Shown here in pieces: positions 1 to 32,000 of a DNA stretch of 32,000 nt. The stretch is from Edaphobacter aggregans (GTDB taxonomy: Bacteria; Acidobacteriota; Terriglobia; Terriglobales; Acidobacteriaceae), in the NCBI RefSeq assembly GCF_003945235.1, contig NZ_RSDW01000001.1, positions 4,170,001 through 4,202,000 on the forward strand, read 5' to 3'. Both the position numbers and the translations under genes were made by a program. Position 1 is the first letter of the stretch. Each line of letters begins with the position of its first letter. The notes below the pieces were generated by a model that made no database searches, was not told where the DNA came from, and saw only the letters and a list, made by a program, of their open reading frames with translations.

Positions 1-236
1 ACATCATCGAGAAGATGCTGGAAGGCAAGATGGGCAAGTTCTATGAGGAGGTTTGCCTGCTCGATCAGCCGTTTATCAAGGAGCAGACACAGACCATTGC
101 GCAGATCATTGCGACCAAGGTTGCCAAGCTCGGCGAGAACATCAGCGTGCGTCGCTTCGCGAGATTCAAAGTCGGTGATCCGAATTGGACTGTAGCGCAG
201 ACCGCCCAGATTTCTACGGAGGAAGCATCGGCATAG
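1..236 (+). CDS. tsf: Elongation factor Ts, C-terminal fragment (5' end lies outside the window)
   Basis: The frame is open from the window edge to TAG at 234-236. The translation ..IIEKMLEGKMGKFYEEVCLLDQPFIKEQTQTIAQII..RFARFKVGD matches the conserved EF-Ts C-terminus. pyrH follows nearby, as in the conserved tsf-pyrH neighbourhood. Confidence 0.85.
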   Translation, partial: IIEKMLEGKMGKFYEEVCLLDQPFIKEQTQTIAQIIATKVAKLGENISVRRFARFKVGDPNWTVAQTAQISTEEASA

Positions 237-263
237 GCCAGCTTTCGACTCCGCTAGACAATC

Positions 264-296
264 GAGCCCGGGCGACAGCCCGGGCTCTTCTTTTTG
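264..296 (+). terminator. Rho-independent terminator after tsf
   Basis: Perfect 9-bp GC-rich stem gagcccggg (264-272) / cccgggctc (279-287) with a 6-nt loop, followed by ttcttttt. Confidence 0.7.
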
Positions 297-403
297 CTCC
301 TGACTAGGATTGAATTGAAGGTAGGCCTGATAATATCCGCGTTTCCTATATCGTCCACTACGGAGGCAATACATCTATTTTTTAGCAGCCTTTCTAGGTA
401 TTT

Positions 404-1525
404 CTAAGCCATGACGCCCGTGGCCTCAGTTTTGAGGCTGCGTGCCCGTTCTTTCTCCAATATCCAACGCCTTGCAGGATTTTCAAGCCAGTAAATGCTG
501 GCCACGCTGAGCCCTATAGTCACAACTACATAGATCAGGAAGGCTGGCATACCGTATCGTTCAATCGGGCGCCGCATGATCGTATTCAACGGCGCATGGA
601 TTAGATAGAGTGCAAAACTGGCTTCGCCCAGCACGACCAACCAGCTTGCCGAAAACAAGGTGGAAATGACAACGTTGCCGCTGGCAAACGCAAGCAGAAT
701 CAGTGCAAATAGCGGTACCTGAACGCCATGCTGCATCAGCATCTCAGGGACTGAAAGATCGAAGACGGGAACCGCGAAGAATGCCGCAAGACTACCCAAC
801 AGAAGCCACGGAGCACAGCGTTGCAATGTCTGTGACCTGGCCGAATCCGCGCTGATCCACACGAAGAGTTTGGCGAGACAAATCCCCAGAACAAAGGCAT
901 AGAGATGTTCCAGTGGGCTGCACGCTTGCTGCTGCCGTCCCATCGTTGTATGCGAGATGATCCAAACTAGCAGGGTTCCGCCGGCGTAGACGCAAACCGC
1001 GAATGGCAAGAGTACTCGTTCGCGCATTCGCCAAACAATTCCGCCGATGAAAGGAAAGAGTAGATAAAAAAACGCCTCCACTGAAAGCGACCACCCAGGC
1101 TGGTTGAATCCCTGAAGGCTGGCAAACCAGGCCTGCGCCAGACCGCCTGCGGCAAGAATCACAGCGATGGAATGTCCCCAGTTCTGGTGGGTAATGTATC
1201 TCTGGGTATAAAGAAAGTGGGGAAGATCCAGTGACATTGCGACCAGATAGAGTGGGTAAATGCGAGCGAACCGTGCAAGATAAAATTTTCGTTTGTCTAC
1301 CGATGCAGAGTTGTTGAGATAGACGATTGCTAGGATGAAACCCGACAGCAGAAAAAAGAATGGGACACAGACATATCCCACCCCGATGATGCGAGCAAGT
1401 ACCCCATAATCGCGGCGGTGCGAGGGAATTCCCGGAATTGCATGAAATAACAGCACATACAACGCGACGAAAAATCGTACGGAAGTAAGTGGAAGGATTT
1501 TGGACTTGGCCTGCGTGTTCGCCAT
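404..1525 (-). CDS. Acyltransferase family 3 (OafA/YrhL-like) integral membrane O-acyltransferase
   Basis: 373-aa polytopic membrane ORF. The N-terminal LTSVRFFVALYVLLFHA, FFLLSGFIL and RFARIYPLYL motifs are typical of the acyltransferase_3 family. Confidence 0.8.
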   Translation of the reverse strand: MANTQAKSKILPLTSVRFFVALYVLLFHAIPGIPSHRRDYGVLARIIGVGYVCVPFFFLLSGFILAIVYLNNSASVDKRKFYLARFARIYPLYLVAMSLDLPHFLYTQRYITHQNWGHSIAVILAAGGLAQAWFASLQGFNQPGWSLSVEAFFYLLFPFIGGIVWRMRERVLLPFAVCVYAGGTLLVWIISHTTMGRQQQACSPLEHLYAFVLGICLAKLFVWISADSARSQTLQRCAPWLLLGSLAAFFAVPVFDLSVPEMLMQHGVQVPLFALILLAFASGNVVISTLFSASWLVVLGEASFALYLIHAPLNTIMRRPIERYGMPAFLIYVVVTIGLSVASIYWLENPARRWILEKERARSLKTEATGVMA

Positions 1526-1682
1526 AAGGACCCTGCGGACTATCTTACATGCCGCTCGGAACGACCCAATCCCACGAAAGCCCCACGCCTAGGGCCTGAT
1601 TCTTCAGCCTTTCCGCGGCTAGTTCGTCTCCGTTGCTAGTAGGCGCGACAAGCGGTTGCCCCATGCGATACTTAGACCTGAC

Positions 1683-2387
1683 ATGTACAAAAGAGTCCTC
1701 CTCAAAATCTCCGGAGAAGCCCTGGCTGCAGGCCGCGGCTTCGGCATTGACGCAGTGTTCATCCACAAAGTTGCTGAGGAGATTGCGGATGCGCACGCTC
1801 TAGGCTGCCAGATTGGCATTGTGGTTGGTGGCGGCAATTTTTTTCGCGGTGTGGCGCAACAGGCCATCGATATGGATCGTGTCGCTGCTGATCATATGGG
1901 CATGTTGTCGACTGTGATTAATGCGATTGCTTTGCAAGACGCTATCGAAAAGCGGGGAATTATGTGCCGCGTGATGTCCGCGATTGAGATGCATCAGGTG
2001 GCTGAGCCCTACATTCGCCGCCGCGCGATGCGGCATCTGGAGAAGGGGCGGATTGTGATTTTTGCGGCGGGAACGGGTAATCCGTTCTTCTCGACCGATA
2101 CGGCGGCTAGTCTGCGGGCCATGGAGATCAAGGCGGATATTCTGCTGAAGGCGACCTCGGTTGACGGCATCTATAGTGCTGATCCTAAAAAGGATCCGGA
2201 CGCTACTCGTTTTGAGCAGGTGACCTACAACGATATTATGCGGCTGGGGCTTGGGGTGATGGATACGACGGCTGTTTCGTTGTGCAAGGACAACAACATG
2301 CCCATGATGGTCTTCAGCATGCGGGAACAGGGCAATATCGTGCGGGTCATTAGCGGGGAAAAGCTGGGTTCGCTCGTTACGGCCTGA
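1683..2387 (+). CDS. pyrH: UMP kinase
   Basis: [13 protein letters not shown]..., [12 protein letters not shown] and [15 protein letters not shown] are canonical PyrH motifs. The ATG at 1683 is preferred. An upstream in-frame TTG at 1656 (the ORF-track start) is an alternative. Confidence 0.93.
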
Positions 2388-2739
2388 GCGATTTGGCAGT
2401 TTTTTTGTGGCAGATTTTTTGGCGCTGGTGGAGGGGTGTTTTTGCAGGGTTTTTTGCGAAAACGGGTGCTGTTTGTGGTGGTTTTGTGGTCAGTTCGTGG
2501 AGAAAAGTGTGGCAAAGCTGGTTCGTGGATGACTACTTCCAACGGCTTGTAAACAGATAGAATAAGGGTATACCCCTCTTCGCTCGGAACTGAACCGGGT
2601 CTGATTGATCAGGGTTGATTGTGGGGGCGCACATCAAATCTCCCGAAGATGCGTTAGATAGATTGTGGCACTTTTGCATCCAATCTATAGGTCATTTTCG
2701 CGCCGTAGATAGCAGCCCCAGGAACGGATACTCCCCATT

Positions 2740-3888
2740 TTGGCTACCACGACGACACCTGCAATTCCGACGACGACAACCGCCATCAAGCCTGCGCGCA
2801 AGCCACCGTTGCCTGCGCTGACCGGCATTCGGACATTGCTTGCCTTCAATATCGTTCTGTTTCACTTCACGCCTCCGCATCTCGGTCTGCTGCGGCCGTT
2901 CGTTGAGAATGGTTTTGTCTTCGTCAACGTCTTCTTTCTGATCTCCGGGTACATCCTTGCGTATAACTATGCCGACCGCGGGGCGTCTCTGGTGAAACGG
3001 CAGTTCTGGCTGGCCCGGTTCTCGCGCCTCTACCCGGTCTACCTGCTTGCGCTGCTGATCTCTTTCGAGATGCTTCAATTGGAGTGGGGAGCGCGCTCGC
3101 AGCTGGAGTTCTGGAAGGGATTTATCATGACTCCCCTTTTGCTGCAGGGGTTGAGTCCAAGTCTGGCTACCTTCTGGAACACCGTCGCATGGACGCTCTC
3201 CTCCGAGGTGGCCTTCTACGCAGCATTCCCATGGCTGATTCTGCTGCCTTGGCCGCGAAAGCCCTCCCGGTTGATTCTTCTGCTTCTCGGTCTCTGGGTG
3301 ATCGACATCCTGCCGGCGTCGCTATATCTCATCTTCAACCCCGATCATCTGACCGAGCCAGTCACTCGCTACACCTCGACGACGCTGATCCGGTTTTTGA
3401 AGTACACGCCGATACCTTATGCCGCGACCTTTATGGCAGGCATTACGCTTTCCCGGCTTCAGCTCTCCGTTACCATCACCGAGCGACAGCGTCTGGCCAT
3501 TGCAGCGGCTGCGCTCACGGCTCTCGGACTCTTCTTCTATATCGCGGCTCCTCATCTGCCCTATCTGATCAAACACGGTGGCATTTTGCTGCCTCTCTTC
3601 ATTTGCCTTGTGTTTGGGCTTAGCGGCAGGCACGCAATCGCCTCGGTCTTTGCCTGGAGGCCGCTGCTGCTGATCGGCGAGAGCAGCTATTGCCTTTACC
3701 TGCTGCACTTCAACGGCTTTCTCCTGATCCACAACCACCATTTGACGGAGCGGCTGCACGTCGCCGCACTGGATCCGTGGATCTCCTATGCCGCATTGAT
3801 CGTGTTTTCGGTTCTCGTCTATAAATTTGTCGAGAATCCCTCCCGGAAGGCGATACTAAGCAGGTTCTCTCGGAAGGTCGCAGCCTAA
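2740..3888 (+). CDS. Acyltransferase family 3 integral membrane protein (paralog of 404-1525)
   Basis: 382-aa polytopic ORF with LTGIRTLLAFNIVLFHF, FFLISGYIL and RFSRLYPVYL. These align with the motifs of the 404-1525 product. The TTG start at 2740 is the only plausible start upstream of the conserved N-terminal motif. Confidence 0.8.
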   Translation: MATTTTPAIPTTTTAIKPARKPPLPALTGIRTLLAFNIVLFHFTPPHLGLLRPFVENGFVFVNVFFLISGYILAYNYADRGASLVKRQFWLARFSRLYPVYLLALLISFEMLQLEWGARSQLEFWKGFIMTPLLLQGLSPSLATFWNTVAWTLSSEVAFYAAFPWLILLPWPRKPSRLILLLLGLWVIDILPASLYLIFNPDHLTEPVTRYTSTTLIRFLKYTPIPYAATFMAGITLSRLQLSVTITERQRLAIAAAALTALGLFFYIAAPHLPYLIKHGGILLPLFICLVFGLSGRHAIASVFAWRPLLLIGESSYCLYLLHFNGFLLIHNHHLTERLHVAALDPWISYAALIVFSVLVYKFVENPSRKAILSRFSRKVAA

Positions 3889-3894
3889 AAGCTG

Positions 3895-4422
3895 GTGTAC
3901 CGTGTAAGGATGATCTCCTCCCCAGAGACACTTGAAGCGACATCCGTTGAAATATTCCGCCAAAGCGCCGAGAGTTTTTGCACTCTTGTCGAAGATCCTC
4001 GTTTAGAGCCGAAACAGGGGGCGCTGGAGGCGCTGCTTGTTACGCTGTCCGAGGTCTATTATCTTGGGCTGCTGCTGCCACAGATCGAGCCCTCGACCAA
4101 CGACTGGCCCCTGGATGACATCGCTGCCCGCGAGGCCGAGGTGCGCTCCACACTGAGTGCCCTGATGGGAATAGAGGACATCTACTGGAAGCCCTTCGAT
4201 CCGCAGAGCAACCCGGCAGAGGAGCCGGTGACTGGAATGCTCTCCGCCGACCTCTCGGAGATATGGGGCGACCTGAAGAGTGGCTTGCTGACGCTGGAGC
4301 GGTATGGCGAAGCTGCGCTGGGCGACGTTCAATGGGACTGGCGCTTCTCGCTTAAGTCGCACTGGGGCAGCCATGCCGTCAATGCTTTGGCGACGCTGCA
4401 CTCGCTGGTGCAGTACACCTGA
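3895..4422 (+). CDS. Hypothetical cytoplasmic protein (possibly DUF5063-like; unverified)
   Basis: 175-aa ORF with coding-like GC3 and an acidic, helical-looking sequence ending ...WDWRFSLKSHWGSHAVNALATLHSLV. GTG at 3895 or ATG at 3910 is a possible start. A hairpin terminator follows. Confidence 0.6.
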   Translation: MYRVRMISSPETLEATSVEIFRQSAESFCTLVEDPRLEPKQGALEALLVTLSEVYYLGLLLPQIEPSTNDWPLDDIAAREAEVRSTLSALMGIEDIYWKPFDPQSNPAEEPVTGMLSADLSEIWGDLKSGLLTLERYGEAALGDVQWDWRFSLKSHWGSHAVNALATLHSLVQYT

Positions 4423-4443
4423 TACAAGAGTGCCGAGCAACAA

Positions 4444-4467
4444 AAAGCCCCGCGATTGCGGGGCTTT
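4444..4467. terminator. Bidirectional hairpin terminator between convergent genes
   Basis: 10-bp stem aaagccccgc / gcggggcttt with loop gatt. It is flanked by an A-run upstream and tttctg downstream, so either transcript reads stem plus U-run. Confidence 0.7.
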
Positions 4468-4488
4468 CTGCTGCAACAGGGAAGAGAA

Positions 4489-5706
4489 TTAGGGTTGGAC
4501 GATCTGGGTGGCGTGATTGCCGTTTGCCACGGCGACTACGCTGGTTGGCAGACCGGGGGCTGGGAACGGAGAGTTCTGCACAGCCGCGAGCGTGCCGTTG
4601 TGCGCATCCAGCTTCAGGCCCGAAACCGTTCCGTCCAGATTGTTGGCCGTGTAGAGATAGATGCCCAGTGCCGGTTCGATCGCAAGGGAGATAGGAGTTG
4701 TGCCTACCGTGACCGAACCCGACCCGACCGCACCCGAGGGCGCGCCCGTCGCGGTGTTGATCGCAAAGGCGCCAATCGTGTCGGCGTTGAAGTTGGACGT
4801 GTAGAGATACAGGCCGCGCGGATCTACGATGACGTCCACAGGGAACAGGCCAGTCGTAAAGGGCGAGTTGACCATGGGGACCAGAACGCCGCTGCCTTGA
4901 ACGACATAACCGATGAGCTGGTTCGTGGCCCTGTCGGTGACGTAGACGAAGTGGCCTCTGGGCTCCATGCTGATCGCGCTGGGGATTACGCCGGCAGGGA
5001 AGCCAGTGGCGACAGTAGGACCGTTGGGAACTGCCGGCCCGATTGTCGTGCCGGGAACCGGTGTGAGCGCGCCGGAGTTGGGATCGCGGGAGAATCCGAG
5101 GACGGCTGCGTTCGGCGAAGCTTCCTGGTCGACCACGTAGACAAGGTTGTTGAAGTTGTTGGTGGTCACGCCAACGGGGTTGTTGCCGAGTTTCTGGTCC
5201 GTCGCGGTCCCGAGGGAGTTGTCCGCGTTGATCGGGAAAATGCTCATTCCGCCGGGGCCGGGCTTGGTGGATGAGTAACCGGTCTGGTAGGTGTAGGTCA
5301 CGTACAGGAATCTACCGGTCTGATCGACTATGGCCGAGGTGGGGAAGGTACCCGTGATCTTGTAGGTATTTTTCGAGCTGAGGCTGCCGTCGCTCATGTT
5401 GACGGCGAACTCCTGCACGGTCGAGTCATCGTGGTTGAGCACGTAGATAAATTGACCGTTCGGCGCAGCCACCACATAAATGGGATTGTTGCCTGCCTGC
5501 ACGGGTGAACCGTTGACGGCTACCAGAGCGCCCGAAGAGTAGTCGGCAGCATACTCGGCCACTCCACCCCCCTGACCATTCTTGGGGGCCATCGTCACGT
5601 AGACGTACGCCACCGTAAAGTCACGGGTGCAGGCCGTGAGGCCAAAACCCATCGCCAGAGACATTGTTGCGGCCATTGTTGCCCGGCCCAGCTTCCTCAA
5701 ACTCAT
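4489..5706 (-). CDS. Lipoprotein, lactonase-type (YncE/7-bladed) beta-propeller family, paralog 1
   Basis: 405 aa. Signal peptide with lipobox (MGFGLTAC). Recurrent propeller-blade motifs are present (P..v...p.g.f.YV.n.....i..f), e.g. GHFVYVTDRATNQLIGY and GIYLYTANNLDGTVSG. Confidence 0.75.
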   Translation of the reverse strand: MSLRKLGRATMAATMSLAMGFGLTACTRDFTVAYVYVTMAPKNGQGGGVAEYAADYSSGALVAVNGSPVQAGNNPIYVVAAPNGQFIYVLNHDDSTVQEFAVNMSDGSLSSKNTYKITGTFPTSAIVDQTGRFLYVTYTYQTGYSSTKPGPGGMSIFPINADNSLGTATDQKLGNNPVGVTTNNFNNLVYVVDQEASPNAAVLGFSRDPNSGALTPVPGTTIGPAVPNGPTVATGFPAGVIPSAISMEPRGHFVYVTDRATNQLIGYVVQGSGVLVPMVNSPFTTGLFPVDVIVDPRGLYLYTSNFNADTIGAFAINTATGAPSGAVGSGSVTVGTTPISLAIEPALGIYLYTANNLDGTVSGLKLDAHNGTLAAVQNSPFPAPGLPTSVVAVANGNHATQIVQP

Positions 5707-5771
5707 GTGCTTCCTTCATCCCGGGAGCCTAAAGGCTACCCGCTCATATTCTCTCAGACCATCCAGCATTA

Positions 5772-6998
5772 TTACTGAATAGTCGGCACGGCTATCAGGC
5801 AGGTCGGCAAAGCAGCAGCGGTAAAAGGGGACTCGAAGATCTGCCTCAGGCTGCCGTCCTGCGGTAACATTTGTTGGCCTGTAATCGAATTGCTCAGCGC
5901 ATTCGACGCATACAGGTAGATCGCATGGCTCGGATCGCTGTTGGTCGGAGATCCTACTGTCGTCACGCAGGTTGGCCCGGTGCCAGCTTGCGTGCTTGCG
6001 GCTACCGTCGACAGAATCGCCGCTCCATTCGAACCGAAGGTGTAACCGCCGATTGTTCCACCAGTGTAGTTCACTACGTAAAGAAATTTGCCGGTGATGT
6101 CGATCGTTATCCCTACGGGGTCAGCATCGGTCGGCACGGTGCCGTTGGATAACAGGCTGGGGACACCGTTGGGTGCGATCAAGTAGCTATATAGCTGGTT
6201 GGTCGCTTGATCGGTTACGTAGAGGTGAGTGGAGGATGGATCTTCGATGATTGCGCTGGGCGTGACGCCCGAGGGGAAGCCGATCGAGGGCACATTGCCT
6301 GGGTTGATCGTCACGCCCGGCAACGGAGTCAGCGCGCCGGTGCTGGGATCGGCAGAAAATCCGTAGAGGTTCGTTTGGTTTGCGCTGTCCTGCGAGATGA
6401 AGTAGACGAAGTGGTTCGCGCTGGTTGCGACGACACCGACCGGGCTACGACCGAGATTCGTCGTTGTAGGCGTGCCGAGGGAGCCGTCGGCGGCGGTGAT
6501 GGGAAAGATCGTGACGCCGCCAGGGCCCGGGTTGGCCGGAGTGTAGAGTTGATCGCCGTTGGGGGCTTTTTGATAGGTGAACGGGACGTAAAGGAACTTT
6601 CCAGAGGGGTCGATCGAGGCTGCCAGAGGGAAGCTGCCGGTCACATTGTAGGTGTGCTGGGCGTAGAGCTTGCCGTCGGTTCCGATGGCGAAGAGGACGA
6701 CGGTCGAGTCATCGCGGTGCACCACGTAAATGAATCGGTGGTCAGGAGATGCAACGAGCGCTACAGGGTTTCTGCCGCCCGAGGGGACCGGGGAGTCCGC
6801 CAACTGCACGAGATGGCCGGCCTGGAAGTCGATCTTATAGCCGCTGATGACGCCAGGGTTGTTCTTCGCAGTCGTCGCGTAGAGGAACGCTACTGTGTGG
6901 TTGTTGCCGCACGCCGTCAGGCCAAGCCCCATCGCCGCAGACAAGACCGAGGCTATTGTGGCTTTTGCCGCACGGCGGCCCATCGTATTCAACGTCAT
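5772..6998 (-). CDS. Lipoprotein, lactonase-type beta-propeller family, paralog 2
   Basis: 408 aa. Lipobox MGLGLTAC. Collinear with paralog 1 (HRFIYVVHRDDSTVVLFAI, THLYVTDQATNQLYSY, AIYLYASNALSNSITG). Confidence 0.75.
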   Translation of the reverse strand: MTLNTMGRRAAKATIASVLSAAMGLGLTACGNNHTVAFLYATTAKNNPGVISGYKIDFQAGHLVQLADSPVPSGGRNPVALVASPDHRFIYVVHRDDSTVVLFAIGTDGKLYAQHTYNVTGSFPLAASIDPSGKFLYVPFTYQKAPNGDQLYTPANPGPGGVTIFPITAADGSLGTPTTTNLGRSPVGVVATSANHFVYFISQDSANQTNLYGFSADPSTGALTPLPGVTINPGNVPSIGFPSGVTPSAIIEDPSSTHLYVTDQATNQLYSYLIAPNGVPSLLSNGTVPTDADPVGITIDITGKFLYVVNYTGGTIGGYTFGSNGAAILSTVAASTQAGTGPTCVTTVGSPTNSDPSHAIYLYASNALSNSITGQQMLPQDGSLRQIFESPFTAAALPTCLIAVPTIQ

Positions 6999-7017
6999 GC
7001 GCTTCCCTTACTCCGAT

Positions 7018-7063
7018 GCAAAATCGTTCCCGTTGGCGACCGCTGTTCGTGTTGCCAACGGGG
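7018..7063 (-). terminator. Candidate terminator downstream of paralog 3 (minus strand)
   Basis: 9-bp stem cccgttggc (7029-7037) / gccaacggg (7054-7062) with a 16-nt loop. On the minus-strand transcript it is followed by AACGAUUUUGC. Confidence 0.45.
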
Positions 7064-7084
7064 CTGTTCCAGTTATGTTTCCGG

Positions 7085-8341
7085 CTAGTTGACGACGCCG
7101 CTAACCGCGAGGCACGTCGCCTGTCCCGTCGCCGGGAACTTCGATCCGCGCTGCAGATCGGAAAGCTGACCCGTGTTCTGGTTGATGATCTTTCCAGTCA
7201 CCGTGCCGTCGATGTTATTGGACGTGTATACGTACTGATTTGTTGGGTCCTGCACCATGCACAGGGGACCCGCTCCAACGGGATATGGATTGTTCGTGTC
7301 GCCGATGGGCAGCGGCTGCAGCTTGCCGGAGGTCGAATCAATCGCGAAGGCGGAAACATTGCTGGTCGCCGTTGCCTGGCTGTTGGTCGTGGAGTTGTTC
7401 ACGACGTACAGGTACCGGCCCTTGCTGTCGACCATCGTATTCACAGGGTTCGAGGCGCCGGTGAGGTTCGGGACCGGACCGCCGGTAAGGGTGTTCAGCG
7501 CGCATCCCGTGCCAGTCGTATAGGGCAGAATCTGGCCAGGGGTGTTTGCCGCGCCCGCATCCGTCAGATAGACATAGGATCCGTTCGCGTTGACCGAGGT
7601 CAGTCGCGTCGCGCCCGTGGTGATGGTCGAGTTGGTCGTCAGGGTCAGCTGTCCGCCAGTGCCGATCGAGTAGGGGAAGATGGTGTTGTCGCCCGAATTG
7701 AGCGTGTAGAGGCAGTTGTTCGCGGCTACCTTCATCATCGTCGGCTGACTTCCAACGGGGAAGTAGGTCAACTGGGTGCCCTGAGAGTTCTTCACCTGCT
7801 GGTTCGGCACCAACTGGAGGCGTCCAGTGTTGGGGTCGATCGCGAAGACGGTGATGGAACCGTAGGGCGGAAGAATGGTGGGCTGCGTCGGGTCGACCGG
7901 CGGGGCCTGCTGATCGAGCACGTAGAGGAAGCTGCCCGTGCTGTCGACCGATGCCCAGACCGGCGTGGTTCCCTGGCTCGTATAAGAGAGCTGGAAGGTC
8001 AGGACGCCCTCGTTGCCGACGCTGAATGCGGCGATCTGGCCAGCCGTCGCGGGAGTCGTCGAAGTCGCGGGAGTACCCTTGTTAATGACGTAGACGTACC
8101 GTCCACCAGGTTTGACCACGATCGACACTGGGTTGGTGCCGCCCGAACTGAAGGGCGAAGTTGGAATCGCCGTCAGGTTTCCGGTGAAATCGTCGATTTT
8201 GAAACCGGCGATCTGGTTGTACTGCGTGCCCATAACCCAGAGGTAACCGATCGTGCCGCCACCGCACGCCGTCATGCCCAGACCCATCGCCACGGATACT
8301 ACGAAGGCCATTGAAACTCGGCCAATCCTGCTCAACTTCAT
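7085..8341 (-). CDS. Lipoprotein, lactonase-type beta-propeller family, paralog 3
   Basis: 418 aa. Lipobox MGLGMTAC. Same blade pattern (GRYVYVINKG, GSFLYVLDQQ, GSYVYLTDAG, GRYLYVVNNS, NQYVYTSNNIDGTVTG). Confidence 0.75.
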   Translation of the reverse strand: MKLSRIGRVSMAFVVSVAMGLGMTACGGGTIGYLWVMGTQYNQIAGFKIDDFTGNLTAIPTSPFSSGGTNPVSIVVKPGGRYVYVINKGTPATSTTPATAGQIAAFSVGNEGVLTFQLSYTSQGTTPVWASVDSTGSFLYVLDQQAPPVDPTQPTILPPYGSITVFAIDPNTGRLQLVPNQQVKNSQGTQLTYFPVGSQPTMMKVAANNCLYTLNSGDNTIFPYSIGTGGQLTLTTNSTITTGATRLTSVNANGSYVYLTDAGAANTPGQILPYTTGTGCALNTLTGGPVPNLTGASNPVNTMVDSKGRYLYVVNNSTTNSQATATSNVSAFAIDSTSGKLQPLPIGDTNNPYPVGAGPLCMVQDPTNQYVYTSNNIDGTVTGKIINQNTGQLSDLQRGSKFPATGQATCLAVSGVVN

Positions 8342-8513
8342 GCGCTTCCTTAACCTCGCCGGTAGTCAATTTCGACCACCTTCCCGCGAGCAACTCTGTA
8401 GGGATACGAATCCTTCGCTAATTGTAGAAGGTGAAGCGACTTTGTGCCACTTTCGGGCCATGGAAAACCTGTCCCAACCAGCAAATCGCCGTTCCACCGC
8501 AGATTTCACTATT

Positions 8514-8551
8514 TGCAAAATGAGAAAGCCCAAGCCGGAGCCTGGGCCTTC
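8514..8551 (-). terminator. Rho-independent terminator of the M13 peptidase gene
   Basis: The minus-strand RNA GAAGGCCCAGG-CUCCGG-CUUGGGCUUUC forms an 11-bp stem including 2 G-U pairs, followed by UCAUUUUG. It lies 23 nt after the stop codon. Confidence 0.6.
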
Positions 8552-8573
8552 CCGACTATATCCGTTTCTTGTT

Positions 8574-10637
8574 TTACCAGACGCGGCAGGCGTTTGCCGG
8601 CATCATCGGCTGACCGACTTTGCATCCGAAGGCCTTGCCGAACTCTTCGAAGTTCTGCACGCTTCCGTTGGTGCGCCACTGGCCGCTCGAGTGCGGATCA
8701 GTCTTAGCCCGCAGCCGCGCTACCTGTTCGGTTTGGTTTTCGCACCACACCTGACCGAAGCCGAGGAAGAAGCGCTGCGCCGGCGTGTAGCCATCGATCT
8801 TTGTCGAAGGATCGACTCCCTGCTTGGCGAGCACCTCCTGCAGTGCGGCGAAGGCGATGTGCAGGCCGCCGTTGTCGGCGGTGTTTTCGCCCAGCGTCAG
8901 CTTGCCGTTCAACGTCTGGCCCGGAGCGACCTCGAAGCTGCCGTACTCTTTGACTTCGCAGCCTGTGCGTTCGTCGAACTTCTTCTTGTCTTCGGGTGTC
9001 CACCAGCTGCGTACGTTGCCTTGCGGATCGTACTGGCTGCCCTGGTCGTCGAAGCCGTGCGTCATCTCGTGGCCGATGACCACGCCGATGCCGCCGAAGT
9101 TCACAGCCGGATCAATTTTGAAGTCGTAGAACGGTGGCTGCAGGATACCGGCCGGGAAGTTGATGTCGTTCATGCCGGGGTTGTAGTACGCGTTGACCGT
9201 CGGCGGCGTCATGCCCCATTCCTTCTCGTCGACCGGCTTGCCGATCTTCGCGAGGCTGCGGTGATCGTTGAACTCCGTCACGCGCATGACGTTGCCCACG
9301 GGGTCGTCACGCTTGATCGTCAGTGAAGAATAGTCGCGCCACTTGTCCGGATAGCCGATCTTCTGGCGGAAGGCGTCGAGCTTCTTCTTCGCCTCGACCT
9401 TGGTCTCATCGCTCATCCAGTCAAGCTGCTTGATGTCCTCGTTCATTGCCTTTTCGAGTGCGGCAACGAGCTTTTCCATGTTGTCTTTGGCTGCAGGAGG
9501 GAAGTTTCTGGCAACCCAGTCCTGCCCGACTGCCTCGCCAAGCGCGCGATCGGTCAGTGTTGTGCACCGCTTCCAGCGCGGGGTCTGTTCTTTCTGGCCG
9601 GCGAGTGTAGCTGCATAGAAGTTGAAGTTTTCCTGAACGAACGGCTCGCTGAGACCGGGGGCGAAGCGATGCACTGTGTGCCAGCGCATGTAGCTCTTGA
9701 GGGCGTTGATGTCCTGCTTGTCCAGTTGCTCATTGAAGGCTTTGAAGAAGCCTGGGGTGCTGACGTTCACGGACTTGAGGCCGCTCTCTTTTTTGGCAGC
9801 CATGTAGACCTTCCAGTCGAAGTCCGGAGTCAGCTCCTGCAACTGGTCGATCGTCATGATGTGGTAGACGTTGGCTGGTGTGCGGCGATCCACGCGCGAC
9901 ATGGAGCCCTGCGCGAGCTCGGTCTCGATGGTCAGCACGTTCTTTGCTTCTTCAGCCGCTTTCTCCGGTGTATCGCCGAGGAGTACGAACATCTTCGTTA
10001 CATGCGCTTCGTACTGGGTGCGGATCGTCTTCGAGCGCTCATCCTGATTCAGGTAGTAGTCGCGGTCAGGTAGCCCGAGGCCCGCCTGGTCGAGATCGCC
10101 GATCTGCTGGGTCGAGTCCTTCTGGTCCTGTCCTGAGCCAAAGTTGAAGAAGTAACCCAGCGCGAAGCTGTTTTCCGTCTTATCCATCAACGATGCGAGC
10201 TTCTTCTTGTCGTTCCAGGCGGCGATGGCGTTGAGCGCGGGCTCGATGGGCTTGGCTCCGAGCTTGTCGGCCAGATCCACGTTCATGCAGGCGGCAAAGT
10301 AGTCTCCATACTTCTTCTGGAGCGGGGTCTTCGGATTGTCGGCGGCGGCCTTCAGGTCGTTGTAGAGCAGATAGTTGTTCCGCTCGGCCAGCTCGTTGAA
10401 GCGGCCCCAGCGCGTCTGGTCGGCTGGAATGGGATTGTTCTTCTTCCAGTTACCGCAGGCGTATTGGTAGAAGTCCGTGCAGGGGTCTGCGGTCGTGTCG
10501 ATCGCGGAAAGATCGAGGCTGACCGGCTTCTTCGGCTCTAATTTTGGACCGGCCGTGCTTTCGGTTGCGACAAGCGACTGCCCTAGACACATCGTGCCGG
10601 ATAGCGCCAACAATGAAGCGACATACTTGAAAACCAT
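8574..10637 (-). CDS. Secreted M13 family zinc metalloendopeptidase (neprilysin/PepO-like)
   Basis: 687 aa with an N-terminal signal peptide. Contains the HEMTHGF (HExxH) zinc motif and GENTADNGG (ExxxD), and ends with the typical ...CRVW. An AGGAGA SD precedes the ATG. Confidence 0.92.
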   Translation of the reverse strand: MVFKYVASLLALSGTMCLGQSLVATESTAGPKLEPKKPVSLDLSAIDTTADPCTDFYQYACGNWKKNNPIPADQTRWGRFNELAERNNYLLYNDLKAAADNPKTPLQKKYGDYFAACMNVDLADKLGAKPIEPALNAIAAWNDKKKLASLMDKTENSFALGYFFNFGSGQDQKDSTQQIGDLDQAGLGLPDRDYYLNQDERSKTIRTQYEAHVTKMFVLLGDTPEKAAEEAKNVLTIETELAQGSMSRVDRRTPANVYHIMTIDQLQELTPDFDWKVYMAAKKESGLKSVNVSTPGFFKAFNEQLDKQDINALKSYMRWHTVHRFAPGLSEPFVQENFNFYAATLAGQKEQTPRWKRCTTLTDRALGEAVGQDWVARNFPPAAKDNMEKLVAALEKAMNEDIKQLDWMSDETKVEAKKKLDAFRQKIGYPDKWRDYSSLTIKRDDPVGNVMRVTEFNDHRSLAKIGKPVDEKEWGMTPPTVNAYYNPGMNDINFPAGILQPPFYDFKIDPAVNFGGIGVVIGHEMTHGFDDQGSQYDPQGNVRSWWTPEDKKKFDERTGCEVKEYGSFEVAPGQTLNGKLTLGENTADNGGLHIAFAALQEVLAKQGVDPSTKIDGYTPAQRFFLGFGQVWCENQTEQVARLRAKTDPHSSGQWRTNGSVQNFEEFGKAFGCKVGQPMMPANACRVW

Positions 10638-10752
10638 AGCTCTCCTAGAGAAGTGTTTCTTTGATTGGATATTGTTCCTGAAGGGGAATCAGAATAACCG
10701 TACTCCGACTGCGGGAAAACGCCAAACGCTATTCTCTCTCCTTTGGACGTAG

Positions 10753-10795
10753 CCAAAAAGGGCAGGGCACCAATACGTATGGTGGTCCTGCCCTT
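10753..10795 (-). terminator. Rho-independent terminator of the MlaD/MCE gene
   Basis: The minus-strand RNA AGGGCAGGACCACC...GGUGCCCUGCCCU forms an imperfect ~13-bp stem, followed by UUUUUGG. Confidence 0.6.
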
Positions 10796-10832
10796 GAGGC
10801 GAGAGAAACAAAGCGTTTGTGATTGCTTTGCG

Positions 10833-11918
10833 CTAAAAAATCTTCAGATGGATGGTCAGGTACTTCTTCGGGTCAGACCGGATCGTCGTGACCAGATTGG
10901 TGCTCTCGGTCAGCAGCTTGTTCAGATTGGTATAGGCTGCGTCGTCGGTCGCCAGCTTGCCCAGCGTTCCACGACCATCGTTGACGCCGGTTACCAGCGT
11001 ATTCACGTTAGCCAGCGTCTCGCTCAGGTCTTTGCGGAACTTCGGATCTTTCAGCATCAGTCCCAGACCGCCCTTGCCAGCGTCGGCCTCGGCCATGATG
11101 TTGTTGGCATGCTTCAGGGTCGAGTTCAGATTGTTGTAGAGCTCGTCATCCCGCAGCAGCTTGCCTGCGGTACCCTTGCCGGCGTTGAGATCGTTGGCCA
11201 CTGTCGATAGCTTGCCGGCGGTATCGTTCAGCCGGTTGTACAGCGTGTCGTCGGTCATCAGCTTGCCGATGGTGCCCCGGCCACTGTTCAGATTAATCGT
11301 CAGTTTGTGCAACTCATCAACCGTGTTGTTGGCCTTGTTGTAGAGGTCGGGACTATTGATCAACTGACCAAATGTTCCCTTGCCCGACTGCAGGTTGTCC
11401 ACGATCACATTCAGTTTGGCGAGGATTACGTTCAGGCTCTCGATGGTGCCCTGGCTGGCTTTGACGACATCGGTGATGCTTGGCGTTTCCAAGGTCTTGA
11501 GTTCGTCGCCGTCCTGTAGCGGCGGCCCCACGGCGAACTGGCTGTTGATGTCGACGACGGTATCGCCCAGAACGCCGACGGTCGCCAGCGAGGCCTTCGA
11601 ATCTTTTCTCAGAGCGGAGGCATACTTCTCGTTCACCTTCATGACGACCCTGACGGGAGTCAGCTTCCGGTCCGGCTGATTGACCACCGTCACGCTCTTC
11701 ACCGTTCCAATGGTGACGCCCTGAAGGTTTACCGCGGCGCCTACCTTCAGACCGGCCGAGTTCTCGAAGTAAGTGGTAATCGTCAGTTTGCGCGAAAGAA
11801 TGCCCAGGCCCGACGCGCTTGTCATCAGGAAGAGGAGGGCCACCAGGAACACGCTCGAAACCAGCACGACCAAGCCCACCTTCAATTGTGACCATCGAAC
11901 CTGCTGCTGGCTGGGCAT
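10833..11918 (-). CDS. MlaD/MCE (mammalian cell entry) domain protein with C-terminal repeat array
   Basis: 361 aa. One N-terminal TM helix, then an MCE domain (YFENSAGLKVGAAVNLQGVTIGTVKSV...). A strong AAGGAG SD is present. The C-terminal half consists of 34-aa repeats. Confidence 0.85.
   Translation of the reverse strand: MPSQQQVRWSQLKVGLVVLVSSVFLVALLFLMTSASGLGILSRKLTITTYFENSAGLKVGAAVNLQGVTIGTVKSVTVVNQPDRKLTPVRVVMKVNEKYASALRKDSKASLATVGVLGDTVVDINSQFAVGPPLQDGDELKTLETPSITDVVKASQGTIESLNVILAKLNVIVDNLQSGKGTFGQLINSPDLYNKANNTVDELHKLTINLNSGRGTIGKLMTDDTLYNRLNDTAGKLSTVANDLNAGKGTAGKLLRDDELYNNLNSTLKHANNIMAEADAGKGGLGLMLKDPKFRKDLSETLANVNTLVTGVNDGRGTLGKLATDDAAYTNLNKLLTESTNLVTTIRSDPKKYLTIHLKIF
10878..11387 (-). 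repeat. Five tandem 34-aa (102-nt) coding repeats, consensus xG(K/R)GTxGKLxxDDxLYNxLNxTxxxLxxxxxxLN
   Basis: Repeat starts fall at aa 178, 212, 246, 280 and 314 of the MCE protein, exactly 34 aa apart (SGKGTFGQL / SGRGTIGKL / AGKGTAGKL / AGKGGLGLM / DGRGTLGKL). Confidence 0.75.
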
Positions 11919-12120
11919 AGCTCTCCTTAAAGTCTCATTTCCAGGGATACAACATCAACAATTCGCACCGGAACTCGCAGCAGGGTGCCGGTATTGAGAG
12001 GATACATCACGGCTCTCTTCCGGCATCGTATGATTCTGTCGCGTAAAGTGCTTCACCTCTGATAGATGCCCAAATGCTACCTCAAGGTTCAATCTCTCCA
12101 TATAGTGGGGCGGAATCTGC

Positions 12121-12501
12121 TCAGTCCTCAGCCACCACGACGGCCATAGCCACGTCCCGGCTGTGTGTCAGGCTCAGGCTCAGAATCCGGACACCCATTT
12201 GAGCGGCTCGTTCGGCTGCCCGCCCGCTCAGATGCAGCGTTGGCCGCTCGCCTGGCTCGCGGCGTACTTCGAGTTCCTTCCAGCTGACCCCGCGGCTGAT
12301 CCCCGTGCCCAGCGCCTTGGCTCCGGCCTCCTTGGCGGCAAAGCGGGCGGCGAAGCTCTCGGCTGAACTGATTTTTTTGCTGACGCAGTAGGCGATCTCG
12401 CCTTCGGTGAACACCTTGTGCAGAAACCGGTCGCCGTGGCGCTCGATGGTCTCCTTGATGCGCGCAATTTCGATCAGGTCCGTCCCGAGCCCTAGCACCA
12501 T
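12121..12501 (-). CDS. acpS: Holo-[acyl-carrier-protein] synthase (4'-phosphopantetheinyl transferase)
   Basis: MVLGLGTDLIEIARI...FAAKEAGAKALGTG...SLTHSRDVAMAVVV is the canonical AcpS pattern at ~126 aa. The ATG at 12501 is preceded by GGTGAGGTGAGGTG (SD-like). The ORF-track start at 12573 adds 24 non-conserved residues. Confidence 0.85.
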   Translation of the reverse strand: MVLGLGTDLIEIARIKETIERHGDRFLHKVFTEGEIAYCVSKKISSAESFAARFAAKEAGAKALGTGISRGVSWKELEVRREPGERPTLHLSGRAAERAAQMGVRILSLSLTHSRDVAMAVVVAED

Positions 12502-12708
12502 CCCACACCTCACCTCACCATCGTCGTATACAAGCGCATTTAACTGAAGACCGGGCTCGGAAAAATCTGGCAATGGCTAAGGCCGGCCGCCGGTTACTCT
12601 CCGCCGTCACATGACTACCGTACCAGCGATTGCATCACGTTACCGCCAGCCTCCACCGATGAAGAGCCTAACGGCAGACCCTTCCAGCCGCGGCGGCGAC
12701 ATTACTTT

Positions 12709-13074
12709 ATGCAATCGCTAGAAATCCAAGGCTTCAGTTACGAAGAGCGCAATGGCCTGCTGGCGGCGCTTACTTCGGCTTTCGCCGAGTGCGGCGGCTG
12801 GGTGCTCGATCGCAAGACGCTGTCTGCTACGACGATGGAGTTTCGCATCGAAATACAGCTGCGTGCCATCATCGACCTTTACGCCTCTATCATCTCCTCC
12901 GGCCTTGAGCTGACGCGCAACGGCCACCTCGCCCTCACAGACCTCTGTACCTGCCGCAAGAACGCGTCGACCACGGCAGATCTCGGCCAGATTGTCTCGA
13001 TCCGGATCGAGATCAGCTTTCTGGAGGACATGACGCTGCACTCGCTGCTGATGATTGGCAACACGCTGGCCTAA
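12709..13074 (+). CDS. Hypothetical small cytoplasmic protein (121 aa)
   Basis: High GC3 and a non-Arg-rich, globular-looking sequence. I do not recognise a family. Its stop codon overlaps the stop of the convergent 13071-14327 gene. Confidence 0.5.
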   Translation: MQSLEIQGFSYEERNGLLAALTSAFAECGGWVLDRKTLSATTMEFRIEIQLRAIIDLYASIISSGLELTRNGHLALTDLCTCRKNASTTADLGQIVSIRIEISFLEDMTLHSLLMIGNTLA

Positions 13075-14327
13075 TGGGTCGGTAGCCGTCCCTTTGGGCC
13101 GAAGAGCGAGACCCGGAAAGGAAATCCCACGGAGAACTGGAGATTTGGAGTGTCCGGAGTGAGCCCTACTCCAAAGGTCAGGTCTACGGTCTTACCTGGC
13201 GCGTAGAGGTAACTTGCGCCCAGCCGCAGACTGCCCTCCACTAGGTACGACGCAGGTATGGATGCGCCGTTGAGGGTCGTGGCTCGGGTGAAGCGCTGAT
13301 CCCATCCGATCGTCATTGAGGTTTCGGGATTCAGGGCCAGGATCGATCCGAGCTGAAAGCCGATCGCGTCTCCCGGTTGGAAGTGGCCGACCATCATTGC
13401 ATTCTGGTTTGTCGGGTCGTTGGCCGGAATCAGGTGGCTGCCGTTCAGGTTTGCTGTGTAAGAGAGATTTCCGAAGAAGACCACCGGATCGTTCGACTTA
13501 GCCGCCGTCAGATTGCCCTGCACGGCGTAGAAGCCCGATCCGAGCGCCGTTGTGGCGCTGCCCAGGTCGAAGGAGTTTACGCCAGTGGTTGTCTTGAATC
13601 GCACATTGGCGAGCATGTCGGGGGTTCGACCGTGCTCGGTGGTGAGCTGACGTGAGAGTCCGAATTGAATGTCGCCCATTCCAAAGGTGCTCGTCGAGGT
13701 CTGGACGTTGTTTGCGTCGACCGTGCGGCTCAGGTTGTAGCCGTATGGAACCAGAAAATCAAACTGGAATTTGTGCGGCAGGCCGAGCCGCGTGGTGAAC
13801 GAAGAGAGCAGGATATCCTCGCGCACACGCTGCGAGGTAATGTCGCCGACGACCAGAATCGGTAGCAATGCGAATCCGTTGATGTTGACGTGGTCGGAGG
13901 ATGCGCTGAAGTACGAGGCTGCATTCTCGATCTCCAACGTTCCCGGAGGCACAAGCAGACCGCCGCGCAGGATTAAGGCCTGATCCAATGCTGCGCTGGC
14001 TTGCCGTTCGTCGGTGTCGTAGCCTGAGTTCTTTACAGAGGTGACCGCGGAGGATATCGCCCCCACAGCAGATCCCGAGACTGGTTTGGCTGCGACCATG
14101 TTGAGTGGATGAGTCGCGAGGTCGCCGTTCAGCCTCCACTCCAACTCCTGCACTCTCTCCAGCAAATTGCGGATGATCGCGTCCCGCTCGCGAAGAGCCT
14201 CCTGTACCTTAATGTCGATCGGATCTTTCGACGGCGGTGGTGCTGTGCCGGTAACTGCTACTTGTGCTCCGACCGAACCTACGCAAAGCAGCAGAATGGA
14301 GCCTTGAATCATCGTTCGCAGCAACAT
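13071..14327 (-). CDS. Outer-membrane beta-barrel protein with N-terminal coiled coil (FapF-like architecture)
   Basis: 418 aa. Signal peptide (..LLLCVGSVGAQ). Heptad-like helix IDIKVQEALRERDAIIRNLLERVQELEWRL (nt ~14127-14222). A linker follows, then alternating-polarity beta-strand-rich sequence ending GFPFRVSLF plus a 9-aa tail. An AAGGGGGA SD lies 14 nt after the upstream stop. Confidence 0.75.
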   Translation of the reverse strand: MLLRTMIQGSILLLCVGSVGAQVAVTGTAPPPSKDPIDIKVQEALRERDAIIRNLLERVQELEWRLNGDLATHPLNMVAAKPVSGSAVGAISSAVTSVKNSGYDTDERQASAALDQALILRGGLLVPPGTLEIENAASYFSASSDHVNINGFALLPILVVGDITSQRVREDILLSSFTTRLGLPHKFQFDFLVPYGYNLSRTVDANNVQTSTSTFGMGDIQFGLSRQLTTEHGRTPDMLANVRFKTTTGVNSFDLGSATTALGSGFYAVQGNLTAAKSNDPVVFFGNLSYTANLNGSHLIPANDPTNQNAMMVGHFQPGDAIGFQLGSILALNPETSMTIGWDQRFTRATTLNGASIPASYLVEGSLRLGASYLYAPGKTVDLTFGVGLTPDTPNLQFSVGFPFRVSLFGPKGRLPTH

Positions 14328-14341
14328 CGGTCCCCCTTGTG

Positions 14342-15019
14342 TCAGTACAGCGGATTAGCCGGAATCGCGACCCCGATGCCGCGCGTGATAATTGTTTCGT
14401 CGGGCGAGGTTCGGGCTGCAACCAATGGTTTCTTGTCGCCGATCATCAACTCATCCGGTGGATGAACGACAAAGGCGATGCCGTTTTTCCAGAGCCCCTT
14501 GAACCGGTCGACCTTCATCGTGACATTGCCGAAGCCGGGGTCGGCCATAACGACGCGGCCGCCCTCGATGCCTTTGACCACGACGAAGTGGTCGAAGCCC
14601 TTGAGTCGAATCGGCGTTATGACGGAGGTCTTCTGCAGCGCGAGTTCCTCAATTGACATGCCGCTGAAGGCCTCTGCGCTGTAGCCGCGCGCCTGCGCGA
14701 ACCGCTTTAGATCGAGCAGAGAAAATCCGCCACGAGTTCGTACCTTTATCGGGTCGACGCGGTGAAGAATCCATACCACGATGGCGGATTCAGGTGTGTC
14801 ATCCTTGAAGTCGTAGGTCAGCACGGTGCTGAGTGCGGCAGCGCCACAACTGATGTCCCAGCGCTGCCGCACCACACCTTCCCCTCGGATCTCTTTCAGA
14901 CTATGAATGGTCTTCATCTTTTGCATCTCCCCCTCGTACCCAAAGTTCTGGGCGTGCATGGGAGTGACCAAGAGACCGAGACCAATCAGTCCGACAGCAA
15001 GTATTTGCCCGCGAATCAT
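14342..15019 (-). CDS. Periplasmic stand-alone C39-family cysteine peptidase (FapD-like architecture)
   Basis: 225 aa starting MIRGQILAVGLIGLGLLVTPMHAQ (signal peptide). C39 catalytic residues are all present: Gln/Cys in RQRWDISCGAAALSTVL, His in FDHFVVVKG, Asp in VMADPGFG. The start overlaps the upstream stop (TGATG). The 361-aa ORF-track version is an artefactual N-terminal extension. Confidence 0.8.
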   Translation of the reverse strand: MIRGQILAVGLIGLGLLVTPMHAQNFGYEGEMQKMKTIHSLKEIRGEGVVRQRWDISCGAAALSTVLTYDFKDDTPESAIVVWILHRVDPIKVRTRGGFSLLDLKRFAQARGYSAEAFSGMSIEELALQKTSVITPIRLKGFDHFVVVKGIEGGRVVMADPGFGNVTMKVDRFKGLWKNGIAFVVHPPDELMIGDKKPLVAARTSPDETIITRGIGVAIPANPLY

Positions 15020-15423
15020 CAATGGCTCCCATTCATGTTCGCCTGTGTCATCGTGCCCACAGTCGAGTTGATGTTCACGTTCAGGTTCATCAGGACGTTG
15101 ATCTTCGAGTTCACCGCGTTGATGTTCACGAGTGAATGCAGGTTTTGTTGTGCGTTGTCGCTCAACGAGAGAGTGCCCATGGTCGTGCCGGTGAGACCAC
15201 TCTGAAACGACATTGTGCCTGCGCTGGAGACGAGCCCATTTGCTGTTGGGACCTGACCCTGAAACTTCACGACTCCATCGGAGACGCCAGCACTGACTCC
15301 GGCTGCCGTCACGCGATCCATCGCAGCGTCGCTCATTGGCTTGGCTGTTGGTTTGATTTTGGTTTGAGCCATGCCCAGCTGCGTGAGTAGGGCAAGACTC
15401 GCGATCACTAAAATGCGGCGCAT
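15019..15423 (-). CDS. Small secreted repeat-module protein (134 aa), paralog of the 530-aa protein
   Basis: Signal peptide MRRILVIASLALLTQLGMAQ. Shares MSDAAMDRVTAAG, the L..NAQQNLHSLVNINAVNSKINVLMNLNV module and the NINST..TQ tail with the 15503-17095 product. A strong AAGGAGG SD lies 4 nt before the ATG. Confidence 0.75.
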   Translation of the reverse strand: MRRILVIASLALLTQLGMAQTKIKPTAKPMSDAAMDRVTAAGVSAGVSDGVVKFQGQVPTANGLVSSAGTMSFQSGLTGTTMGTLSLSDNAQQNLHSLVNINAVNSKINVLMNLNVNINSTVGTMTQANMNGSH

Positions 15424-15450
15424 ACAACCTCCTTAAACCCAGGCAAGAGT

Positions 15451-15490
15451 GCAGGCGGGAGCGGTCCTTTTTGTGGGACCGCCCCCCTGC
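15451..15490 (-). promoter_or_regulatory. Intercistronic GC-rich stem-loop between the 530-aa and 134-aa genes
   Basis: ~15 bp pair across three segments: 15451-55/15486-90, 15457-59/15483-85 and 15461-67/15476-82, with two single-nt bulges and an 8-nt loop. It lies 12 nt after the stop codon. No U-run follows on the mRNA strand, so it is not a canonical terminator. Confidence 0.55.
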
Positions 15491-15502
15491 GCCGTCGCTC
15501 CT

Positions 15503-17095
15503 TTATTTGTGCTGGCTGATGGTGTTGAGCTGCGTGAGTGTTGGGGTTGAGTTCATGTTCGACGTGCGGGCCACGTTGACGCCGTTGGCAACGAGTCCGC
15601 CGGCAGCGTTAACAATGTTCATCGCGACTGCATTCTCTTCAGCCGTTCCCGCCAGAGTCACACTGTAGGTGTTAGTCGTCGTGATGGTCGACCCATCCAC
15701 TGCGATGTTGGTTGCAGTGGCTGAATCCATCGCGAGCGCACCCTGTATGTTCTCCGTCTTGTGGTAGGCCTTGATCGAGTGGCTGGAATTCGACTTATCC
15801 TTCGTTGTAACGAGACTCGCCGTCTTGGCGTCGCTGGCGCTCTCTGTCTCGCTGTTGGAGGTCGAGTCAGAAGCACTCTTCATCGCCTGATCCGCCTTCA
15901 TGCTCGAACTGCTATGAGACTCTGCATTCTGCGAAGCATTGTTTGCGCTCTTCGATGAAGCGTCTTGCGACGTCTTATCGTAAGTTGAGTTCTTGCTGTC
16001 GTTCGCAGACTTCATATCGCCCGAAGTCGAGCTCTTGTTCGATGACGAGTTGCTGGTATCGGCTGACTGATTGGAGCTGGTAGAGCCGCTTGTAGCAGTA
16101 TTGTCAGCGCTGTTGGTGGAGTCGGTTGCCGACGCGCCCTTGGAAGCGCTGAGATTGTCGGCCTGCGAGCCCGAGGTCGTCGAGGTGGATCCACCACTCG
16201 AAGAGGGATTGCTATACGACGAATTGCCGACGGATGTGGAGCTTCCGGATGGGCTGGCGGCGGACGCGGTGTGATCGGTCGTGCCACTGCTCGCCGTATT
16301 GTTGCTGGTGCTTCCCTTGCTTGCTGTTGCGTTATCCGTGGCAGAAGCCGACTTCACGTTGCTTGCATTCTTCGTGTTGTTGGACATCGCAGCGTCCGTC
16401 GCGGCGTACGTCTTGTCCAAGCTGTTCGAATCCGACGACATCGAGGAAGATCCCGAGGTCTTGCTGGCGTTATGCATCTCGGCCGCGTTGTTTGATGCGC
16501 TATCGCTGCTTGAAGAGCTGCTGGTGTCGGTCTTGCTGGCCGTCACCGCATCCATGGCGCTCTTTGTGTCGCTGGCTGCGGCGTTGAGGCTTGAGGAACT
16601 GGTGCTGTTCTTTGTCACATCCGACGACTTCGTTACGTCCAACTCCGAGTTCGCACCGCGGGTGTAGCCCGTCAACGAGGCTTGCGACGCACTCGACTGA
16701 GTGATGTCGTTGGTCTGGTTGACATCCGCGCTACCGGTGTTTTCCTCAGTGGTAAGGCTTCCGTTATAGACGTTCACACCATTGGCGACGACTGCATCAG
16801 ACGAACTTACGATGTTGATGCCTTTCGCTCCGCTAAGCGCGGCTCCATCGAGGCTCACGGTTCCTGTGTTGTTCTCGGTGACTGTCGAGTTATCTGCCGC
16901 TATCGCTGTACTTTCCTCGCCGGCAGCGGTTACTTTATCCATCTGCGTGTCGCTGATGGCTTGGGTCTTGCTCTGTTTCTCGTGGGTTGTCTTGGACTTG
17001 CTCTGACCGTACGCTGCGCCAGAGACGACTAAGGCTGTGATAAGCGTGAATACAAGTTTTCTCACTGCTTCCTCCATGTGGCCATGGTTGGCCAT
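15503..17095 (-). CDS. Large secreted repeat protein: two N/V/A/G/T-rich modules flanking a ~330-aa Ser/Thr/Asn/Asp/Ala low-complexity linker
   Basis: 530 aa. Signal peptide (..KLVFTLITALVVSGAAYGQ). ATG at 17095, or an in-frame ATG at 17077. The protein-like minus frame contrasts with Arg/Leu-rich plus-strand ORFs. The N- and C-terminal modules are homologous to each other and to the 134-aa protein. Confidence 0.75.
   Translation of the reverse strand: MANHGHMEEAVRKLVFTLITALVVSGAAYGQSKSKTTHEKQSKTQAISDTQMDKVTAAGEESTAIAADNSTVTENNTGTVSLDGAALSGAKGINIVSSSDAVVANGVNVYNGSLTTEENTGSADVNQTNDITQSSASQASLTGYTRGANSELDVTKSSDVTKNSTSSSSLNAAASDTKSAMDAVTASKTDTSSSSSSDSASNNAAEMHNASKTSGSSSMSSDSNSLDKTYAATDAAMSNNTKNASNVKSASATDNATASKGSTSNNTASSGTTDHTASAASPSGSSTSVGNSSYSNPSSSGGSTSTTSGSQADNLSASKGASATDSTNSADNTATSGSTSSNQSADTSNSSSNKSSTSGDMKSANDSKNSTYDKTSQDASSKSANNASQNAESHSSSSMKADQAMKSASDSTSNSETESASDAKTASLVTTKDKSNSSHSIKAYHKTENIQGALAMDSATATNIAVDGSTITTTNTYSVTLAGTAEENAVAMNIVNAAGGLVANGVNVARTSNMNSTPTLTQLNTISQHK
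15560..15730 (-). repeat. C-terminal module of the 530-aa protein (aa ~456-512)
   Basis: MDSATATNIAVDGSTITTTNTYSVTLAGTAEENAVAMNIVNAAGGLVANGVNVARTS is homologous to the N-terminal module and to aa ~35-118 of the 134-aa protein. Confidence 0.7.
16757..16942 (-). repeat. N-terminal module of the 530-aa protein (aa ~52-113)
   Basis: MDKVTAAGEESTAIAADNSTVTENNTGTVSLDGAALSGAKGINIVSSSDAVVANGVNVYNGS aligns with the C-terminal module; a short (about 4-aa) gap is needed after the initial MD motif and the remaining ~52 residues align ungapped. Confidence 0.7.
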
Positions 17096-17419
17096 GCGCG
17101 ACCATGCACGCGGCTCGAACGAGCTGCGCGGCGGCCAATTTATGACGCACGCTTGCGCATCCGTAATGGAGGCTCAAGACGAGACATCATGTACCTGTAG
17201 GGGCGAGGGCTTCGACTCAAAGTCAGCTTGCTCAATTGAAAATAAGACAGGCGAAAGACAGGTGCACTCAAGTCAGTCGCGTTCAAAAAAATCGCGTTCG
17301 CAGATAACTAGTCGGACGTGGAGCCCTGAACTTACTCATAACCATCTTTTCTACCTTGCGTTACTAAGTGCTTAGTAGATAGAGCCCAGTAGGGGCCCAC
17401 AAATAGCCGGGGTTATGCG

Positions 17420-17435
17420 TGCAATTCGTGTTCCA
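17420..17435 (-). promoter_or_regulatory. Candidate sigma-54 (-24/-12) promoter element upstream of the repeat-protein operon
   Basis: The minus strand reads TGGAACacgaaTTGCA versus the consensus TGGCAC-N5-TTGCA, with correct GG-N10-GC spacing and one mismatch. It would imply a leader of >300 nt. Confidence 0.3.
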
Positions 17436-17560
17436 ATCGCCCGCCCACAATCCAAAGGAGTTCTACTTATTCGTACTTTGCGGCTGCACCACTTTGCATA
17501 TTTTTGTGGAAAAACATGCCATTTCTGTGGCTAATTGGTTTCAAAGTAAAAGTAGGTCGT

Positions 17561-17597
17561 GTAAGTTCGAGATAAGTCAGAGTAAGTAGTGACTTAC
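17561..17597. repeat. Helically phased hexamer repeats (G/A)TAAGT x3 plus one inverted copy
   Basis: GTAAGT at 17561, ATAAGT at 17572 and GTAAGT at 17582 (spacing 11 and 10 bp), with inverted ACTTAC at 17592-17597. The last two form the palindrome GTAAGTagtgACTTAC. The array lies ~140-175 bp upstream of the sigma-54-like element. Confidence 0.4.
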
Positions 17598-17614
17598 AAA
17601 TAGTTACGTCTTAA

Positions 17615-18211
17615 TTATCGATCTAGCCAGACAATCGTGGGTCGGTGTAATAGGCTGTCGGACGCGCCAATTACGAGTACGTCGGGTTGACGCCATCCAT
17701 GAGTGAAGACAAGCCTGAGCCCGGTAGCATCCCTCGCTACTTTGAACACAGGTTCACTTACCACTGAATCCCCCGCAGCGAGTCTGGCTGTCAGCGGTAC
17801 TCCTGAGATCCCCCTCGACTCATTCCACCTGCGCCCCTGTGCATCCAGGAGATATGCGCGGATCAGTTTTTCGCTCTCGGTACGGCCACGTGCATGATTC
17901 GTGATTCGGACAGATACCCGGATCAGCCGGCTTCCATCGTGAATTAGAAATCCTGGTACCTCCTCGACGCCTGTGACCGCAAAGCACATCTCGTCGAAGC
18001 ATTGGTCCTGGCCCATGGCCACGGCCTTTTGCGGCTGCAGCAGTGAAAACGCCAGCAGCACGACAAGATAAGTCGCCCACACGCCTGCGATCCAGCCCAA
18101 ATGGCGAAGGGCCTTCGCCCGTTCTCCCCGGGCCAGCGATATGGTCACTCCGATGGCTCCAATCGCCGTCCAACCCACCAGTGCCAGCAGTAAAAGCTCC
18201 CTCAGGTTCAT
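17615..18211 (-). CDS. Hypothetical membrane protein (2 TM helices plus a C-terminal beta-rich domain)
   Basis: The ATG at 18211 gives MNLRELLLLALVGWTAIGAIG... (198 aa). The longer ORF-track start at 18424 would run antisense through the ABC ATPase gene and adds non-protein-like sequence. Confidence 0.6.
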   Translation of the reverse strand: MNLRELLLLALVGWTAIGAIGVTISLARGERAKALRHLGWIAGVWATYLVVLLAFSLLQPQKAVAMGQDQCFDEMCFAVTGVEEVPGFLIHDGSRLIRVSVRITNHARGRTESEKLIRAYLLDAQGRRWNESRGISGVPLTARLAAGDSVVSEPVFKVARDATGLRLVFTHGWRQPDVLVIGASDSLLHRPTIVWLDR

Positions 18212-18247
18212 TTCAGGCCCTCGTTCACGGTAAACTTTTATTAACTC

Positions 18248-18952
<705 letters not shown>

Positions 18953-19023
18953 GGAAGCGTCCATCTGGCCTGGTTATCTGCGGACACTAGTTCAGCCAAA
19001 TACCTCTGCTACTATCGCGAGGC

Positions 19024-19689
19024 ATGGCAGATATCTTCCATCACGGTCCCGAACCGACTTTTGCCGATCTCTATCGGCCCATGTCTGAGCTTGAACTGCA
19101 GGAACTCGCCGCCGATTGGCACTCACTCATTGACGAAGCACGTTCTGCTCTCATTGCCGAGTTTGCCAGTCGTGGCCTCGAATTCGTCGAACCATTACCT
19201 CTCGACGATTCCTCGCCGGAGTACCGTGATCTCGTAACACTTCGCCGCTATCGCGATCTTTCCGAAGCCATCGTTGCGCGTGCCGTGGTCGAATCGGCAG
19301 GAATCTTTTGCTTCCTGAAGGACGAGAACCTCGTTCGTCTCGATTGGCAGATGTCGAACCTTGTCGGCGGAATTCGATTGCAGGTTGGCGCTGCTGATGT
19401 TGAAGCAGCCGAAGCAGTCCTGGCGCAGCCCGTTCCTAACTCCATTGATATTCCAGATCAGCCCGGCTTTGAACAGCCTCGCTGTCCGCGCTGCACCTCA
19501 ACCGATATTGCCTGGGAACGTCAGGGTCGCAAAGCTGCCCTCGTCTCCCTTTACCTGTTCGCTCTTCCGGCGCCGCGCGGTTCTGAGTCCTGGCGCTGCA
19601 GCAGTTGTGGTCTGCAGTGGGTCGATGAAGATGAATTGATGCGGGCCACGCAGAACGATGACTTCAATTCATCGTCTGAGGAAAGTTAA
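19024..19689 (+). CDS. Hypothetical protein with a DUF2007-like domain and a C-terminal Cys4 zinc ribbon
   Basis: 221 aa. RRYRDLSEAIVARAVVESAGIFCFLKDENL resembles the DUF2007 'putative signal transducing' fold. CPRC...(x27)...CSSC forms a zinc-ribbon pattern. Confidence 0.6.
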   Translation: MADIFHHGPEPTFADLYRPMSELELQELAADWHSLIDEARSALIAEFASRGLEFVEPLPLDDSSPEYRDLVTLRRYRDLSEAIVARAVVESAGIFCFLKDENLVRLDWQMSNLVGGIRLQVGAADVEAAEAVLAQPVPNSIDIPDQPGFEQPRCPRCTSTDIAWERQGRKAALVSLYLFALPAPRGSESWRCSSCGLQWVDEDELMRATQNDDFNSSSEES

Positions 19690-20384
19690 TGAAGATTCTG
19701 CACGCTGTCTCTCTACTCCTTCTCACCCCTGTTTTGGTGGGGCAGATGCCCAAGGGCTACAAGGGAAAGCCCTTTCAGGACGCTTTTCATATGTCTGGCC
19801 CTCAGGTCATTCCCGGTCGGCTTGAGGCGGTCCTTTACGATCTTGGTGGCGAAGGCGTCGCCTACCATGACACCGACAAGATCAACCATGGCAGCGGCGA
19901 GTTGAACTATACCAAGGGCCACTGTGAAGGGGGCGTTTCTGCCTATATCTGCCACTTCCGCGAGAATGAAGGCGTCGATATTTCCTATGTGAAGAAGCTG
20001 GCGGACCTCAATCATCCCAGCCTTGTATTTCCTGAGTGGCAGCAGCTTTATCTGGGATGGGAAGAGACTGGCGAATGGGTGAACTACACCGTCGACGTCA
20101 AAAAGGCCGGTCGGTACAAGATCGTTGCGATGTATTCGCACACGGCCAATACCATCCAGTTTTCGCTCAACAATCAACCCGCAGCCGACTGCAAACTTCC
20201 GGTCGATCCCTGGACGCAGTTTCCCGACCGTCACGATCCGGATTGGATGATGTACCACTCGTGGAACCGCGCCGAATGCGGCGAAATCGAATTTCCCAAG
20301 GCAGGGCGTCAGCTTCTTACGCTGCACTACAAGACTGGAAACAACCTTGCTTACTTCGACTTCATTCCGGTCGAGCTGAAGTAG
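19689..20384 (+). CDS. Secreted carbohydrate-binding-module (CBM6/35-like) protein
   Basis: Signal peptide. IPGRLEAVLYDLGGEGVAYHDTD... and GEWVNYTVDVKKAGRYKIVAMYS follow the typical CBM6 pattern. The start overlaps the upstream stop (TAATG). Confidence 0.7.
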   Translation: MKILHAVSLLLLTPVLVGQMPKGYKGKPFQDAFHMSGPQVIPGRLEAVLYDLGGEGVAYHDTDKINHGSGELNYTKGHCEGGVSAYICHFRENEGVDISYVKKLADLNHPSLVFPEWQQLYLGWEETGEWVNYTVDVKKAGRYKIVAMYSHTANTIQFSLNNQPAADCKLPVDPWTQFPDRHDPDWMMYHSWNRAECGEIEFPKAGRQLLTLHYKTGNNLAYFDFIPVELK

Positions 20385-20565
20385 GCTGCAAGTAAAAACC
20401 ACCGGGCGGAGAAGATTTCGGACCGACGGCTTTCCAGTAGAAATGCAAATACACGGCAACTGCTCTGCGTCGGGTGAAGTCTCTCTTTCCAGATTTAGGG
20501 GGTGAGCTTTATCTGCTGGATACGTTGTACCCGATACGATGGAGGCAGCAGGAAGGAAGTTCCCC

Positions 20566-20916
20566 ATGCCTGACCCCGTACTCGTTACAGCGATTTCGAA
20601 GCTCCTGGCACCGCTCCCCAGCATCACCGAGGAGAAGACCCCAACCCATGCGACCTACTTTATCGGCCGGAAGATCTTTGCTTTCACCAGAAGCGGAGGC
20701 GGTGGCGGAGTCGCGATCAAGCTACCGAAGGAGAGAATCGCCGAGCTGATCGGGCGCGACGACATCACCATACTCAAAATGGGCCCGCGGACCATGAAGG
20801 AATGGATTCTCCTTGACCACGCCAAGCCCGGCGACTATACGGGCGATCTCGACCTCTTCAAGGAGTCGATCGCCTTCGTTGCAGCCACAAAGAGCAATCT
20901 TCGAAAGCGCCGCTAA
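20566..20916 (+). CDS. Small hypothetical protein (YjbR/TfoX-N-like pattern; unverified)
   Basis: The ATG at 20566 is preceded by GGAAGGAAG (SD). ...ATYFIGRKIFAFT..VAIKLP...MKEWILLD.. resembles the YjbR/TfoX_N small-protein pattern. The ORF-track start at 20539 lacks an SD. Confidence 0.55.
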   Translation: MPDPVLVTAISKLLAPLPSITEEKTPTHATYFIGRKIFAFTRSGGGGGVAIKLPKERIAELIGRDDITILKMGPRTMKEWILLDHAKPGDYTGDLDLFKESIAFVAATKSNLRKRR

Positions 20917-20937
20917 CTACACCAGCCAGACCTTGGG

Positions 20938-21600
20938 TCAGCGCGAAGAGCCTACTCTGTCACCTTCGACCGTCACTGGATGGAATGCTCGTTCGCCGTT
21001 CTCCGAGATGCGCACCTCGCCGGTGCCGATATCGTAGACCCAGCCGGAGACTGTCAGCTCTCCGCGCGCCATCGCGCCCGCTACGGAGGGATGCGTCTGC
21101 AGGTGCTGCAGTTGCAGCAGAACGTTCACTTCCGTCAGCCGCTTCAAGCGCTCGGTGGGTGTTTCGTTCGCCGTCCCCAGAGAGTTTGCGACGCTCAATG
21201 CTGCCTGAGCGTTGGTCAGCCAGCTCTTCACGGTCGGCAGCGCGTTCAATGACTCCGGCTTGAGCAACGCCTTCATCGCTCCGCAGTCCGTGTGTCCGCA
21301 GACGACAACGTGCTTCACCTGCAACACGCTTACGGCATACTCCACCACCGCGCTCACGCCGCCGAGCATCTCGCCATACCCGGGAACGAGGTTGCCGACG
21401 TTACGCGCCACAAACAGCTCACCCGGCTGTGCCTGCGTCAACATTTCCAGGTCGATCCTCGAGTCGGCACAGGTTACAAACAACGTCGACGGGTGCTGCG
21501 GTTCGCTGACCGCCTTTTCATACATCTCGGCATGCGCGGGATAGACCTCTGCACGAAACCGCCGGATCCCCGCCTTCAAGTTATTCAACACATCATCCAT
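20938..21600 (-). CDS. Beta-class carbonic anhydrase
   Basis: CADSRID...ELFVARNVGN...VVCGHTDCGAM carries the beta-CA zinc ligands. The ATG at 21600 (MDDVLNNLKAG) has a GGAG SD and avoids overlap with the upstream gene. The alternative start is 21645. Confidence 0.88.
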   Translation of the reverse strand: MDDVLNNLKAGIRRFRAEVYPAHAEMYEKAVSEPQHPSTLFVTCADSRIDLEMLTQAQPGELFVARNVGNLVPGYGEMLGGVSAVVEYAVSVLQVKHVVVCGHTDCGAMKALLKPESLNALPTVKSWLTNAQAALSVANSLGTANETPTERLKRLTEVNVLLQLQHLQTHPSVAGAMARGELTVSGWVYDIGTGEVRISENGERAFHPVTVEGDRVGSSR

Positions 21601-21620
21601 GCCATACGCTCCAGTAAGTT

Positions 21621-22193
21621 CTATTCTTTCCACTTGATGTTGCACCCAACGGCGAACCGTTGATTCGGGTCAGGCCGCTTGCCCGCGATCACGGCGTCCA
21701 TTGCCGCGCGCAGGTCTTTGCCAGTCACAGGAATATCGTTGCCATAGTCGCCACGCCGCGGGCGGCTGTCGTCCAGTTGGCCGCGATAGACGAGCTTCAT
21801 TTCGCTGTCGAACAGGAAGAGGTCCGGTGTGCAGGCTGCCTCATAGGCACGTGCGATCTCCTGCGTCTCATCGAACAGGTAAGGGAAGCGGAAGTCGAGA
21901 CGCTCGGCCTGCTTCTTCATTTCCTCAGGAGCGTCCTGCGGATATTCCACGATGTCGTTCGAGGAGATGGCTGTAATCCCAATCTTTCCTTCATAGTCAC
22001 GACCGATTCGCGCCAGCTCCTCTTCGACGTGCTTCACATACGGGCAGTGCACGCAGATGAACATGACCAGCAGCCCCTGGCCGTCTTCGGCGACGTCATC
22101 GCGCCCTACTGCCTTGCCCGTGACCACATCCACCAGCTCAAATGCAGGAGCCACGCTTCCCAACTCCACCATCGTCGATTGCGTTCTCGACAT
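21621..22193 (-). CDS. Thioredoxin-fold (AhpC/TSA/redoxin-like) protein
   Basis: 190 aa with a CVHC (CxxC) motif in LLVMFICVHCPYVKH. A GAGGAGA SD is present. Confidence 0.75.
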   Translation of the reverse strand: MSRTQSTMVELGSVAPAFELVDVVTGKAVGRDDVAEDGQGLLVMFICVHCPYVKHVEEELARIGRDYEGKIGITAISSNDIVEYPQDAPEEMKKQAERLDFRFPYLFDETQEIARAYEAACTPDLFLFDSEMKLVYRGQLDDSRPRRGDYGNDIPVTGKDLRAAMDAVIAGKRPDPNQRFAVGCNIKWKE

Positions 22194-22255
22194 AACCGTT
22201 GTCTCCTCGATGTCTCGTTAGTTTCATTCTAAAGGTTGCTGTATACACTAGGCGC

Positions 22256-22543
22256 ATGGTCATCCATACATTTGCCTTCCGGTGGAAGCCGGGCGTCACC
22301 AACGATCAGAAGCAGCATGTCATTCAGGAGATACGCGCCCTGCAGGGGCAGATCCCCGGCCTCGTCGAAACCCTTGTCGGAACGAATATCTCGCCGCGTT
22401 CGCAGGGATACGAGCTCGGGGGCGTCATGAAATTCGCTGACCGGACGACCTTCGACGCTTACAACGGCCATCCCGTCCACCAGAAGCTGCTTACCTGGCT
22501 GATGCCTCTTATCGATCCACTCGAGGTCGACTTCGAACTCTGA
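22256..22543 (+). CDS. Dabb (stress-responsive alpha/beta-barrel) domain protein
   Basis: MVIHTFAFRWKPGVTNDQ...FDAYNGHPVHQKL is the typical Dabb pattern at ~95 aa. The ORF-track start at 22199 adds non-conserved residues. Confidence 0.75.
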   Translation: MVIHTFAFRWKPGVTNDQKQHVIQEIRALQGQIPGLVETLVGTNISPRSQGYELGGVMKFADRTTFDAYNGHPVHQKLLTWLMPLIDPLEVDFEL

Positions 22544-22559
22544 CTTAAGCTGGAAAGGC

Positions 22560-23045
22560 ATGCTCGTCCCCCGCACCCTTCCCGGTGGCCGCACCAGCCG
22601 CCATGCTCTTCCTACAGGCCCAAATGGTCTACCCCTCTGCCGCTGGTGCGAGCTTGAGATTCTCGCCAAACGCCGCCGTACTTTCTGCAGTGACTACTGC
22701 GTCCACCAGTGGCGTCTCCGCACCGACCCCGGGTATCTCCGCGACCAGGTCTTCGCCCGCGACCGTGGCCTTTGCGCCGCCTGCCATATCGACACCGTAG
22801 CCGCCTACGCTGCTCTCAAGCGTGCCAGAGGCCCAGCCCGAGCCGCCGGTCTCCGTCTCTATGGCATGAAGACCATCACCAGCCGCCGCAGCCTCTGGGA
22901 CGCGGACCACATCCTGCCCGTAGCCGAGGGCGGCGGCCAGTGCGATCTGGACAACATCCGTACGCTCTGTCTCCTCTGCCACCGCGAAGCCACGGCCCAA
23001 TTACGCCTCCGCTTACGGGCCAGCTCACACGCCGTATTGGTCTGA
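22560..23045 (+). CDS. HNH endonuclease with an N-terminal Cys-rich (zinc-ribbon-like) segment
   Basis: DADHILPVAEGGGQCDLDNIRTLCLLCHREAT is the HNH motif. CRWC...CSDYC lies upstream. 161 aa. Confidence 0.8.
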   Translation: MLVPRTLPGGRTSRHALPTGPNGLPLCRWCELEILAKRRRTFCSDYCVHQWRLRTDPGYLRDQVFARDRGLCAACHIDTVAAYAALKRARGPARAAGLRLYGMKTITSRRSLWDADHILPVAEGGGQCDLDNIRTLCLLCHREATAQLRLRLRASSHAVLV

Positions 23046-23091
23046 CCTCTATTTGACCTGGCCCTTCTCCGCGGTGTATCAAGGCATCGCG

Positions 23092-25305
23092 ATGCAAATG
23101 CCTAATTTACCGCTCTTCGCCGCGCTACTCGCCGCAAGTTTCTGCCTCGCCGCCGCCCAGACACCGGCTGCTGCGCCCGTTTCGCCAATCGCCAAGGCGA
23201 AACCCGACGACCCAGCTAACGTGGGCCGCGTCCAGCTCAACCACTACCTCGACAACATCGCTGACCAGCAGCTTGCTGCCCGGACAAGTACCGTCGCTGC
23301 CATCAAGACTCGTGCCGAGGCCAAGGCCCGCCAACGCGAGGTACGCGCGAAGATTCTGACGCTCATCGGCGGTCTGCCCGAGAAGACTCCGCTCAACGCC
23401 CGTACGCTCGGCACTACGCAGGCTGACGGCTTCCGCATCGAAAAAATTCTCTTCGACTCGCAGCCGAACTTCCCGGTTACCGCGCTCCTCTATCTGCCCG
23501 ACGCCAAACCCGGCGCGCCGCAACAGAAGCTCCCCGCTATCGTCGTTGCTCCAGGCCATGGTGCGACAGGCAAGGCCAGCGACTACGGCTTTGCATCTAC
23601 CTTTGCGCGTAACGGCTTCGCAGTTCTCTCGTACGATCCCATTGGTCAGGGCGAGCGTCTCCAATACCCCGACCCCGCGAACCCAGGGCAGTCTCTTGCC
23701 ACTCGTCCCACTGGTGAGCATGGCGAGGCTGGCCTCCAGCCCACGCTTCTGGGCGATGCCGTAGCGAGATATTTTGCTTGGGACGGCATCCGCGCCGTTG
23801 ACTACCTCCTCTCCCGCCCCGAGATTGATCCGAACCGCATCGGAGCCTTCGGCTGCTCTGGCGGCGGAGCCATGACGGCTCTGCTCGGCGCACTAGACAC
23901 GCGCATCAAGGTCATTGGCACTGCCTGCTATATCACCAGCTTCGACACGCTGCTACCCGCCATCGGTCCACAGGATGCCGAGCAATCCACCCCCAACTTC
24001 ATCGCCAGCGGTCTGGATTTCCCCGACTGGGTCGAGCTCGTAGCACCTCGCCCCTATGCTGTCATCTCCACCGCATCGGACATGTTTCCTTATGCGGGTG
24101 CACGTGCGACCGTCGTCGAGGCGCGTCGTTTCTACTCGCTCTTCGACCCTGCCAGTGACGGAACTCCCACAGGCGCGCCTAGCCCTGGCGTTCCCACCGG
24201 CCCCACACTAAACCCCGACACATCCAACACCATTCCGCCCTCTGCCGCGCTTCAGTGGATTACCGGCATCGGAGGCCACGGTAATTTGCGCCCATTGCAG
24301 TCACAGATCGTCGCGTTCTTTCTCACTCATCTCGCCCATTCCGACGCAGCTCCTTTGCTACCACCTCCGCCTGCTCCGAGCAGCAGTCCCTTTGCTCTTC
24401 CGACCGGAATCTCCAAAGAAGCCTTTCAGGTCACACCTACTGGACAAGTCGCTACCTCTTATCCAAACGCTGAGACAGTCCATACGCTCAATCTCAAGCG
24501 GTACAACGCGCTTTCGAAACCTAAGCCGCTCACCATACCGCAACTTCAGCAAGCTGTACGCGAGGTCACGCATGCGACAGTGATGCCCGGAGATGCTCCG
24601 CCCGTAAACACCGAGGCTCCTGCTCTTGCCTCACCACCTGAAGGCTCCGTTCACGTCCGTCATCGCTTCACGCTCGCCACTGCATCCGGCATCGACATAC
24701 AGGCCGAGTTCTATCGCCCCTCCGATGGCAAGCATCCCGCGCTCCTCATCCTCCGCGACAGCCTCGATCCGGCCCTCGAATCCTCTCGCGGAGATGACAT
24801 CCGCAAGCTTCGCGCTCTTGCCGATGCAGGAACCGCCGTTCTTGTCATTGCTCCGCGTCCCTCACCTCCAGGCACAGAAGAGACCAAGTCACCCCTGCTC
24901 GGTCCCTTCTATCTCACTGAACTCCACTCAGAACTGGTTGGAAAAACTCTCGTCGGTCTGCGCATCGATGACGTCATCAGTGCCGTCAACTTTATGTCGC
25001 ATGGAACGACGCCCGATCCTAATCAGATATCCGCACAGGCCAGCGGCCATCTCGGCCTCGTTCTTCTCCACGCCGCAGTCCTCGATCCGCGCCTCAAACA
25101 CATCACGATCGACCACACACTTGAGAGCTACGACAGCCTCCTCAAAGCTCCCATGCCCAAAGGCGCTCCGGAAGACATTCTCCCCGGCGTCGTGCGGCGC
25201 TACGACCTGCCCGATCTTGTCCGCGCCCTCGGTCCCCGCCTCACCCTCAACGACCTGCTTCCCGGAACAGCAGACCTCGGCGCAACCAGCAACCCGTCGC
25301 CGTAG
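23092..25305 (+). CDS. Secreted tandem alpha/beta-hydrolase (acetyl-xylan-esterase/DLH-like) protein
   Basis: The ATG at 23092 gives signal peptide MQMPNLPLFAALLAASFCLAAAQ. The first domain has the nucleophile elbow GCSGGG. A second, homologous domain (..ISAQASGHLGLVLLHAAVLDPRLKHI) lacks the canonical GxSxG glycines. Confidence 0.75.
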   Translation: MQMPNLPLFAALLAASFCLAAAQTPAAAPVSPIAKAKPDDPANVGRVQLNHYLDNIADQQLAARTSTVAAIKTRAEAKARQREVRAKILTLIGGLPEKTPLNARTLGTTQADGFRIEKILFDSQPNFPVTALLYLPDAKPGAPQQKLPAIVVAPGHGATGKASDYGFASTFARNGFAVLSYDPIGQGERLQYPDPANPGQSLATRPTGEHGEAGLQPTLLGDAVARYFAWDGIRAVDYLLSRPEIDPNRIGAFGCSGGGAMTALLGALDTRIKVIGTACYITSFDTLLPAIGPQDAEQSTPNFIASGLDFPDWVELVAPRPYAVISTASDMFPYAGARATVVEARRFYSLFDPASDGTPTGAPSPGVPTGPTLNPDTSNTIPPSAALQWITGIGGHGNLRPLQSQIVAFFLTHLAHSDAAPLLPPPPAPSSSPFALPTGISKEAFQVTPTGQVATSYPNAETVHTLNLKRYNALSKPKPLTIPQLQQAVREVTHATVMPGDAPPVNTEAPALASPPEGSVHVRHRFTLATASGIDIQAEFYRPSDGKHPALLILRDSLDPALESSRGDDIRKLRALADAGTAVLVIAPRPSPPGTEETKSPLLGPFYLTELHSELVGKTLVGLRIDDVISAVNFMSHGTTPDPNQISAQASGHLGLVLLHAAVLDPRLKHITIDHTLESYDSLLKAPMPKGAPEDILPGVVRRYDLPDLVRALGPRLTLNDLLPGTADLGATSNPSP

Positions 25306-25492
25306 GCGTTCCTGAGAGCGCGAACGACGTAGATCCCCGAGGAAAATTCGCTCCCAGCGGCATATTCACTCTTCCGCTGAGTCGTATCTCTGCTATTGTT
25401 CCTTAAATCAAAAACGGGCCTGAACAACACACTGCTGGTTGCGCGCGTTTCTGAAAGCGTACCGGCATGCATCTTCGTTGGAAGGAGACTCC

Positions 25493-28400
25493 ATGCCGAA
25501 CCCTTCAGAGCCGGTCAACGCGGATCAGGAGTTGCGCGAACAGCCAGCCAGGGCCTACTGCCTTCGACTGGCCGAGCAGATCAAGGCATTCCCTCCAAGG
25601 CCCAGGCGACATCAGGCCGACAAGGACCGTCCAGAGACCGAGGAACAACGGCAGCAGCGCATCGAGCATCAGGCAGTGTTTGCTGCCGAACGGAAGAATG
25701 GGCTGCTGGATTCCTGGCGCCAGGTCTTTCACCCGAAAGCCGCCCCCGACATCGAGAGTTCCTCAGCCGAGCGGCTTCGAGACATTCTGCTCGCTGAGCC
25801 TCGCGTTCAAGCCCGGCTCGCTACGATTGTCGAATATCCCCCATCCAAATGGCTGCTGGAACAGGAACTCGCCGCGCGAGGCGACTGGCCCGCCTCCGAT
25901 GAAGTGAAAGCGGCGCTCACGAGAGAAGAGAAATGGATTCCGTCGGACGGCGTCCCTGATGTTTACGACGTGGCCGCGCTCTGCCAGCTCAAAGGCCTTT
26001 GTTTCTCCGGTGGCGGCATACGCAGCGCGACCTTCAATCTGGGCGTTCTTCAGGGTATTGCCGCGCTCAAAAAACTCGGCTCGTTTGACTATCTCTCCAC
26101 TGTCTCCGGCGGCGGCTACATTCATCAATTTCTGGCCTCCTGGATATCCTGCGAGGACGTCAACAGAGTGCAGCATCAGTTGCAGCCCCTTCCCGGTCCC
26201 CCGTCGCAACGCACCTTCTGGCCTGAACCTCTACGGTGGCTTCGTCGCTACTCCAACTACCTCACTCCACAAAAAGGTCTCTTCACCGCCGATACATGGG
26301 TTGCCTTCGCCATCTGGCTGCGCAACACCTTCCTCAACCAGATCGTGCTGATCTCCACCATCCTGCTCATTCTCCTTCTGCCTCACTTCTATCTCAGTTC
26401 GAGAGGACAGTTGGCCCATTTCCTCCTCGCCCACGGCGGTGTAACGGCGGCCATCATTCTGGCGGGATTTCTCTTCGCGTCCGGGGTCATCTTCTTTACG
26501 CAGATGACCACCCCACCCACCGACCACTGTCACCCCGCCGAAGAGTCCGGCTTTGGCCAGACTGGTGTGCTCAGCTTAATCTTCGCGCCCATTCTTATTG
26601 CCGTCCTCGCTTTCTGTCCGTATCTCTACCGCTCTTCATTCTGGAGCGGCATCCGCCTGCCGGAAGAAGCACCGAAAACAGCCACTGAACTCAAGCATTG
26701 GCGCGCCGTTCACAATGTCATCGATACAGTAGCGTGGCCCGAGAGTACAGGCATTGTGCCCGTGAGCACCCGCGTCTACATCAGCCATCTCCATCGTCTC
26801 GTCCCCGCCCCCGAAGCCAAGCCATCTACCGATCCGAAGAAACCGGACATTCCACTACCTGGTGAAGCCGGTGGCCTCGACAACCTCCGCGCCTGGCAGA
26901 GCGCCTACGCCTTTAGCTGGTGGAAGCCCTTTGATCATCACTTTGACGACGACACCTCCACCTCGTGGGTCTTTACGACGATGCTCTTCGGCATCGCCCT
27001 ACTGGTTGCCTCCGCGGCCCGGGCTATTCCCGTGGGCTGGAAGCGTCTCATCGTTCTCCTCGGCATGGCCGGAGCTGTCGGCTGTGGCTACGTGCTCATC
27101 AACCTGTCCCGTTTGGCTATATTTGGCGTGTCTTTCTTTCTCCCTCTTGACCACGTAACGCGCGCAGCTATCCCACTGCTTCCGTGGCTTGGCCTTACCG
27201 TCGTCTTTGTCTCCATCGAGATCGCCGGAGGACTGGTCGGCAATCTGGTCGACGAGTCAGTACGGGAGTGGTTCGCGCGCCTCCGTGCCTGGAGCTTTCT
27301 CTTCGGCATCGTGTGGTTTGCTCTCACCGCAAGCTCACTCCTGGGGCCGGGCCTTGTCGTCTGGCTCTTTCACGTCGTCCACGTGGGCAAGCCGCTCTGG
27401 ATCGGCTGGATCGGCACGACGCTCGCGAGTGTGCTAGCTGGCAAAAGCTCTTTCGTTAGCGGAGGCGGAAAGGATCAAGACTCGAAGACAGGAAAGCTGT
27501 TGAACTTGCTCGTCCTCATCGGGCCGCCCGTATTCATCCTCGGCCTGGTGCTCTCACTTGCATACGTCATAGAAAAGGCGCTCCTCACCATCGAGTCGCA
27601 AATCGGCAACCAGGTCCTGCCGCACTCCGACTTCCTTTGCCTGCTCGCTCTCCTCGCCGCAACAGCGATTCTCTTCGGGTGGCGCATCGACATCAACGAG
27701 TTCTCACTCCATGCCTTCTATCGCGACCGCCTGGCCCGTTGCTATGCCGGAGCCACCAACCCCGATCGCCGCGCCAACCGCTTCACCGGATTCGCCGCCA
27801 GCGACAAGCGTCTGCGTCTGGTTGATCTGCTTCCCACCCGCTTCGGCAACCGAAGCAGCGAGGCGCTCTGGGCCCGTTGTTGCGATGCAGATTGTCCTTC
27901 GAATACGACAGCGCAGACTCCCACCTACAAGGGACCTTTCCCCATCTTTTGCACCACCATCAACCTCACCTTTGGCCAGGATCTCGCCTATCAGGAGCGC
28001 AAGGGAGGCGCCTTCGCCTTCACGCCTCTCTACTGCGGCTATGACGTAGGCTGGACCGAGACCGACAGCGATCGTGTCCAGTTCAACGGTTTCACGCCCA
28101 CGCGCAACTTCGCCTTCGACGACGGCGGCCCCCACATGGCCACAGCCGTAGCCACCTCGGGCGCCGCCATGAGCCCCAATATGGGTTATCACTCCAGCCC
28201 GACCATGTCCTTCCTGCTGACGATCTTCAACGTCCGCCTCGGCCTATGGATCCGCAACCCGCGCCACAAGCGCTTCCGCCTGCGTTCCCGCGGCAATGCC
28301 TCTTCCCCTTGGTTCGGCCTCTTCTATCTGTTCGCCGAACTCTTCGGCATGGTCAACGATGAGGCTGCCTTCGTTTACCTCACCGACGGCGGCCACTTCG

Positions 28401-28840
28401 AAAACATGGGCCTTTATGAGCTCGTCCGTCGCCACTGCTCGACCATCGTCCTCTGCGATGCGGAGCAGGACGGCGAGCTCGCATTCGGGGGCATCGGCAT
28501 GGCCATCCGCAAATGCCGCATCGACTTCGGCGCCGAGATTGACCTCGACATCTCCCAACTCGAGCTCAAGGGCACACCACCCGCCAGCCCCGTTCACTGC
28601 ATCGAAGGTACCGTCCGCTACCCCAATGGAGCTGTAGGCAGCATCCTCTACATTAAGTCGTCGTTCACGAATAATCTGCCTGCGGACCTGATCAACTACC
28701 ACAAGGAACATCCCGCCTTCCCCAACGACAGCACCCTCAATCAGTGGTTTACCGAGTCCCAGTTCGAAAGCTACCGCCGCCTCGGCCATCACAGCGTCAC
28801 CACCGGAGAAGCCGTCAACTGGATTAACGGCTCCCTCTAG
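25493..28840 (+). CDS. Patatin-like phospholipase with a large polytopic membrane insertion (~1115 aa)
   Basis: The ATG at 25493 is preceded by GAAGGAGA. Oxyanion motif FSGGGIRS at nt 26009-26023, nucleophile-like TVSGG with Ser codon at 26105-26107, and Asp motif LTDGGHFENMG with Asp codon at 28385-28387. About 10 hydrophobic helices are encoded between ~26280 and ~27690. Confidence 0.8.
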   Translation: MPNPSEPVNADQELREQPARAYCLRLAEQIKAFPPRPRRHQADKDRPETEEQRQQRIEHQAVFAAERKNGLLDSWRQVFHPKAAPDIESSSAERLRDILLAEPRVQARLATIVEYPPSKWLLEQELAARGDWPASDEVKAALTREEKWIPSDGVPDVYDVAALCQLKGLCFSGGGIRSATFNLGVLQGIAALKKLGSFDYLSTVSGGGYIHQFLASWISCEDVNRVQHQLQPLPGPPSQRTFWPEPLRWLRRYSNYLTPQKGLFTADTWVAFAIWLRNTFLNQIVLISTILLILLLPHFYLSSRGQLAHFLLAHGGVTAAIILAGFLFASGVIFFTQMTTPPTDHCHPAEESGFGQTGVLSLIFAPILIAVLAFCPYLYRSSFWSGIRLPEEAPKTATELKHWRAVHNVIDTVAWPESTGIVPVSTRVYISHLHRLVPAPEAKPSTDPKKPDIPLPGEAGGLDNLRAWQSAYAFSWWKPFDHHFDDDTSTSWVFTTMLFGIALLVASAARAIPVGWKRLIVLLGMAGAVGCGYVLINLSRLAIFGVSFFLPLDHVTRAAIPLLPWLGLTVVFVSIEIAGGLVGNLVDESVREWFARLRAWSFLFGIVWFALTASSLLGPGLVVWLFHVVHVGKPLWIGWIGTTLASVLAGKSSFVSGGGKDQDSKTGKLLNLLVLIGPPVFILGLVLSLAYVIEKALLTIESQIGNQVLPHSDFLCLLALLAATAILFGWRIDINEFSLHAFYRDRLARCYAGATNPDRRANRFTGFAASDKRLRLVDLLPTRFGNRSSEALWARCCDADCPSNTTAQTPTYKGPFPIFCTTINLTFGQDLAYQERKGGAFAFTPLYCGYDVGWTETDSDRVQFNGFTPTRNFAFDDGGPHMATAVATSGAAMSPNMGYHSSPTMSFLLTIFNVRLGLWIRNPRHKRFRLRSRGNASSPWFGLFYLFAELFGMVNDEAAFVYLTDGGHFENMGLYELVRRHCSTIVLCDAEQDGELAFGGIGMAIRKCRIDFGAEIDLDISQLELKGTPPASPVHCIEGTVRYPNGAVGSILYIKSSFTNNLPADLINYHKEHPAFPNDSTLNQWFTESQFESYRRLGHHSVTTGEAVNWINGSL

Positions 28841-29130
28841 CGGGTAGGCCCAAGCAAGCCGGAACGGCGGGAAGGCCGAGCGTGGCCGGCCCAAATCCGT
28901 ACCCGGCTTTTCCTCCTTTTCCACCACCATCCACACACGATGCACCACCGCTGCACCTTGCCTCTCCCCCCTCCGCGGCCTACCCTCGCAAGAGTGCCGC
29001 AAATCCAGCCAAAAGCGCCCTCCTGAAATCCGCCTCAAAAGCGACTATGCGGTAAATTCCACAGCTAAACCCCTGATTTTCCTCAACTCGTTGCATTAAC
29101 ACCGCATAAACAGGGGTATTCCCACAGCCA

Positions 29131-29146
29131 ACACTATATCTTGTGC
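29131..29146. promoter_or_regulatory. Candidate NrdR box upstream of nrdJ
   Basis: ACACTATATCTTGTGC matches the 16-bp NrdR palindrome consensus acaCwAtATaTwGtgt at 14/16 positions. It overlaps or adjoins the putative promoter. Only weak second boxes are seen: at 29099 with 9/16 and 32-bp spacing, and at 29157 with 10/16. Confidence 0.5.
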
Positions 29147-29182
29147 TTTATACTTGACACACCCTATAAGGGGCGGTACTTT
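29141..29182 (+). promoter_or_regulatory. Candidate sigma-70 promoter region for nrdJ
   Basis: There are two alternative readings. One is TTGACA (29154-29159), a 17-nt spacer, then TACTTT (29177-29182). The other is TTGTGC (29141-29146), an 18-nt spacer, then TATAAG (29165-29170). Confidence 0.4.
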
Positions 29183-29399
29183 CACCACTGCAGCGCCCTG
29201 AGCAACTAGGGCAACCCTGGGCAACAAAGACATTCAGTCTCGTTCTTTCGCTTCACCCCGCTCCTTTGGATCGGTGCTTTTTTCGAGCCCGGCATCCACA
29301 ACCAGCGCCATGAAGCCAAAATCGTGACTCCCTGACTCACCGCCTGTGCCGTGAGCCACAAGCTTGTATTTTTCATCCAATTAAGAAGGAGTACTCCCC

Positions 29400-32000
29400 A
29401 TGGCGACGATCCCGAATCAGACCCACACACAGACAGCGACCAACGCTGCCCCCTATACTTCCCGCACTGGCGGGCTCGCCTTTGACCGCTTCTTCACCCG
29501 CGCCGGCATCTCCCCCTATGACGAGATCGTCTGGGAGCTCCGCGACGCCGTCATTCAGGACTTCAAGGGCCGCATCATCTTTGAGCAGAAGAACGTCGAG
29601 GTCCCCGCTGACTGGTCCATGACCGCGACCAACATCGTCGCGTCCAAGTACCTCCACGGGCTCAACGGCACCGACGAGCGTGAGTCCGGCGTTCGCGCCC
29701 TCATCACCCGTGTCGCTGAGTCCATTCGCGACTGGGGCATGCAGGGCGGCTATTTCGCCAGCCAGCAGGACGCCGACACCTTCTACGCCGAGCTCGCCCA
29801 CCTCCTCCTTAATCAGAAGGTGGCCTTCAACTCGCCCGTCTGGTTTAACGTAGGCTGCGATCGCCTCGAGCCCAACTCCGACGCTCAGAACTGGCACTGG
29901 AACCCGCACACCTGCGCCATCGAGTTCTCCGTCACCGGCTACAAGAAGCCCCAGTGCTCGGCCTGCTTCATCAATTCAGTTCAAGACTCCCTCGACTCCA
30001 TCCTTACCCTCGCCAAGACCGAGGGCATGCTCTTCAAGTGGGGATCGGGCGCAGGCTCGAACCTGAGCAACATCCGCGGCAGCATGGAAACGCTTAGCGG
30101 CGGCGGTACCGCATCCGGCCCGCTCTCCTTCATGCGTGGCTTCGATGCCTTCGCTGGTGTCATCAAGTCAGGCGGCAAGACCCGTCGCGCCGCCAAGATG
30201 GTCATCCTCAACGTCGACCATCCCGACATCATGGACTTCATCGACTGCAAGGTCAGCGAAGAGAAGAAGGCGTGGACGCTCGTGCAGGCTGGCTACGATG
30301 GCAGCGGTCCAGACTCCGAGGCCTACAGCAGCATCTTCTTCCAGAACGCCAACAACTCCGTCCGCGTCACCGACGAGTTCATGGCCGCCGTCGAGTCCGA
30401 CTCGACCTTCTACACCCGTACCGTCAAGCACCGCGCGCCGGTCAAGGAGTACCGCGCCCGCGACATCATGCACGCCATCGCCGAAGCCACCTGGCAGTGC
30501 GGCGACCCCGGCATGCAGTACGACACCACCATCAATCGCTGGCACACGAGCAAGAACTCGGGCCGCATCAACGCCTCCAACCCATGCTCGGAGTACATGT
30601 TCCTCGACGACTCCGCCTGCAACCTTGCATCCTTCAATCTCCTGAAGTTCCTCACTCCGGGAGGCCAGTTCGACGTCGCCGCGTACCGTCACGCCATCGC
30701 CATCGTCACCACCGCCATGGAGATTATCGTCGACGCCGCCGGCTACCCCACCGAGATGATCGCGAAGAACTCGCACGACTATCGCCCACTCGGCCTCGGC
30801 TATGCGAACCTCGGCGCGCTCCTAATGGCCTTCGGTCTGCCTTACGACTCCGACGCCGGCCGTGACTTCGCAGCTGCCGTAACTGCGATCCTCTGCGGCG
30901 ACGCCTACTGGCAGTCCTCGCGCATCGCCGAGACATGCCCCGCCCTCGGAGCCGCCACTCCGCTCACCCAGCAGGCGCACATCGCTGGCGGAGCCTGCCC
31001 CGGCTTCTACGTCAACCGCGAGCCCTTCCTCGACGTCATCCGCATGCACCGCGCCGAGGTCAATAACATCGGCAAGTCCCGCCGCAGCGCCGAGCCCTTC
31101 GTCGCCCCGCAGCTCGACGAGCTCATTGAAGCCTCGCGCCAAGCCTGGGACGGCGCCCTCGCCCACGGTGAACGCCACGGCTATCGCAACTCCCAGGTCA
31201 CCGTCCTCGCGCCCACCGGCACCATCGGCTTCATGATGGACTGCGACACCACCGGCATCGAGCCCGACCTCGCCCTCGTCAAGTACAAGAAGCTCGTCGG
31301 CGGCGGCATGATCAAGATCGTCAACAACACCGTGCCCTCGGCGCTCTTCAAGCTCGGCTACACCAACGCCGAGGTCGACGCCATCGTCAGCTACATCGAC
31401 GCCACCGGCACCATCGAAGGCGCTCCCGCCATCAAGCCCGAGCACCTCGCCGTATTCGACTGCTCCTTCAAGCCCGCCAAGGGCACGCGCTCCATCCATT
31501 ACATGGGCCACATCCAGATGATGGCGGCCACCCAGCCCTTCCTCTCCGGAGCCATCTCGAAGACGGTCAACCTCCCGCAGGACGCGTCTGTGGATGACAT
31601 TGCCGAGGCCTACATCGAGTCCTGGCGTCAGGGCCTCAAGGCCGTAGCCATCTACCGCGACAACTCCAAGGGCTCGCAGCCTCTCAACGTCTCCGCCGCC
31701 GACGGCAAGGCCCAGAAAGAGAAAGCCGTAAGCTCCGTCGCAGCCGGTTCGGTCGAGATCGAAGAAGCCGTCATCGCTGCCAAGGCAGCCGTAGCCCGCG
31801 AAGCGCAGGCCCGCATCACCGCCCTCGAGACCCAGCTCAAGCAGATCGCCGAAGCCGCCCTGCAAAACAGCGACTCGGTCGACGCGCAGTCTCCACCCCG
31901 CGCCGTCCGTCATCGTCTGCCTGCCGAGCGCGCCTCCGTCACGCACAAGTTCGGCCTCTCCGGGCACGAGGGCTACATCACCGTCGGCCTCTACCCCAAC
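29400..32000 (+). CDS. nrdJ: Class II (adenosylcobalamin-dependent) ribonucleoside-diphosphate/triphosphate reductase, N-terminal 867 codons (3' end outside the window)
   Basis: It is absent from the ORF track because there is no stop in the window. An AAGGAG SD (29386-29391) precedes the ATG at 29400. The frame stays open to the window end. The translation contains ..ATNIVASKYLHG.., CFINSVQDSLDSILTLAKTEGMLFKWGSGAGSNLSNIRGS, NPCSEYMFLDDSACNLAS and ...RLPAERASVTHKFGLSGHEGYITVGLYPN, all typical NrdJ motifs. Confidence 0.92.
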   Translation, partial: MATIPNQTHTQTATNAAPYTSRTGGLAFDRFFTRAGISPYDEIVWELRDAVIQDFKGRIIFEQKNVEVPADWSMTATNIVASKYLHGLNGTDERESGVRALITRVAESIRDWGMQGGYFASQQDADTFYAELAHLLLNQKVAFNSPVWFNVGCDRLEPNSDAQNWHWNPHTCAIEFSVTGYKKPQCSACFINSVQDSLDSILTLAKTEGMLFKWGSGAGSNLSNIRGSMETLSGGGTASGPLSFMRGFDAFAGVIKSGGKTRRAAKMVILNVDHPDIMDFIDCKVSEEKKAWTLVQAGYDGSGPDSEAYSSIFFQNANNSVRVTDEFMAAVESDSTFYTRTVKHRAPVKEYRARDIMHAIAEATWQCGDPGMQYDTTINRWHTSKNSGRINASNPCSEYMFLDDSACNLASFNLLKFLTPGGQFDVAAYRHAIAIVTTAMEIIVDAAGYPTEMIAKNSHDYRPLGLGYANLGALLMAFGLPYDSDAGRDFAAAVTAILCGDAYWQSSRIAETCPALGAATPLTQQAHIAGGACPGFYVNREPFLDVIRMHRAEVNNIGKSRRSAEPFVAPQLDELIEASRQAWDGALAHGERHGYRNSQVTVLAPTGTIGFMMDCDTTGIEPDLALVKYKKLVGGGMIKIVNNTVPSALFKLGYTNAEVDAIVSYIDATGTIEGAPAIKPEHLAVFDCSFKPAKGTRSIHYMGHIQMMAATQPFLSGAISKTVNLPQDASVDDIAEAYIESWRQGLKAVAIYRDNSKGSQPLNVSAADGKAQKEKAVSSVAAGSVEIEEAVIAAKAAVAREAQARITALETQLKQIAEAALQNSDSVDAQSPPRAVRHRLPAERASVTHKFGLSGHEGYITVGLYPN

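What the first reader, a model, noticed from the sequence alone, without database searches (positions are those of the whole stretch)
13071..17095. Four-gene operon with the architecture of a functional-amyloid (Fap-like) secretion system in a non-proteobacterial-looking context
Four co-directional, tightly packed minus-strand genes are present. (i) A 530-aa Sec-secreted protein built from two homologous N/V/A/G/T-rich modules around a ~330-aa Ser/Thr/Asn/Asp-rich linker. (ii) A 134-aa Sec-secreted paralog carrying one such module. (iii) A 225-aa signal-peptide-bearing stand-alone C39 cysteine peptidase with Gln/Cys/His/Asp intact. (iv) A 418-aa outer-membrane beta-barrel candidate preceded by a heptad coiled coil. 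The junctions are 79 nt (hairpin plus strong SD), a TGATG 1-nt overlap, and 14 nt with an SD. A large repeat subunit with a variable linker, a short paralog, a periplasmic C39-like protease and a coiled-coil-bearing barrel form the core of the Pseudomonas fap operon (FapC/FapB/FapD/FapF), which to my knowledge has been described only in Proteobacteria. Here I see no FapA- or FapE-like gene, the gene order differs, and the repeat sequence (..NIVxxxxxxVANGVNV..) is only compositionally reminiscent of Fap repeats. I cannot demonstrate sequence homology from memory, so the call is architectural. Alternative readings are an adhesin or surface-fibre export system, or a periplasmically processed secreted peptide system.
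Basis: partly seen in the sequence, partly recalled or inferred. Interest (0 to 1): 0.85.

Follow-up and report, generated by a model that had tools for sequence, protein, structure and literature searches.

The report
Fap-related fibre export cassette, new subunits
This soil acidobacterium carries a conserved four-gene cassette whose outer-membrane channel and periplasmic protease are true relatives of the Pseudomonas amyloid (Fap) export machinery, but whose two exported Asn-rich proteins are an undescribed family carrying a bacteriocin-style "double-glycine" leader right after the Sec signal, which names the protease's likely target.

Summary
The four minus-strand genes, their junctions and the intergenic hairpin are as described; only the first gene's start is probably GTG 17065, giving 520 aa. 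The window is Edaphobacter (Acidobacteriota).

The 418-aa protein is a real FapF homologue. By sequence it matches only FapF in the PDB (E 1e-21). Its model has a coiled coil, a disordered linker, a helix and a barrel, and its best fold matches are FapF. The 225-aa protein is a signal-peptide-bearing C39 peptidase with Gln/Cys/His/Asp intact, nearest to FilB and FapD.

The two subunits are paralogues but show no detectable homology to FapB/C, curli, Pfam or NCBIfam families.

New here: both subunits carry, after the Sec signal, a conserved motif L-[STN]-D-x-[EAQ]-L-D-x-[VI]-T-A-[GA]. This matches the double-glycine leader consensus, and some relatives have a true GG. It is the probable C39 cleavage site.

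The order large–small–C39–barrel recurs in 78 of 80 related genome loci. These come from Acidobacteriota, Geobacteraceae, Syntrophobacteraceae and Gammaproteobacteria, including Marinobacter iranensis.

It is therefore a sister of Fap, Fil and Nap, not canonical Fap. The export pathway is well supported. Fibre or amyloid formation is inferred only.

The parts
15503..17095 (-). Large subunit gene (530-aa ORF; probable true start GTG at 17065, giving 520 aa). It encodes a Sec signal, a double-glycine-type (GG-type) leader, an N module, a Ser/Thr/Asn-rich hypervariable linker and a C module.
   Evidence: ORF. The start is revised from alignment A2 and the GGAGG upstream. Orthologues of 427-520 aa by gene calls, and stop-to-stop ORFs of about 216-746 aa, lie immediately upstream of the small subunit in nearly all related loci. 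No Pfam or NCBIfam family matches.
17006..17065 (-). Sec signal peptide of the large subunit (aa 11-30, ...SGAAYG|Q).
   Evidence: Read from the sequence. The position is conserved in A2. Cleavage by signal peptidase is inferred.
16922..16957 (-). Double-glycine-type leader motif of the large subunit, ISDTQMDKVTAA (aa 47-58). Cleavage is predicted after A58.
   Evidence: D49, Q51, M52, D53, V55, T56 and A57 are invariant in A2. A relaxed form of the motif is present in 66 of 74 large-subunit ORFs of related loci.
16694..16969 (-). N-terminal module of the large subunit (aa ~43-134; core VSLDGAALSGAKGINIVSSSDAVVANGVNVYNG).
   Evidence: The HMM built from C-terminal modules hits this region at E 3e-11. 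It is conserved in A2.
15791..16693 (-). Ser/Thr/Asn/Asp-rich linker (aa ~135-435), hypervariable in length and sequence.
   Evidence: A2 shows large indels and low identity here. Orthologue ORF lengths range from about 216 to 746 aa.
15506..15790 (-). C-terminal module of the large subunit (aa 436-530; core VTLAGTAEENAVAMNIVNAAGGLVANGVNVARTSN...LTQLNTISQ).
   Evidence: C-module HMM E 8e-44. It is the most conserved part in A2 and is recognisable in Gammaproteobacteria and other MAG loci L007/L008.
15448..15493 (-). GC-rich stem-loop in the 79-nt spacer between the large and small subunit genes, followed by an AAGGAGG Shine-Dalgarno sequence. Probably an intra-operon attenuator or mRNA stabiliser that sets the large:small expression ratio.
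   Evidence: MFE -37.3 kcal/mol, z = -2.3. A strong hairpin sits at the same position, with a different sequence, in every Acidobacteriaceae locus checked. Its function is inferred.
15019..15423 (-). Small subunit gene (134 aa): Sec signal, GG-type leader, Gly/Ser/Thr-rich beta region and a conserved Asn-ladder module.
   Evidence: ORF. There are 708 homologues at the 90% clustering level and 221 clusters at the 50% level. It is 65-70% identical across Acidobacteriaceae genera. No Pfam, NCBIfam or PDB family matches.
15301..15336 (-). Double-glycine-type leader motif of the small subunit, MSDAAMDRVTAA (aa 30-41). C39 cleavage is predicted after A41.
   Evidence: Column counts in 87 diverse homologues: L82%, S/T/N, D86%, x, E/A/Q, L82%, D79%, x, V/I, T78%, A92%, G82%. 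Some members have a true GG. AF2 models aa 32-40 as a helix. The strict motif occurs 84 times in 1.41 M aa of six-frame ORFs, always inside subunit genes.
15037..15171 (-). Conserved C-terminal module of the small subunit (aa 85-129, LSLSDNAQQNLHSLVNINAVNSKINVLMNLNVNINSTVGTMTQAN). Residues 108-120 alternate strictly between hydrophobic and Asn/Gln residues.
   Evidence: This is the most conserved block of the family: N113 and Q127 are invariant, and A91, Q92, L95, N100, A103 and S106 exceed 90%. The same module is iterated about 18 times in the 1283-aa relative P0328. AF2 places strands at 91-102 and 109-120 (low confidence).
14342..15019 (-). Stand-alone periplasmic C39 cysteine peptidase (225 aa). 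Signal peptide aa 1-23 (...PMHA|Q). Catalytic residues Q52, C58 (nt 14846-14848), H144 (14588-14590) and D160 (14540-14542).
   Evidence: Pfam Peptidase_C39 5e-15. NCBIfam FilB 1e-32 and FapD 1.8e-26. The PDB match 6mpz aligns the catalytic residues. Q52/C58/H144/D160 are invariant in A6 across three phyla.
13071..14327 (-). FapF-family outer-membrane transporter (418 aa): signal peptide aa 1-21, coiled-coil helix aa 37-67 (nt 14127-14219), disordered linker 68-103, helix 105-120 (nt 13968-14015, candidate plug) and beta-barrel 130-407 (nt 13107-13940).
   Evidence: NCBIfam FapF 1.6e-28. phmmer against the PDB hits only FapF 5o65/5o67/5o68, E 1e-21, across aa 129-404. The AF2 model gives the topology. 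Foldseek top 18 hits are FapF (E 9e-17, TM 0.72-0.77), followed by COG4313 4rl8 (E 1e-10, TM 0.60).

Best explanation
The cassette encodes a two-step surface-fibre export system of the Fap/Fil/Nap type, meaning a periplasmic C39 peptidase paired with a FapF-family barrel, with its own undescribed substrate family.

Proposed pathway:
1. Both subunits, large (520 aa) and small (134 aa), cross the inner membrane by Sec. (Shown: signal peptides. Inferred: export.)
2. In the periplasm each subunit exposes a 20-30-aa propeptide ending in L-S-D-x-x-L-D-x-V-T-A-[AG], a double-glycine-type leader. The co-encoded periplasmic C39 peptidase recognises and removes it. (Inferred from the motif, its exclusive occurrence in these genes and strict co-occurrence with the peptidase.)
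3. The unfolded mature subunits are threaded through the FapF-like 12-strand barrel. The barrel is held as an oligomer and gated by its N-terminal coiled coil and helix. (Homology shown; mechanism transferred from FapF.)
4. Outside the cell, the homologous Asn/Gln/Val/Ala-rich ~30-aa modules stack intermolecularly into a cross-beta or beta-solenoid-like fibre. There is one module in the small subunit and two in the large one, the latter separated by a long hydrophilic Ser/Thr-rich spacer. In this model the conserved small subunit acts as nucleator or minor subunit and the variable large subunit as the major, surface-decorating subunit. (Inferred by analogy to FapB/FapC and CsgB/CsgA.)
5. The conserved hairpin after the first gene probably raises large-subunit expression relative to the machinery. 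(Inferred.)
For: Barrel homology to FapF comes from three independent routes, and the predicted domain order is coiled coil, linker, helix, barrel.

The peptidase has a signal peptide and intact, invariant catalytic residues. It is closest to the stand-alone periplasmic FilB and FapD rather than to ABC-transporter C39 domains (113 and 93 bits vs 35 bits).

The leader motif matches the double-glycine consensus LSxxELxxIxGG. Distant members have a true GG, for example LSDQELDQVTGG. One of them nearly reaches the TIGR01847 bacteriocin double-glycine signal model (14.6 vs 15.7 bits). The motif is specific: 84 of 84 strict matches fall in subunit genes.

Synteny small→C39→barrel holds in 78 of 80 loci, with a two-module large subunit upstream. 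It spans Acidobacteriota, Desulfobacterota and Gammaproteobacteria and is kept even where the flanking genes differ.

The module is an iterable repeat: about 18 tandem copies in P0328. The subunits carry too few modules for a monomeric solenoid.

The variable-large/conserved-small pattern parallels FapC/FapB (Dueholm 2013, PMC3792158).

Precedents exist. FapD activity in the periplasm is required for FapC secretion (PMC5557850). In the Neisseria nap island, the authors propose that GG peptides are cleaved by the C39 peptidase NapP and secreted through NapF, a FapF homologue (PMC11798529).
Against: There is no experimental evidence for export, cleavage or fibres.

The subunits show no detectable homology to FapB/C, CsgA or any solved structure. 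The AF2 monomer is of low confidence (pLDDT 60) and has no Foldseek match.

The predicted cleavage site in this organism is Ala-Ala or Ala-Gly rather than Gly-Gly. In Pseudomonas Fap, FapB and FapC show no N-terminal processing beyond the signal peptide, so the analogy for step 2 is to Nap and the bacteriocins, not to Fap itself.

The barrel model is only moderately confident (pLDDT 63). Oligomeric state was not modelled.
Confidence: 0.6

Rival explanations
1. A Nap-like secreted-peptide system. The C39/barrel pair processes and releases soluble proteins, such as signals, toxins or autolysis-type effectors, rather than building a polymer. The Asn-rich modules would serve a non-structural role.
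For: The GG-type leader is the hallmark of bacteriocins and microcins. In the Neisseria nap island, a FapF homologue plus a stand-alone C39 are proposed to process and secrete GG peptides (PMC11798529).
Against: The mature products are large (about 93 and 460 aa), uncharged or acidic and Asn/Ser/Thr-rich, unlike cationic microcins of less than 10 kDa. No immunity gene is conserved in the cassette. The module is iterated up to about 18 times in one relative, and two homologous subunit types are always co-encoded, which points to co-assembly. The mucin-like spacer of 270-300 aa fits a surface structure.
Confidence: 0.2
2. A non-amyloid surface adhesin or S-layer-like coat. The subunits fold after export into discrete beta-rich domains anchored at the barrel or outer membrane, as in two-partner or autotransporter-type folding, without forming cross-beta fibres.
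For: The all-beta prediction with long hairpins. The long hydrophilic spacer is typical of stalked adhesins. NCBIfam calls the related Acinetobacter Fil system a 'putative pilus system'.
Against: One or two ~30-aa modules per chain are too few for an autonomous beta-helix. No anchor, LPXTG or lipobox feature is visible in the subunit sequences (read from the sequence). The strictly alternating hydrophobic/Asn strand at aa 108-120 is typical of stacking interfaces.
Confidence: 0.15
3. The 418-aa protein is a COG4313/Phenol_MetA_deg-type uptake channel for hydrophobic compounds, as currently annotated ('transporter'), and its adjacency to the other genes is incidental.
For: The Pfam hit is PF13557 Phenol_MetA_deg, 3.5e-10. 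Database names are 'transporter' and 'Putative MetA-pathway of phenol degradation'.
Against: By sequence it matches FapF and not the COG4313 structure in the PDB. By fold, FapF ranks first by six orders of magnitude in E-value. It has the FapF-specific N-terminal coiled coil and linker. It lies directly downstream of the C39 gene and the small-subunit gene in 78 of 80 loci, across phyla and across different genomic neighbourhoods.
Confidence: 0.03

Closest known systems
Pseudomonas Fap functional-amyloid system (fapABCDEF; FapF transporter PDB 5O65, FapD C39 peptidase, FapC/FapB subunits)
   Same: The outer-membrane transporter is homologous, with the same domain order: coiled coil, disordered linker, helix, 12-strand barrel. 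Both have a homologous Sec-exported stand-alone C39 peptidase. Both have two paralogous repeat-bearing secreted subunits, one large with a hypervariable linker and one small and conserved. All genes sit in one operon.
   Different: There are no FapA or FapE genes, and the gene order is large-small-peptidase-barrel. The subunits belong to an unrelated, or undetectably related, sequence family. Both subunits here carry an explicit double-glycine-type leader, whereas FapB and FapC are not N-terminally processed and FapD's substrate is unknown (PMC5557850). Scores fall far below the FapF/FapD equivalog cut-offs. The system occurs in Acidobacteriota and Desulfobacterota as well as Proteobacteria, whereas Fap was reported only in Beta-, Gamma- and Deltaproteobacteria (PMC3792158).
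Neisseria nap island (NapP C39 peptidase + NapF FapF-homologue + GG-motif peptides NapA/B/C; PMC11798529)
   Same: A stand-alone C39 peptidase is paired with a FapF-family barrel, and the substrates carry a double-glycine cleavage motif. [quoted passage not shown]
   Different: Nap substrates are small cationic microcin-like peptides that promote autolysis. Here the substrates are 134- and 520-aa Asn/Ser/Thr-rich beta-proteins with Sec signals and iterable modules. No sequence comparison with NapP or NapF was run here.
Acinetobacter Fil 'putative pilus system' (NCBIfam FilB C39 peptidase, FilC barrel)
   Same: FilB is the best NCBIfam match for the peptidase (1e-32), and FilC also matches the barrel (5e-16). 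It is another C39 + barrel pairing.
   Different: Both scores are far below the Fil cut-offs (113.6 vs 475 bits; 58.9 vs 630 bits). No NCBIfam model other than noise matched the subunits. The mechanism of the Fil system is itself uncharacterised.
Class II bacteriocin/microcin double-glycine leaders processed by C39 domains of PCAT ABC transporters (e.g. PDB 4RY2, 6MPZ)
   Same: The leader pattern has hydrophobic residues at -12, -7 and -4 and small residues at -2 and -1. The peptidase fold and catalytic residues are the same.
   Different: Here the peptidase is periplasmic and not fused to an ABC transporter. The leader follows a Sec signal peptide instead of being the N-terminus. Export uses an outer-membrane barrel, not a type I secretion system (T1SS).
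Curli (CsgA/CsgB/CsgG)
   Same: The concept is shared: Sec-exported, unfolded, Asn/Gln-rich repeat subunits (major plus nucleator) secreted through a dedicated outer-membrane channel and polymerised outside the cell.
   Different: No homology was found in any component. There is no Curlin_rpt hit, and curli has no peptidase step.

Membership tests
FapF (NCBIfam NF058560 equivalog; PDB 5O65) | Full-length score above the curated equivalog cut-off (700 bits) | tested here: not met
   99.7 bits, E 1.6e-28, profile positions 50-418 of 420. It is a homologue but not an equivalog.
FapF (NCBIfam NF058560 equivalog; PDB 5O65) | Barrel fold closest to FapF rather than to the COG4313 importer | tested here: met
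   phmmer against the PDB hits FapF only, E 1e-21. Foldseek gives FapF E 9e-17 and TM 0.72-0.77, against 4rl8 E 1e-10 and TM 0.60.
FapF (NCBIfam NF058560 equivalog; PDB 5O65) | N-terminal periplasmic coiled coil, then a disordered linker, then a helix preceding the barrel | tested here: met
   The AF2 model has a helix at 37-67 with a 4-3 hydrophobic spacing, a low-pLDDT stretch at 68-103 and a helix at 105-120. The coiled-coil residues are invariant in 47 homologues.
FapF (NCBIfam NF058560 equivalog; PDB 5O65) | Trimeric assembly; gated peptide conduction | not testable with these tools
   Only a monomer prediction was available.
FapD (NCBIfam NF058616) / stand-alone periplasmic C39 peptidases | C39 fold with the Gln/Cys/His/Asp catalytic set | tested here: met
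   Pfam PF03412 at 55.9 bits, above the 22-bit cut-off. Q52/C58/H144/D160 are invariant.
FapD (NCBIfam NF058616) / stand-alone periplasmic C39 peptidases | Sec signal peptide and no ABC-transporter fusion | tested here: met
   225 aa with the N-terminus MIRGQILAVGLIGLGLLVTPMHA|Q. The gene ends 14 nt before the barrel gene.
FapD (NCBIfam NF058616) / stand-alone periplasmic C39 peptidases | Score above the FapD equivalog cut-off (330 bits) | tested here: not met
   92.8 bits. FilB scores higher (113.6 bits) but is also below its cut-off of 475.
Fap operon (fapABCDEF) | FapC/FapB-type repeat subunits | tested here: not met
   No NCBIfam or Pfam family matched either subunit at E <= 1 apart from noise. 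The family profile finds no FapC or CsgA in the PDB at E <= 10. The comparison is limited to what those libraries hold.
Fap operon (fapABCDEF) | Presence of FapA and FapE genes and the fapA-F gene order | tested here: not met
   The cassette has four genes. The flanking genes are an ACP synthase, MlaD and an ABC ATPase, and they differ in E. flagellatus.
Double-glycine leader peptides (TIGR01847 bacteriocin_sig type) | Consensus L-S-x-x-E-L-x-x-I-x-G-G with hydrophobic residues at -12, -7 and -4 | tested here: met
   Column frequencies in 87 homologues. True GG variants exist. The window's own copies end in Ala-Ala.
Double-glycine leader peptides (TIGR01847 bacteriocin_sig type) | HMM score above the cut-off | tested here: inconclusive
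   The distant member P0308 scores 14.6 bits against a 15.7-bit cut-off. The window's proteins were not reported at E <= 1.
Double-glycine leader peptides (TIGR01847 bacteriocin_sig type) | Actual cleavage by the C39 peptidase | not testable with these tools
   This needs N-terminal sequencing or MS of the mature subunits.
Functional amyloid (generic) | Cross-beta fibres; SDS-insoluble and formic-acid-soluble; ThT/Congo-red binding | not testable with these tools
   Only indirect evidence: the Asn-ladder module, its iteration about 18 times in P0328 and an all-beta low-confidence model.

The most novel reading that the evidence does not exclude
This is a third, phylogenetically broad class of Gram-negative functional-amyloid or fibre system, alongside curli and Fap. 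Fibre subunits carry a 'dual leader', a Sec signal followed by a double-glycine propeptide. Periplasmic removal of the propeptide by a FapD-type peptidase licenses passage through a FapF-type channel. On this reading, leader-gated secretion would be the ancestral logic of the whole FapD/FapF module and would explain FapD's long-unknown role.
Probability: 0.35. Interest if true: 0.85.

Novelty: new variant of a known kind. Interest (0 to 1): 0.72.

Why it matters
Fap is one of only two well-understood Gram-negative amyloid export systems. It was reported as confined to Proteobacteria and described as evolutionarily young, and the substrate of its essential peptidase FapD has been unknown since 2017.

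This cassette shows that the FapF/FapD machinery is an older, modular export device, used in Acidobacteriota, Desulfobacterota and Proteobacteria with a different cargo family.

The cargo here carries an explicit, highly specific peptidase-recognition leader. The peptidase-substrate question therefore becomes directly testable by mutating the leader or Cys58 and reading the mature N-termini.

The cassette also nominates an abundant, completely unannotated protein family as a candidate matrix or fibre component. The family has about 220 clusters at 50% identity and is near-universal in the Edaphobacter, Tunturiibacter and Granulicella genomes recovered. Acidobacteria are a dominant soil group whose surface biology is poorly known.

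Current annotations of the four genes ('transporter', 'phenol degradation', 'hypothetical protein', 'double-glycine peptidase') miss the system entirely.

Tried and rejected
1. Structure-based identification of the small subunit. The AF2 model from a 69-sequence alignment reached only pLDDT 60, and Foldseek against the PDB returned nothing below E 0.75. No conclusion can be drawn on a FapC- or CsgA-like fold.

2. Sequence-profile search of the subunit family against the PDB at E <= 10 gave only noise. Pfam scans of all 87 diverse members gave no family; DUF6160 matched weakly in 3 members, over the signal and leader region. NCBIfam scans of the window's subunits, of 10 diverse relatives and of two large subunits from other loci also gave no family.

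The C39 alignment A6 was used instead.

4. A riboswitch or other regulatory RNA upstream, such as c-di-GMP: no Rfam hit at E <= 1 in 12900-18300. No sigma-70-like promoter or canonical intrinsic terminator was found for the operon, so regulation remains unknown.

5. The literature search for the Fil system mechanism found only FilF vaccine papers. Nothing links Acidobacteria with Fap.

6. The upstream 269-aa ORF (17615-18424) was considered as a fifth component and rejected. It is conserved upstream in the Tunturiibacter and MAG loci but absent in E. flagellatus, where UvrB is the neighbour.

7. The COG4313 importer reading was rejected (see rival explanations).

8. No direct comparison with FapB/C/E, NapP/NapF or FilA sequences was possible, because those sequences were not obtainable within the session's collections.

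Full report
**Origin and observation**

Three of the four proteins are exact matches to Edaphobacter aggregans entries RSL17950, RSL17951 and RSL17952 (locus tag EDE15_3504 for the 134-aa protein). The window is therefore an Acidobacteriaceae chromosome.

The four minus-strand ORFs are at the stated coordinates.
- a 79-nt spacer holding a GC-rich stem-loop and an AAGGAGG Shine-Dalgarno sequence; the stem-loop folds at -37.3 kcal/mol, z = -2.3;
- a TGATG one-base overlap;
- a 14-nt spacer.

One correction applies. Orthologues start at the position of residue 11, and GGAGG lies 5 nt upstream of GTG 17065. The large protein is therefore most likely 520 aa. This fits with the 530-aa sequence being absent from the protein collection.

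**The channel**

Pfam places the 418-aa protein only in the general Phenol_MetA_deg/COG4313 family. Three further lines tie it to FapF.
- The NCBIfam FapF model matches at 1.6e-28 over nearly the whole profile, positions 50-418 of 420.
- A phmmer search of all PDB sequences returns only the FapF entries 5O65, 5O67 and 5O68, at E 1e-21 across residues 129-404. The COG4313 channel is not returned.
- An AlphaFold model from 47 homologues has mean pLDDT 63, with 70-83 across most of the barrel. It shows a signal peptide, a helix at 37-67, a disordered stretch at 68-103, a helix at 105-120 and a barrel at 130-407.

The helix at 37-67 has a 4-3 hydrophobic spacing (V41, L45, R48, I52, L55, V59, L62, L66), and these residues are invariant in the family. 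Foldseek ranks 18 FapF chains first (E 9e-17, target TM 0.72-0.77). The COG4313 channel follows at E 1e-10 and TM 0.60, then autotransporter barrels.

The protein is a FapF homologue with FapF's domain plan. It falls far short of the FapF equivalog cut-off (99.7 vs 700 bits), so it is a separate branch.

**The peptidase**

The 225-aa protein has a signal peptide (…PMHA|Q). It passes the Pfam C39 threshold and aligns its Gln, Cys, His and Asp with the LahT peptidase domain 6MPZ. Q52, C58, H144 and D160 are invariant in orthologues from three phyla.

Its best NCBIfam matches are the two stand-alone, Sec-exported C39 families:
- FilB, 1e-32;
- FapD, 1.8e-26.

Both score well above the ABC-transporter-fused C39 domains (~1e-8), and both are below their family cut-offs.

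**The subunits**

Neither subunit matches any Pfam or NCBIfam family. The small one belongs to a well-populated but wholly unannotated family:
- 708 clusters at 90% identity;
- 221 clusters at 50% identity with E <= 1e-3, and 155 with E <= 1e-10;
- none of 87 diverse members reaches a Pfam family;
- the family profile finds nothing in the PDB.

The large protein has two homologous modules. An HMM of C-terminal modules hits aa 436-530 at 8e-44 and aa 43-134 at 3e-11. Between them lies a Ser/Thr/Asn-rich spacer that is hypervariable in length and sequence among orthologues.

Small and large subunits are paralogues (hhalign probability 92%, E 5.5e-7). The small-subunit HMM also hits large subunits in several loci.

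The shared module is about 30 aa: L-x-L-x-[DG]-x-A-Q-x-x-L-x-[SA]-L-[VI]-N-[IV]-N-A-V-N-S-x-[VI]-[QN]-V-L-L-N-L-N-[VI]-N-I-N-S. In the small subunit, residues 108-120 alternate strictly between hydrophobic and Asn/Gln residues.

One relative, P0328 (1283 aa), has the same signal and leader followed by about 18 tandem copies of this module. The module is therefore an iterable structural repeat.

The AF2 monomer of the small subunit is all-beta after a short helix. It is of low confidence (pLDDT 60) and has no structural neighbour. A FapC- or curli-like fold is neither shown nor excluded.

Some 10-25 residues after the predicted signal-peptidase site, both subunits carry a conserved motif: MSDAAMDRVTAA|G in the small subunit and ISDTQMDKVTAA|G in the large one.

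Across 87 diverse homologues the columns read L(82%)/M, S/T/N, D(86%), x, E/A/Q, L(82%)/M, D(79%), x, V/I, T(78%), A(92%), G(82%)/A.

This is the pattern of the double-glycine leader of class II bacteriocins and microcins, LSxxELxxIxGG, with hydrophobic residues at -12, -7 and -4. That consensus is established knowledge; the colicin V leader MRTLTLNELDSVSGG, quoted from memory, is very similar.

Several further observations support this reading.
- Distant members have a genuine Gly-Gly: LSDQELDQVTGG, LSDAELDRVSGG and MNDAEMDKVSGG.
- One such member nearly reaches the TIGR01847 double-glycine signal model, and also hits a bacteriocin family weakly over this segment.
- AF2 models the segment as a short helix, as is known for such leaders.
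- A strict regular expression for the motif occurs 84 times in 1.41 million residues of six-frame ORFs from 89 loci. Every occurrence lies inside a subunit gene.
- A relaxed form is present in 66 of 74 large subunits.

The natural inference is that the co-encoded periplasmic C39 peptidase removes this propeptide.

**Conservation as a unit**

Gene-context look-ups show the order large–small–C39–barrel in five settings:
- Edaphobacter flagellatus, where the flanking genes are entirely different;
- Tunturiibacter gelidiferens and several MAGs;
- a contig carrying the small subunit that NCBI names for a Geobacteraceae MAG;
- a Gammaproteobacteria MAG;
- a further MAG.

A scan of 185,579 species-representative genomes with the peptidase alignment found 128 relatives. 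This is a lower bound, because the scan depends on sequence patterns. In the best 80 loci, HMM searches of all ORFs give small→C39→barrel on one strand in 78, with a two-module large subunit upstream in nearly all.

| Group | Carriers found |
|---|---|
| Acidobacteriaceae | Edaphobacter, Tunturiibacter, Granulicella, strains KBS 146 and TAA 166 |
| Other Acidobacteriota | Ca. Angelobacter, Acidiferrales, Polarisedimenticolia |
| Desulfobacterota | Geobacteraceae, Syntrophobacteraceae, Thermodesulfobacteriota |
| Gammaproteobacteria | Steroidobacteraceae and the cultured Marinobacter iranensis 71-i |

Barrels and peptidases from the distant loci give the same NCBIfam pattern: FapF 1e-25 to 7e-32, and FilB/FapD 1e-32 to 1e-37.

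A strong hairpin between the large and small genes is positionally conserved in Acidobacteriaceae although its sequence differs.

**Mechanism proposed**

Shown:
- signal peptides on all four products;
- FapF and C39 homology;
- the leader motif and its specificity;
- strict co-occurrence of the genes.

Transferred from characterised relatives:
- periplasmic C39 activity is required for secretion through FapF, since FapD C38A abolishes FapC secretion (PMC5557850);
- FapF conducts unfolded polypeptide and is gated by its helix and coiled coil (PMC5557850; PMC6173795);
- in Neisseria, a stand-alone C39 (NapP) and a FapF homologue (NapF) are proposed to process and export GG-motif peptides (PMC11798529).

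Inferred:
- after Sec export, the C39 enzyme cleaves after T-A-[AG];
- mature unfolded subunits pass through the barrel;
- outside the cell, the homologous modules stack between chains into a cross-beta or solenoid-type fibre;
- the conserved small subunit acts as nucleator or minor subunit, and the variable, spacer-bearing large subunit as the major one;
- the hairpin tunes their ratio.

The argument for polymerisation is indirect. There are too few modules per chain for an autonomous solenoid. Two homologous subunit types are always co-encoded. The module is iterable. The strand is Asn-ladder-like. The variability pattern resembles FapC/FapB (PMC3792158).

**Comparison with known systems**

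The cassette works like Fap in its channel, its peptidase and its large/small repeat subunits. It is not a member of the Fap family for four reasons:
- the equivalog thresholds fail;
- FapA and FapE are absent;
- the subunits are unrelated by every test available;
- unlike FapB and FapC, which are not N-terminally processed, the cargo here carries a C39-type leader.

In that last respect it resembles the Neisseria Nap system and the bacteriocins. The Acinetobacter Fil 'putative pilus' system is a further sibling, known only by annotation.

Fap was reported as restricted to Beta-, Gamma- and Deltaproteobacteria. Off-target FapD/FapF hits were noted at that time as 'larger families' (PMC3792158). 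No paper in the searchable library describes this cassette, its subunit family, or any Fap-like system in Acidobacteria.

**Verdict**

This is a genuine Fap-related export system with a new cargo family and an explicit leader-peptidase logic, spread over at least three phyla. The export pathway is well supported (about 0.75). Fibre or amyloid formation is plausible but untested (about 0.45).

Noticed in passing
P0328 (1283-aa protein from the representative search; not in the window): A giant relative with the same signal peptide and leader (FLSDKDMDSVVAG), followed by about 18 tandem copies of the ~30-aa subunit module at 60-80-aa spacing. It is a multi-repeat version of the family.
   Followed up: partly
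window 15448-15493 (-); same position in L001-L027: A strong GC-rich hairpin between the large and small subunit genes is conserved in position but not in sequence across Acidobacteriaceae. It has no U-tract. It may be an attenuator or mRNA stabiliser.
   Followed up: partly
L047 and L053: Contigs binned as 'Acetobacteraceae' and 'Verrucomicrobia' MAGs carry cassettes whose peptidase matches the window's at the same level as the Acidobacteriaceae loci (66% and 72% in the best tblastn segment). These are most likely mis-binned contigs rather than inter-phylum transfer.
   Followed up: no
L029 (Edaphobacter aggregans DSM 19364) versus the window: The type-strain peptidase is only 65% identical to the window's, although the window's genome is also labelled E. 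aggregans. Either the species label of one genome is doubtful or the locus diverges unusually fast.
   Followed up: no
L008 3818-5951: An IS element (HTH_Tnp_1 and rve genes) lies next to an extra large-subunit copy that lacks its signal and leader end. This suggests a transposon-disrupted duplicate.
   Followed up: no
L075, L082, L085, L087 (same strand); L079 (opposite strand): Non-Acidobacteriaceae versions of the cassette often carry two tandem large-subunit genes. L081 and L086 (Thermodesulfobacteriota) have the C39 and barrel genes but no detectable small subunit.
   Followed up: partly
window 14342-15427 (-): The mechanical ORF list shows a 361-aa TTG ORF. This is the C39 reading frame running upstream through the small-subunit gene. 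It is an ORF-listing artefact, not a longer protein.
   Followed up: yes
window 17096-17614: A 520-bp intergenic region of lower GC (0.51) lies upstream of the operon. It has no sigma-70-like promoter match and no Rfam hit, so the operon's regulation is unknown.
   Followed up: partly
P0053, P0055 (barrel homologues): The precomputed annotations list an extra Pfam family, PF27958, on a few barrel homologues. It was not reported when P0053 was scanned against the local Pfam library, and its identity was not established.
   Followed up: no
P0402 and two other distant small-subunit relatives: These give weak Pfam DUF6160 hits (best E 0.0015); in P0402 the match covers the signal peptide and leader segment. 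DUF6160 proteins may be cargo of related C39/barrel systems.
   Followed up: no
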